Source of the DNA: Picochlorum sp. SENEW3
Lineage: Eukaryota
Assembly (NCBI GenBank): GCA_034226945.1
Contig: CP120459.1
Location: 62,001 to 126,000, forward strand
Length of the DNA: 64,000 nt
Direction: 5' to 3'
Shown: positions 1 through 64,000 of the stretch, in pieces
Layout: each line of letters starts with the position of its first letter
Position numbering within the stretch: position 1 is the stretch's first letter
The notes under the pieces: model-generated
The model's database searches: none
Seen by the model: the letters and a program-made list of their open reading frames with translations, nothing else
What the model was told of the DNA's origin: nothing
Program-made: the position numbers and the translations under genes

Positions 1-719
1 TCTGCCATTGTGGAGCCAAAACAATCATGCAACATATCCATCATATCTGAAGACTGAGATACTTTGACTGCGCCCAGCTGGGGCCCTCCTTGCAGGGCCA
101 ACACGATGCCTTGCCGAGGAATATATTGCTTCACAGATGTGTCTTGGAACGGATCACCCTGAAGAACCACATCACCCGCTGTTAGTACCAAAGCCACCCC
201 AGTGTATTTCTCATTCATTTTTTCCATATACTTGAGCACACGCTGCAACGACTGAAGAGCCAATCGACCCGGCTTGGGCACCTCTTCATCATCATCCACA
301 TCATCAACCAATGCGGGTCTCTCCACCTCGACAACTCTGACTTTATAATCCTTCAGGAGCTGCCCCACCTGACTATCTTTCGCAATATCATGCTCTGTAA
401 ACAAAATGATGCTGTGGTCTGGTGCATAGGTTGCCCAGGACTGCACAAACACAGCCACCCTCTCTGCAGTTGTATTTGTAGCCACAGCAAACACTGCACG
501 CCCTCCTGATCCACCCTGAAGGAAACCTGGCTTCTCTTCGTTCGAACGCACCATGCGGATCATATACAGACTGAGAGCGCACATCACCACCAGAGCGATC
601 GCTGTCAACCATTGAGACGCCACCGACCACCGAGTTCCGTACCACAAGTCCCTCTCGGGGCGAGAATTCTGTCGACTAATTGCGGGCAACAGGCCCTGCC
701 GACCCGTTCTTAATTTCAT
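1..719 (-). CDS. Type II membrane protein, possibly glycosyltransferase-like; 3' end runs off the window
   Basis: Translated by hand (not in ORF track): ATG at 719, open frame MKLRTGRQGLL...WLTAIALVVMCALSLYMIRMVRS (one TM helix)...VAVFVQSWATYAPDHSIILF...GDVVLQGDPFQ continuing to position 1. Confidence 0.6.
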   Translation of the reverse strand, partial: MKLRTGRQGLLPAISRQNSRPERDLWYGTRWSVASQWLTAIALVVMCALSLYMIRMVRSNEEKPGFLQGGSGGRAVFAVATNTTAERVAVFVQSWATYAPDHSIILFTEHDIAKDSQVGQLLKDYKVRVVEVERPALVDDVDDDEEVPKPGRLALQSLQRVLKYMEKMNEKYTGVALVLTAGDVVLQGDPFQDTSVKQYIPRQGIVLALQGGPQLGAVKVSQSSDMMDMLHDCFGSTMA

Positions 720-1260
720 ACGAATTTCTTACTCAAGAAAACAATCCCCGAAAAGGCGATTCCGTCCGAATATCGTGTGCCTTCCCTAACACACCACAGA
801 CCGGTTGCAACAACCTCCAAGCGACGTCATATACGGATTCTACCGCATCACAATCATCCGATCTAGTACCCAATCAATGAAAGATTGCATCTTATTCATA
901 TTATGAAAATAAATAGTAGTCCCGCACCCAACAGGCATCAAGACAAATGACTTGCAAGTACCAATTGGTTTGGGATGCAGCTAGCTGCAATTTAATTGCC
1001 ATGCCAGACTGGTACTGGTGAATACCAATCAAACCCACACCTGCAGGCTGCATTCAATAGCCAGAGATATTCTCTGAATGATAAATGCAAGGTCCTGTAT
1101 TCTATCAAGGGGTGGTTTGTCAGCAGCCATCAATTGATGTTCACTTTGCAATGTGAAGATTCCTAGTCTTTTTACAGAGCATGCATTGCATTCTACAAAC
1201 TCACTGGCTCTCAATGGGGGTGGCATCTATTCAAATGTTATATTCATTAGATTGACTGTA

Positions 1261-1508
1261 ATGATTCAACGGAAGCCAACGAGGATTGAATTGAAACCCC
1301 AGGATAAAGACGAGGTATAATTACATCTGCTTTTTCCCCGTTTCCCGTGCGATTTGTTCACATTGGGGTCTTTTATATGCAGTTTATTGCCAAGAGGCGT
1401 AAAGAAGAGAAAGAAAAAGAGGCTGCAATCGTTCCTGGAGGGGCAAAACCATCGAACGTCGCACAGAGAATTGGGTATACTGGACAGCGTGGTCGTCAGG
1501 AGTTTTGA
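1261..1508 (+). CDS. CDC26: APC/C subunit CDC26 (59 aa; exons 1261-1314 and 1383-1508)
   Basis: MIQRKPTRIELKPQDKDE|FIAKRRKEE...AQRIGYTGQRGRQEF*; N-terminal RKPTRIELK and C-terminal RIGY motifs are typical of CDC26; GT..AG intron 1315-1382 keeps the frame. Confidence 0.88.
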
Positions 1509-1602
1509 TAGGATTTGAATGCACCGGACTGTGAGATCAAAGTATATTACATCTCATTCACGGGATCTGTGTCGATATTTACCAAACAGGCGTGTCACGA
1601 GG

Positions 1603-2259
1603 ATGGCTGGAGAAAAGCAGGGTGAGGAGGCAGAGAAGAAGAAGAATGTCATTTCAGGGGAGGAGGTCGAGGTGAAATTACGCATACCAGATTCTGCATC
1701 ATTTGCTGCTGTGCAGTCTCTCTTGTTGCCTTCATTCAAGGCTATTCATGAGCAAGAGAATCACTTTTTTGATGGTGCCAAGGGGGAATTGTCAGCTGAA
1801 AAGGTTGTTCTGCGTGTGAGGTTTTATGGTGGTGATAGAAGGGCTGTGATCACGTGTAAAGGGAAGCAAGTGTTGGAAAACGGTGTTGGAAGAGCTCCGG
1901 AAGAGGAGGAAGAGATAGAGGTGGCGGTGGCAAGGGAGTTTTTGAAAGATCCTAGTACGCTTGTCAACCACGAGTCAACATTGATGAACAAGCTCAAAGA
2001 GGAATTCAAATTTCCGGAGGGTCTGACGTATTTGGGTGGTTTTGACAACAGAAGATCTGTGTATGAGTGGAGGGGGTATACGTTGGAAGTCGATCTCACA
2101 TCGTACCCCTGGGGTTCCCTGTATGAGATTGAGTGCGAGACGCAGGAGCCTGATGTGTTGAAGGCACAGCTAGAGCAGCTCCTCTCCGAGAATGCAATAC
2201 CTTTTTCGAATGCAACGAAGAGTAAATTTGCCAATTTTAAAGATAAAACCCTGGAATAA
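1603..2259 (+). CDS. TTM3: CYTH / triphosphate tunnel metalloenzyme 3 (alternative in-frame ATG at 1519)
   Basis: ExExK motif EVEVKLR, HEQENHFFDG, LRVRF, LEVDLT, YEIECE, SKFANF. Confidence 0.88.
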   Translation: MAGEKQGEEAEKKKNVISGEEVEVKLRIPDSASFAAVQSLLLPSFKAIHEQENHFFDGAKGELSAEKVVLRVRFYGGDRRAVITCKGKQVLENGVGRAPEEEEEIEVAVAREFLKDPSTLVNHESTLMNKLKEEFKFPEGLTYLGGFDNRRSVYEWRGYTLEVDLTSYPWGSLYEIECETQEPDVLKAQLEQLLSENAIPFSNATKSKFANFKDKTLE

Positions 2260-2268
2260 CTGTAATAT

Positions 2269-4509
2269 TTAATCTTCAGTCTCAGAGTCATCAACTTCTG
2301 TATAGGACGAATCTGCGGCAGCAGCAAGTTTCTTCTCCAATTCTTTAACAGCCTCTGCTGCAGGACCAGGAAGGTCGTCTTCATTAGATTCCATCACATC
2401 CGAACTACTACTACTCGATTCTTGCATGGCATCTTGGCCTGCAAATATTGCGGTGCCATTCTTCTGAGACAAGATTGCTTCGGCAGCTGCTGCCATTTTT
2501 CTAAACTCCATCTCATCATTCTCAGCTTCAGCCTGGATCTGAGCTTGCTCAAGTTGGCGTTTCAATTCTTCATACTTGATCATCAAATCTTGTCGCCGCG
2601 ATGTGAATTGTGACGGGAAAAACCCAGGGAAATATCGCTGGATAAAGCCAAAGATGAGAACATGGCCGACAGGTGTCAATGGAAGGATGAGAATGATGAT
2701 GAATGGGATGAACGTTAAAAGATCCCTGGCAGTCCGGCGCAGCGCAGCCACCTCTCTTGGCTTCAAGGTTCCTCCCAGTAAGGCCCTCCAGAATAATCTG
2801 CCTGCTGCAGCAACATCCCCACCAAGGAGACGAACACCACGCCCCCCAAACAGAACACCTTCCTTTACTTTGTTCACAGCCTGACGAACCTGGAATTGCA
2901 CCTTGCTGAATGAGAAGCCAGATGATCCAAAGACAATGTCGTCACCTAATCCTAGACGGATTCTCAAGTCTGGAATCTCAGTTGCCAAGGCAGCAAGCTC
3001 AGCATCATCGATAAAGAGTATTTCTTCGGGCTCACTTGCAGCAGCGAGAACGGCCAACGATGTCGCCAATCCTTTAAATTCTGCACACAGCAATGCGATC
3101 TCATCGGTGCTTCCTCTACGAGAGAGTGCCAAGTCCAGCTGTGTGGATCCTCCAGACCCTACAATAGTAGCTGCAGGCTCTCCCAAAATATCCAGTGCTT
3201 CGCTCTCCAAGCATTCATATATTGACTCCATTTCTAGTTGTAGAGTTCGAACCGCCAGTTCACGAGATACAATCGTCACCTGTTCATCCAATTGTCGCAG
3301 TTCTGCGGCTACCTTGGCTCTACTTGGAATATCCGTCTTTCTCACTCTATTCTCCCGAACCTTACTGGCCTCTTGCAATTTTGCCTCCAGGTCAACAATC
3401 TTTTTATGGAGATATTCTATTGCCTGTGCATCTTTGCCCTCAGGCTTTGGAAACGGAAGTGACAAAATGTCACTCGCGGAGTCAACATCTGATTCATTTG
3501 TGGCCCCATTCAATCTCTTCCACAAATCCTGAGCCCATGTGGCGCTTTGCTGAAAACCTTCTATAAATCCTTGCGACGACGTCTCTCGAACTCGAGCAAC
3601 AGCAGGCTGCAGATTCCGGGATACAAATCGTTCTGCCTTCTTCTTCAGATTGCGTGGCTTCTGATCAATATCACCAAAATCCCCCTCCTGATCACTCACA
3701 TATCCACCCAGCTCTGGACCAAGAGCCCCCAACGGAAGACTTGTCCCCCTAAAAGCCGCGTTTCTAGATTCTATTTCAGCTTGTGCCGCCCCAACAGAAG
3801 GAAATGGAAGGTGAGGCAACTCCTCTGTAAGTCGATCCACCAACCTCTTGTACATGGACTTGACATAATCCCTCATATCCCCGATCAATTTCTGCGGATC
3901 TTGATCCGGAAATATCAACGGAAAATCCTCCACTTGATTCTTCAATGTACTCAGTATCATTCTTAACTCATCTGCAGTAAGCTCAAGCTCAGCCACATAA
4001 TCCACCGCCTCATCAATCTTCCTCTCCCGCTCCCTATCCGCAGCCTCTCTCTCCACCGCATCCAACGTACTCCCTTCCTCCTCCACACTAGATGCCATCA
4101 TCGTCTCCTCCTCCTCGGGCTGATACACTGGGCATGGGAATTTGAGAAGCGTCTCAGCCCTCAACAGATTCCTGTACAACTTCCTCAGTGTCAGAGACAG
4201 CTCCAACCTCGCCACCTTTTCCGCAGCACGCATTACAGGATCCTTCCATGTCTCACCAGACCCACGTGATACAGAACCACCCGATGATGGCGGTGATGAG
4301 AAGGAAGAAGAAACTTGCTGCTGTCCCTGACGCTCCATCGGCCCCCTCTCCTCCTGAGCTCCATAGCTCGCCCAGCACAAACCACCGCGTCTTTGTAATC
4401 TTACAGATCCTCCACCTCGTCTCCCTGTCGCCCGACCGCACCTCACTACACCGAAATTCCGCACTCTCGTGACCTGTCCCTGACCACCAATCCGTCGTCC
4501 CAATTTCAT
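2269..4509 (-). CDS. LETM1-like domain protein, probably plastid-targeted
   Basis: 746 aa ORF; Arg/Gly-rich N-terminus, coiled coils, C-terminal LRRTARDLLTFIPFIIILILPLTPVGH...YFPGFFPSQF segment. Confidence 0.7.
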   Translation of the reverse strand: MKLGRRIGGQGQVTRVRNFGVVRCGRATGRRGGGSVRLQRRGGLCWASYGAQEERGPMERQGQQQVSSSFSSPPSSGGSVSRGSGETWKDPVMRAAEKVARLELSLTLRKLYRNLLRAETLLKFPCPVYQPEEEETMMASSVEEEGSTLDAVEREAADRERERKIDEAVDYVAELELTADELRMILSTLKNQVEDFPLIFPDQDPQKLIGDMRDYVKSMYKRLVDRLTEELPHLPFPSVGAAQAEIESRNAAFRGTSLPLGALGPELGGYVSDQEGDFGDIDQKPRNLKKKAERFVSRNLQPAVARVRETSSQGFIEGFQQSATWAQDLWKRLNGATNESDVDSASDILSLPFPKPEGKDAQAIEYLHKKIVDLEAKLQEASKVRENRVRKTDIPSRAKVAAELRQLDEQVTIVSRELAVRTLQLEMESIYECLESEALDILGEPAATIVGSGGSTQLDLALSRRGSTDEIALLCAEFKGLATSLAVLAAASEPEEILFIDDAELAALATEIPDLRIRLGLGDDIVFGSSGFSFSKVQFQVRQAVNKVKEGVLFGGRGVRLLGGDVAAAGRLFWRALLGGTLKPREVAALRRTARDLLTFIPFIIILILPLTPVGHVLIFGFIQRYFPGFFPSQFTSRRQDLMIKYEELKRQLEQAQIQAEAENDEMEFRKMAAAAEAILSQKNGTAIFAGQDAMQESSSSSSDVMESNEDDLPGPAAEAVKELEKKLAAAADSSYTEVDDSETED

Positions 4510-5126
4510 GATACTACCACTCCTCGCAATCTATTATTCTGAATGACTCTATTCAACAATACGATCCATACCAGACGCAAGCAACAGACAAAGGCGTGGC
4601 TCTCGTAGCACTCAATTCCAGTTGCGCGATCTCTCTCGTGTACAGACGCGTATTCGTATCCTACCACTCTGATACGGCCATACAATCTAGAAAAGAATAC
4701 ATGTACCCCATGCGCAGATGCATCGGCATGCTTTGATTGGGGAATGGATCTCCAAGATCTCTTCTGTGCAGGGGATCTCCATAGAATGTTTCATTCTGCT
4801 TCATGCATACATACTACGAGTATAATACCCACCTATTGAGAGTTCCTGATGATGGAGTATGAATCAATGATGCAGTTGGGATGTAAAAAATATCACAGAT
4901 CAGGGATGTGCCATGGCCATGGAGTTTGTTTGACTTTTCTTCTTCTTGCTGGATTGATCCAATAGGGTCTCCTCAACTTCCGACCAATCATATCATACTC
5001 GAAATAATTTAATTTAATTATTCAGATTGATTAGTACATGGAAGAATAGGTACAGATGGGTCTGAGGTTGTTGATTCGCCTTTGACTGCAATTGATTCTC
5101 AGCACTGATAGGTTGCGCTCAGGGTG

Positions 5127-6503
5127 ATGACAACCATCCAGACTTTTGTTCCAGCTGATTATACAGTCTGGGCCTTGGGGGGACTTGTATTTGTCACGGC
5201 AGTTGCAGATGCGCTGTATTTATGTACTCTTCCTTGCTGTCGACAGCCTGGGTCTGATAGACCAACTCGGCCATTGTCTGCTGGTGGGGGTACAAGGGCG
5301 AGTAGTTCATTGCCAATCCTCTTCTACTCTAGGGCTTTGATGTTTGTGGCATTGGCTTTCTGGGGGGCTAGTCTGATTTTGCCTCTCAATGTTATATGGG
5401 GTCCCAATTCTGTTGTTGCTGGCAGCAATGTGACGAATTGGACGTCGCAGGGCTGGCTGTGTAGGATATTCATCACTCTTGCGTTGGGTGTGACGTCTCC
5501 TTTGGTGTGTGTGGTGGGGTTGTGCATGCTTGTGTTCATGCTCGTCAGGGTGAAGGAATCACAGGAGACTCTGGTGTCACAGCAACCTGTGTGTTGCATG
5601 GCACCTCACAAATCGTACATCTTTGAAAGAAGTGGTATATTATCTATATTGGTGGTGCTGCCTATAGCTGCTGCGCAGTCTCTGGTTGCGTGGATTTCGT
5701 TGAGCATCTCCTATGATGGGGGGTCCATTGAAGAGTCGCCAACCTCGCTGATTGGCACCTTCTTGGCCTTGTTTCGGTATGGGAGTCCAGAGCAGTGTGA
5801 TGTGAATGTATTTACTGGCGTTGTGACAACGAACGAATATGCCTGCACCATGTGTGTTTTTCCAGCTGCATCAGTCATCATACACGGGGTGTGGGTCATC
5901 ATGCTTGTGCTGGGACTGATATATGTGACATATATGCTGTGTCGGGTGCCTATCCTGAGGCAGAATGTGAAGAGAAGGATTAAAGCGTACTCTATATGCA
6001 TGTCTCTAGCGTGTGTTGGTGGCCTGTGTTGCATGGGTGTCAGCATTGCCTATCATGATCCATTTGGATGGGCCAATCAGGGTCTATGGCTGGGGTATGT
6101 GGCCACGGTGCTTGTGTCGTGCATCTCAGTGACATACATGTTGGACGATATACCGAAACTCGTGGCTCAAGATATCAATGCGCAGATAGTCCCCATGGGG
6201 ATGCCACCGCCACCACCTCCATTGTATGCTCCACCATCATCATCAACAGTGAGCTCTCGCATACCCAGTGAGCGAGTGTTCAACCCCATGGATCAAGTTG
6301 TTGTGCCTCAACATGGTATTGATGACGACGATGAGATTCATTCCGAGGCGTACTTTTCCACTCGAGAATCTCCGTCAAAGAGAAGTGTGCAGACATCTGA
6401 CTCGTTCTTTAGCGCTGCATCTCCAAGTAGCAGGCAGTATCCCTCTCCATCGCCAAGCAGTAGACCAAGCAGCAGGCAGAATGTGACTCGGCCATCTCCC
6501 TGA
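5127..6503 (+). CDS. Multi-pass (about 7 TM) membrane protein of unknown function with Ser/Pro-rich cytosolic tail
   Basis: Long ORF with repeated hydrophobic segments followed by a low-complexity tail. Confidence 0.65.
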   Translation: MTTIQTFVPADYTVWALGGLVFVTAVADALYLCTLPCCRQPGSDRPTRPLSAGGGTRASSSLPILFYSRALMFVALAFWGASLILPLNVIWGPNSVVAGSNVTNWTSQGWLCRIFITLALGVTSPLVCVVGLCMLVFMLVRVKESQETLVSQQPVCCMAPHKSYIFERSGILSILVVLPIAAAQSLVAWISLSISYDGGSIEESPTSLIGTFLALFRYGSPEQCDVNVFTGVVTTNEYACTMCVFPAASVIIHGVWVIMLVLGLIYVTYMLCRVPILRQNVKRRIKAYSICMSLACVGGLCCMGVSIAYHDPFGWANQGLWLGYVATVLVSCISVTYMLDDIPKLVAQDINAQIVPMGMPPPPPPLYAPPSSSTVSSRIPSERVFNPMDQVVVPQHGIDDDDEIHSEAYFSTRESPSKRSVQTSDSFFSAASPSSRQYPSPSPSSRPSSRQNVTRPSP

Positions 6504-6578
6504 AGTACAGTACTCCCGGGCGGGAGATGATATAGTTTTTCAAAAGTAATATTTAGTTTTGATGTAATTTGGGAGAGA

Positions 6579-7866
6579 ATGTTGGCAAAGCGCCTTGAAG
6601 GGGTCGTAGGTACAATACGGCATGCGCATGTGTTATTGCAACAGAATAACCGCATCGATCAACGGTTTAGACGGACATGCGCATCATCAACGAACGATGA
6701 TTCTAGTATATCCAGGTATGTGGGTCAATTTTTAAATGGGTCTGTTGCTATGATTCATCAATACTACCTAATAATGATACAGTCAGACGACTAGTCTTCA
6801 ATGCACCATCAATAATATACCCGGGGATGTTGCAGAAGAGATGAGTGATACCCTTCTCATGGAAGGTGGTGCTCTCTCTGCAAGCATCATTGAATACAGA
6901 CCCGAGCATGCTCAAGAGCAGAAAATATACAAACAAGGAACACAGGCAGAGTATTGGAAGACATGTAGCATTCAAGCATGCTTCCCCACAGGCATCCATG
7001 GGGACGATATGGCCTGGCCAGAGGAGGAGGCATCCATTCGGGAGCATGTGAGGCACTGCTTGGAAGATGCTGGGATGGGAGAGCACATTGCAGCAGAGAC
7101 CATTGCTGTGATTCCTATCCGGCCCGGAGACTGGGAAAGTAATATCAGAGGGGAATATCAACCCATGAAGATTGACGATGCTCTATGGATCATTCCATCG
7201 TGGTCAGAGATCCAGGATGAATCTGCCGTGAATATAACCCTCCAGCCCGGGCTTGCGTTCGGAACTGGCAGCCATCCAACCACAGGCATGTGCCTCATGT
7301 GGCTCCATTCTCTTTATACTCGGGGTAAACTGCATTCTGAATCTTCAGTCCTGGATTATGGAATGGGCTCAGGCGTGCTGGCCATTGCTGCTCTGGTCAT
7401 GGGGGCATCGCATGCTGTTGGGACCGATATTGAAGCACTCTCCCTCAAGGCAGCAACATACAATGCATCACTCAACAACGTCCAAGATAGATTAGAAGTA
7501 TATCAGGTATCAGAAGATGGACAATCACGCAGTGAACATGATAGAACCCATGATGTCATTGTTGCCAATATTTTACGAGGCCCATTGATTGAACTCGCGA
7601 GCACCCTGGCCTCGTACATCCACAAACAAGAGCCCACCCTCTTGGGCCTCTCTGGAATCACTCTGAGCCAATCAGAGGATGTCAAAGCAGCATATTCACC
7701 TTGGTTTGAGAACTTTGAGGTACATATAGATCATGAAGAAGACGATCAAGAAGAAGATGGTGGAGAATGGACAAACACATCTGGTTCCAGAGACAACAAC
7801 AGGAATGTCTGGGTCCTCATCACGGCCACCAGCAGATCCGATGGTTCATCCACCAGTCGATTCTGA
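6579..7866 (+). CDS. prmA: Ribosomal protein L11 methyltransferase PrmA, organellar (exons 6579-6715 and 6783-7866)
   Basis: PGLAFGTGSHPTT, VLDYGMGSGVLAIAA, DVIVANIL, LSGI motifs; GTATG..ACAG intron joins a transit-peptide-like exon in frame. Confidence 0.88.
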
Positions 7867-7928
7867 TACACTAGTATTCATTCAAATAATAATTCAAATA
7901 ATGAAATAGTAGTACGAAGAAGAATGTA

Positions 7929-8490
7929 ATGACGACGCCAGCAAGGAAACGTCTCATGCGAGACTTTAAACGTACGCACACAAACAAGAAACAAAGAATG
8001 CCTTTTCCTTTCATAAAAGCAATGATTGTGATGTACAGGGTTGCAAAATGATCCTCCTGAAGGCGTGAATGCTGTCCCTAGACCAGAGAATATCATGGCA
8101 TGGAAGGCTGTTATATTTGGACCAGAAGGGACCATTTGGGACGGTGGCGTCTTTCGCTTGAGCATGGAATTCAGCGAAGAGTATCCCAACAAGGCACCGA
8201 CGGTCAAGTTTATCACCAAGATATTCCATCCAAACGTGTACGACGGAGGGGATATATGCCTGGATATACTACAGAACCAGTGGAGTCCTATTTATGATGT
8301 GTCTGCCATCCTGACATCCATCCAATCGCTCCTGTCGGATCCGAATCCCAATTCGCCAGCGAATTCCGAGGCGGCAAAGCTGTTCACAGGTGACAGGGAG
8401 GAGTATAATAGAAGAGTGCACGCAGCTGTAGAAGCAACCTGGCAGTATACAAGAGAGGATGATGAAGGATTTGAAGATGAAGAATATTAA
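7929..8490 (+). CDS. RAD6: Ubiquitin-conjugating enzyme E2, RAD6/UBC2 (exons 7929-7971 and 8039-8490)
   Basis: [21 protein letters not shown]...[24 protein letters not shown]; acidic tail. Confidence 0.93.
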
Positions 8491-8494
8491 TTAA

Positions 8495-9307
8495 TTACAC
8501 CTGTTTACATGCAAAACTCTGAGCAACCTTGTACAATCTCTCAGGATCTCTCTTGAACGTGTCAGAATTCGTCTGCAGTCTCATCGCATACAACCTATTG
8601 TTTGCCGTCCCCAGCACTGTCAGATACCGCCTATCAAACTCCAGCTCGATGGCCTCATCAATCTCACCCTGCGTCACAGCCAACTGATTCCTCGACGCAT
8701 ACGACGTCACACGGGTCTCGATATCATAGTACGATTTACCATCCACCCCAACCCGGGATGACGCCTTTTCAATCTCTGCAGTCCTCTTCACACCCAGTCT
8801 CGTCGACATGAATTCCTCCAGATACTGCTCCAGCGTCTTCTCAGCAGCCTGCTCAGGTGTCCCAATATCTTCTATAGAAGAATACTTTGAAGAGGATGGA
8901 GATGAAATATCCACAAACACATTCTCCTCTGCATTCAGGGGATTTCTATAAAACACATCATTCCCAGACGTCGTCACCGGAATCCAGTCCGAAGGATATA
9001 AAAAGGAGTAGCCATCAAGCTTGTCCTCATGACGCCTATACCCAGGAGGAGGAGGCTCAAAGGCCAGGGCAGATCCTCCTCCCTGAATGGTAGCCAGAGA
9101 TGCCAGCCCAAACAATACAAGCGCCCTTCTCGTGGGCTCCTCCCCTCCTTCCACATCAATCAGGTACTGCATTGTATTCTTCTTATTTTGATAGGAAACC
9201 ATCGTGATGGATTGTGGCCTCCTGTTCCTGCTACTGAGATGAGAACGATATGGCAGCCAGTGAGTTCCCATACACCCACCACACATGTGATGATCCATTC
9301 TCATCAT
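8495..9307 (-). CDS. PPD1: PsbP-domain protein 1, thylakoid lumen
   Basis: Twin-Arg signal (TRRALVLFG...ALA), DGYSFLYPSDW, FMSTRLGVKR. Confidence 0.8.
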   Translation of the reverse strand: MMRMDHHMCGGCMGTHWLPYRSHLSSRNRRPQSITMVSYQNKKNTMQYLIDVEGGEEPTRRALVLFGLASLATIQGGGSALAFEPPPPGYRRHEDKLDGYSFLYPSDWIPVTTSGNDVFYRNPLNAEENVFVDISSPSSSKYSSIEDIGTPEQAAEKTLEQYLEEFMSTRLGVKRTAEIEKASSRVGVDGKSYYDIETRVTSYASRNQLAVTQGEIDEAIELEFDRRYLTVLGTANNRLYAMRLQTNSDTFKRDPERLYKVAQSFACKQV

Positions 9308-9670
9308 GGCTACAAATACCCTGTTATTTTAGAAATAGTAGGAAATAGATGGATCGCTGTTGGTATGGAGCATTGGAATAATGCTGCCATCCGATGGATT
9401 TCGAATTTGAAGATCCATTTTAATCTTTTTAATCAAGAAGACCGGTGTTGATGAAACACCATTCATTCGCATGGAAATGACTTCGGTCCCATTTTCATAG
9501 TTTTCATACATCGTTTTGGGATACTACGAGTAGCTATTGATTGCACACAGCAACAGACCATTTTGTCTGGTTGATAATCACTGTCGTTCAAACTGTTGTT
9601 GTTACGACGGGTACAGTCTCAGCTGCGTGGTTTACAGCACCTGTCAAGGTTTACATATAGTGGGATTACT

Positions 9671-10724
9671 ATGACAAAGGAAGAGTTGAGGACGCAGGTG
9701 TGCATCGTCGGGAGCGGTCCTGCTGGACACACGGCGGCAATCTACGCTGCTCGAGCTGGTATGTGGATTTGAGAGAATGTTTCACGATATATACATACAT
9801 GGGTGTGATCGTTGTGTGTGTATGTGTGCAGAGTTGAAGCCAATCATGTTGGAGGGTTGGATGGCGAATGGAATCGCTGCTGGGGGTCAATTGACGACGA
9901 CATCGGATGTGGAGAATTTCCCAGGGTTTCCGGAAGGGATTGTGGGAGGGGAGATTTGTGACAAATTCAGGGCGCAGAGTGAGCGGTTTGGGACGAGGAT
10001 CTACTCGGAGACTGTGACCAAGGTGGATTTTTCAAGCAAGCCATACAAAATTATGACTGATGAGAAGGAGGTGACGGCTGATACGGTGATTATCGCGACT
10101 GGTGCGGTGGCAAAGAAGCTGAGTTTTCCTGGTTCTGATGAAGAGAATGGGTTCTGGAATAAGGGGATTAGTGCCTGTGCGGTGTGCGATGGTGCTGCTC
10201 CCATGTTTAGGAATAACCCTATTGCTGTGATTGGAGGTGGGGATTCTGCGTGCGAGGAGGCAACCTTTTTGACTCGATATGGGTCAAAGGTGTATTTGAT
10301 TCATCGTCGTGATGAGTTGAGGGCGTCCAAGATTATGCAGAAGAGGGCCATGGAGAATCCCAAGGTTGAGATTTTGTGGGATAGCGTGGTGGTGGAGGCT
10401 ACTGGGAATGAAAAGGGGCTTTTGGGAGGTATTAAAGTTCGTAATGTGAAGACGGATGAAGTGAAGGATATTCAGGTGTCTGGGTTGTTCTTTGCCATTG
10501 GGCACGAGCCAGCAACTGCATTTTTAGATGGTCAGGTTGAGTTGGATGAGGATGGATACATCAAGACTGAGCCCGGAAGCACGTCGACGAATGTCGAGGG
10601 CGTTTTTGCTGCTGGTGATGTACAGGATAAGAAGTGGAGGCAGGCGATTACTGCTGCCGGGACTGGGTGCATGGCTGCATTGCAGGCAGAGCAGTTTTTG
10701 GAAGCGCTTCATGATGCTGCATAA
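9671..10724 (+). CDS. NTR: NADPH-dependent thioredoxin reductase (exons 9671-9758 and 9832-10724)
   Basis: [29 protein letters not shown] redox motif, [16 protein letters not shown]. Confidence 0.95.
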
Positions 10725-10795
10725 TTTACATGTTTTGATTCATTGATTCATTAATTCATTCTTCACAATCGATGTGAATATATATGTGCGGTTTT

Positions 10796-13351
10796 TTATT
10801 TGCGCGATTGACGTCGGAGTCTCCTGTCGTTTTCGTCCAGCAGTTGGTCAAGGGAGACCACCCTCCATGTATGGGATGTGGCATCCATTTGGGCGGATAT
10901 CGTCTCGTGAGAGGAATCGACTATACACATGACGAGGCCAAAATAGTATACCTGAAAGCCCTCATGCATTCTTCCAAGTTTTGGGACAAATTCCACGCCA
11001 GACTCCTCTGCAAACTGAGCGACAAGTTCCTTCATGCTTAGGTGTGTCCTCTGAGAGGCCTTCAACTTTTTCTTGGCATGCTGATCTTCGGCACTCATTG
11101 GGGCTGGTGTCCAGGTCGGCTCTAATTTACCACCAGATATGGCGGTGTCCATGTCATGGAGAGCTGCCTCGATGTTTTTCGACACAAAGTCAGTCTCTAG
11201 AAGTTCATCAGATATGCATGCCTTCCAAGACAAGTACCACCGAGCAATCTCATCATAGTCTGGGTTTCTCGACAACCAATGGCGCAAGACGCCTCTCCAT
11301 TTCACGAAAAAATGCTTGTCTAGGATTCGAGACAGTCTATCTGGACGAATAATTGTGTCCCAAGCCATGACCCAATAGAATGGTTCCATGTCCTGGTCTG
11401 CAGGATTGATCTGGAGGTCTGAGTCCAACACCCGGATGAGCTTTGGCTCGATGGATTTCGAGCAAAGCTGATCCCACTCATGCTGCTTGAAAACTTTCAT
11501 CCACGGTTTTAATATCTCTAGCGCTGATGGATCCGAGGGGTGCCATTGAGTGAGTGCCGATGTGAATTTGAATCGAATAATTGGCCACAACTCATCCATG
11601 TGGCTTCCCAAATAAGGCTGCATCAGACAATGTATTTCGGTCAGTACACATGACAATAGTTATCAATACGAATACAATTCGAAACGTACCAGCCAAGGAT
11701 GAAGCCATGTGTGAGGTGCTGTATGGTCTGTGAGAGGATCCCACTGTTGGCATGCGGACTTTAGCTTTGGAAGCACCAGATGCTGCGTCATGTACTGCAA
11801 AAATGATGTGGGTAAAATATTTTCCCATAGGCGAATAAAATTTTCCAATCTATCTACATCTTTTGCATTCCATGCAGTTTGTATGTCTCTCCTCACATTT
11901 GGCAACACCATATCGATCAGAAGCATGACAAAAGGATCCATGGAGGAGAATAATTCCTCTACATTCATATCAAGATCCGCATACATCTGTTTAGAGTATT
12001 CTTCTTCTGTCAGTAGTGCTTTCCATTCCCCTAGTTCCGAGAGGTACCTGCTTGAATCATCTAAAGGAGACCACCCTCTCGATTCTGAAACCAAAGGGGC
12101 ATGCACAACAGCCAGAGCGAGAAGATTGAATTCATGATGCAAGTATTGACTTCTTAACAAGGCTTTTGCCTCTGAAAACAATGCCCGTAACTCCAAGAGA
12201 TGTGCACCGTTCTTAATACCATTGGCAATCTTCCTTCCAACAGATGCAACGAGAGAAAATGTCTCCATGTGGTTCTCTGCCTCACCCTTCTCCTCCTCCA
12301 GTCTCTTCATCTCTTTCTCAAGCAATAATCTCGTATCTTTAGAGTGTCTTATACGCGCGTCAACCTTTTTTATCTCACTCTCCGTCATATCAACCAACAG
12401 ACGCATGTTGTGCTGCAACTCTGGCATAGGCCCCTCATGGGCAAGCTGCTCCTCCTTGAGGCCAGAAAGCCCAATATCATTGATCACTCGTTTTTGGGGA
12501 CCTCGCATATCAATTATAGTTTGAATTGAACTCTTGGCGCCCTCAGAGCTCGCCAAAACATCCTCTACAGTCTTATACATCTGCTTTGATTCCTTCAGTT
12601 TCTTGTCAACCCCCTTCTTCCTCCACGCTTTTGCTTCCCTTTTCACATCCACAACCTCAATATCTTTCATTTTATCTTGTGTCTCTATGGCCACCTCAGG
12701 CACAGGTGCAAGAGAAGGCTCCCTGCGGCTACCAAATCCCATCCCCTGCCTCTTTGGCCTCAACTTGGCTTCCAGTGGCTCTGAAAGACCTTTGCCGTCC
12801 TTACCAAGGCCCTGGCCTTGTCTCCAACCCATCTTGGAAAGCAACTTGGCACCTATACCCTTTGTATGAGCTTCAAACGTACCAATAGAAGAGCCAGCAG
12901 CTGTCACAGCCGCATCCTTCTCCCCCTGCACAGGTGCCTTGGTACGTCCAAACTCTTTCTCCCTCCGCGCAGCTGCAGCCTTCCTTACTCTCTTCCCAAA
13001 CGACGTGGGAACATTGTCCGGCGACTCCTCCCGCGCACCATGCCCACCTGTGAATCCCAAACCACCGCCTTGGGGCTCTTGGACCCCAGTCTCCTCGTCC
13101 TTGTCGCCCTGCTGCACTGTCTCGCTCTTCACAAAACTAACAAATCCAAGCCCACCACCTTGTGGTACCCTTTCATGATCTACTTCCTCATCCCCGAAAA
13201 CACCGTATATCGCTTCCTCCTTCCTCCTTTGTCTCCTCGCCCCTCGCCCTTTCGTCGCAAAGAAGTAATATTCGTCCTCTACACCCTCTCCCTCATCACT
13301 ACTACGCCCACTATTACTACTACTGCTATTGTGATCGCTAAATGGATCCAT
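10796..13351 (-). CDS. TFIP11: Tuftelin-interacting protein 11 / STIP spliceosome-disassembly factor (intron 11618-11689 joins two ORFs)
   Basis: G-patch GIGAKLLSKMGWRQGQGLG, MPELQHN, PHTWLHPWL|PYLG GCFC region. Confidence 0.88.
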
Positions 13352-14149
13352 TGGTACTTCAAAAACTCCCTACAAGGACGACCAACTGGCCACTCGCCAA
13401 GCCCAAATTCACTCAACGTTTCTCAATTCGTGTAAAATTGAAGAGTAAAAGCCAAATTCATATTCCTCTTATATCTAAAAACCTATAGTTTTATGAATAT
13501 ACCCATTTTGACACAATTCCATCTGTTGCCTTTGCTCAGTGACAATCACAGCAGTGTCGATGACAAAGTGAGGAATTCTTGGAAGAAGATTCTTCTAGGA
13601 GGGATCAAAACCATGATGTAACCCACCCTAACATGACATGAGCAATCCTTGGTGACAAATGTACTGTGTAATCTAGCTTGTATCATTTCTACATCATCTT
13701 CGGTTGGACACCATGAAGATTTGTTGCATGACTGTGTGGAATGCATGGCTCGTTTTGAAGATATCGCTCGACGATTCAGGGATGGTCATGGAGAATCCAG
13801 TGCTTTTTATCGACCTCCGTTGAGCTAGCTGCTATGGCAATGGGAACCTCATCTGCATGAGGGTGACTATTTTCTACATGTCTCTGCCATGTCTTAGGTC
13901 GAAGTCGGTTTCCTAACTCTATTCGAATCACTTTTTTTTAAACATTTTGAGTAGAGATACGCTCTGCATAACTCGGTCGTCATTAAAGGCGGTACCGTCC
14001 ATGGGGTTTTGCCATCCGTGGTTTTCCATTCTCAATTGAGTTCCTTGAGTATACCACCTGCAGACCTGCTATTTAGAAGATATATTTGTATTATATACTA
14101 TCTATAGGGTCAAATCATCTCGCATGCGAGGGGCTTGAGTGGAAGGATA

Positions 14150-15211
14150 ATGTCCGATTGCCGAGAGTCCGCTATTGCCAAAACCGAGTCATGCGGCAAT
14201 GGTTCATCTCGAATGCATTCAGACGTATCAAAAATATTAGATAAAATCCATGATTGGGAGGAATTCGACGTATTCGAGTTGGCATCCACCACACAGGGAA
14301 CCCCACTGAGGGCAGTGGTCGAATATGAACTGGAGGCTTTGGGTGTCATTGAGCGTTTAGGGCTGGATAGAGACAAGCTCACGTCGTTTTTGAAGGATCT
14401 AGAGGAGGCGTACTCGAACGAAAACCCGTATCATTCCAGCACGCATGCTGCAGATGTTGTGCAGACTGTGGCAACCATGGTGGAGATGGATGACTGGTCA
14501 GATGGGCTGGAGGATTGGGAGTCACTTTCTTTGTTCATTGCTGCTGCTGGACATGATGTGGGTCACAAAGGGGTAACTAATGAATATCATGATCGGGTAC
14601 AGACGAATTGGGCACGGGAATTCGGGCATCATGGGAGCTCTGTGAATGAGTATGCCCATGCTCACATTACAGTGTCGTTGATGCTGGAAGATCGGAATGA
14701 TTTTATGCACGGTCTCGATGAACGTGTCAGACAACGTGTGATTCAGAATGTTAGGCAGTTGATACTGGAGACGGATATAGTGTCGCATAAGAGTGTCTGC
14801 AAGAAATTTGCAGATGCTTGCAAACGGGGCAAGGCATATGCGCATATTGGCGAATGGCCTCCCGAGGATAGACTGCAAGCCCTGACAGGCTTGCTGCATT
14901 TCGCTGATATTTCAAATCCGGGTAGGCCGTGGAGGCTGTGTCGCCGTTGGGGTATTCGCATTCATGAGGAAGCATGCTTGCAGGGAGATGAGGAAGAGAG
15001 GATGGGGTTGACACGTTCTGTGTATTGTGCTAGAGAAGATGAAAACACTGGAGAAAAGCAGGTAACATTTATCAAATCAGTCATGCAGCCATTCTGCGAA
15101 CAAGTGGCGGTGATGGCGCCACATTTTACTGGCATGATTATGCCACATGTGAAAGAGGCCCTGGCAGAGTGGGCTAGATTTCATCCGAGACACGATCAAG
15201 TCTCAACGTGA
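14150..15211 (+). CDS. Class I 3',5'-cyclic nucleotide phosphodiesterase (catalytic domain)
   Basis: NPYHSSTHAADV, HDVGHKGVTN, ILETD, HFADISNP motifs. Confidence 0.88.
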   Translation: MSDCRESAIAKTESCGNGSSRMHSDVSKILDKIHDWEEFDVFELASTTQGTPLRAVVEYELEALGVIERLGLDRDKLTSFLKDLEEAYSNENPYHSSTHAADVVQTVATMVEMDDWSDGLEDWESLSLFIAAAGHDVGHKGVTNEYHDRVQTNWAREFGHHGSSVNEYAHAHITVSLMLEDRNDFMHGLDERVRQRVIQNVRQLILETDIVSHKSVCKKFADACKRGKAYAHIGEWPPEDRLQALTGLLHFADISNPGRPWRLCRRWGIRIHEEACLQGDEEERMGLTRSVYCAREDENTGEKQVTFIKSVMQPFCEQVAVMAPHFTGMIMPHVKEALAEWARFHPRHDQVST

Positions 15212-15285
15212 ATCATACATGTATCGGAGAATATTGATTAATTATTTGAAGTGTTTTACATAGTGGACACACATATTGAAATCCT

Positions 15286-16089
15286 TTACTGCCTCTCCTT
15301 GACCTCAATGCCATTGGAGCCGGCAATAATGCACACATTAACCATGTCCAAGAAGAGTCCATGGTCAACAACTCCCTCCAAGGCCATGATTGCCTTTGCA
15401 GCTGCGTGAGAGTCCTTGATCGGAGTTTGGAAATACAAATCAACGATATAATTAGAGTTGTCGGTAACATAAGGAGCATCTCCATCCATTCTCAGGCGAG
15501 CTTCGCAACCAGCAACTTCTGGAAGAGCTGCAATGCGGCGCAGTGTGTACTCGTGGCAGAACTGCACAATCTCAATTGGCATGGCATCCTTGCTCCCTCC
15601 GAGCCCGTCCACAAGCTTCGACTCATCCACAATGCACACAAATTTATCTGATGCCATCTCGACCATCTTCTCGCGAAGAAGAGCACCTCCACGACCCTTG
15701 ACAACATCCAACTGTGGGTCAACCTCATCCGCACCATCAATGGCAACATCAAGCTTTGGCTGCTCATCCAACGTCGCCAAGGGAATGCCCAGAGATTTCG
15801 CCTGTTCATAAGTACGTATGGACGTTGGCACTCCCACAATATCCTTCAATTCCCCAGATTTGAGAAGAGAACCAATGCGATCGACAGCAAAGGCAGCCGT
15901 GGAACCTGTACCCAATCCCACAACCATGCCGCTCTTCACATACTCGACAGCCTTCCATGCAGCCTGCTGCTTCAATTCATCCTGACTGAGTTGTGCTCTG
16001 GTCACATTCATCTTTCTTGCGCGAACTGAAAACTTTCTCACAAAGGTAGTGCTTGGCTTTGTGACAATGCGTGCCTGCTGCTGCATCAT
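15286..16089 (-). CDS. RPI: Ribose-5-phosphate isomerase A, chloroplastic
   Basis: GLGTGSTA, DGADEVD, KGRGGALLREK motifs; transit-peptide-like N-terminus. Confidence 0.95.
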   Translation of the reverse strand: MMQQQARIVTKPSTTFVRKFSVRARKMNVTRAQLSQDELKQQAAWKAVEYVKSGMVVGLGTGSTAAFAVDRIGSLLKSGELKDIVGVPTSIRTYEQAKSLGIPLATLDEQPKLDVAIDGADEVDPQLDVVKGRGGALLREKMVEMASDKFVCIVDESKLVDGLGGSKDAMPIEIVQFCHEYTLRRIAALPEVAGCEARLRMDGDAPYVTDNSNYIVDLYFQTPIKDSHAAAKAIMALEGVVDHGLFLDMVNVCIIAGSNGIEVKERQ

Positions 16090-16612
16090 TGTACCGATTC
16101 TACTTGCCGATTTGCTATTAAAACGATACTTTATGTTTGATCAGGCGTATTGGTGAGATCGAGTAGGTTTATCTGGGATGGGTGTGTGTGTTCAGGGCAT
16201 GATGGACAAGGTTTTCGGGATAATGGCGGAGATGGCTCTTCCTGTGACCTATTGTGTCCCTTCTACGCCCAAAACCAATCATATTTAATAATATCTTAGG
16301 TATGTTGGTGACTGTGTCGCATTATATTGGTGTGGATGTGTATACGGAGTGTAGAACGGGGGAGTGCACCGCCGGCTGGCGTCTCCATCGGCCATGTTCC
16401 AGTCTGGGCCAGGACACGCCGCTTTGCCCGCGTTTAGATGTGCAAATTATATGAATACTATTAATAGATATGCATCATGGGGAGTGGGGGCATAGGGAAG
16501 GAGCTTTGTGGCTCTTGGGATATTGCGGCGTATGCCCGTCTTTTGCCTGTTTTTGCCCGTGTCGTCGATATTTTCTCACCTGTACTTTTTATGTATCTGT
16601 AGATTAAAGAAA

Positions 16613-16915
16613 ATGGTTGAAGCTAGAGCAGGAATCGCCGTTGGGTTGGCCAAGGGCCACATTGTGACCAAGAAGGAGAAGAAGGAGCGTCCAGCAAACC
16701 GCAAGGGACGTGCTACGAAGAAGACCAAGTTTGTTCGCAGTATTATCCAGGAAGTAGCTGGGCAGGCTCCATATGAGAAGCGTGCCATGGAGTTGCTGAA
16801 GAACGGTTTGGATAAGCGTGCTTTGAAGTTGTGCAAGCGCAAGCTTGGAACTCACATCCGTGCCAAGAGGAAGAGAGAGGAGATGTCCAACCTCTTGAGA
16901 GAGATGAGAAGGTAA
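16613..16915 (+). CDS. RPL36: 60S ribosomal protein L36 (eL36)
   Basis: [10 protein letters not shown]...[17 protein letters not shown]...DKRALK...[14 protein letters not shown]. Confidence 0.95.
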
Positions 16916-17046
16916 AGGATATCTATCCACCCATAGACATTTATAAATATGTATAGAGACTATTTCTTGCTCATGCAAATAGTGTAAAATTTGAAGTTAC
17001 CTTTATTTGAAAAAGAAAAAGTGTACATGTGTGCATGCATGCCTCT

Positions 17047-19881
17047 TCATTCGAGCAAATCTGTGATGAGTCCCAGATGAGCAAAGTCATCCAGGGCAGA
17101 AGGCTCTCCAGTTTGCTGGCTGCCCTGATTCTGAGGGAATGGCCTTTGACTTGGATGTGTCATGTCCCGAGGAGGAACAAAGGGTTGGTTTGCTGCAGAC
17201 GAGTTTATCTTTTGTGGAGCAAGTCTTTGACTCGCCATTCCCATGTTTGGAATAGTCGCCGTATTTTGCATTACTTGCTGTGTTGCGCTTGACTGAGCTG
17301 AGTTCTGATGAGAAAATTGTCTGTACCCTACAGATTTTCCAGAGTTCATCAGCACGCTTCCATTGAATCCCTGATATTGTCCAGAGGAACCATTCTGTGG
17401 CCTGGCAGGATTGCCTTGGAGGGTGGTAGGGTTGACTGCATAATTCACTCCTTGGGATATCATACTTGATACCTCAGGGTGTGAATGGGGTGCCCTCATG
17501 CTATCTCCAACAATGTCTGCCCCTCTTTGGGAAATTGCTGATGCCAGGATGGCATCTGATGGATTGTTGACTTTTGCCATCTGCTGCATAAGATACGAAT
17601 GCGTACTTGCATCTGATGACTGCTTCATTAGAGGACTGTTGTTCTGGCGGGCCGCCAGTAAAGCCTCTTCCATCATCTGTCCTGCACCAGCAAGGTTTCT
17701 TGGGGGTGTGGAGGGAGACGTACCTGGCTTCATGGCCAAGCGACTGATTTTGCTGGTTGCCACCTCGAGCTCTTGCTCAAGATGTTTCACCTTGTTTTTC
17801 AAGGATACAATCTCATCATCTCGTTTCTGCAACAAGAGACGCATTTCTGCCACTATGTTGTCCTGTGTTGATCCAGCATTCGCGGATGATGTCCTTTCAG
17901 TCCTGTCATGTGACTCGACCTCTTGCGCATTACTGGAAGCACCATTGCCCCCCTTCGCGGCTCTATTTGTACTCTTTAAACTGGACTGATCACTTCGAGC
18001 ACTTGTCATTGTGGAAGAGTCGACACTGTCTGAATCAAACTGTGTGCTCTGGATGTCAATTGTCTTGTGTTCTTGCACAGCATTCGCCTCATTTGAAGGC
18101 TTTGGCTTTGCAGCTTTCTTTGCGGCCAAAGAAGCTTGCTTCTGTTCCAGCTTTTTCTGCCTCTCTGCCTCTTTCTTTGCCTCCTCTTGTCTCCTGCGCT
18201 CCTCAGCCTCCTGGCGTTTCCTCTCCTGCTCAGCCCTCTTCAACTCCTCCTCTCGCGCTTTTGCTGCCTCCAAAGCTTCTTGTTTTGCACGCTCGGCCTC
18301 TTTTTTCGCCCGTTGTCGTTCTCTCTTTCGTGCTTTCCTCTCTCTCTCAGCTTCAGCTTTTGCAGCCAATCGCTCTGCCTCATCCTTTGAGGCTTCCTCC
18401 TCCTCTCTGATGAGCTCTTCTTGCCTACGAATGATTTCTGCTTCGATCCAAGACTTTTCAATGCTTTCCTTAGCGATATGAGACATTGCAAACACCTCGA
18501 TGGTTAGCCTCGCAAGATCCACCAGCCTGATTTCGTCCCTCTCTGCTGCATCTTTTATCTCAACACATTTCGCGTCTAGCGATGTCTCATTGCTATCAGG
18601 TGAATATATGTTGAAAGGATGTTCTAAAAACTTTTTCAGCCTCTCCAACGCATCGCCATTGAACGTGAAGACATTCTTGGAGGTATCCAGGTATACGTGT
18701 CCCTCAAGAGAGTCCACATATTGTTCCAACGACTCGACCGAATTCGGACCCAAACTGCTCGCATCACCTTCAAATCTTCTTTTATAACATCTATCCAAGA
18801 CTTTGATCGCAGCATAGGCGGCATCCATCATTAGTGTCGAAGTCACCTCTTTCTCGTTGAAAAATGTCTTGACAAACTTTTTGAGTAAAGGTGCACTGGG
18901 AGAAGTGGACAATTTCGACCTTTCTTTCTCACTCAAAGAACTCCAGAAAGTTTCAATATCTTTCGTGAAAAATCCCTGTATATGCTCTTTTGCTTTATCA
19001 ACTGCCCTTCTCACAACTCCTTCAATATTTGACAAGTATACTCGAATGAGCTCCCGGCGATAATGAGCATCCAAGGTACGGAAAGGTGCGTTTTGCCTAT
19101 CTTTAATTACTTGAACCTGCACTTTGATAACCAAAGTATCACCCACCACAAAGCCGTCCGCCATCTTGCCCAGTTCCATGAATTTCTTCCACCCCCAATC
19201 ATGCTCCTTCTTGCAAAACCTATGCAATGTATCAGAGTATTTCGATTTTTTTGGGTCTTTATTCACAACAGCAATCGTGAATTGCGCAAAATGAGACCAG
19301 CCAGGCAGCAATTTATCATAATCAGCAACACACAAGAAGAGTGACAGGTGGTTATTCACGTCACACCCATTTGGGTACACTAAAATATACCACTTGTATG
19401 GCCCGACCGAGAAAGAAGACGACTTCAGTTCCCTCTTTGACACGTCTCTGAAATTCGGTACTTTCCACGTAAAACTACCGTATAGTGCATGGGGATCGCT
19501 ACCTTTCGTGGTTGCGTCATCCATGTATGAGCTACAGGTGGCAATTGTATCCACCACAGATGGTCTCGTCGGCCTCACCCCGTTCAGCATGTCCCCCTTT
19601 TTCTTCTCAGCACTTGCTTCCTCTTGAATTTCATTCTTTTTACTTTCGCTTGGCGGCGTGTCACATGAACATTCCGATCCATCCTGTGAATCACTGCTCT
19701 CCAGATCTTTATCATCTACAGCCTTCTCGGATGCTGCAACCCTGCCGGACGCAACGCCACCATCCTGCTTCCCACCGTTTTCACGATTGGGCTCTGACTG
19801 CATCAAAACACCAACATGATCGTTCTTTCTTGCCACTTTCGATGGAACCCCTCCAGGCCCTTCTGCGACAGCCTCACTCAT
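17047..19881 (-). CDS. MATH/TRAF-domain coiled-coil protein (plant TRAF1-like)
   Basis: FTWKV..KWYILVYPNGCDVNNHLSLFLCVA..HDWGWKKFMEL MATH domain, long coiled coil, C-terminal DDFAHLGLITDLLE. Confidence 0.85.
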   Translation of the reverse strand: MSEAVAEGPGGVPSKVARKNDHVGVLMQSEPNRENGGKQDGGVASGRVAASEKAVDDKDLESSDSQDGSECSCDTPPSESKKNEIQEEASAEKKKGDMLNGVRPTRPSVVDTIATCSSYMDDATTKGSDPHALYGSFTWKVPNFRDVSKRELKSSSFSVGPYKWYILVYPNGCDVNNHLSLFLCVADYDKLLPGWSHFAQFTIAVVNKDPKKSKYSDTLHRFCKKEHDWGWKKFMELGKMADGFVVGDTLVIKVQVQVIKDRQNAPFRTLDAHYRRELIRVYLSNIEGVVRRAVDKAKEHIQGFFTKDIETFWSSLSEKERSKLSTSPSAPLLKKFVKTFFNEKEVTSTLMMDAAYAAIKVLDRCYKRRFEGDASSLGPNSVESLEQYVDSLEGHVYLDTSKNVFTFNGDALERLKKFLEHPFNIYSPDSNETSLDAKCVEIKDAAERDEIRLVDLARLTIEVFAMSHIAKESIEKSWIEAEIIRRQEELIREEEEASKDEAERLAAKAEAERERKARKRERQRAKKEAERAKQEALEAAKAREEELKRAEQERKRQEAEERRRQEEAKKEAERQKKLEQKQASLAAKKAAKPKPSNEANAVQEHKTIDIQSTQFDSDSVDSSTMTSARSDQSSLKSTNRAAKGGNGASSNAQEVESHDRTERTSSANAGSTQDNIVAEMRLLLQKRDDEIVSLKNKVKHLEQELEVATSKISRLAMKPGTSPSTPPRNLAGAGQMMEEALLAARQNNSPLMKQSSDASTHSYLMQQMAKVNNPSDAILASAISQRGADIVGDSMRAPHSHPEVSSMISQGVNYAVNPTTLQGNPARPQNGSSGQYQGFNGSVLMNSGKSVGYRQFSHQNSAQSSATQQVMQNTATIPNMGMASQRLAPQKINSSAANQPFVPPRDMTHPSQRPFPQNQGSQQTGEPSALDDFAHLGLITDLLE

Positions 19882-21260
19882 AGTACTCTCCACTATATTC
19901 GAACCATCAAATCCGAGCCAATCCTACACAACCACATGCAAAACATCAAAAAAGTACCCATCAATCGTCTCGTTGCCACAAAAATACCAGGCTAGGAGGA
20001 CAATGGCCACTCGGGCAAGACCGTCCACCACAGCCACCTCTGCTCCCCAACCTGACCAGATATTCCCCACCCAATACCTCCCAAATCACCCCGCATTCAC
20101 CCTATAAACTTCAATTCTATATACTATTATTTTCGCATATCCCCTGTACCAAACCACCCCGCAAAACAGCGTCCATGAAAAAGACGTCTTCCCCACCATA
20201 TCTGACTCTCCCCTCGGCGCCTCTCATGCCAGAGTGGCCCATCTTTATCACTGATTTTAACACACATATATAAAACAGTCTAACAAAGCAACGTTGTACC
20301 CAAAGCCCCCATTCGTCCGTCGACAATGGAGTCGACATGGAGTCACACCAGCAGTCGGACCGAACGCGTGTGAGAATTCTACCCTCTAGGAATACCAAAG
20401 TTGATCATCCTACCTTTTGAAATGAATACAAAGTGATAAATATAAATGAATGGACGTATGAAGGTATTGGTGTTCTAGCATGCTGAGCACCTGGTCACAT
20501 GCTGCCCATGCTGATCACAGATCATCATCTACATATTCTTCTTCATGACGTATTCCTCTCTCTCTCACACAAGGACAATGCCCTTGCATATGATGCGATT
20601 TGGACGGGTTCCTGCATGGATTGCATGGACCCATGATCAAAGACATCTGCTCTGTGAACTGGTGGTGCCTCATGTCCTGGCTGGATGCCTTGGCTATGGT
20701 ACATGGTGAGGGATCACCATACTGATATGAATGAATTGTGGTACGGGATACACTGATGTCGCAGGGGTGTCAACAGGCAGGCATGCCTCTGGGTGATCAA
20801 GAATATTGTTCCTGCAGGGAGACTGCATGGTGCATGTGCATGGTCCTTGCTTGGGAGCGCATGTCGATAGGCGCATGCTCATGGTTCCCATTGGCCCTGA
20901 AATCTGTACAGGTATGGGTCATGACCAGTGTTGGCTCGCCCTTGGAGGATCCGAGCATCAGATCCTGAGGCCATGGAAATTGCAGTACCAATATGTGAGT
21001 TCGCAGTACCAATGCCAGGGCGCCCTAGGTGTAGCAACCAACCAACGACCCTGCTTCCATGTGACGACAGATGAGTGGAATACACCGATCGAATGGCGTA
21101 TAAATGATATGCTATAGTATTTATAAGGGTGTTTTAGTCCTGTTAGATTCGATTGAATTCACCCCGCTGGCGCTGTGAGGGACAACGGCGTAAGATTTAC
21201 TCCATCGCTCGGGTTGGACTTTGTGTGTGTGGGGCATATCTGCAGTATTGATATAAGAAA

Positions 21261-22418
21261 ATGAATTTAGGGAAAGAAAACTCCATCACGGAGGGTCTTG
21301 GGAAGACAAACTTTGCTGCGTCTGCCATGGCAAGCGTGAAGGAGCAGTTGAAGCAGCGACTTCACGGAGTCACGGCATTGTCTGCTCACAAGGTGGAAGA
21401 GAATGGTCGTCGAGAAGACGTGTTGAAAGAACTGAATGGAGGACAGCAGGGTAGGGTTCGTAGCACGGCGGACATTGGTGTGAAGAGGTCTGCTGCCCAG
21501 GAACAGGGGGAGCGTCGAGCAGAGGGGGTGTCAGACGCGCATGCTGCTCACCATTCTGGTGCTCGAGCTGCTTCAAAGTCCTCGAGTGAGGCCAAGCGTC
21601 AGTGGAGGTTGTCTGACTTTGATATTGGGAGGCCGCTTGGGAGAGGGAAGTTTGGGAATGTGTACCTTGCTCGGGAGAAGAAGAGTGGTTATGTGGTGGC
21701 GCTGAAAGTTTTGTTCAAAAATCAGCTGCAACAATCGAATGTAGAGCACCAATTGCGCAGAGAGATTGAAATTCAATCGCATTTGAGGCATCCGAATATT
21801 CTCAGGCTGTATGGGTATTTTTATGATGAATCTAGAGTATACCTGATATTGGAATATGCAGCAAAAGGCGAACTGTTCAAAGAATTGCAGCGATGTAGTA
21901 GATTTGATGAGCAAAGAACGGCGACGTATATCGCATCATTAGCAAATGCTCTCGTGTATTGTCACTCAAAGCACGTCATTCATAGGGATATCAAACCAGA
22001 AAATCTGTTAGTGGGTTTGAATGGTGAGCTGAAAATCGCAGATTTCGGCTGGTCGGTGCATGCTCCGAATTCAAGGAGAAAAACACTGTGTGGTACACTG
22101 GACTACCTTCCACCCGAGATGGTGGAGGGCTCTATGCATGATGAATGTGTCGATGTATGGTCACTTGGAGTGCTGTGCTACGAATTTCTGTTTGGGGACC
22201 CTCCGTTTGAGGCAGCAGGTCATTCAGAAACATACAAGAGAATTTTACGGGTTGATCTTCGCTTTCCAGAACAACCGAGTATTTCGGAAGAGGCCAAAGA
22301 TTTAATCAGATCTCTTTTGGTGAAAAACCCATCCGAGAGAATGAAGCTGTCAAATGTCATTCAGCATCCTTGGATCACAAAGAATGCCGATCCAAAAGTC
22401 CTTCAAAAGCTGCCATGA
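21261..22418 (+). CDS. AUR: Aurora kinase
   Basis: [61 protein letters not shown]. Confidence 0.95.
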
Positions 22419-22558
22419 TGGTGTTTGTTAAAATAATAAATTGTGCGTAGTATGTGAACAAGAAAATCGCTCACTGCCTTTTGCAACAAGAAGAAAATAG
22501 CAATATACCTATGGAAATGCCCTGTTGTATATTATTCTGAGTAGGTATAACGAAAGCC

Positions 22559-23953
22559 TTATTCAGTCGACTTATTAATATCATGCTTGTTCGTATCCTC
22601 ATTTGAATTCCCATCCTTGGTGCCCTCGAATGGCTCACTGGCAAACATCCCCAGATTGATATTCTCGTACATCTTGCGAGCAGAATCATTATGGCTTTGA
22701 GATAAATCACCCATTCTCTGTTTCGACTGCATACGGACAGCTTCCAATTTGACTGGATCGATTTTCCAGACAGTCTCATGCTTCACTTTCCTCCCAGTAT
22801 TCACAAATATTTGCTCTGATGATAGCACCTTTCGCACTTGAATCTTCCATCGTGGGACATGTTTTGTGTCTGGAGCAATACTATAGTCTAGCTGTGACCT
22901 AAAATCCTCATTTGACTCTATAGCATCAAAGATATCCGGAGCAACCCCTTGTTTATCAGGAAACGTGTCCATCACCGCCACAATCATCCACTTGTACGCC
23001 ACTTTTTTGCGATGATGCTTGCGTTTCTCCCTATTATTGCTTTTTCCCTCCTCAGACCCTTCCGCCTGAATCTTCTTGAGAAGATTTTTGTACTTCCTAC
23101 GACTCACAACAGGATCGCAGTGAAACTTCTCTCCCAATTTCTTCCAATCAACCTGTCCGATTTCAGATACAATCTCACACGCTGCTTGGTAGGCCTTGTC
23201 CTTCACCAAACGGACAAGTTCATTTGTTTCATCCTCCGTCCATCTTTTTCTACCTTCTAACTTTGCACCTGCACTTCCCTGAACAGTGTTCTTGTTATAA
23301 ACAGAATGGGGTCCATGGAACCCTTTTACCATCAACCAGTGTTTCTTGCGCAAGGCATTTTGAGACCTCCCAAAATGCTCCTCCAATCTCCTCCAATCAA
23401 GCTTTACACTGCCAGTTATCGAAAGCCTATACGCTTCATCATGTACCAATTTGAACAGTTCTTCTTCATCCGTTTCATCCCACCACTTCTTCTCAGACGA
23501 GGACACGTCCTCTGGCCCAGGCGGTGGTGCTGTGGTGATGTACATTTGCCCAGTAAGGATGGCCTGCAGCTCCTCCGGCGACAAATTCTGCAAGGCATCC
23601 ATTTGCGGCTGAATACTCATCTGCAGCGATGGATCAATCCCTTCCTCCTCCCCTAACCCCTCCTGAAGATGACCCTGTGTCTCAGTATCAGTAACTCCCC
23701 CTCTACCAGGAAAAGCCATGGACGTTTGTATCGCAGCAAGCTGCTCGGCCGTCAACCCACCCAGCTGCAACAGAGGGTACGGATCCTTCTCTCTTTCATC
23801 CCTCTCCTCCTCGGACACCACGTGTGCCAGCTCGGCAAGGCCCTCACCCGTCTTTTGCCTCTTCGCAGATGCCGGTTCTACCCCTTCTTCTACCAATGAT
23901 TTTTCCTCAGATGTTGCTTTATTTTTCATATCGCCGATTGATTCCTGTTCCAT
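22559..23953 (-). CDS. Putative DNA-binding protein: two Myb/SANT-like repeats plus winged-helix (forkhead-like) domain; paralogue A
   Basis: WDETDEEELFKLV..DWRRLEEHFGRS and WTEDETNELVRLV..DWKKLGEKF repeats; C-terminal domain resembles that of 33403-35490. Confidence 0.65.
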   Translation of the reverse strand: MEQESIGDMKNKATSEEKSLVEEGVEPASAKRQKTGEGLAELAHVVSEEERDEREKDPYPLLQLGGLTAEQLAAIQTSMAFPGRGGVTDTETQGHLQEGLGEEEGIDPSLQMSIQPQMDALQNLSPEELQAILTGQMYITTAPPPGPEDVSSSEKKWWDETDEEELFKLVHDEAYRLSITGSVKLDWRRLEEHFGRSQNALRKKHWLMVKGFHGPHSVYNKNTVQGSAGAKLEGRKRWTEDETNELVRLVKDKAYQAACEIVSEIGQVDWKKLGEKFHCDPVVSRRKYKNLLKKIQAEGSEEGKSNNREKRKHHRKKVAYKWMIVAVMDTFPDKQGVAPDIFDAIESNEDFRSQLDYSIAPDTKHVPRWKIQVRKVLSSEQIFVNTGRKVKHETVWKIDPVKLEAVRMQSKQRMGDLSQSHNDSARKMYENINLGMFASEPFEGTKDGNSNEDTNKHDINKSTE

Positions 23954-24574
23954 TGTAGGAGGGTTCTACGGTTGAAAGATTTGTACAAATGTACTCAGAA
24001 AAACATGATGGACTCTTAGAATCTCTTCGTACATGGTATCATAGAATTATACCATGGTAAAAAATGATATCACGCAGTGGACTAATAGATATCAATCTAT
24101 CCATTCGATAGCAGCAGTCGTCAACCAACACTGGCAGCAACTCTGTCTCCACTGGACTCAACGATAGTTGATGCTGTAATCAAAACAATTATTAGGACAT
24201 TTAATAACTTTTTTTTTTGGGATATATTACACAGGCGAAAAATATGACGAATATCATCCAAGACAATCAGGCCCCCAGGAGGAAATCCCTAAATAAAATG
24301 TTTAGAGATTTACGTAGGGATGAAAAAAACCTCCTGACCCAAATGCTGTCCATTGGACATACTTCTCTATAGTGCTGTTCAACGATAAGGTTGCTGGGTG
24401 TTAGAAAACAGATTTTATTGACCATTCATATGACGACTGCTCCAGGTTGTGAATATTTTACTCTTGGTACCACTAAACCGAACAGGAGCAGGGAGGCCAT
24501 CATACTTCAGGCAAAATCTGATGTTGGACTTCTACTGACTATAAAATACTGTTGAACTGAACGTACTGTCTGTT

Positions 24575-27500
24575 TTAGCGGCTGTTGCTGAGAATGTTAT
24601 TTCTGGTGAGAGTCCATACCAATGGTTTCTGAATCTTCCATCGATGTGTGGTAGATTGCCATTTTAGAAAGGGCAAATCTTGCTTGTTGTTGGACCGTGG
24701 TGGGAGCTGAGATTTTCTGTGTTGCAGCGTTTCCCAGAAGTATTGCTCTGCTGTTTGACTGGCTTTTCTGACGATCTCCTGTGGGTGTTGTCGTTGTTCT
24801 CTGGTACTGTGATGTAGCATCCTATAAGCCGTTTTGCGTCCCACATCCAACGCATTGATTGTGAGAATACTGATCACTGTCCATATATGTGGATCAATAT
24901 CTTTGGGAGTTGTATTGCTCCATATGTTATGAACAAGAAGCTGGAAGTGGCTGTTGATGTCTTCATACAAAATGCCCGGTTTGAGAAGGCTATAAACATG
25001 CTTGGCAATTGGACAATCTCTGGCACAATGTTCCATTGAGGCCTGTGCATGACCACAGGCACAAGCTTTGAGCCTCTCTTCTGGGATATGGCTTACTAGA
25101 AGCCCACCTGAGTTTATATGCCAGATAATCTCTTTCCAAGGGTTGGGTACTTTCGCCCGCCACCATTTTCTGAGGTTGCCGAGCATGGTACCCAACGTTG
25201 GTTTAATCTCACTGAGTTTGTGTATCCAATTGCGCTGTGTGTCAATATTCTGTCTCCATGTTTCTGGGTCTGCTGAGTTTAAGATCAGAAGGTTTGTGCC
25301 TGCTTTTACTGTATATTTCTGGATTGGCATTTTGTCGCCCTTGTAATTATACCAGCAGAAGTTCCAGTGTTGTATGGCCGTTGGGTTGCTGAATACCGTA
25401 TTAATAAGAGAGTTAAAGGAAACTGCATTAGCTTCTTCATATTCCATCATTGCTGGATGGACCCCTGGAAGATCACATGGTTGAGTGAGGAGTTGAAGCG
25501 CCATAACTTTGTGTTCTCTGGTTGTCTGTTTGTAGTACGCCGTTGCATTCCAGATGAGGGTGGACCATATGGTGGTGGTGCCCAGGGTTAGAAGTCTAAT
25601 AAGCCATTTATATTGTCGCGCTTTAATATGTTTCTGAAAGGGGAGCATGCCCAGTCCTCCGAGGTCAGCCCTAGTTTGTATTCCTTCAGTTTTCCAACAA
25701 CGAGCATCAGGTGGGAGAAGTTGTTTGGCCAGCTTGGTTATACCTTCAATAATGGAGGGTGGAGTATGGATGAACTCTGCAGCATAAAGTAGTTTGGAGG
25801 TGACAAATTTGTTGAATAGGTCCATTTTTGCAAAGATGGAGAGTCCTGTCATACGCTTGATTTTATCCGTGAGCTTCTGTAGTTGTCTCATTTTAGTTTG
25901 CCACTGGTATGTTGGTGGATCAATGCCACTATGGAGAGTTATCCCAAGTATCTTCGCCTGGTCTGTGACTGTAAATTCATCGATCTGTTGCAGGGTTTGC
26001 AGTCGGTTTGTCATGCCTATTGGCAGGAGTTTGGTTTTCGCCTTGTTCAAATGCTGGCCTGTTGCCTCTGCAAATCGTGTCATAACTGTCCGGAATAATG
26101 GGACCTGATCTTCTTCAATGATGAGTTTGCTATCATCTGCGAACTGGAATAAGCATATCTTCATATCTGTAGCATCTAAGTCAGGGGTAGTCTGTAGTGG
26201 GCACTGCACTGTTATTCCTAATTTAGATTTCTGAATCAAGCGAGCAAGGATATATCCGATTAGTAAGTAGAGAGTTGGGGAAGCAGGGCATCCCTGTCGA
26301 AGTCCTGCAAGAAAAGATCTGTAATCTGAGAAGCAGTGGTTTGCATAGACTCGGCTCTTTGTGTCTGTCAGCATTACTTCAATCCATCCAATCATATATT
26401 CAGGCATCTGTGGTGCTGCGACATATCTGAAATAAAAAGTGCCTGTCGATGGTGTCATAGGCTTTACGAAAGTCACAGAGGGCAATTAAGGCTTCTCTGT
26501 TTTCCTGGTGGAGGAGGTAGGGGATTGTTTGAACTGCCCAGATGTTTTCTGCTGCTTGTCTGCCTGGAAGGAATGCTGTCTGTGTTGGGGGAATCAAATG
26601 CTGGAGACTCAATGTCATTCGTTCTTTAAGAATGAACCCAAATATTCTGTAGTCCACGTTTAGCAAGGTGATAGGTCTATAGTTTGCTGGGTCAGTAATA
26701 TTTCCTCCCTTTTCGATTGCTCTAATGGTACCATTATGGAAGTTGGCTGGTAGTTCTCTTCTTTGTATGATCGCTGAGAATAGTGTAGCCAGGATTGGGC
26801 ACATCCATTTACTGAACTTTCTGTAGTGAACAATTTGAAGACCATCATCTCCTGGGCTAGAGTTACGCATTTTCCTGAGTGCTTTGGAGACTTCTTGGGG
26901 GGTAATCTCTGATGAGGGATTACTGAATCTTGGAAATATAGTTTCATCGTCTGCAGTGATGAGATGTAACATGTCAAATTGAGCTGCTGCAGTTGTGTCT
27001 GGCATCTGGGATACATCTGCTATTGTATTGACTAAGCAGTTTGCTATCGTTTTGGGGCTATTATACGTGTAGTTTGACTTTGGGTCCTTCAGTGCTCCAA
27101 TGAAGTTTTTGCTTTTTGGCTTCTGCAATAACTGATAAGATAAGATATCCATTGAATCATTCGGGATGCAGCTGTGGGAATCTAAGCGGTTTGCCTGTTG
27201 ACCTTGAGATAACCTTCGTTTGCAGTCTTTAATATGTCTGTCGATTCCTTGATGTGTAGCGTGCTCCAGGTCCCTTTTTAGTATATCCAATGCTTTATGA
27301 GATGCTTGGTTCCAGATTTTGCCCAATTCCTTCTTGATATGTGGATAGTGTTTCAGTATTCTGCTGTAGCGGTCAGATTCGTCCATGTGGGTATCCAACC
27401 ATATTCCGTCTTGAAATCTTGTGAGAAACCTATGGAATTGGTTTCGTGCTTCTTCCATTGTGTCGTGATGGCATTTGGCAGCAGTTTTGATCCTTCTCAT

Positions 27501-28346
27501 ATAGACTTTTTTGTGCTCATTGGTGGAGGTTGCAGGAGTTGGTGTTTTGCTCACCACACTCATTATAACAGGCTTATGATCAGATGTCAGTCCATAGCTA
27601 TGTATTTCTATCGTCTTGATAGGCTGTATGATATAACGGTCTATATCTGGAGATATGTAGTATCTGTCCAGTCTACTGTGTATGGTGCCGGCTGGAGTAC
27701 CATGATGTTGTGTGTATCTGCCTCTCTGGCGGAGTGTCTCTTGTTGACATTCCTGAATGTTGTTACCCATCATTTGTTGCCAATATTTGATTAGATACTG
27801 TTCCTGTTTGTTGTTGGTTCTCCTCTTCGATGTAGTATCGAGGCATTGGTCCTCAATAAAGTTCCAGTCTCCTGCATATATAATGCCTGTGTTAGCATGT
27901 ATGTTAGCCTTTATTTGAGTGATCAAGGTAGTGCTGATGGACCAATGATCTGGCGTAGAGGTTGTTGGCATATACACATTTCCTATTCGCAATTTATGGC
28001 CTGCCCATTCAATGTTGAAGGTTATCATTCGTCCTGTTCCTTGCTTTTTGATAGTATGCGGATGTATGTGAATTGGTGCTCTACCGGTACGGTTTGTACG
28101 AATCCAAATCGCTATTCCTCTGGCTTTAGAGTGGTGATGGTCATTATGCCATACAGTGGTCCATTCAGCTTCAACAGTATTCTCTAGTATTGCTGTAAAG
28201 TTCTGTTCGTCTGTGTTTCCTTTGAGATGTGTTTCCTGGATTAGGGCAATATCAATCTTGTGATCCTGTAATACTTTCATTAGAGCGCTGTACTTGGTGG
28301 GCGTTAATCCCCGTATATTGAAGGTCATTAGGTTCAAGCTATTCAT
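24575..28346 (-). pseudogene. LINE ORF2 (AP endonuclease, reverse transcriptase, C-terminal Cys/His motif) split by one frameshift near 26400-26430
   Basis: TFNIRGL, IQETH, GDWN, SRLDR, SDHKPV (APE); SPGDDG, NYRPITLLNVDYRI, DFRKAYDTI, then in the next frame GLRQGCPASP, FADD; CACG..MEHCARDCP. Confidence 0.9.
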
Positions 28347-28348
28347 GA

Positions 28349-29677
28349 TTATTGGTCCATTTGTGTTGCGTCCTGGGGGTCATCCAGGCGCTCTTCTAAC
28401 CTCCGCCGAGGGGAGCCTCGGGACTTAGCATCTGTCGTGAAGGGAGGCTGTTGGCTGTTGTTCTGTGTTTCCTCTTGGAGTTCCTGTGTTGGGGGCACTG
28501 CAGTCTGTTGTATTGGACCCTCCTCATCAAGTAGCATAGGCCCCTCTCCCTCATCCGTAGGTTGGGGTTCCTTAGGTATTGTATCCTGTTGTCGTTTCTT
28601 CGTTGTGGCGGACTTCTGTTTCTTGTTTGTCTGGTTAATTGGTTCCTGCTCCGTTGCTGTTTGAGTTGTGTTGGATGGTTCTGTTGTGGTGATCATCTCC
28701 TGGTTATCCTTGTTCTGGTTATCTGTCTTCTTCTGAGTAGTTGGTTGTTGGTTCTGTGTTCCTGTGTTCTGTTCTTCCTGCTGCTCTTGTGTTGTCTTGG
28801 CAGCTTGTTCCAGATCGGTCAAATCATCATTTTGAATCTCATTTGTTTCCAACATGGTTGCATACTGTACCTCTCTAACAGGGTAGTGGGTTAGGGATGG
28901 TACTGTATCAAGTGGGACGTGTGTGCGTCTTGGTCTGAGAGGTTTCCACAACAAAGGCGTTAGGTTTGAATTTCCTGGGATCGGCAAGGTTGCAGACTTC
29001 CCTGGCTGCGAGTCCACATATTCCACAATCAGTTGGGTTGCATTTAGGAATTCTGGCGATTCCCCCTCGTTACTGGCATATCCTCGAGGTGAAATGGTTA
29101 AGAGCTCCGCTTCTTTAGAAATAATTCCCTTCTTGGCCAATTCCTCCATGATGCGGGGAACATATTTGTTGTACAGTTCCGGGTACAGCGTTGGGATCCC
29201 ATAAAGGACTGCTTGGTGGTTCCTTCTGTGTGATGTATACTGTACGGTTGTAGGAAACTGGCTGTTTTCATGTTCGAAAGTCATCCAACTGGCATCCTGA
29301 ACAATGGTTTTGAGATGCGGGAGAAGGTCCCGTGTTGTCCACATATTCCAGAAAATCCTCAGTGTCTTGGTTTTAGAGGCATAGTGGTGTCCCAGCCCTC
29401 CCTCTTCATACATACTGTTGTATGGGTTATCCACGTTATCAGCAAATAAGAGTTGACTGTCATAACTGTTCCATCTTTGTGCAAGGTGCGCTGTGAGGGA
29501 TCGGTAGACCTGAAACTTCAAGTTTTGAATATACGATGGTTCCGGTTCACCGTCATCGCACTGCATGGTAGTAGTGAAAGTGACTCTGGTTGGTTGAGCC
29601 TTCTTTTCTACTTCCTGTAGATCCGACAGATAATTTGCCAGGGCGGTCACGCTCCCGGAGGCTATCTCGGTAGCCAT
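28349..29677 (-). CDS. LINE ORF1 protein
   Basis: Long ORF ending 2 nt before the ORF2 ATG on the same strand; Gln/Thr/Glu-rich disordered C-terminal third. Confidence 0.75.
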   Translation of the reverse strand: MATEIASGSVTALANYLSDLQEVEKKAQPTRVTFTTTMQCDDGEPEPSYIQNLKFQVYRSLTAHLAQRWNSYDSQLLFADNVDNPYNSMYEEGGLGHHYASKTKTLRIFWNMWTTRDLLPHLKTIVQDASWMTFEHENSQFPTTVQYTSHRRNHQAVLYGIPTLYPELYNKYVPRIMEELAKKGIISKEAELLTISPRGYASNEGESPEFLNATQLIVEYVDSQPGKSATLPIPGNSNLTPLLWKPLRPRRTHVPLDTVPSLTHYPVREVQYATMLETNEIQNDDLTDLEQAAKTTQEQQEEQNTGTQNQQPTTQKKTDNQNKDNQEMITTTEPSNTTQTATEQEPINQTNKKQKSATTKKRQQDTIPKEPQPTDEGEGPMLLDEEGPIQQTAVPPTQELQEETQNNSQQPPFTTDAKSRGSPRRRLEERLDDPQDATQMDQ

Positions 29678-30261
29678 GGTTGTTTTCAAAATCGCCTCTA
29701 AGACGATGTGCTCGTTATGTTCAGAAACACTACGATCTCAATGTAGTTTGAGCTTATCTAGTTATTATATATATAATATATAATATTTATCTATATAAAG
29801 TTTTTTCCTCACTTTATATAGATAAAGTGAGGCGCATATACATTATCGAATAGATCATTGCCATTCTATGTAGCGGAATCGTGTTCTTGTCTCGAATGGA
29901 GGAAAATCAAATGATCGGATACCAGTACAAGACATCGTCGTGATGACGCCGTCATCCAGAACCAAGGTGTCTCATTCGGAGATATTACTCTTATATGAAT
30001 GTACCAGAATATGTATTTATGATCACTGCATAGGGCAATAGGGGGTACGACAGCGTCTGTCAGCTGCTGACTGCCAAACTGATCAATTTGACTGACAAGC
30101 ACTGCGATTGTCCGCAGAGACTGAGAAGAACTGGATGTCACTGATGCATTGATTGTTGTTTGAATCTCATGAAATGCTGCATTGTCCATTTCTATGCCGC
30201 GGGGAGCTTTTGGGCACGTGGCTTGTCATTCGACTGAATCATGTGCCGCGGGCGGTCCCGC

Positions 30262-30278
30262 ATGCGGGTATAAAATGG
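30262..30278 (+). promoter_or_regulatory. Candidate TATA box of the chitinase gene
   Basis: GGGTATAAAATGGCGG: TATAAAA in GC-rich flanks, preceded by palindrome CCCGCATGCGGG. Confidence 0.4.
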
Positions 30279-30627
30279 CGGTCCGCCAAGTTCTCAATTC
30301 ATTCTGAATAACTTATAAAAATACTTGAACTCAATTTATACCTATCAAGGTCATATTACTTAACGGGTCATTGATACTTGTTGGTACGTGTGTGTCTTCC
30401 TCGTTGACTGACTTTGTGGATCACTTCCGGAGGTTGGTTCAACATGGGCCCATACATGTGATTGCGCTCCAGTGTATGGGTACATATGTACTACTATGAT
30501 AAAAGATTTCATCTTTTATGTGTGGTGTTGCAGTTTATCGCGGGATTGATACGAGACACCGACCCGCGTCCTATACCAAAGTTCGAGAGTTACGAGAGAT
30601 ATTTCTATTACCATTATAGTGAGAGCA

Positions 30628-30963
30628 ATGAACGCAGTACAATTATTATTGGTTGGTACATTGATTGGGAGTGTACAGGGGAGCAGGAGGTTGCATGGTG
30701 ATGTATCTGGTTGCGGTGCCGGTGATGCAGCCTGCTGGTGCAAGTCAACAGGCCTGGTTGGGGGGTATGCTGATGTCGAGGTCGGGTGCGAATCATTCTA
30801 TGAATGCCTTGCTGATGGAAGAGGGTTCTATAAGGATTGCCCTGCTGGATTAATGTATGATAATGAGATGGGCATCTGCAACTGGCCATCTGAAGTGTCT
30901 TGCGAGAGTCCAACGCCTTCTTCTCCAGAACCACAACCATCTCCAGAACCAGAGCCTTCTCCA

Positions 30964-30999
<36 letters not shown>

Positions 31000-31032
31000 T
31001 CTCCAGAGCCAGAGCCTGAGCCTGAGCCTTCT

Positions 31033-31069
<37 letters not shown>

Positions 31070-32358
31070 CATCTCCATCTCCATCTCCATCTCCATCTCC
31101 ATCTCCATCTCCATCTCCATCTCCATCTCCAGAGGACGATGGCTATCCATGTGATCAGGGGGATTCATCTTGTTTCTGCGAGTACATTGGTGAAGATGGA
31201 ATGTTTGCAGATGTTAAAGATGGATGCAGATCCTACTTCTGGTGTGTGAATGGAGCAGATTACTACAGAAGTTGCTCCAATGGTTTGTTATTCAACAATG
31301 ACCAAAAAGCATGTGATTGGTCTGATAATGTCAAATGCTCTTCATCAGACCCAAGCCCATCACCTCCAAGCCCATCTCCAGAGCCTTCTCCAGAGCCAGT
31401 TCCCTCGCCATCCCCTGTCCCATCACCATCACCAGGTCCTGTGCCAGTACCAACAGGCGGAAACAAATATGTCGCTTACTTCCAAACCTGGAGCGATCCA
31501 TGGAAATCCAACCCAAAGGACTCTGCTTTGGCGAATTTACCTCCATACTTGACGCATGTGATCCTATCCTTTATGAGACCAGAGACCACATACAATGGAG
31601 GACTGACATTCGAGGGCACAGGTATTGATTTTTCATCATCGCCTACAGTGGTCAAAGACTCTATTGCCCTGCTGAAACAAAGAAACCCAGGAGTTAAGGT
31701 ACTTATTGCTGTTGGAGGAGCCACCTACACCAATTTTAAACAAATGAATGCAGCAGGAATTGCCAAATTCGTTGAAGAATTTGGGCTGGATGGTGTTGAT
31801 CTTGACTATGAACCATCATCTGCAAGCTGCACGATCTCATCCAATGATATCAGCTGCCAAACAGACCAGGAATACATTGACTCTGTCAACGCTCTTCGTG
31901 CAGCACTTCCAAGACCTTTGATACTATCCAATGCACCTTGGTCTGTGGGAGCTTATGGACTGGGAACATGGCGGGATAGTCAACCAAGAAGTCCATTCAC
32001 TGGTGTCGCAATAAACATGCTCAAATCAGTAGGAGACAAGCTCGACTTGCTCAATGTGATGTCGTATGATGCTGGAAACACATACTCTCCCATTGAAGCA
32101 CTGGCTGCCTACTCGCATTACTTCAAGGGTGACATTGCCATGGGAGTAGAGGTGGCAAACGAAGCATGGGGAGGACACGTGATCACAATGGAGGAGGTTG
32201 ATGCACTTGCTGATGCTGTCCTGAGCTCAGGTCGCTCCACAAATGGAATGATGCTCTGGTCTCTGCAAAAGAGAGCCGACCAGGGGCCAACAGCCCTTGA
32301 GATTTCACAAAGAGTCTGTTCTATTTTTGACTTACCATCTTGCTCAGATTCTTTTTAA
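30628..32358 (+). CDS. Secreted GH18 chitinase with two CBM14 (peritrophin-A-type) chitin-binding domains and Pro-rich linkers
   Basis: Signal peptide [18 protein letters not shown]; two Cys-rich modules ([19 protein letters not shown] and [19 protein letters not shown]); AVGGATY; intact DGVDLDYE (DxxDxDxE); MSYDAG. Confidence 0.9.
30921..31131 (+). repeat. Coding hexanucleotide repeats: CCWGAG-type (Pro-Glu)n then (CCATCT)10 (Pro-Ser)n
   Basis: Directly visible tandem repeats in the chitinase linker; (CCATCT)10 at 31069-31128. Confidence 0.95.
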
Positions 32359-33402
32359 TCATCACTTGCACGTATTGTTTTAGCTGTAAGATTTGAATCA
32401 AATTCGTCTCATAGAATCCTTCCGTTGAGCAAGTAGTAGTATGACATGGCCATGTTCACCATGGTGAGTCACCCTTGATAATTCAGTTGTGAGCGCCAAT
32501 CCCATTTTCGAGTCGCTCACCTGAGAAATCCAGTCAAACGTCCCAGACACGAGCGCTGATGCGCTATAATTGAATTCCTCTAGATATATTTTTAGAGGCA
32601 CGTATCGTTTTGTCGCAGAGAGACGGGTCTTTTCATCCTTGTCCTGTACCTGAGGCCCACTGCTGCAGGTGCCCATTTTCCGATTCTTTCTCTGCGAATA
32701 CTATTTTGACATATTTATATAGAGAATAGAAGGAACGCGGTACCTTTTACGCGGCAATAATTGTCTCTGTGAGAGAAACTGCAGGTCTACACGCACGTAC
32801 GAAGCGCCTTGGCTTTGTTGCAATAGGGCGGCGAGACTTGATACCAGGGCATGCAATAATATTGAATATATCGCGGTAGAAGAGGGCAACGTTTCCTGGT
32901 ACGTGTACAGTATGGTGCGGGTGGGAAAGCGTCGACACTGGGTGTGTGTCAACAACAGAACCTAAGGGGCATGATGGGAATGAGGGCTCTGGGCTATGCG
33001 TTTCTGATGGATTTTCTTATTGATATTTTGTTGATTATTGAGTATTCTCATATTGGCTTTCGGATGGAAAAATTTCGGGGCGTTGGAACTGTTTGAAAAT
33101 AGTATGTGCGGGGACAAATACTCAAACCAGACTCAGTGGATGTTTGTGTGTTGAATGGGACCATTTGGTTGGTTGGGAAACAGCACACATGTCTGAATCA
33201 TTTCATTGGAATGACTGATGGTGTCTGATTATGGGAAGCGCGACGCTTGGCTGTCTTATTGTCCGTTGTCAGGGTGTCTGAAGATGTGGGCCTTACCGGG
33301 GACAGTTGACCAGAGAAACCCTCCTTGGAGGAAAGTAGTGCGGGCATGTTGATGCTATTATTGACGCACTTGACTGTATCTTGTGCAGATTATGAATTAA
33401 AA

Positions 33403-35490
33403 ATGCCGGACATTAATCAAAAGGATTCCGAAGGCAAGGTGCCATGGTCACCACAAGAGGAGCAGGAACTTATGCGATTGCTGCATGATGAAGTACACCA
33501 TGCAAACACATTCGGGGATACGCAGATGAGCTGGGCTCGGATAGGTCAGTACTTTAGAAGGAGTGTGGATGAAGTGAGGATTAAATTTGACCAATTGCAA
33601 AGCCAGGTGGAACAAGCATACAGGCAAACAGCTGGTGTAAACGGGCTTCTGCCAAGTCAGCCTCATGACTATGAGAACCAGTATCAGCCAGGTATGGCGC
33701 ATCAGAGGGGTGATATGATCGGTTATGCTCAGCCTACTCCATCTCCAGGGGAAATGGCAGCATATATGCAGCAAAATCTAGGTTATTATCATGATCCATC
33801 GCAGTATCCCGACTTGCATGATCATGCAGCATACTTACCAGACCAACATCAACAATATCTTCCATCATACTATCCACACCAGATACATCATCAGCATGTT
33901 GAGCAGGAGCAAGGGGATGGGATTCCAAAGAAGAGCACTGCTCCTAAGAACGACAAGGGCTTCTGGAAGGAGGAGGAGCAATTGGAACTCTTACATCTTG
34001 TTAGGAACACACAATATCGAGAGCAAGTAACTGGAAGAAAAGAAATCGATTGGGGTTTGATTGCCAAGCACTTGGGCAGGGGAAAGCGGAGTGTGCAAAG
34101 GAAGTATGACAATTTGAAATCTGCAACAGTTGGAGCAGATGGTTCCCTTGTGCTGCCTCCCAATGATGGAAAAAAGTGGTCTCCTAGCGAGGTTGACGAT
34201 TTGATGAAGCTTGGCGATCCAGATGATAGTTCATATCGCAAAGAGCTGCTTGGTATAGACAAAGTGGACTGGAGGAAGTTTGGTGAATATTTTGGCCGTT
34301 CATATGAGAGTGTGGCCTACAAGTATTCCTATGTCAAAAATACAGCAGTGACGAATAGAGGGAAAAGAAAGCATGAGAAGGCAAAACACTCGACGTCATA
34401 TAAAGAGATGGCTATCACCGCCCTCCAAACTTTGGGTGGAGAGGGCACGAGTGGTCAGATCTGCAATATCATTAGTAGCCATCCAGTGTTCTGCACGCAA
34501 TTAGATTCAGCTATAGTTAGTGGGAAAAAGACTTTGAAGAGATGGAAACATGGTGTTAGATCCGCTTTGAATGCATTTGAAATGTTCCAGAAAACAGGGG
34601 ATACATGTGAAGGGGAGGTTGTCTGGCGATTGGACGAGGCAAGTGTTCAGGCTGACCTTACCTCATTACGCACCAAGTCGGGCAAGATCAAAACCAATCC
34701 TGCGAGGAAAATGTCTGTGAATAAGAAGCCAACGAAAAAGAAGGGAGAAAGCTCAACCGGAGTTGTTACCATTCAGGATGAAGAAGGTGCTAGTGAGATC
34801 CTTGCCCACATGGCACAAGCAAAAACTGGGACATTACAAGCTCCCGCTGCAGCGAACACTTCCGAAGATCCAAACTCTAATCCATCGAATGCAGGATACA
34901 ACAATACCAATAACAACGTCAACGAGGGGCTATTCAACCAGGTTCCGATCATGCAGCAAATTTTGGAGAGCAATCCTACTGCAGAGCAGCTGAGCCAGCT
35001 CCCGCCGGAGCATCTGGCCATGCTACAGCGGCAACTGGAGAATGGTCAGGTTATGCAACAGTATTCGGCGCCTTATGAATCGCATCGCAGAGGACAGGTG
35101 GAACAGAATCCTCAACATGGTGTGTATGATGTTGCCCCGCCTCAGAATTACCCCGTCTATGACCAATACGATCAGCAACAAATGATGGAGCAGTATGCTT
35201 CTGCCGTCAACCATGATGCAGCCCAGCATGCTGCGATGTCTCAAGGCGTGCAGATGGGACAGCCTTTTGATTCTGGGATGCAAATGAACCCACTTCGGCA
35301 GCCAGGGCCTCCCTATGACTATGCCATGTATATGCCTTACGGTGCATACATGGCGCATCAATACGAAGGATCTCACGGCGTTCCACCTCCAGAACAGCAG
35401 CAATATCATCCAGATGTACAATACGGTGGACAGCCGATGTATCAAGTACGTCCTGGTCAACAGCATGACCAGCAGCAGTATCATCATTAA
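33403..35490 (+). CDS. Putative transcription factor: three Myb/SANT-like repeats, winged-helix (forkhead-like) domain and Gln/Tyr/Pro-rich tail; paralogue B
   Basis: WSPQEEQELMRLL, WKEEEQLELLHLV..DWGLIAKHLGRG, WSPSEVDDLMKL..DWRKFGEYFGRS; ATG 33403 follows a TGTGCAG acceptor-like site. Confidence 0.65.
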   Translation: MPDINQKDSEGKVPWSPQEEQELMRLLHDEVHHANTFGDTQMSWARIGQYFRRSVDEVRIKFDQLQSQVEQAYRQTAGVNGLLPSQPHDYENQYQPGMAHQRGDMIGYAQPTPSPGEMAAYMQQNLGYYHDPSQYPDLHDHAAYLPDQHQQYLPSYYPHQIHHQHVEQEQGDGIPKKSTAPKNDKGFWKEEEQLELLHLVRNTQYREQVTGRKEIDWGLIAKHLGRGKRSVQRKYDNLKSATVGADGSLVLPPNDGKKWSPSEVDDLMKLGDPDDSSYRKELLGIDKVDWRKFGEYFGRSYESVAYKYSYVKNTAVTNRGKRKHEKAKHSTSYKEMAITALQTLGGEGTSGQICNIISSHPVFCTQLDSAIVSGKKTLKRWKHGVRSALNAFEMFQKTGDTCEGEVVWRLDEASVQADLTSLRTKSGKIKTNPARKMSVNKKPTKKKGESSTGVVTIQDEEGASEILAHMAQAKTGTLQAPAAANTSEDPNSNPSNAGYNNTNNNVNEGLFNQVPIMQQILESNPTAEQLSQLPPEHLAMLQRQLENGQVMQQYSAPYESHRRGQVEQNPQHGVYDVAPPQNYPVYDQYDQQQMMEQYASAVNHDAAQHAAMSQGVQMGQPFDSGMQMNPLRQPGPPYDYAMYMPYGAYMAHQYEGSHGVPPPEQQQYHPDVQYGGQPMYQVRPGQQHDQQQYHH

Positions 35491-35551
35491 TGTGAATAAC
35501 TTGTCAGAGAGAAATGTGACTGTTAAATACTCAGAGAAAAGCATAATAATA

Positions 35552-36281
35552 CTAAATGTCATCAACATCCTCGAAGTCGACCAAATCTTCCTCAGCATCG
35601 ACGTCATCATCAATTAGAGCATCTGTATCGTTGACACGGATATTATCTGGCAACTCCCCATACTGTTTTAAAGATCTAGCCTCATCTGCCATGTACTTCA
35701 AGATGACATCCGCCTTTTCATCCTGATATTCTCGTAACCCAACCAAAACAATGTCACCAGTGTTCACCCAAACCTTCTTCCTCATCTTACCGCGAATGTG
35801 ACATAATCTCTTCACACCATCAATGCAGTAAGCCTCCAGACGACCATTTCCAAGCATTCGCAGCACCTGTGCGTACTCTTGCCCATCCTCCTTGAAAATA
35901 AGCTCTCGCTTCTCCTCATTCTCGTTCTTTCCCCTTCTTCTATTCTTTCCTCCTTTACCTGCACGTGTCAAAAGTCATACACCGGTTACACAAGTGCAAC
36001 TTATTACAAACTCAATATGCTCGAGCATTCGTGGCGGCCTCAACACAACCCACCCCAGCCACCATTCCCATCAATACCCACCCTCAACAGAATTAATATA
36101 TCAAAGGTATACCCCCTGTGCACACAGCAAGCGCTCATGCTGCACCCACGGCCAACGCAGAATGAGCCGACCCAAAAATCACATTCATAACGGGCGTATG
36201 CTCAAGCTGTGGTGCCATGCACACCATAGAACCACATAATATTTTATTATTGTGCTCAAACGAACCTTTATTTTTTGGCAT
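35552..36281 (-). CDS. EIF1A: Translation initiation factor eIF1A (exons 36281-36266 and 35958-35552)
   Basis: [47 protein letters not shown]. Confidence 0.95.
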
Positions 36282-36615
36282 GGTACTAAAACAGGCGGAA
36301 CAGTAATTCAACAAGTCTCTTCTTCTGCAGTCTCTCTAACTCGCACGTATCACTTGTACCACTACTAAAAATGAGTAATATGAATTAATCTAAATGAATA
36401 TAGTAAAATGACCTCGCTTGCGTGGCAGTATTGGTGTGAAACATTTGCTGCCGTTTTGTGCACCAAATCTTCCCTTTTAAGGAATACTGACTCGACAAAC
36501 ACGCACACGAACTCGAGTTCCGGCGTCCAATTGTTCAGAATGAATTTCAATATTTATTCCATGTATTTTGAATCATTGCATGGTCGATCATACACGGGAT
36601 TTTTGTTGATAGAAC

Positions 36616-37788
36616 ATGTTTGGGCAGAAACTGCGGCACATCGCAGCTGCTCGTCTCTCAGTACTACGAGAATGGATTATTGATGCATCAAAGTCTTCAT
36701 CAGTTGTGAATTCGGCTGTTTGTACTAAAATCGCTGGGAGTGGGACAGGGTCCAGACTCCATGCTGCCGACGGAATGATGCGTCGTCTGTTCTATTCTCA
36801 TCCTTTGATTGATAGTTCAGTGTATAGAACAGGTACAGGTATTACTCGAGGGGGCATCTATGGGACTATGCGTGGGTTTTCGTCTGACGATGGGGCAGGG
36901 GAGCGCCGGGCTAAAATTCAAGACCTTCTGAAAGGATTGTCAGCAGATGATGCTTCTTTTGATAGAGAGAAGGCGGAAGAATTTGTGGATTCGTTCTTTG
37001 ATGATCAGTCAATGGATAAGGAGGAGGAAGGCCTGCTGGCCTTTGACGAAGAGGATGCCGTAGAGTCAGATGGAGATGAACAACAAGTAGATGATGGGTC
37101 AGCTGGGGCAGGAGGGATGGAGAAGGAGGATATCATAATGAGGGAGCTTCGAGGGTTGAGGCGTGGGTCTCGTAGAGTTGTATTGCAAAAGCTTTTGCAG
37201 GGAGGCATCCTCCAGTCTGATCCAGCCGCAGCAGAGGAGCTGAAGAAGATTGAAAAGACGTTTAGGCCTCCTTCAGGTTTTCGCATGAAAGTGGTGCATA
37301 TCAATAGAACGTGCAAAGGAACGCGATCAGGGGGATTGTTTAGATTTTCGGCGTTGGTGGTGGTGGGTAATGGGGAAGGGGTGCTTGGCTGGGGGTCTGG
37401 CAAGTCTGTAGAAGTGGGGCATGCTGTTCAAAAGGCACACCAGTCTGCATACAAGAATTTGTACCCTGTTCCTAGACATAATAACCATACCGTAACAGAA
37501 CCCGTCACGGCTACCTTCGGGAAGACAAAAGTGATCATGTATCCAAAGAGTTCGGGGAGAGGCATTGTGGCAAACCCCATGCTTGCTGGTATTTGTCGAC
37601 TGGCTGGAATCCATGATGTTGGTATCAAAGTGCACGGATCACGGAATCCACAAAATACAGTCAAATGTTTATTCGCAGCCTTTGATAAATTGAGATCACA
37701 AGACGAGATTGTAGGATTTCGGGACGGTGTTTTGACTGTTCAGGTGCCTACTGGGCGCTTTGGGCAGTTGAATCTCCCCCGTGTTTGA
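36616..37788 (+). CDS. RPS5: Organellar (probably mitochondrial) ribosomal protein uS5
   Basis: KVVHINRTCKGTRSGG..FSALVVVGNGEGVLGWG, LAGIHDVGIKVHGSRNPQN; long N-terminal extension. Confidence 0.85.
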   Translation: MFGQKLRHIAAARLSVLREWIIDASKSSSVVNSAVCTKIAGSGTGSRLHAADGMMRRLFYSHPLIDSSVYRTGTGITRGGIYGTMRGFSSDDGAGERRAKIQDLLKGLSADDASFDREKAEEFVDSFFDDQSMDKEEEGLLAFDEEDAVESDGDEQQVDDGSAGAGGMEKEDIIMRELRGLRRGSRRVVLQKLLQGGILQSDPAAAEELKKIEKTFRPPSGFRMKVVHINRTCKGTRSGGLFRFSALVVVGNGEGVLGWGSGKSVEVGHAVQKAHQSAYKNLYPVPRHNNHTVTEPVTATFGKTKVIMYPKSSGRGIVANPMLAGICRLAGIHDVGIKVHGSRNPQNTVKCLFAAFDKLRSQDEIVGFRDGVLTVQVPTGRFGQLNLPRV

Positions 37789-37812
37789 TCGATGTTACAT
37801 GTATTTATTTAT

Positions 37813-39144
37813 TTAAGCCCCTTTCTCATCTACAAATATGCGTACATTGATTAATGCAGCAGCAGGATCCTCCATCTGATGCAAAAGCTCACCGAGGACA
37901 CATGCTTGACGGTACATTTCTTCCAGCGTTGATACCTCACGCTTTCCTAAATGCTTCCGTAGAGCCCTCGCCAGAGACGCAGCTAGCTCGGTCTTGTATG
38001 CTGTCGACAATAAATCTCCGGATGGTGAAGACGCTGGGTCACTGTATGCAAATAACGTCAACACTTTCTCCATCAGGACTCTGTCCTCTGATGTTGAGCA
38101 TGACTGGGTAAGTTCCTGTCTGCCATATTCCATCGCATCATCATCCTTTTTATCGCGTATCAATTCACATAGTTTCTGGCATTTGAGTGCAAATGCAATC
38201 GATGGATTTTCATCCAATATCCCTGGGCATAACTCCTCAGCAGAAGCCATTGCCTTGTCTATATCCCCACCCATCACATACTCTGTGGCTGAATACAATG
38301 CCATGGATTCTTCCTTTGTCGATTCCGAAATTTGATTCCTACCCTTCAGGACATCCTCTCCCACTGCTTGGGCAGTCTCCCAATATCCGTGATGCTTGAG
38401 ATAATCAAACACGAGTTCAGCAATGATATCTGAACTTCCAGGAATTTTTGTATCAAGAATCTGCGTATGCAAGTTGGACATGACACTCTCAAGTATCGCT
38501 TCATAATCCCCTTTGAATGGCCTTCTTTCCAAATCATCTCCAAAATTTACAGCCACCTCCTCATCCGGGGTCCGAAAGCCGACCGTAGGATACAATGTTT
38601 CCTCCTCGACATCCCTAAACGCCACACCAAGCTGAAACCCCTTCTTTGTAAAGGTCAGCGTCTTCTCAATCCTATTGTAAATAATCCCAATCCAATCTCC
38701 AGTCGTAAAGATGGGTCCATACGGCCTCCCAGTCCCTCTTCCATTAAATACATGCCCATCATCTCCATGATACCCATATGAATGTGGCTCCCACCCAGGC
38801 AACCTGTCCAACTTGACATCCTTTCTGGACAGACCAATGCCAATATATCCATCCCTGCCCTTGTTAATAATCTCTACCTCAAAGTAATATACTGGACACC
38901 CCTTTGGAATGGGGTTATTCGACCGAATCGACGCCGCATCCCGATCATCACTCCCAGGACCCTTGTATTTGACTCTCAACCCAACCACGTCCAAATATCT
39001 CATAGAAGCCTGGTGTTGCCCTGGTGTCGCATCCCAGCCCGTTGGACCTCCGTCACCACCCAATTGACACTTTAATTCCCTTTTCGAAACAGGAGAGCCC
39101 AAATGAACGGGCACAGGAGGAGCACCCTGTTGCCGACTACTCAT
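37813..39144 (-). CDS. RanBP9/10 (RanBPM)-like CTLH-complex subunit (SPRY-LisH-CTLH-CRA)
   Basis: YYFEVEIINKGRDGYIGIG, LPGWEPHSYGYHGDDG, LVFDYLKHHGYWETA. Confidence 0.9.
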   Translation of the reverse strand: MSSRQQGAPPVPVHLGSPVSKRELKCQLGGDGGPTGWDATPGQHQASMRYLDVVGLRVKYKGPGSDDRDAASIRSNNPIPKGCPVYYFEVEIINKGRDGYIGIGLSRKDVKLDRLPGWEPHSYGYHGDDGHVFNGRGTGRPYGPIFTTGDWIGIIYNRIEKTLTFTKKGFQLGVAFRDVEEETLYPTVGFRTPDEEVAVNFGDDLERRPFKGDYEAILESVMSNLHTQILDTKIPGSSDIIAELVFDYLKHHGYWETAQAVGEDVLKGRNQISESTKEESMALYSATEYVMGGDIDKAMASAEELCPGILDENPSIAFALKCQKLCELIRDKKDDDAMEYGRQELTQSCSTSEDRVLMEKVLTLFAYSDPASSPSGDLLSTAYKTELAASLARALRKHLGKREVSTLEEMYRQACVLGELLHQMEDPAAALINVRIFVDEKGA

Positions 39145-39461
39145 GGGAACCCCGTCTTGCTATGTACGTCAGAATCTTCTTCTATTCTCCACCTATCCGT
39201 TCAAAATTCATATATATTGCGAAATAGCTGCATAGGATACGCAAGAATGCATTTCTGGCCCTGCTCCGGGCAGCTGACTGCAGTCACAGCGTATTTTAAT
39301 ACGGAACATCTCGACCGGAGGCTTGATTTGGGGCTATCTTGGGTTGTGAATGGGCTATATTAAGCATAATATTGTCTTAGAATAGAGTGTGACTGAGATT
39401 CAGGACACTGTTGATACAACAAGCAGGTCATGCATGGGTCAGTCATCTCAAAATCGTAACC

Positions 39462-40718
39462 ATGTCGCTCGATTCGGACGATATTGTCGATGAAATCGAC
39501 ATTGTATTGTCAACAGAAGCAGTCACAATTGAAGGAGGGCTGATGCCAGTTTTACTGCAGTTTCCTTTGAGGGAGAAGGATAGGCCGTACTCCACAGGTG
39601 AGACTGCTCCAAGGGTGAAATACAAATACAATGTTCAGAGAATGCACTGGGATGTTCCACTGGATACAGAAGGTCCAAACTACTATGATGGGGGTGTTGG
39701 CGAGACGAAGCGTGGGCCGTTGGAGTACTTTTCTCTCAAGAGTTCCAGGGTTCATCAGGGTGTTGGAGGGATGGGGGTGGGTTTCATGAAGGATAACAAG
39801 CTACATTTGGTACCTTTGCAAGAGGTGATGCAGCTCCGTCCATCTCCCAATCATTTAGATGATCATAAAGAGAAGAGTACGGTGTTGCATCCGAAGGAGG
39901 TTCCCCATCAGGGCAATGCCAAGTCAGAATTACAGCCCATCACTGTGCAGATTAAAAAGCATGAGACAGAGCAGCAGACGGAGGCCAGGTTGAGATCGTA
40001 TGCATTTCATGCCCAAAAAGATGAAGCGGATGAATGGTGTGATTTGACGTACCATGGCCACGGTTCCGATGTGTCTTCTGCAGTGCAGCGTATGATTGAA
40101 CATACCATGGGGGAGCCAGTAGGGTCAGACCAATATTTGGACAAGATGGAGTACCTTGATCAGCTCGTTCCTTCTACATCAACCGCAGCAACAGTAACGA
40201 CGGTCAAGATGCCATATAGTGGAGAGGGAGCTGTGTTGAATGATATAGGCAAGCCTGCTCAATTTAAAAGCAATGATCAACCTGGGTCCAGTCTCATGCT
40301 GAGCAACGATTCCATGAACGCTCTTGGAAAATGTTTGACTCGTCTCTTTGAAGAAAGTGCCGTGATTAGCTTGAATAAGATTAGAAGAAGTCTACAGCAA
40401 CCGCACATGACGGAGCAACTCGTAGCATTAGGTGCAACTGGATCTGATGAAAGCCTCCATGCATGCATCGGCTCCTTTGACAATGTGGTATTCATAAAGC
40501 ACGCATACGTCCGCAGACTTCAAGGAGATAGCACATTGGATCCACTACGATCGATTGTATTAGATATATTGGCAGAAAATGACGTGACAAAGAGAGGAGA
40601 CATCATGGAGTTGGCAAATAAGCAGGGTGTGGCAGTGACTGACAATATGTACTCACGAGTCATGAAAGAATTATGCATCAGCAAAGGCAGTTCATGGTCT
40701 ATGAAATCCGGCGATTGA
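39462..40718 (+). CDS. RPC5: RNA polymerase III subunit RPC5 (Sin_N family)
   Basis: DDIVDEIDIVLS..LLQFPLR..RPY, LHLVPL..VMQLRPS..HLD, EWCDL. Confidence 0.75.
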   Translation: MSLDSDDIVDEIDIVLSTEAVTIEGGLMPVLLQFPLREKDRPYSTGETAPRVKYKYNVQRMHWDVPLDTEGPNYYDGGVGETKRGPLEYFSLKSSRVHQGVGGMGVGFMKDNKLHLVPLQEVMQLRPSPNHLDDHKEKSTVLHPKEVPHQGNAKSELQPITVQIKKHETEQQTEARLRSYAFHAQKDEADEWCDLTYHGHGSDVSSAVQRMIEHTMGEPVGSDQYLDKMEYLDQLVPSTSTAATVTTVKMPYSGEGAVLNDIGKPAQFKSNDQPGSSLMLSNDSMNALGKCLTRLFEESAVISLNKIRRSLQQPHMTEQLVALGATGSDESLHACIGSFDNVVFIKHAYVRRLQGDSTLDPLRSIVLDILAENDVTKRGDIMELANKQGVAVTDNMYSRVMKELCISKGSSWSMKSGD

Positions 40719-40804
40719 TGTAAAAATCTTTTACAAAGAAATCAATACTATGCTATTATATCTGATGTCTACTGCTATTATGCTGGGCGAATCCAACAAC
40801 ACCT

Positions 40805-41491
40805 CTACTCAGACCTAACAAGAGCAATCTTGCCGCTGCAGTATTTTGCAGTCAGAGGGGTCTTCTTGGACGCAGCCAATTTCTCTGGATTCTTCATTTT
40901 ACGGGTATTCTTCTTCATTGGTGGCGTACTCTCATTCTGTGCTAACCACTCCTTGCGGCCTAGCCTTGCATCCTCATATGGCAACTTCCACAAATCAATA
41001 CCAGCCTCCTTGGCCATGGCCTGAAGACCCTTCTTCTCAACAGTCTTGATGGCCTTTGTGCAAATTCTCAACTTGACCCAGCGCTGTCCCTCTGGCCAGT
41101 ACACCTTTTTATACTGAAGATTTGGCTGCTGAAGCTTTTTGTTCCTCTTGTGAGAGAATGTCACCACATATCCGTTATTTGCCTTCTTCCCGGTCAAATC
41201 GCACACGCGAGATGCTACATCATTAAAAAAATGCACATTAGAAATCATATACACCTCCCCATCCTTCTCTCAGGGACGACTTCGTCTCAGCAACCCAACA
41301 AAAGCAACCTTGCCGCCGGGACGCTACTACCACCCCAAATACGCACCTTCAATTTGCACCACTCGGCTCTCTACCCCACGCATTGCGCACACTCGAGTCT
41401 GAAAATGATTAATTGCACCAGAGAATCCACTCTTTTTGCTACTCATGGCAAGACGCCCTTGGCTCTGCGTCGCCACCAATGACTGCATCAT
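40805..41491 (-). CDS. RPL28: Plastid ribosomal protein bL28 (exons 41491-41347 and 41214-40805)
   Basis: Transit-peptide exon joined in frame to [33 protein letters not shown]. Confidence 0.88.
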
Positions 41492-41862
41492 TCTTCTAGT
41501 ATTCCCGAATAACACGTATGTCTTCTCCTCTCTAAACAATGAGGTGTACTGATATTACAGATGAATTGTTTTCGATGACAATGCGGGTCACATTGGTGTT
41601 TTGTGGTATCGAGACGATAGATAGGGAGCCAAGGCTTCTGTAATGCTGGGCTTCCTATCAAATAAATGCTATGATGGGACCCATATTCGAATCCCATCGA
41701 AACATGGCGTTGTATCCCGTCACATGCTTCCTTGGAAGGGAGGATCATCATCCTACACGCTATTCCAGCAGTTTCATGTCTTCGAGGCGCATTCTGCTGC
41801 CTGGGTGGCAGTACATGAAATTGATTACTTTTGACAAGGGAGAGCACATAGTCAAGTGAACG

Positions 41863-44345
41863 ATGGGGAGTCAGCTGTTGGCTCCCTCTTTGAGCAGTGC
41901 CCATGCGGTGGCTGCCATTGTGTCGAGTATGTCCAATCTCAAGATTGATGTGAGTCTTGGAAATGGAAAGGTATGTAGATTTCATGTATGGGCAGCATGC
42001 TGCGTATCTATGTCCCAGGAGTGGGTAGCACTCTGAGTGTCCATGCTACTTGCTGATCTTTTTCGTTTCTGTAGGATGTCAAGATGAAGATGGACCAAGG
42101 GGACGACTTGGTGGAGTATAAAGATGTGATGGCTCAAGGTAGGTGTCATGCATTGCGAGTTTCGGACGTTTGGGGGGTCTCTTATTGAAGTGGGTCTGTG
42201 TGCAGTTGCCAAGATGGTGGACATGTATCCCTCTGACGATGCCACATGTGCGTCATTGGATGATGTACTTGCTCATGCGGGGCGTGTTGATACGCTTGCT
42301 GCGAGTTGGCTGCCTCTGGCGGGTCCTACATGCACCGATGAGCAGAGAGAGGGCGTGAAAGGAGACCTGTTGCGGGAGCTTCAGGCTCTGAATGAGCGCC
42401 TTGCATCCTCTGAGTATCTTATGGGAGGGGACGTTTCTTTTGGGGATATTGCCATGTTGCCGAATGTGCTGAGTCTCTTTCAGTATGTTCTTGGTGAAGA
42501 TGTGAGGAACGAGTTTGGAAATATCTCTGCCTGGGTTGGGAGGGTTTGCTCCAATGAATCTGTATCATCTGTGGTCGGTACGTGTCTCATGTTTGTTGAT
42601 ATCACATGCACTGTCTCTTTTCCCAGTTGGACATTCCTTGTGAACCATTGCCCCTCTGGATGTAACCCGGTGCTAGAAGAAGACGTATAATTACCATTAG
42701 CCATTTGACTGATTGTGTTGGTCTCATGGTTATACGCTATGCGGACACACTAACATTGACCTATGCGTTGTGTACAGGAAATAAAATTGAGTTTTCTTCC
42801 GCTCCTGGGTGGCGCTTTGATCCTCATGCTGGAATTGACCCTGTCAAATTGGCAAAGAAGCTGGCAAAACAGGCAGAGAAGGAAGCTAAGAAAGCCAAGA
42901 TGGAGGCCAAGGCTGCTGCAAAGAAAAAGAAGGCGGAGGAGCTTGCAAAGACTAGGGCGGCAAATGGTTCAAAAAAGGCCAAGCAGAAGGCCGAGGCTGA
43001 GGCGAAGAAGGCTGCAGAGGCTGCTGAGTTGCAAGCATGGATTGATGAGGCCAAAGCCACACCAAAAGGGGAGCGTAAATCTGTCGGCCAGGGACAGATG
43101 CCTAAAGGGTATTGCCCGGAGGCTGTTGAATCGGCATGGTATGAGTGGTGGGAAGCAAGTGGGTACTTTAAGCCAGATGAAGATGAGACCAAGGAGCCTT
43201 TTGTCATGGTGATTCCACCACCTAATGTCACTGGATCACTTCACATTGGACATGCGTTGACGAATTCAATTCAAGACACGGTCATCAGATGGAGAAGAAT
43301 GAGTGGATATAGGGCATTATGGGTTCCAGGGACTGACCATGCTGGTATTGCCACCCAGACAGTGGTTGAGAAGAAAATTGCCAGAGAGACCGGCAAAACA
43401 AGGCACGATATTGGAAGAGACGGTTTTTTAGAAGAAGTTTGGAAATATGTGGATGATTATGGACACAGAATTACCAATCAATTGCGCAGGCTAGGATCAT
43501 CTGTAGACTGGAGCAGATCTGTGTTTACTATGGATGACACCCGCAGTGCTGCTGTGAATGAAGCCTTTGTTCAAATGCACGAGAAAGGCCTTATTTACAG
43601 AGATAACAGGCTTGTTAATTGGTGCTGTAAATTGAAGACTGCAGTGTCAGATATTGAGGTGGATTATATTGATGTCCCCAAAAGAATGGGCGTTCATGTG
43701 CCAGGATATGAGTCTGCCGTCGAATTCGGGGCGATTACATCTTTTGCCTATCCATACGAAGATGGATCTGGAGAAATTGTTGTAGCAACGACAAGGCCTG
43801 AGACCATGCTGGGTGACAGTGCTGTCGCAGTCCATCCAGACGATGATAGGTACAAGGATGTCATCGGCAAGTTCCTGGTGCATCCAATCAATGGCCGCAA
43901 AATACCAATTATTGCTGATGCAGAGCTTGTGGATCCTGAATTTGGAACAGGAGCCGTAAAAATCACGCCAGCTCACGATCCAAATGATTTTGCTACAGGA
44001 AAGAGGCATAATCTGGAATTCATCAACATCCTGGATGATAATGGTTGCCTGAATTCAAATGGAACAGGCAAGTTTGCTGGGCAACGCCGATTTGATGCTA
44101 GAATCACAGTTGTTGAGCATTTGAAAGAAATTGGTCTGTACAGAGGTGTGGAAGACAATCCAATGAGACTAGGTATCTGCTCACGTTCAAAGGATGTCAT
44201 TGAACCAGTGCTCAAGCCTCAGTGGTGGGTCAATTGTTCAGATATGGCTGCTGATGCGTGTGATCTTGTTAGAAAGAAAGAACTCGAGATTATACCGGAA
44301 GAGTACGAGGCGACGTGGTTTAGATGGATGGAGAATATTAGGGAT

Positions 44346-44386
<41 letters not shown>

Positions 44387-45998
44387 TGCATATTACATCC
44401 TGTTGGATGGGGAGGACAATGGGGCCCCTGGAGCCCCAAGTGAAAATATGAAGAACTGGGTGGTGGGAAGGACCCATGATGAGGCTCGTAAAATTGCTGA
44501 ACAGAGACACCCTGGTCGCACATTTACCCTCGTTCAAGATGATGATGTGCTGGACACATGGTTCTCGTCTGGTCTGTTTCCATTTTCTGTCTTCGGCTGG
44601 CCAAACTCTAGTAAAGAATTGGATTCTTTCTACCCTGGATCTCTTTTGGAAACAGGACACGATATTTTGTTCTTCTGGGTTGCTCGCATGGTGATGATGG
44701 CAAGAACTTTGACAGGAAAATTGCCTTTCAAGCAAGTATACCTCCACTCGTTGGTCAGAGACGCACATGGCCGCAAAATGTCAAAGAGTCTTGGAAATGT
44801 CATTGATCCAATCAATGTCATTGAAGGCATTACGCTGGATGCACTTCACCAGACATTACTAGGAGGAAATTTGGATCCCAAGGAAATTGAAAAGGCAAAG
44901 GCAGGCCAAAAAGCCGACTTCCCTGATGGTATTGAAGAATGCGGAGCCGATGCACTTAGATTTGCATTGGTTTCGTATACATCTCAAGGAAAAGATATCA
45001 ATTTGGATATCAAACGCGTGGTATCCTACAGGCATTGGTGCAACAAACTGTGGAATGCCATTCGTTTTGCCATGATGAATCTTGGAGATGATTTCCAGCC
45101 AGAGCAGGTGAATCCAGCTTCTCTACCATTTGCTTCTAAATGGATCTTATCTCGCCTAAGCAATGCATCTAGAACAATCGTACAAGCAATGTATGCATAT
45201 GACTTCTCGACTGCCACATCAACAATCTATTCCTTCTGGCAGTATGAGCTTTGCGACATCTTTATCGAGTTGGCCAAGCCAGCATTCGCCAAGGATGACT
45301 CAGATCCAGTAAAGCATGCAACAAGACAAGCGTTGTACATTTGTTTGGAATCTGGGCTGCGATTGCTCCACCCATTCATGCCATTTGTCACAGAGGAGCT
45401 TTGGCAGCGTCTACCAGGCCAATCCAACCTGCAGAAGCAGCCAGGGTATCCCCAATCTCTGATTGTGGCTGAATATCCAAAGCCCCAGGAAGCATGGGAA
45501 GATGCCGCAGCAGATAGGAACATGGCTTACATGATGAGTATCGTAACGAAAGCAAGGGCTTTGCGATCTGACTATGGGCTGACAAAAGAGAAGCCAGAGA
45601 TGTTCGTTTCTGTCTCAGATGCAAGCATTCGGGAATTTTTGAAAACCGTTACTCTTGAGGTTGCAACTCTGACATCCTCAGCATCCGTCAAAATCCTCGC
45701 ATCCGGAGAGGAAGAGCCTCCAAGTGGTTGTGGTGTTGCTGTTGTCGATGATAAAACAACATTGCACCTGGTCCTCGCAGGCGTCCTTGATGCCGCAAAA
45801 GAGATTGAAAAACTGGAAAAGAAGAAGGAGAATAATATCGAGAAGATCGAGGCACTGAAGAAGCGAATATCCTCAGAGACATATGTCGACAAGACTCCAG
45901 AAAATGTCAAACAGGCTGATCAGGAAAAGCTCGAAAAGCTTGAAAATGAATTGGACAGCATCATTCGCCACATTGACGACTTCAAGGCCTTGTTGTAA
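41863..45998 (+). CDS. VARS: Valyl-tRNA synthetase with N-terminal GST/eEF1Bgamma-like domain (exons 41863-41970, 42075-42138, 42206-42577, 42778-45998)
   Basis: PPPNVTGSLHIGH, DWCISRQLWWGH, KMSKS; three GT-AG introns join upstream exons in frame; CACTAAC branch point in intron 3. Confidence 0.9.
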
Positions 45999-46145
45999 TA
46001 TCCAAATAATATTTAATATTTATTTTGATGCCTACTGTAAGGATATGAAGCATCGCGAGCGTTTTGGCCACCTGAACTTTTCAAAACACAGCTGTTGCAG
46101 TCGAATGATACAATGCCCCGTCAACACTCTGAGAGCTAATTAACA

Positions 46146-48454
46146 ATGCAAAATATTCCGAATATTGGTCTCGATAAGGTGGCCAAGCTGCTAACAAGGC
46201 CAGGAAGGCTGATTCTTAACAACAGAGGAGATACTGCCGAATTTTTCAACCCAGAGGAGTACATTACGCACAAGGTGCGTTTGATTGAACCAATATTTGA
46301 ACAAATACGTCATTTAATGGGCTATATGTGTTGTAGAGAGAATGGAATTCGAGAAGAGAGTTGCAAGCAGAGTCAAACAGTGAAGCAGATGTTGTGGGCA
46401 AACATGATTTGATCGACTATTTCTGCGTGGTTGGGCTGGAAAAAGGCGGTGAAGAGTCGCTTCACATGGAAGGGAGAACGATGCCGGATATCTTATTCAG
46501 TTATCCCGAGTCTCTTCCTGATGATTTGAAGAGGGAGATTCCATCATATTGCTATCCAAATGGACTTTCAGTCAATGCTGTGCAACGAGCTTCGCATGCT
46601 GGAGCCGTAAACGATATTGTATATGGACAACATTATGATTTGAGGTCGGACCAATCGTTCATCTTTCAGTTGCAAACAAGCACCAGTGATGGCTCCACGG
46701 CACCAGAGACGCTCTATGGTATCTGTTTCTATCGAAAAGAATTTGTCCATCGTTTACCTGTGCTGATGAGACAAAAGCTTGGAAGAGGCGAGAAAGAAGA
46801 AGAAGCAGCAGCAAGACAGGACGAGTTACCATCGAGTCTGTGGATGTCCAACAGGTGTTACTGCATTTTGTCTCGTGTGCCTTTGTTTGCACAGCATTTC
46901 GAAATGCTGAGAAAGATTTTGTCCTTTGAAAGGCATTACCAAATCCATGAATTTGTCAAACAAGTAGACTGTGGATTGTGGAACTCCACAACGACTCCAG
47001 TGTCTCAGACCAAGTCATCTCAGAATACGAATGAGGAAACAAATGGGTTTGATGACACTGTGAGCAGTTTCTCGGATTCAGACACATTGAAACCCCAACG
47101 CGAAGAGGAATCTCAAAATACTGAAGATTTTGACACCCCAGAGGATGTGACTGCTCTTGATTTTCTCACTCCAAGTGCTCCTTTACTAGATGGCCCATCG
47201 ACAGAGTACTACACAGCAAGGACTCGTGCACCTACCAATTCGAGAGGGTCAGTGGCGAGAACAATGAGTCGGTATGAACATGTGACAAAGAATGAAGAGA
47301 TAGATATAGATTCTGTCAGACGGAACCTGACGATGATGACGATTGAGAAAGACTTGGTGTATTTCTCGACATCTGCCAGAGAGGACCAGGATGACTCGAC
47401 AGGGACCAGGAAAACCCCCGAGGGCGATTCGAACACAAATAGCTTGGAGCTTGGATCTTGGATTGAAGCAAGTAATGCAGTTGTAGATGACGCGTCTTTT
47501 CAGGATTCAGCTGAATCGAAGAACATGTCAAACCCTCAGGAGATTAGACAGTCTCCATTCCCGAGTTCATGGGAGCATCCTCTCCACATGCTGGAAGCGT
47601 ATAAAGCTACTGCGTACGACATGTCATGGAATGATTCGATGAAAAAAGAAATCCAAGTGCCTGGAGAGATCTCCCTCAAGAATACGCACGGAGAATCCAT
47701 GACAGCAATGTGCTGCAACATGACAGAGCTGGATTTTCTTGCTGCACAGCAACTGCAGGGATGGGCCATCTGCTGCCTATGTAGACACCTGAGTGTCTAC
47801 AACATTATCAACTATATAGGAGCTATGCTTTTGGAGAGGCAGATTGTTGTTTTCAATCCCAATCCGAGCGTTGTTTCAGGCATTGTCCTTTCCACCCTGC
47901 CACTGCTGACGCCTTTCTCATGGCAATCATTGATGCTGCCCATCCTGCCAAACACTCCGGAAAAGATACATTTATTGGATGCTCCAGTACCTTTTATTGT
48001 GGGTTCGACGAGCAAAACGAAGGAAATTCGCAACAAGTGTGCCAGTCTGCTCCGAGTCAATGCATACAAGGATAACATTAAAAATGCACACCTGGTTCCC
48101 AAGATGCCAGGCTTCAGCACCTTAGCACTCTCCTTATACGAAATTCATGACTCGATACGGTATCTTGGAATACAGAATGCTGCAGAATCTCGACCACTGT
48201 ACCAAGTCTCGGAGGAAGAAGCCAAACTTGCCTCCACCTTTGCAGCCACAGTCAGCAGCCACCTCATGGGACTCACATCTGATCTTGCTGGATACATGAT
48301 CACTGATGTTTCAGCACCAACAGGATCCAATCGCTGTAGCGTTTTGCTAAAAGAATCTTTCGTTGAGTCATTTGATGACCCAAAAGACAGAGAATTTATG
48401 AGTGAATTCGTCGAAACACAACTGTTTGACATGTACACAGACTGCTTTCAATAA
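46146..48454 (+). CDS. DENN-domain (Rab GEF) protein (exons 46146-46274 and 46337-48454)
   Basis: DYFCVVG, YCYPNG, RCYCILSRVP, MLLERQIVV, PFSWQSLMLPILP, LDAPVPFIVG, FVETQLF. Confidence 0.85.
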
Positions 48455-48635
48455 TAATAATACTTACACACAAGGAACCTTTAACTTATTATCGATAGAC
48501 CAAAACTCCTTCATCCGTCTGTTTCTAGAGAAATAATGCAAGACGCAGACGAATACAAGAAGAATCAATCATGTAGTAGGAGGAGTAGCAGGTCCACACA
48601 AGACGGCCAGGCCTATACCTCTTCTTTGCAAGTCA

Positions 48636-48953
48636 TCACCAACAACCTGGTGGAGCATAGTTTTCAATCTCCCTGCTCCGCTTTGATACGATCGGCTCTT
48701 CCCCATCCTCCTCCACCCCTCTCTTTTTCATGGGAATTCCTATATCGCTCATGGTCTGTATTGGGAAGATTTTCTTGGACAGACGACAAATCTCTGAAAA
48801 ATTGTCCATTCGAATCTTCTGCTGACAGCTGCTATCGCACACATGAAGCTGCAAGTGCGTATTACATTGGTACATATTGCCACCAATCTTCTCAAAAACA
48901 CAAAATCTGTTGCATGGCACTTCGCCTTGTTGCAGACTCAACATGCCCGTCAT
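48636..48953 (-). CDS. Small Cys/His-rich putative zinc-binding protein
   Basis: 105 aa; CNRFC..IGGNMYQC..HVCDSSC..ICRLS pattern plus basic NLS-like KKR..KRSR. Confidence 0.6.
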   Translation of the reverse strand: MTGMLSLQQGEVPCNRFCVFEKIGGNMYQCNTHLQLHVCDSSCQQKIRMDNFSEICRLSKKIFPIQTMSDIGIPMKKRGVEEDGEEPIVSKRSREIENYAPPGCW

Positions 48954-49170
48954 GCTTGCAAAAAATAAGCAGATCTCGCGATGCCTGTTCCCTTACCACT
49001 CACACTGTCCAAAAAAAAATAAGAAAATTCAAAAGTGATTGGGATCATGTGGGTTGAGACCATCTTCAGAAGTCTTCTCATTTGAAAATTGCAGCTCTAC
49101 CTGCATCTAGATTTAGAGATCTAGTAGATTAGAGATCTAGCCTTAAGGCTACAAGCTTGTAGGCCTTGAG

Positions 49171-49207
49171 ACACACATACACACACACACACATATATAT
49201 ATATATA
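49171..49207. repeat. (CA)n(TA)n compound microsatellite
   Basis: acacacatacacacacacacacatatatatatatata. Confidence 0.9.
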
Positions 49208-49304
49208 CTCACTCCATGGTACTACTGGATGATTTCTATCCTTGTTGGTCAGAAATAGGGTACGAAGAGACTCACAGTGTCTTACAATAATAATGGAAGG
49301 TTGA

Positions 49305-52300
49305 CTAGATGAAGACGTCTAATTCATGCCTGTGATATGTGTTGGTTGCATCATCTTGCATGACTGGATACGCTGGGACAAGTGCGTCTTGTGCTCCCAT
49401 GTAGAGGTTGTTATACAGCCTCCAGTATGTTGTTCTGACTTTCCGAGCGGGGTGGAATAATCCCTGGAGGATGTAATAGAGAATTGTGGAAGGGCCTAAT
49501 GCCAGGCGGCATCCTTCAATGGCTCCATTGACTGCCTGGATGATGTGTGCGCTCTCTTCGAATATGTTTGACCAGACGTAATTCAGCAAATGTGTGAGTG
49601 CGTCTTCGCATCCTAATCCGTACACTCCCAGTGCAATGTGCTGCACGACGGATGCTGCCGTCTGTCTGTGCACCAGGTCTCTGTCCATGAGGGCATCTTC
49701 CAAGAGGGGAGTTACGGCATAGATGTAGTCCTTTCCCATTTCTCCAATATACTCGAACAAGAATGAGAGCGCCTTCAGAACTCCATTCTGTACATTCAAT
49801 TCAGGGACGCGGTATTCGTTCATCAATGCCGGCAGCACTGTGAATGGGGCACACGTCTCTGCAACAATGGCAATGGCCACAGTTGTGCACACTCTATTCT
49901 GCCTTTCTTGTACTTTGAGGTTGTTCAATAAAGTCACCAAAACATCTTGTGGGCCGATTGCTTTCGCTATATACCCAAATGTATTCACGGATGCTCTTCT
50001 GATGGCTTTTCGGGGTGCTCGTAACATGTCCAAGAGTTCAAAGCAGATTCTCATCCATTCCCTGGCAGGTACAAACTCTGCTCCACGGTCCGCGATTCTG
50101 CCAACCAGATCGATACAGTTCTCTTGCACCTTTTCATGTCTATTCTTTAGAATAGGAGTGAGACGAGGCAACAGGTCTTTGATTGGAGGAGTCATCCGTG
50201 TCATGCCAATCACAGCAACAATGGATTTCAGAGCGCCCAGAATGGACCCAAGAACTTCTGGATACTCTTCTCCCAGGTTTTCGAACAATATGATGCCCAA
50301 ATGCGACAGAATTTTCTCTTCATCGCACTTTTTCATAACAGGAGCAATCTTTGCCACGAGGTCTGCTGCCTGTTCTCTGATGCGGGCACTCTTATTATTG
50401 AGTCGCCATTTAATAGTACCACTTATTTGTGGCAGGTAGGGAGCGGCCCTCTCACCTAGTGCATTTATAACTGTCCCGAAACCGTCAAGTACCACAGGTG
50501 TTTCATCAGTGTTTTGCTCTTGGTATGCATAAATCATCCCATCGATCAGCAGTTCTTCCAATCTGGCATCGATATCTGCTGCACCCAATGATGTCACCAC
50601 CTTGTCAATAGCCTCCATGACCATCTTTCTATACGGCTCACTTTCGTCCTTTAAATCTTCCACAATTCTCCCGACTACATCAGAGCAGCCAATTTTCTCC
50701 GCAATAGCCGCGGTTGTCTCAACCAATGCTCTGTAATTGCGCCTGTCAAGGGCCATGCGCCGCACCCAAAAGTGCTTGAAAAACTCTGGAGCTATTTCGG
50801 CTCTGATATACTCAGGCTCGACGCCATCAGTTGCTACACATTGTTTCACAACTTTGAGTACAATCTTTTTCATTTCTTCATCCGGCGTTTGGAATTCTCG
50901 GAGCAAGATCACCATGACCTCCCTGGTGTAGTAGTTGGCATACATGGCATCCATGAGTGGAATAATGAACCCAATGGCTTTGAGAAAAGCCGCCAACACT
51001 TTCCCCCTCAGAAGCCTAACTCCTTTCCATAAAGGCTCCAGCACATCATCAAACGATTCAATTCCATACGGAGCAGCTGCCTCAGCAAGCGCAGATACTG
51101 CCAGGGCTGTGATAGTCTTCACCTTTTGGTTTTCATCTGTGAGGCCATGCTTAATTATCGCGACGAGAGAGGACAAATGCGGCAGAATAGCACATCCCAT
51201 TAATATAGCAGTTTGTTGGACAATCTTGATCCCCGTATGTCGAGCTTGCCAAGACTTTTTACTCATGCATACTGCTTTGAGGAAGGGAAGCATTGTTGGG
51301 ATCCCAAGAGCAGATGCAACCACAGAAAATGCCCTGGCTGTCGTGTTCCTGACATATTCATCCACATTATCAATATCAGGTCTCATTGCAGCAATCATTG
51401 TTGCCAAGCCAGCTGCTTTTGCAAGATTTGCAATGATTTCTCTGCCTTCAGCTCTAGCATAGTAGTCCTCGTCAATCAACAAAGGTTCAATGACCACCAG
51501 AATCTTGTGCACATATGGCCTCACCAAATCATCCAAGCGGAATAAAACTCTATCTATGACTTTCACCAGAAGATGTCGCTCTTGATCCTCCAATGTAGGG
51601 CTCATTAAAAGGGGCAAGATTTGGTTAAAAAGAGGACCAGCACCAAAACTTCTTGCCTTCTCAGTCAGATGTTTCAGACCATTTTTCCTCTGCGGAGGCG
51701 TTCCATTCTTCACTTTCAATAACAACTTCATAATTTTTCGTTCCTTAGCTTCCTCCAAAGAGAGAGAAGATTCATCCACATCTTTTAGAAGCTTGCCAAA
51801 ATACTGCTGGTCTTCCACCTTCATATCTGGCAGCCCTTCCACAGCAACAGGTACATCAAATGCCTGAGTGCGATCTTCTTCCGGAATCGCATACAGCGGG
51901 GTGCCATCTACTGGTGCTGGTGTTGCGGTCAATTTCCTCGCCGGTGTTTGGATTGGCACGTACCCAGCAGGAACCTCCAATATCTTGTACCCATCTGAAG
52001 GCCCAGGAAGCATCGCATCCAACTCTTCATCACTCAGAGGACGATTCCTATATTCTATCTCCTTTTCAATTTTCATAGCTTGGTACAACTCCGGAGTCAT
52101 CGGCACGGGTTGCGCACCCTGTCCAGGTGCCCCATACATTGGAGTTTCCATCCCTGCCGCGCCAACAGGCGTGGCACCAAACCCTCCGTGCGCAGGCGTT
52201 GCCCCCACTGCCGCAGGCGTCGCATCCCACCGACTCCTCTTTGTACCTACTTCTTGAGCAGGCGTCGCATCCCATCGACTCCGACGAGATGCAGTGGCAG

Positions 52301-52892
52301 TGACATCTTTTGAATCCCATCTACTTGGTGTTGCATCCCACTTGCTTGGCTTCTCCACTTTCTCTGGCGCCTCCCACGCAGACTGCTTCTCCCCCATCGA
52401 ATCCCATCTACTACTCTTTGCCTTTGTAAGACCGCCACCATCCGCCTCGTCCTCCTCCCTCTCCTTCATCTCAATATTTCTCATGGTATTCTCCCTCTCA
52501 AGAGCAAGCTGGTTCTCCCTCATAATATCAGCATACGACCGAGCACCCTCTTCACCAGGCGCAGAAGAAAATGCATCTTTTCTTGTTGGAGATAAAGCCC
52601 TGTTCAGCCTCCTCTTACTGTAGTCACTTTCCAAATCGACAACCTTTCTCGAAGGCCCAAACTGTGGCTCCTGCCCTCCATGGCCACCCTCTTCTACAGG
52701 AATATCTTCCATAACATCCTTTGGAGCAGTATATGATGCTAATTTACTGCACAAAAACAAACATGAGTCAGTCCAACATCCTGCAGGCAGACGTGTGCCT
52801 CCCAAATTCACTTCGACCCACCTTTTCACCAGTCTCTGGCGCTCATCACCTCCCTCTCCATCAGAATCATACGTATCTTTGGGTCGACCCAT
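49305..52892 (-). CDS. SF3B1: Splicing factor 3B subunit 1 (probable in-frame 75 nt intron 52747-52821)
   Basis: SRWDATP repeats, [18 protein letters not shown] repeats, [15 protein letters not shown]. Confidence 0.96.
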
Positions 52893-53175
52893 GATGGATT
52901 CGACTATACGACACGTTTACAGGACTGGTAGCAGCAAAAATGCGACTCTAATTTTCAACTCAAGCCAGCGGCATATTCTCGAATTCCTCGGTTTTATCAG
53001 ATGAAATATCTCAACATGTACCCTAAAATGTAATATATCACACATATACTATGACCATGACGCATGTAAAATGGCCAAGCTCGTCGACATTCTAAATACG
53101 GAATGTCGACCTTCACTGTTGTGTTGAATAGTCGTGTAGTAGCATTCAACTGGTACTCATAATGACTACTACTCT

Positions 53176-54111
53176 TTGATAATGCTACATCAAGCAAGAT
53201 CTGTGCATCAGAGGGGCGGAGTCGCCCCATTACACCCATCTGCATGCGCGGTGAGTGCATGGAACACATGTTCCGTATCTCATCGCGTTCATCTTAGGCA
53301 GGAGGCATCCAAAAATGTATTATATTCAAGACATTGTGCTATGATGGCCCTTGCGACGTCGTCGCCATTGTCACAGGATGGGTCACAGCGGGGGGAGCTT
53401 CGGTTCAAGAGAGTCATGCTCAAAGTGAGTGGTGAAGCTTTGGAAGGCAGTCATGATTACGGGATTGATCCAAGTGTGCTGAAGTCTATTGCGAAAGAGG
53501 TGGCAGCAGCTGTTCGGGAGGGCGTGGAGGTAGCAATTGTTGTTGGGGGTGGGAATTTCTTTAGAGGGGTGGATAGGTGGGATGGGATGGAAAGGGCCAC
53601 CGCTGATTATGTGGGCATGCTTGCGACTGTTATGAATGCGGTATGCCTTCAATCAGCCTTAGAAGCAGAGGGAGTACAGACACGTGTGCAGACTGCGATT
53701 GAAATGCAAGAGATAGCAGAGCCATACATCAGGAGAAGAGCAATTCGGCATTTGGAGCGGGGTCGAGTAGTGATTTTTGGCGCTGGTACGGGTAATCCAT
53801 TCTTTACCACTGATACAGCGGCAGCGTTGAGGGCTGCCGAGATTGGGGCTGATGCGTTTTTCAAGGCAACCAAGGTGGATGGTGTGTATGATGATGATCC
53901 AGTGAAGAACCCAGAGGCTGTGATGCACAAGTCCCTGTCCTTTAGGGATGTTTTGCTGAAAGATTTGAATGTGATGGATGACACAGCGATTACATTATGC
54001 AAAGAAAATTCTATTCCTGTGGTTGTATTTAATTTACATACGGATGGCAATGTGGTTGCTGCGCTGTTGGGAGACCCTGATGTTGGAACAATCATAAGCC
54101 ATGGCACGTGA
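53176..54111 (+). CDS. pyrH: Uridylate (UMP) kinase, plastid
   Basis: [40 protein letters not shown]. Confidence 0.93.
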
Positions 54112-54142
54112 ATATATATATAAAAATCAACGAGCCATGTTC

Positions 54143-55447
54143 TTAATTGTAAACTAAATACTTTGGCGTGGCACTGAATTTTTGATATCCTTTGATCACC
54201 TTATTGACTGCATCGAGGAAGTCTTTTTCTGTCACAGTTTTTCTTCTAGAGCGGATTGCAAACATGCCAGCTTCTGTGCACACTGATCTGATATCTGCTC
54301 CTGTAGAGTTTGGACATAAGCGAGCCAGCAATTCGTACCGAATATCACGCTCAACGTTCATTGCCCTTGTGTGAATCTTGAAAATCTGAGTTCTTCCTTG
54401 CAGGTCTGGCAATCCAAATTCTACCTTTCTATCAAGCCTTCCTGGTCGAAGCAGCGCTGGATCCAATGTATCTGGTCTATTGGTTGCCATGAGCACCTTG
54501 ATGTTTCCTCTGGAATCGAATCCATCCAGCTGGTTGACGATTTCAAGCATGGTTCTCTGAACCTCATTGTCTCCTCCCTGATCATCACCACGGGCTCCGC
54601 CAATGGCATCGACCTCATCAAAGAAAATAATGCATGCCTTTTTCGATCGAGCCATTTGGAAAAGCTCTCTCACCATTCTCGCACCCTCACCAACATACTT
54701 TTGCACCAGCTCACTGCCAATCACTCTAATGAAACACGCATCTGTACGATTGGCCACTGCTCGAGCAAGAAGGGTCTTTCCTGTACCAGGGGGTCCGTAG
54801 AGCAAAATACCCTTTGGAGGATCTATACCCAGCTTGACAAACTTTTCAGGATGTAACATTGGAATCTCAACAACTTCCCTCATCTTCTCAATCTGCTCTT
54901 TGCTCCCGCCAATATCGCTATATGTGATATCAGGTTTCTCTTCCACTGTCATCATCGTGACAGTAGGGTCAATCTTTGGAGGCAAGGGAATCTGAATCTG
55001 ATACTTTTGTCTATCAACCCCCACTCGCATGCCCTCTTCTATATCAGTCGGTGCCACTTTGTCCCCCAAACCAACAACAAACTTTGCAATCTGCTTGATA
55101 TTGATCAAATATTTAGCATCATCTGTGTTAGGATTCATAATCTTTGTGCAACGAGCCACCTGAAGAGGCTGTTCCTCCTGCATCATTTGTTTGTCAGCCA
55201 CAAGGTCCCAACGACTTGGATGAGCCAGACCGGTATCAGACTCCTTGATCCCTGCCAGTTCATTCACCTTCTTCGAAAGCGATTTTATCTCATTTTCTAA
55301 TGATTTTATCTTCGCTGTATACGATCCAGCTCCGTATGCTTGCATAATACGGACATCCTCCTCCGTGAGAGCCTTGATGGGCTTGTTGTCCTCATCAACG
55401 TCCATACGGTCCCCTTCCTTCTCCTTTTTCTTTTCTTCTACTGTCAT
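54143..55447 (-). CDS. RPT1: 26S proteasome AAA-ATPase RPT1 (PSMC2)
   Basis: [42 protein letters not shown]-terminal [10 protein letters not shown]. Confidence 0.96.
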
Positions 55448-55678
55448 TTTCGATATCAATGCCCAAAAGTGACCTTCCTGGTTGTACTCTCTCCAACGTA
55501 GGATCAATCACGGTTTGATTGATCACGAAATGGCTAAATTCAGCAGTAGAAGGATAGTAGAGACCTTCTACTATCTGTTTTATTCATTAAACTATTATGT
55601 TTATGGATTTGCGCACCAGGTTTTGGCCTGTTTTAGATTGTGTGTTTCTTACAAAAAAAAATCTGAAGATTGACTTTT

Positions 55679-58600
55679 TCATTCAATATCCAATTCACTG
55701 TCATATCGCAGGCCTCCGTTTGCTATGTGAGGGTCCTGTATACGATGATCTGCAGAAGGCGCATGATTCTTCTTTACTTGCTGTAGCTGTTGCAGCAACT
55801 TTCTATTCTCTGCAGTTGATGAAGCCTGTTCATGTGTTGCGAGTCCATTGCTGAACACATACTGATAGGCAGCACTGTTATACATCCGAAGGATCTTTTT
55901 CTTGAATATATCAGCCCCGAAAAGAGGTTCCAGTATTGGAAGAGCGTCATTTTTGATTGCATAATATGTCTGAATGCACCGCTCTGGGATTTTGTTGAGA
56001 CGTTCATATTCCTTTCCCAGTCCAATGCAGCAGATGGGGCATGTAAAGCTGAAGTCGTCTGGCAATGCAGGCAGTTCTCCGGTGGAAGATTTCTGTGGTT
56101 TTGGGGTTTTCAAGCCTACACATTCAAAGTGGTACCATTCCTGGCATTTCTCACATTCAATCAGGATTGAGTTCTCATCCGTGATCTCTCTGCACAAGCA
56201 GTACGGCACCGAATACTCCCTTAAGATTACAATCTCATCGTGCAGTGGTATGGGCAGGCTTTTACCACTGCGAATGAGATCATTTACTCGGCTCTGGATG
56301 GAGTAGAACCTAGGATTGTTGCAGTCTCGAGCTTCTTTAATCTCCTTTATTGCTGAATCAGCAAGTGCCTTCCATTGCACCGCTTCATCCCAGGCTATTT
56401 TGATCAAATTCACTACTGGATCTTTTGTTGAGATACCAATAACGCGGCTCGACTCATATATGCCTCGGAGTGTTTCAATGGATGGTTTTCGGGGTTCATC
56501 TGCTGTGCTTGGGTTTTGGGCCTGTTTCATGAATGCATGTGCATTTGCCCTCCATTTAGTGACCCTGAGTACTTGCAGGAATATTTCCGCAAATTTGAAG
56601 CCATCAATTTCTATTGCTAGTGCTGATTTGATCAACTGACGGAATACTGATTCTGAGAACCCTGTGTCATTGGCACTTGAACTCAGTGTCTCCCTCTGCC
56701 TCTGGGCAATGGCAATGGCATGATTGCTCCAATCATCAAACTTTTGCAACGTTCTCCTCACACTGATTTCTATGTCACTGATGATTGACATCTGTTCGCA
56801 TGTCTCGAGGATTGATACGAGTTTGTCTCGTGACGCAAGCTTGACTGGTTTCAAAGACCGGATCGTTTCCGACAATGGATTATTCACATCATCTACTGCT
56901 GCACATATAGGGCACAGAAATGTAGAAGACTTCAACGATGCCAGTCCTCCCTCACGAAAACCTATGCAGGATGTGTGGTACCAATCAGAACAGTAGTCAC
57001 AGGCCACCATGGCAGAGTCTGCCACAGAGGACTGCTGACACAAGCAAAATAGCACTCCTTCATCATCATCATAATGTGACTCGATATCCAGATGATCTGC
57101 TTGAAGCGCCTTGTCTTTTTGTTCTTTGGCTGCATCTATGGTGGCCTCTAGATATGAGAGGGCTTGAGTCAAAGGGATCTTTGAAAATGTCGTTCCCAAG
57201 GATGGCATTGTGGAGGATTCCATTGTTTCTATTTGCTTCATCACTTTCTGTATCGTCTCTTTTGGCTCAGATTCAATTGGTATCATCATCAAATTCTGAT
57301 AAATTTCTTTTACGTGGCTAACCGTGGGGCGGTTGCCATACTCATCCCCCCGCAGCAACAAGGAGAGGGCATCACTGAGCTTCTCATATTCAGAAATAAG
57401 GGATGTGATCCTTTCTTGGTCTGATCCACCAAAATATATGTTTAAGGATGCACCAGAGGAAACCAATTCTTTAGCGTGGTGCAAGCTCACAATCTTTGGT
57501 TTCTCCGTGCGCAAAATTGCGTTAGCCTCCTTGAGCCATCGATTTCCCCTAGCAACCAGTCTCTTCAGGTTCTTGAACTCTTCTTTACTACTCGAAATTT
57601 TCTCTCCCACATTGGACAGTTCAGCTAACAGTTCCAAGCTGGCAAGAGGATAATCGGGATACGATGAAGGATTCTCAGTCAGTTCTAAAATATCATCTAC
57701 TGTCTGTTTCCATACAAAGGCATGTAGATAAGACTCCAAGTTATCCACCTGCGCAATTTTGAGACCTGTGCGTAAACCCTTTTCAATGATATCCTCTACT
57801 AAAGGTATTTGATCCTCAAATATATCAGTTTGGCTGAGTATGGGGTCGGCTTCCTCGTGCCATGCTATTGCCTTCTTATGGAGGACTGCCAGGACCTCGT
57901 ACTCATCCATCTGCATCCCCAAGTCGTCATAGTCTCTAATCAAAGAATCAATCACCGAGAAAGATGGTAATTTGTCTCTAGTCTCAGGGGCCATCCAGAG
58001 AATTTTAGTACGAACACAAGGGTGGGATGCACCAGAAACTATGGGCACCCTTTGTCGTGTCACCTCTGGTGGCACAAGAGGGGACTCCCTGACAGACAAG
58101 CACCTCTGGCACCTTCGTATCCATTTGGCCGTTGCAGCGAGCTTATCGGAGTACGACACGAGCACGTCTGTCTTAACCTGGGTGTCTTCTCCCTGAGCCA
58201 CTAATGTTTTCACTTCATCAATGTGCGGCAATGAACTGCCATGATTCTGGGCAAACATTTCTGCCGATTCAGTCCATGCCTTTGCCTTTTGTAATTTGCT
58301 TTGCAATCCCTCCAAAAGATGTGCAACTGAGTCATTACCTGAGGGAGCACAGCTCAAGAGAAATTCAAGATCCTCAATCGTTGCAAGAGATGATACACAC
58401 TTTTTAGCCTTATCCTCCCATTCAAAATTCTGGAGATATGCTTCCATCTCAGTAATCTCATCAAAGGCTATTGGAAGCTTGTATCCCTCAGCAAGAAATT
58501 CTCTAAGTCTTTTGAGAGGCTTATTTTGGGCTTTCAGCGAATGCATTTCCGATATCCACGCATATACCCTATGTTGAAGCTCCAATAATCTTTCAATGTC

Positions 58601-61600
58601 CGGCATCTCACAGGGCATGGTCTTGCCTTCCTCAATCAGCTGCTCATACACTTTCCATGTAGAGCGTTCAGAAAGAGCGTTTTCAACTCTATCCCTCCAG
58701 TCGTTGATTTTATCCATTGCTTCGTTCAATGTAACAATTTCTGGCATCATAATATGTGCATCTGTGGATTCTTTGTGCAGATTTTCCAGAAATTCCAGCG
58801 TGATGGGATCTTCATTGTTCTTTCTTCTTCCAGTCTCTCTATTCTTAGGCAGGGCTATTCGAACAGCTTCTGCCACCTTTTTGATAGACAAGAGTCTTTC
58901 TCGCAGTGTTTTCGCCTCCGGAATTGTGATTGGTATTCTTCCGGCCTCGGTAGCCATGGCATCAAGTTGCTTGCTATCCAATGGTGGATCTATGGTGAGG
59001 TCGGTGGCAACTGATCCATGTTTTGATATCCACAGTTTGGCATCTGCGACCGACTTTTTAAGATCATCGAGACCAGGTGGCGAATTCAGCGGCAAGGGAT
59101 CTGTTGCAATGATCTTCTCGACATCCTCTAGCTGCGGTTTGCCATTCTGTGCTGCAAAAATACGCTCAACAAATTCATCAGCTCTCTCTAATTGTGGACG
59201 CAGTGCAACGATCTCTTCTTTCAGTTCACCAGAAATATCTCCCCATAAATACTCGCTACCCTCATCAACAAGATCTGGAAGATCGAAAGCCCTATCACGC
59301 CCTCGCTGCAATGCAAGCTTGGCATCCGACACCCATTTCCTACAGTTCTTCTCATACATTGCTCTCCATACATCCACAGACTCAAAATCCTCTGGATGGA
59401 GGTCCACATGAGAAAACTGTCTCACGGGGCCTTGTACATAGCCACACTCAGTCACAAACGTCATGGGGGCACCGGGCTGCAAGCTTGCAATCTCCTTCAT
59501 GCAATTATTATCGCCCATGGTCTCTGCAGACTCCATCTTGACGTCCGCCGTATCCATGCGGTCTTTCCTCTTCTTCTTCTTTTTGGTACTATTCTTATCT
59601 ATGATAGTGGACATAAAAGTCTCCCTCATATGATCTTCTGCATCTCGAGCAGCCAACACTGTCTTCTCAATAGCAGCTGCCATGTTGTCCTCCTCCTCTG
59701 CTTCATCAGCACATATTCGATCACGGGCACTGGGTGGAACGCTATCAAGGAATTCTTGTTTGATTCTATACAGTTCATCCAAGCTATATCGCCATGCTAA
59801 ACGTCTCCGGGCGACCTTGCAGCGACACAAATGCTGTCCATGATGCAAACATGCCACCTTTTTTGGTGAACATGGGCATTCAATCATGGCAAAAACAACC
59901 TTATTCCTACATACACAGCATTCCTTAATCGTAGAATCTTGAGATTCATTCTTTTTATCCTTTGGTTTGGGTGACTCCGTATCTACATCCCCAATCTGCC
60001 TAAACCGCCGCAGTCCATCTGACCACAATTTGTATCGCATCATGCTTTCTTCCTCCACCAGCCGCGATAATTCGAGGGAAATCCAATACTTGGTTTCATC
60101 TCCAAGCTTTGAAAGATTATTGTAGGAATTCATAATCATCTGTTCGACAGAAAAGAATGGTGGGAATCTATGATTTCTGTACAAAGAAGTTGCTTGAGAT
60201 GAAAAGCGAAGCCAATCTGGTGGCATCATGAGGATCGACTCGGAAATTTGAAGTCCCATGGCCACTGAGCAATGATACGAATTTGGAAAGGAAACAACGA
60301 GTGTGCCTTCCTCCTGCGTACATCGGTACACCGGAACTCCTCTCTCAATCAATGCCTCTGGCGACACCATCAAATTTGCCCCAAGCGGTGTCTCCCATTC
60401 CATAGAAATCATGTAATCTGCGTGCATTGCTTGCACTAGAGATTCAAACATTGACGAAGCATATGCTGGAATGCAATACCATTGCCTTTCGGACCCTTCA
60501 TGAAGGTAAGTGAGGGAATACAACAGCTGTTCCTCCACCTTCCACGTCGTTGATGAAAATGTCATTCCAAACTGCAAATTGCCCGTATGCAGCATCGAAG
60601 TCTGGCCTTCCTTTGGCGGATCGCAGTACTCGGCCAAATTCTGAGACTCGGCAGTTTTCCACCGTGTCACAGACGCCAAGCCCTTTTTCTTTTGAGCCTC
60701 TGTCCGCTGCAAGGTCACTGAGGGGTCGTTCCCAATCAACACCTCTGCCATATCATCTCCACCACACACAATCGCCCAATACTCCCTTTCACGCTCCTTA
60801 TAACTGATACTAGATGGCTTTGCTGAATTATACCACACCTTGTCAAACGACCTGGCCCTCTTTTCAAACTCTTGCAAGGACAGCATCTCAGATGCCCCTG
60901 GAAGCTGCGTCTTCTTGTCTCCTCCCTTTCGAATGGCATCGCAGATGGGACAAACCCAATCGCCTTTGGGAACCTTTTTCATGGGCGGAGTCAAACAAAA
61001 TAAATGCCAGCCTCGATCGCATCTATCACACAGAATAATCTTATCTTCATAATGTCCTCCCCTACAAGATTCACACACCATGGCAGAGACAAGTTCGACA
61101 TCTTTCTCCACGTCCTTGGCCTCAACCTGCACGGACAAAATTCCTTTACTTTTCACGTGGTAGAGGATACCTAGGTCAATATATCGCACCTTTTGACCTT
61201 TCTTCTTCTTAGTCTTCTTCGATTTCGAAGAATCCTTCCCGATCGGCTCCGAGCTCTTGGGTGCCTCGGCCAGACCATGTGACGATTCCCCATTGGCAGG
61301 CGACTCTGGCACCAAATCCAACAGCGCCTCTGCCACAGGTCCTACTTCTGTAGGATCCAAGTCCTGTTCCCTACTCCGTTTGACCCCCGTGACAGTCTTG
61401 GTACCCAGAATCTCCGTCTCAATAGCGTCCGCTGCACACCACCAAAGAACCATCCAGTATGATGTACATGGTATCCATCTTCTTCTTCTTACTATATTTC
61501 TATACCCCACAATGCGACAACAAATCCTCCCTCCCATCCGTATATATCATCATCATCATTATGATACTATACAAGGAACATGAAAAGACACGCGTCCACC

Positions 61601-62285
61601 CCAACAAAAAACAACGTATAATCTAGCGCACCTAGAAGATCAGCACCCCCTCTATTCCTCGTCACACAATGCTCTTCAAAAGGCTTCAACAGCTTCCCAT
61701 ACAAATGCTTGAGCGTATACGCCGCATTACTTCCTTTATCCTCAATCTGCACCACACCAATCCACGATGCTCAATCCACAATCCTCAGTCAGAGACCAAA
61801 CCCTCAACACAAGACAAGAGAAGAAGAAAAAGAGCACTCACCTCCATCGCCACAACGATATCTTTCCACCGCTTCCTATTACAAATTTCTTCATATCCCC
61901 CTCTTTTACGAATAATCCTATACAAACGGTACAGGTCTATCTCCTGACCGGCGAAGAGGGGCTTTTTGCGGCCCTTGCCCCCTCCCGTTGATTCCTGAAA
62001 GGCATTGAACATTGCCCAAAATTGCTTCGCCTCTGTCACCGTATCCTTCACTTGCAGCTCATGAATACACTGAGACGTCGTTTTGAATTTCAAACTAGCC
62101 CTATCAAACGTATGCGAGGGCTCCCACTTGGTCGGCGGAACTATTTTCGCCATCCCAGCGAGCTCAGCCTGCCGACGGACAGAGGCCAGATACCCAAGAG
62201 GATTCCTCCATTCTGCCTCGGTGGGCCTAAAAACAGGAATATCTGGACACTCTATACAACCTGTGCGCTCTTTATGCCCGCCCAT
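55679..62285 (-). CDS. KDM5/JARID1-like chromatin protein (JmjN-ARID-PHD-JmjC-C5HC2-PLU1-PHD-PHD); exons 62285-61842, 61746-61632, 61431-55679
   Basis: PVFRPTEAEWRNPLGY (JmjN), IDLYRLY..RGGY (ARID), three PHD fingers, JmjC-like block, C5HC2 finger; GT-AG junctions keep the frame. Confidence 0.88.
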
Positions 62286-62836
62286 ATCAGATACTGTCCT
62301 CTGTATGGCACAGAAAAGGCAGAGTTGCAGTCTGGCGACTTGCCAATCCTAAAAGACGTTCAGTATGAACACTGTACACCGCAGGTCTTGCATAGTTTTG
62401 ACACAGTGAATACCATATGGTGTTTTTAATTTTAGTATGCGTCTCATGTACCAAGGACGCTGTGTCTTCATGGGCAAGATCTTGGGGCCTCAATCTCCCA
62501 CACACATCCCCATGTGGGGACTGCAGTCCAGCTGGCCAGTCTGCTGTGTGCAAGAAGAAAGCTTGATATTTTTCGAATTACTACGACTGGTATGCCTCTA
62601 TGGATGGTATCCATGCCTATCTATGATACAGATTCCACCTTCTTCTTTGTGAAAGAGGAAGACAACAATAACAAGGAGAAGAAGAAGGCTTGAGTACAAT
62701 AAAGACCTATTGCAATGGGGAACATGATGATGATGGCCATCATCAACATCCTCTCTGCTGCTCATTTTAATACTAGCAAAAAATCAGAATGAAATTCTTT
62801 GTAGTACAGAGACCATGGTAGTACAAATAGGAGCCG

Positions 62837-63943
62837 ATGAACTCCTTTCTTGTGTGTCGATTGACTCGCCTGTCATGTTTTCTTCAGTCGAGTACTAATA
62901 CCGCCCTGTGCTTCCATGCGAGGGGTCTTTCCATGGGAGGAATTCAGAAGAAAAAAGAGACGAATCAGTATAGCACAATAACCAAGGCTGAGTATAGAAG
63001 ATCCATGGCCGAGTCAACCTGGTTTCAAGGCCGAGAGGATGCGTATGGTGGTTTTATCATAGATTCTTTGTCCATTCCATCGACTATAGATGAGTTTGAA
63101 AGTCAATTATCATCTTCTTTAGAGTACTGGAAGCATGAGCGCGAGTACAGAGGGATTTGGCTTAAACTGCATAGACAGCATCAGCATCACCTCATTTCAC
63201 CTGCATGTACCAAAGGGTTTGAGTTTCATCATGCTGAGAAGGACTATATTATGATGACACGGTGGCTTCCTGAGGATGTGCCATCCACCCTTCCCCCGAA
63301 TGCTTCGCATCAAATTGGAGTGGGTGCGTTTGTATATGATGCAGCATCCAGGCAGGTGCTCGTGGTGCAGGAGAAGAATGGTCCTTTGAAAGGGATGGGG
63401 GTGTGGAAGATGCCGACTGGTCTGGTGAATGAGGGTGAGGATATCACAGAAGCAGCTGTTCGAGAGGTGGAGGAGGAGACGCAGGTGAAGGTGACGTTTC
63501 AGTCTGTGCTTAGCTTGAGGCAGAGCCATGGCTTTGCTTTTGGAAAGAGCGATTTATTCTTTGTTGTGGCGTGTGCCGTGGATTTCTCAGCATACCAAGG
63601 GATACACAATGTAGATGAGATTGTGATGATGCCGCAGGAATCAGAAATTGAACGATGCTCATGGATTCCTTTGGATGAGTTTGTGGGGATAGAGTTCATG
63701 AGGTCTAGACCACTGTATAAACAGATTATGGACACGTGTTATGCGTATGCTCAGGGTCGGTATCGAGGGCTTTCTGGGGCGAAACTTGCAAGTCGATCTG
63801 AGAAGGAAGATTTGTTGCTGTTTTCTGAGCAACACATCCAAGAAGAAGAAAAAGAAGAAGAAGAACAAGTGTTCTTGAAAAGCAACACATCTGCATCGCC
63901 TGATGGTCAAGACAAGGGTGACCGATGGATTGGCATGTCTTAA
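62837..63943 (+). CDS. Nudix hydrolase (NUDT6 / plant NUDT2-8-like)
   Basis: GFEFHHAE, NASHQIGVGAFV, WKMPTGLVNEGEDITEAAVREVEEET, FGKSDLFFV. Confidence 0.9.
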   Translation: MNSFLVCRLTRLSCFLQSSTNTALCFHARGLSMGGIQKKKETNQYSTITKAEYRRSMAESTWFQGREDAYGGFIIDSLSIPSTIDEFESQLSSSLEYWKHEREYRGIWLKLHRQHQHHLISPACTKGFEFHHAEKDYIMMTRWLPEDVPSTLPPNASHQIGVGAFVYDAASRQVLVVQEKNGPLKGMGVWKMPTGLVNEGEDITEAAVREVEEETQVKVTFQSVLSLRQSHGFAFGKSDLFFVVACAVDFSAYQGIHNVDEIVMMPQESEIERCSWIPLDEFVGIEFMRSRPLYKQIMDTCYAYAQGRYRGLSGAKLASRSEKEDLLLFSEQHIQEEEKEEEEQVFLKSNTSASPDGQDKGDRWIGMS

Positions 63944-64000
63944 TTCATTTTTAAAAAAACAATAGTATTTAATAAAAATAATGTACATGAATTCTACTAG

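Follow-up and report, generated by a model that had tools for sequence, protein, structure and literature searches.

Two genes, A and B, in a 64,000-nucleotide window of the Picochlorum sp. SENEW3 genome (contig CP120459.1) probably encode ancient paralogs within a family of nuclear DNA-binding proteins from core chlorophytes, in which Myb/SANT repeats are joined to a divergent forkhead-type domain; its members are most likely transcription factors. The paralogy of the two genes, the order of their domains, the forkhead-type sequence and predicted fold of the shared domain, its conservation among green algae, and the head-to-head arrangement of the pair are directly supported, and the assignment to a DNA-binding family builds on sequence comparisons and structural models.

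The A and B genes and their surroundings

Both open reading frames lie where the preliminary description had placed them, and the stretches that it quoted from the shared domain match, with 22754–23008 corresponding to residues 316–400 of A and 34387–34635 to residues 355–437 of B; the full set of features is listed in Table 1. The A protein is already in the sequence records at 100% identity, with orthologs at 90% and 77%, and B has orthologs at 99%, 84%, and 40–45% identity. From a comparison with ortholog N-termini, the start of B is probably the ATG at 33403, giving a protein of 695 aa. The two proteins are paralogs, as had been proposed; they share 28% identity over 283 aa (BLASTP, E 2e-25) in an alignment that spans two Myb-like repeats and the C-terminal domain. 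There are 22 sequencing runs on record, four of which are RNA, each with 0.06–0.08 of the sampled words.

Table 1. Features of the window, numbered from its first nucleotide
Feature	Coordinates	Strand	Details
Aurora-like protein kinase gene	21261..22418	plus	Tail to tail with A; Pkinase E 2.6e-76
Gene A	22559..23953	minus	464 aa Myb-Myb-forkhead-like ORF; apparently no introns
A forkhead-like winged helix	22709..23041	minus	Residues 305-415, including basic N-terminal arm and C-terminal helix; Pfam match 316-403
A Myb/SANT-like repeat 2	23078..23251	minus	Residues about 235-292; second Myb_DNA-bind_6 stretch; aligns with B repeat 3
A Myb/SANT-like repeat 1	23339..23482	minus	Residues 158-205; Myb_DNA-bind_6 E 1.4e-5, 25.6 bits
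A motif copy 2, LSPEELQAI	23558..23584	minus	Residues 124-132
A motif copy 1, LTAEQLAAI	23729..23755	minus	Residues 67-75; amphipathic, in acidic N-terminal region
LINE-type retrotransposon	24575..29689	minus	Between A and B; Exo_endo_phos and RVT_1; reverse transcriptase split over two ORFs
GH18 chitinase gene	30619..32358	plus	Between A and B; two CBM14 modules (Pfam)
Gene B	33325..35490	plus	Myb-Myb-Myb-forkhead-like ORF with Q-rich tail; 721 aa counted from TTG
B Myb-like repeat 1	33436..33588	plus	Residues 38-88; Pfam Myb_DNA-binding E 8.9e-8, 32.6 bits
B Myb-like repeat 2	33964..34122	plus	Residues 214-266; Myb_DNA-bind_6 E 1.2e-10, 41.8 bits
B Myb-like repeat 3	34168..34332	plus	Residues about 282-336; aligns with A repeat 2
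B forkhead-like winged helix	34357..34674	plus	Residues 345-450; Pfam match about 354-440
B motif, TAEQLSQLPPEHLAML	34978..35025	plus	Residues 552-567; both half-motifs adjacent, downstream of domain

A metagenome scan provided four loci, two of which are too short to reveal neighbours. In both of the long related loci (L001 and L003) A and B are arranged head to head, and the order and orientation of B, A and the Aurora-like kinase gene are kept; the kinase orthologs, 73% and 85% identical over their aligned parts, occupy the same position. Neither locus has a LINE-type element between the pair, and the divergent promoter region common to A and B in these relatives is suggestive of co-regulation. 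It is extremely unlikely that A and B are non-functional, either as chance reading frames or as copies decaying beside the retrotransposon. The LINE-type element does adjoin gene A, but both reading frames are long and intact, many algae have counterparts at 40–50% identity in which positions all across the domains are invariant, the synteny is conserved, and one relative, that of Tetraselmis chuii, derives from a collection of transcriptomes.

Myb/SANT-like repeats are located upstream of the common domain, itself a basic segment of about 90 aa, two in A and three in B, in line with the 2–3 first described. Membership of the Myb/SANT-like group is indicated by Pfam scores above the curated cut-offs, for Myb_DNA-bind_6 (PF13921, 22.9 bits) in both proteins and for Myb_DNA-binding (PF00249, 24.4 bits) in B. 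The repeats match none of the telomere-repeat-binding families in a Pfam scan, and the top PDB match for B repeat 2, Schizosaccharomyces pombe Reb1, is non-significant (E 0.11). NCBIfam has no family for either protein, as expected from a prokaryote-oriented library.

The two proteins also share a short motif combining AEQL and L(P/S)PE.L elements, and the observation that it sits at opposite ends extends to their relatives: 18 of 21 A-type proteins have it N-terminal to the domain (15 of the 21 having the LTAEQLAAI-type pattern) and 16 of 21 B-type proteins have it C-terminal, these counts being from loose patterns written after the sequences had been seen and without a chance control. The N-terminal 150 residues of A, in which its copies are located, have a pI of 4.2; the pair of half-motifs in B is conserved among the B orthologs.

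A divergent forkhead-type winged helix

The relationship of the common domain to forkhead (FOX) proteins emerges from several comparisons. First, A matches Pfam Forkhead (PF00250, curated cut-off 27 bits) with an E value of 6.1e-4 (20.3 bits) as a full-length protein and 1.6e-5 (25.4 bits) as a domain piece, the match spanning profile positions 3–84 of 88; B matches as a piece alone (E 0.001, 19.6 bits), with no match at E≤10 for the full-length protein. In the A-set alignment, which comprises A, B and 15 A-type homologs, Forkhead is the top family for every one of the 17 pieces (best E 6.2e-8), as it is for 12 of the 13 B-type pieces (best E 3.4e-5). Among full-length A homologs 17 of 20 match it at E≤0.1, and none of the 20 reaches the cut-off (best 26.7 bits), nor does A or B; the E values are significant all the same. 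Secondly, a search of PDB sequences with the family profile (E≤10) returns 39 matches, 38 of which are FOX proteins, with FOXM1 the best (E 0.0019); the B-type profile alone returns just two, both non-significant (FOXP2, E 0.71; FOXP1, E 1.1).

Thirdly, AF2 models of the two domains (pLDDT 87.6 for A and 84.7 for B), built on alignments as shallow as 17 and 13 sequences, have a common topology, with predicted elements in the order H1-S1-H2-(short helix)-loop-H3-S2-S3. In these models the domain is a winged helix with the forkhead element order, and the solved structures nearest to it are FOX domains. Foldseek reports 48 matches for A and six for B at E≤1e-3, all of them FOX among the matches listed; VIA-align against 48,161 chains places FOX structures at ranks 1–8 (Z 10.7–8.8); and all four of the ESM Atlas structure matches listed are Forkhead clusters. 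The proposal of a forkhead-type winged helix is thus supported, forkhead being the best and almost the sole match in Pfam, the PDB profile search, Foldseek and VIA-align.

The alternative against which the proposal had been set, a best match to the linker-histone H15 domain or to another winged-helix family of plants, was not obtained. A single histone H1 appears in the PDB profile search (E 0.48), and in VIA-align the linker histones lie below the FOX structures (H1.8, Z 8.4; H1x, 8.1; H5, 7.1), the best of them some 2 Z units short of the leading FOX match at 10.7. Linker_histone has no match in any of the 30 domain pieces (17 and 13; Pfam, E≤10), in a search whose HMMER filters drop most weak matches. 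Sequences and models together support a position of the algal domain nearest to forkhead, with linker histones second.

The scores of A, B and all full-length A-type homologs below the Pfam Forkhead cut-off, and identities to FOX structures of just 15–26%, could also reflect an independent branch of the winged-helix superfamily that is no nearer to FOX than to other members. ESM features point in the same direction, putting the NFRKB winged helix (0.81) and HARE-HTH (0.77) first, with a third score of 0.75, values which, being under 0.9, serve as leads only. However, neither HARE-HTH nor NFRKB appears in the Pfam output for any of the 30 pieces, four independent rankings place FOX first in whole-domain alignments, and the landmarks of the domain are at positions matching those of FOX: Y..MI..A in helix 1, W-K-x-x-(V/I)-R-x-x-L-S....F in helix 3, and the tryptophan ending strand 3. 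A more distant relative (P0158) bridges the two groups, with a Pfam Forkhead score of 29.3 bits, above the cut-off. We regard the independent branch as very improbable.

The third helix reads RWKIQVRKVLS in A and RWKHGVRSALN in B. In the FOX recognition helix Asn, Arg and His contact bases, the Asn and His being the best known. From the FOXM1 alignment and column counts, the W, K, R, L and S of the FOX signature W-K-N-S-I-R-H-N-L-S are retained, and the full signature is present in neither domain. The base-contact positions are altered, as had been inferred earlier, with the Asn position occupied by Ile in A and His in B, and the His position by Lys in A and Ser in B. Because these two residues are replaced, the domain is classed as divergent forkhead-type and not as canonical FOX, and for the same reason sequence-specific binding by A and B is not assured. 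The insertion described ahead of the recognition helix is seen as a 9-residue gap in FOXM1 relative to the family profile; it is conserved, lies between H2 and H3, and has the pattern QLD..I.PGTK.VP. Across the sets of 17 and 13 sequences the Arg of helix 3 is conserved, as are the insertion residues L, D, P/S, G and T/K, and the recognition helix is strongly conserved, but differently in A-type and B-type proteins. The domains have pIs of 10.0 (A) and 9.3 (B), compared to 5.7 and 6.2 for the whole proteins.

The domain resembles PF00250 in its length, in the order of H1, S1, H2, H3, S2, wing and S3, and in its basic character, with FOXM1, FOXK1/2, FOXN1 and FOXO1/4 nearest by sequence and FOXN1, yeast Fkh1 and FOXO1 nearest by fold. 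It departs from FOX domains not only in score, insertion and contact residues but also in its fusion to Myb repeats, its green-algal hosts, and a C-terminal helix that the AF2 models predict in place of wing 2.

Distribution of the family

Forkhead factors are regarded as characteristic of animals, fungi and their unicellular relatives; the 2013 PNAS surveys of Nakagawa and of de Mendoza may report forkhead domains outside the opisthokonts. The family profile identifies 165 representative proteins (E≤1e-3) among 1.84 billion. Relatives occur in several green-algal classes, the named ones being from Auxenochlorella, Micractinium, Parachlorella, Chlorella, Botryococcus, Myrmecia, Tetraselmis, Astrephomene, Edaphochlamys and Chlamydomonas schloesseri. 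These relatives support the green-algal origin, but the domain is not restricted to this group: Nannochloropsis has it too, in a different architecture. Proteins of this stramenopile lineage and their relatives (e.g. EWM22464.1 and TFJ80060.1), found by the family profile and with weak or passing Pfam Forkhead matches, have the same long-loop domain at their C-termini, and N-terminal chromatin readers of the SAP30 or SGF29-Tudor type in place of the Myb repeats. A and B are old orthogroups. In a tree of 112 domain rows the subfamilies separate, on few columns and with long branches and 47 of 109 inner branches open; its only canonical FOX rows are two odd multi-domain proteins (P0077 and P0170), and it does not tell ancient origin from transfer.

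The family had been called possibly undescribed, and this is correct insofar as no paper on green-algal forkhead domains, on a Myb-forkhead fusion or on the A/B family was found in the searchable full-text literature. In the databases, however, a Chlorella sorokiniana relative is already on record as 'forkhead box M1', and a mostly-Chlorophyta cluster in the ESM Atlas is automatically named 'Fork-head domain-containing protein'. One survey, in which no bikont yielded FoxJ1 homologs, did not find forkhead factors in plants or algae (PMC3493443).

Two known systems offer parallels. Plant TRB/SMH proteins combine a Myb domain with a linker-histone H15 domain. Like A and B, they belong to photosynthetic eukaryotes and pair a Myb-type repeat with an H15/forkhead-class winged helix. 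In A and B, by contrast, the winged helix matches forkhead and not H15 (which accounts for one of the 39 PDB matches and no Pfam match), and two or three long Myb repeats precede a C-terminal winged helix. In animals B-Myb and FOXM1 act on the MuvB core, likewise combining Myb-type and forkhead-type binders, and FOXM1 is both the best PDB match and the name given to the C. sorokiniana relative; A and B, however, hold both types of domain in one polypeptide, and their Myb repeats are not of the R1R2R3 type. The Aurora-like kinase gene beside A is taken as no more than a coincidence of position.

Proposed function and implications

In each protein long helix-turn-helix repeats of Myb/SANT type, two or three in number, are joined to a single divergent forkhead-type winged helix, whose third helix, we propose, would be placed in the DNA major groove as in FOX proteins. 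The Arg is retained, but with the Asn and His positions replaced the target sites of A and B should be unlike the canonical forkhead motif and unlike one another. The 9-residue insertion and the basic N-terminal arm (KRKHHRKK) probably supply backbone or minor-groove contacts, and together with the Myb repeats could specify a long composite binding site. The remainder of the proteins is acidic or Q-rich, and the conserved amphipathic motif may function in activation or partner binding.

A different role, as chromatin-associated factors, is somewhat unlikely; here the winged helix would bind linker or nucleosomal DNA without sequence preference, like H1 and H5, and the SANT-like repeats would contact histones. 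Replacement of the FOX-aligned Asn and His is consistent with this, as are the nearness of H1.8 and H1x to the FOX rows in VIA-align, the fusion of the long-loop domain to a SAP30 Sin3-binding region and an SGF29 Tudor domain (P0093, P0106 and P0158, from Nannochloropsis and relatives), and the presence of the domain in a protein of Edaphochlamys whose UniRef name is 'SET domain-containing protein'. The predominance of FOX over linker histones in the sequence searches argues against it, and the recognition helix is conserved strongly, but in a different form in the A-type and the B-type proteins, a pattern more in keeping with specific recognition than with DNA binding in general. A sequence-specific transcription factor family thus remains our preferred reading.

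A more far-reaching proposal, improbable as a whole, is that the long-loop domain represents an ancient eukaryotic lineage, sister to FOX, that has persisted in core chlorophytes and eustigmatophytes and was not recently transferred from opisthokonts, and that the A/B pair regulates cell division. A and B would then cooperate, perhaps by forming a heterodimer via the TAEQL/PPEQL motif, and the position beside the Aurora-like kinase gene would be more than coincidence. If so, one polypeptide would unite the Myb and forkhead recognition for which animals use separate B-Myb and FOXM1 proteins.

To our knowledge, the standard catalogues of plant and algal transcription factors do not list a Myb-forkhead-like family, and A and B and their relatives would add one, with members in genera used in biotechnology (Chlorella, Auxenochlorella and Nannochloropsis). 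The replaced base-contact positions represent a natural experiment in re-tuning the forkhead helix, and a conserved, multi-paralog family of forkhead type in green algae would move the origin or the spread of the domain well beyond animals, fungi and their unicellular kin.

A pair of Myb-repeat genes and their shared C-terminal domain

The window has a G+C content of 43–50%, and its long genes are readable as single open reading frames. Two of these, A and B, encode paralogous proteins with 28% identity across 283 residues (BLASTP, E 2e-25), in an alignment that spans two Myb-like repeats and a C-terminal domain. Matches to Myb_DNA-bind_6 exceed the Pfam cut-off in both proteins, and an additional N-terminal repeat in B matches Myb_DNA-binding, such that A contains two Myb-type repeats and B three. 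The preliminary description of two paralogous ORFs in which Myb repeats precede a shared domain, which quotes stretches corresponding to A residues 316–400 and B residues 355–437, is confirmed. The ATG at 33403 is probably the real start of B, judging from the N-termini of its orthologs. The shared domains are basic (pI 10.0 in A and 9.3 in B) and the proteins that contain them acidic; the N-terminal region of A has a pI of 4.2, and glutamine accounts for 15% of the B tail.

A short motif, TAEQL..L or L(S/P)PE.L..(I/L), precedes the domain in 18 of 21 A-type proteins (homologs of A) and follows it in 16 of 21 B-type proteins (homologs of B), with both patterns being loose, set after the sequences had been seen, and scored without a chance control. 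In B the two halves of the motif are side by side, TAEQLSQLPPEHLAML. The motif may serve as a partner or co-activator contact.

Positions of the genes and elements in the window, and of the three-gene block in the window and in two long related metagenome loci (L001 and L003)
Feature	Position	Strand	Details
Aurora-like kinase gene	21261-22418	plus	
ORF A	22559-23953	minus	464 aa
LINE-type non-LTR retrotransposon	24575-29689	minus	endonuclease and reverse transcriptase (RT)
LINE, remaining RT	24575-26485	minus	separate overlapping ORF
LINE, endonuclease and first part of RT	26400-28346	minus	
LINE, ORF1-like ORF	28349-29689	minus	446 aa; no Pfam family
Chance ORF	30614-31168	opposite to chitinase	rich in EM/AL/AQ repeats
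GH18 chitinase gene	30619-32358	plus	secreted-type; two CBM14 chitin-binding modules, PE/PS-rich linkers
ORF B	33325-35490	plus	721 aa counted from TTG
eIF1A gene	35552-35971	minus	tail to tail with B, 61 bp past its stop codon
Three-gene block, window	21261-35490		
Three-gene block, L001	6412-11452		
Three-gene block, L003	5522-12032		

Relationship of the domain to forkhead proteins

Similarity of the domain to forkhead proteins is apparent at the sequence level. Full-length A matches Pfam Forkhead (PF00250) at 20.3 bits (cut-off 27) with an E-value of 6.1e-4, extending over profile positions 3–84 of 88, and no Pfam family besides the Myb families is found in full-length B. Alignment A1 brings together the domains of A and B with those of 15 A homologs; from the 20 non-self homologs identified, P0004, P0012, P0017, P0022 and P0023 were omitted as close copies of members kept. 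When these domain pieces are taken singly, Forkhead is matched at E≤10 by every one of the 17 (best 6.2e-8; the A piece by itself 1.6e-5, 25.4 bits), and just three other families appear, at chance level and in one or two members apiece. The A1 profile finds 39 matches at E≤10 among all PDB sequences, 38 of which are FOX proteins, with FOXM1 at the top (0.0019), then FOXK1, FOXN1, FOXK2, FOXO4, FOXO1 and others; the sole exception is yeast histone H1 (0.48). A second alignment (A2) combines B with 12 of the 21 homologs identified for it; 12 of its 13 pieces match Forkhead (best 3.4e-5; the B piece 0.001, 19.6 bits), and the A2 profile by itself finds only FOXP2 and FOXP1 in the PDB, both with non-significant E-values.

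AlphaFold2 models of the A domain (pLDDT 87.6, pTM 0.78) and the B domain (pLDDT 84.7, pTM 0.76) have a common order of elements: a helix, a short strand, a helix, a short helix, a loop of about 15 residues, a long helix, a two-strand hairpin and a C-terminal helix. Foldseek searches of the PDB at E≤1e-3 returned 48 matches for the A model and 6 for the B model, and those listed are all forkhead domains, headed by FOXN1. With VIA-align, a method independent of Foldseek, FOX domains occupy ranks 1–8 (Z 10.7 to 8.8) when the A model is compared with 48,161 chains, above the linker histones H1.8 (rank 9, Z 8.4), H1x (8.1) and H5 (7.1) and many bacterial winged helices around Z 7. All four structure rows from the ESM Atlas are Forkhead clusters; the leads from its feature search are all sub-threshold: the NFRKB winged helix (0.81), HARE-HTH (0.77) and a cluster of mostly chlorophyte proteins automatically named 'Fork-head domain-containing protein' (0.75). 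The forkhead-type winged helix proposed in the preliminary description is supported by these results; neither linker-histone H15 nor another plant winged helix emerged as the best match in the sequence and structure searches, the outcome which that description had named as refuting it.

There are several departures from the canonical forkhead domain. First, the window proteins and all 20 full-length A homologs fall under the Pfam cut-off (best 26.7 bits), with Forkhead found at E≤0.1 in 17 of the 20. Secondly, profile alignment with FOXM1 places a 9-residue insertion in the algal domain at the junction of helix 2 and the recognition helix; within A1 the insertion has invariant L and D and nearly invariant P, G, T and V, and in A2 this region reads QLD.AIVSGKKTL with hardly any variation. 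Thirdly, opposite the FOXM1 recognition helix, WKNSIRHNLS, the A type has WKIQVRKVLS and the B type WKHGVRSALN, with W, K, R and L retained in both. In FOX proteins Asn, Arg and His make the main base contacts; the Asn is replaced by Ile in the A type and His in the B type, and the His by Lys and Ser, respectively.

Gene neighbourhood

A metagenome scan yielded four related loci. The two long ones, L001 and L003, each carry a B-type gene arranged head to head with an A-type gene; the product of the B-type gene shares 41% identity with B in L001 (E 1e-139) and 51% in L003 (E 4e-89). The listed ORF starts are about 0.6 and 1.25 kb apart, respectively, and no ORF of at least 150 aa fits between them. 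On its other side the A-type gene of each locus adjoins, tail to tail, an Aurora-like kinase gene whose product is 73% or 85% identical to the window kinase across the aligned parts. The window retains this order and orientation, and the arrangement of the three genes is conserved in all three loci with enough flank, including the window. Here, A and B are 9.4 kb apart, separated by a LINE-type retrotransposon and a GH18 chitinase gene. Because the genes are head to head in the metagenome loci, the ancestral state was most likely a divergent pair with a common upstream region, broken by insertions in the window. The reverse transcriptase of the LINE is split over two ORFs and is thus interrupted by a frame change; the G+C content of this region (0.43) is below that of its surroundings.

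Distribution and putative function of the family

Of 1.84 billion representative proteins searched exhaustively with the family profile, 165 match at E≤1e-3; 43 of these reach E≤1e-10 and 17 reach E≤1e-30. The family is small but real. Named members are from Auxenochlorella, Micractinium, Parachlorella, Chlorella vulgaris, C. sorokiniana, Botryococcus and Myrmecia, all Trebouxiophyceae; from Astrephomene, Edaphochlamys and Chlamydomonas schloesseri, all Chlorophyceae; and, in a transcriptome collection, from Tetraselmis chuii, of the Chlorodendrophyceae. Because A-type and B-type proteins occur together in Auxenochlorella, the two types are old orthogroups and not the products of a recent tandem duplication. 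In a quick tree built from 112 domain rows, the A and B types separate from each other and from six or more further clades; its resolution is poor and it has no meaningful root. Relatives in Chlorophyceae are also encoded by neighbouring genes: P0082 and P0084 of Edaphochlamys debaryana have consecutive locus tags (HYH03_014900 and HYH03_014901); one protein among these two and P0065 of Astrephomene has a tandem pair of forkhead-like domains, and one Edaphochlamys protein is labelled a SET-domain protein in UniRef.

Among 50 further profile matches, Pfam finds Forkhead at E≤0.01 in 12, three of them above the cut-off (P0077, P0170 and P0158), and a Myb family in another 12. P0077 (1153 aa, 492 bits) has eight forkhead domains and P0170 (914 aa, 115 bits) four, each of them either an unusual multi-forkhead protein or a gene-model fusion over a tandem array. 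In P0093, P0106 and P0158 the same long-loop forkhead-like domain is C-terminal and fused to an SGF29 Tudor domain, with a SAP30 Sin3-binding region in addition in P0106 and P0158. The P0106 cluster, to which Nannochloropsis gaditana EWM22464.1 and N. salina TFJ80060.1 belong, shows this chromatin-reader architecture in a stramenopile.

One survey reports that FoxJ1 homologs were not found in any bikont, Chlamydomonas included (PMC3493443). Our full-text literature search found no paper on green-algal forkhead domains or on a Myb-forkhead fusion; the other mentions of 'forkhead' that it found in algal papers refer to the FHA domain or animal FOXO. The suggestion that the family may be undescribed holds for the papers covered by this search. 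Public annotation already reflects the resemblance to forkhead partly, if faintly: one record carries the name 'forkhead box M1 [Chlorella sorokiniana]', and most other relatives are 'hypothetical' or 'Myb-like domain-containing'.

Alongside the observed anatomy, conservation and synteny of A and B, we infer their binding, specificity, localisation and expression, and any partnership between the two. The main alternative is that the domain anchors the proteins to chromatin without sequence specificity, to which the loss of the Asn and His and the chromatin-reader fusions in other lineages both point. As putative nuclear DNA-binding factors, A and B would each combine Myb repeats with one forkhead-type winged helix, and their site preferences are predicted to be distinct from each other and from the canonical forkhead motif. 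The evidence supports a real and conserved green-algal family whose shared domain is a divergent form of forkhead fused to Myb repeats.
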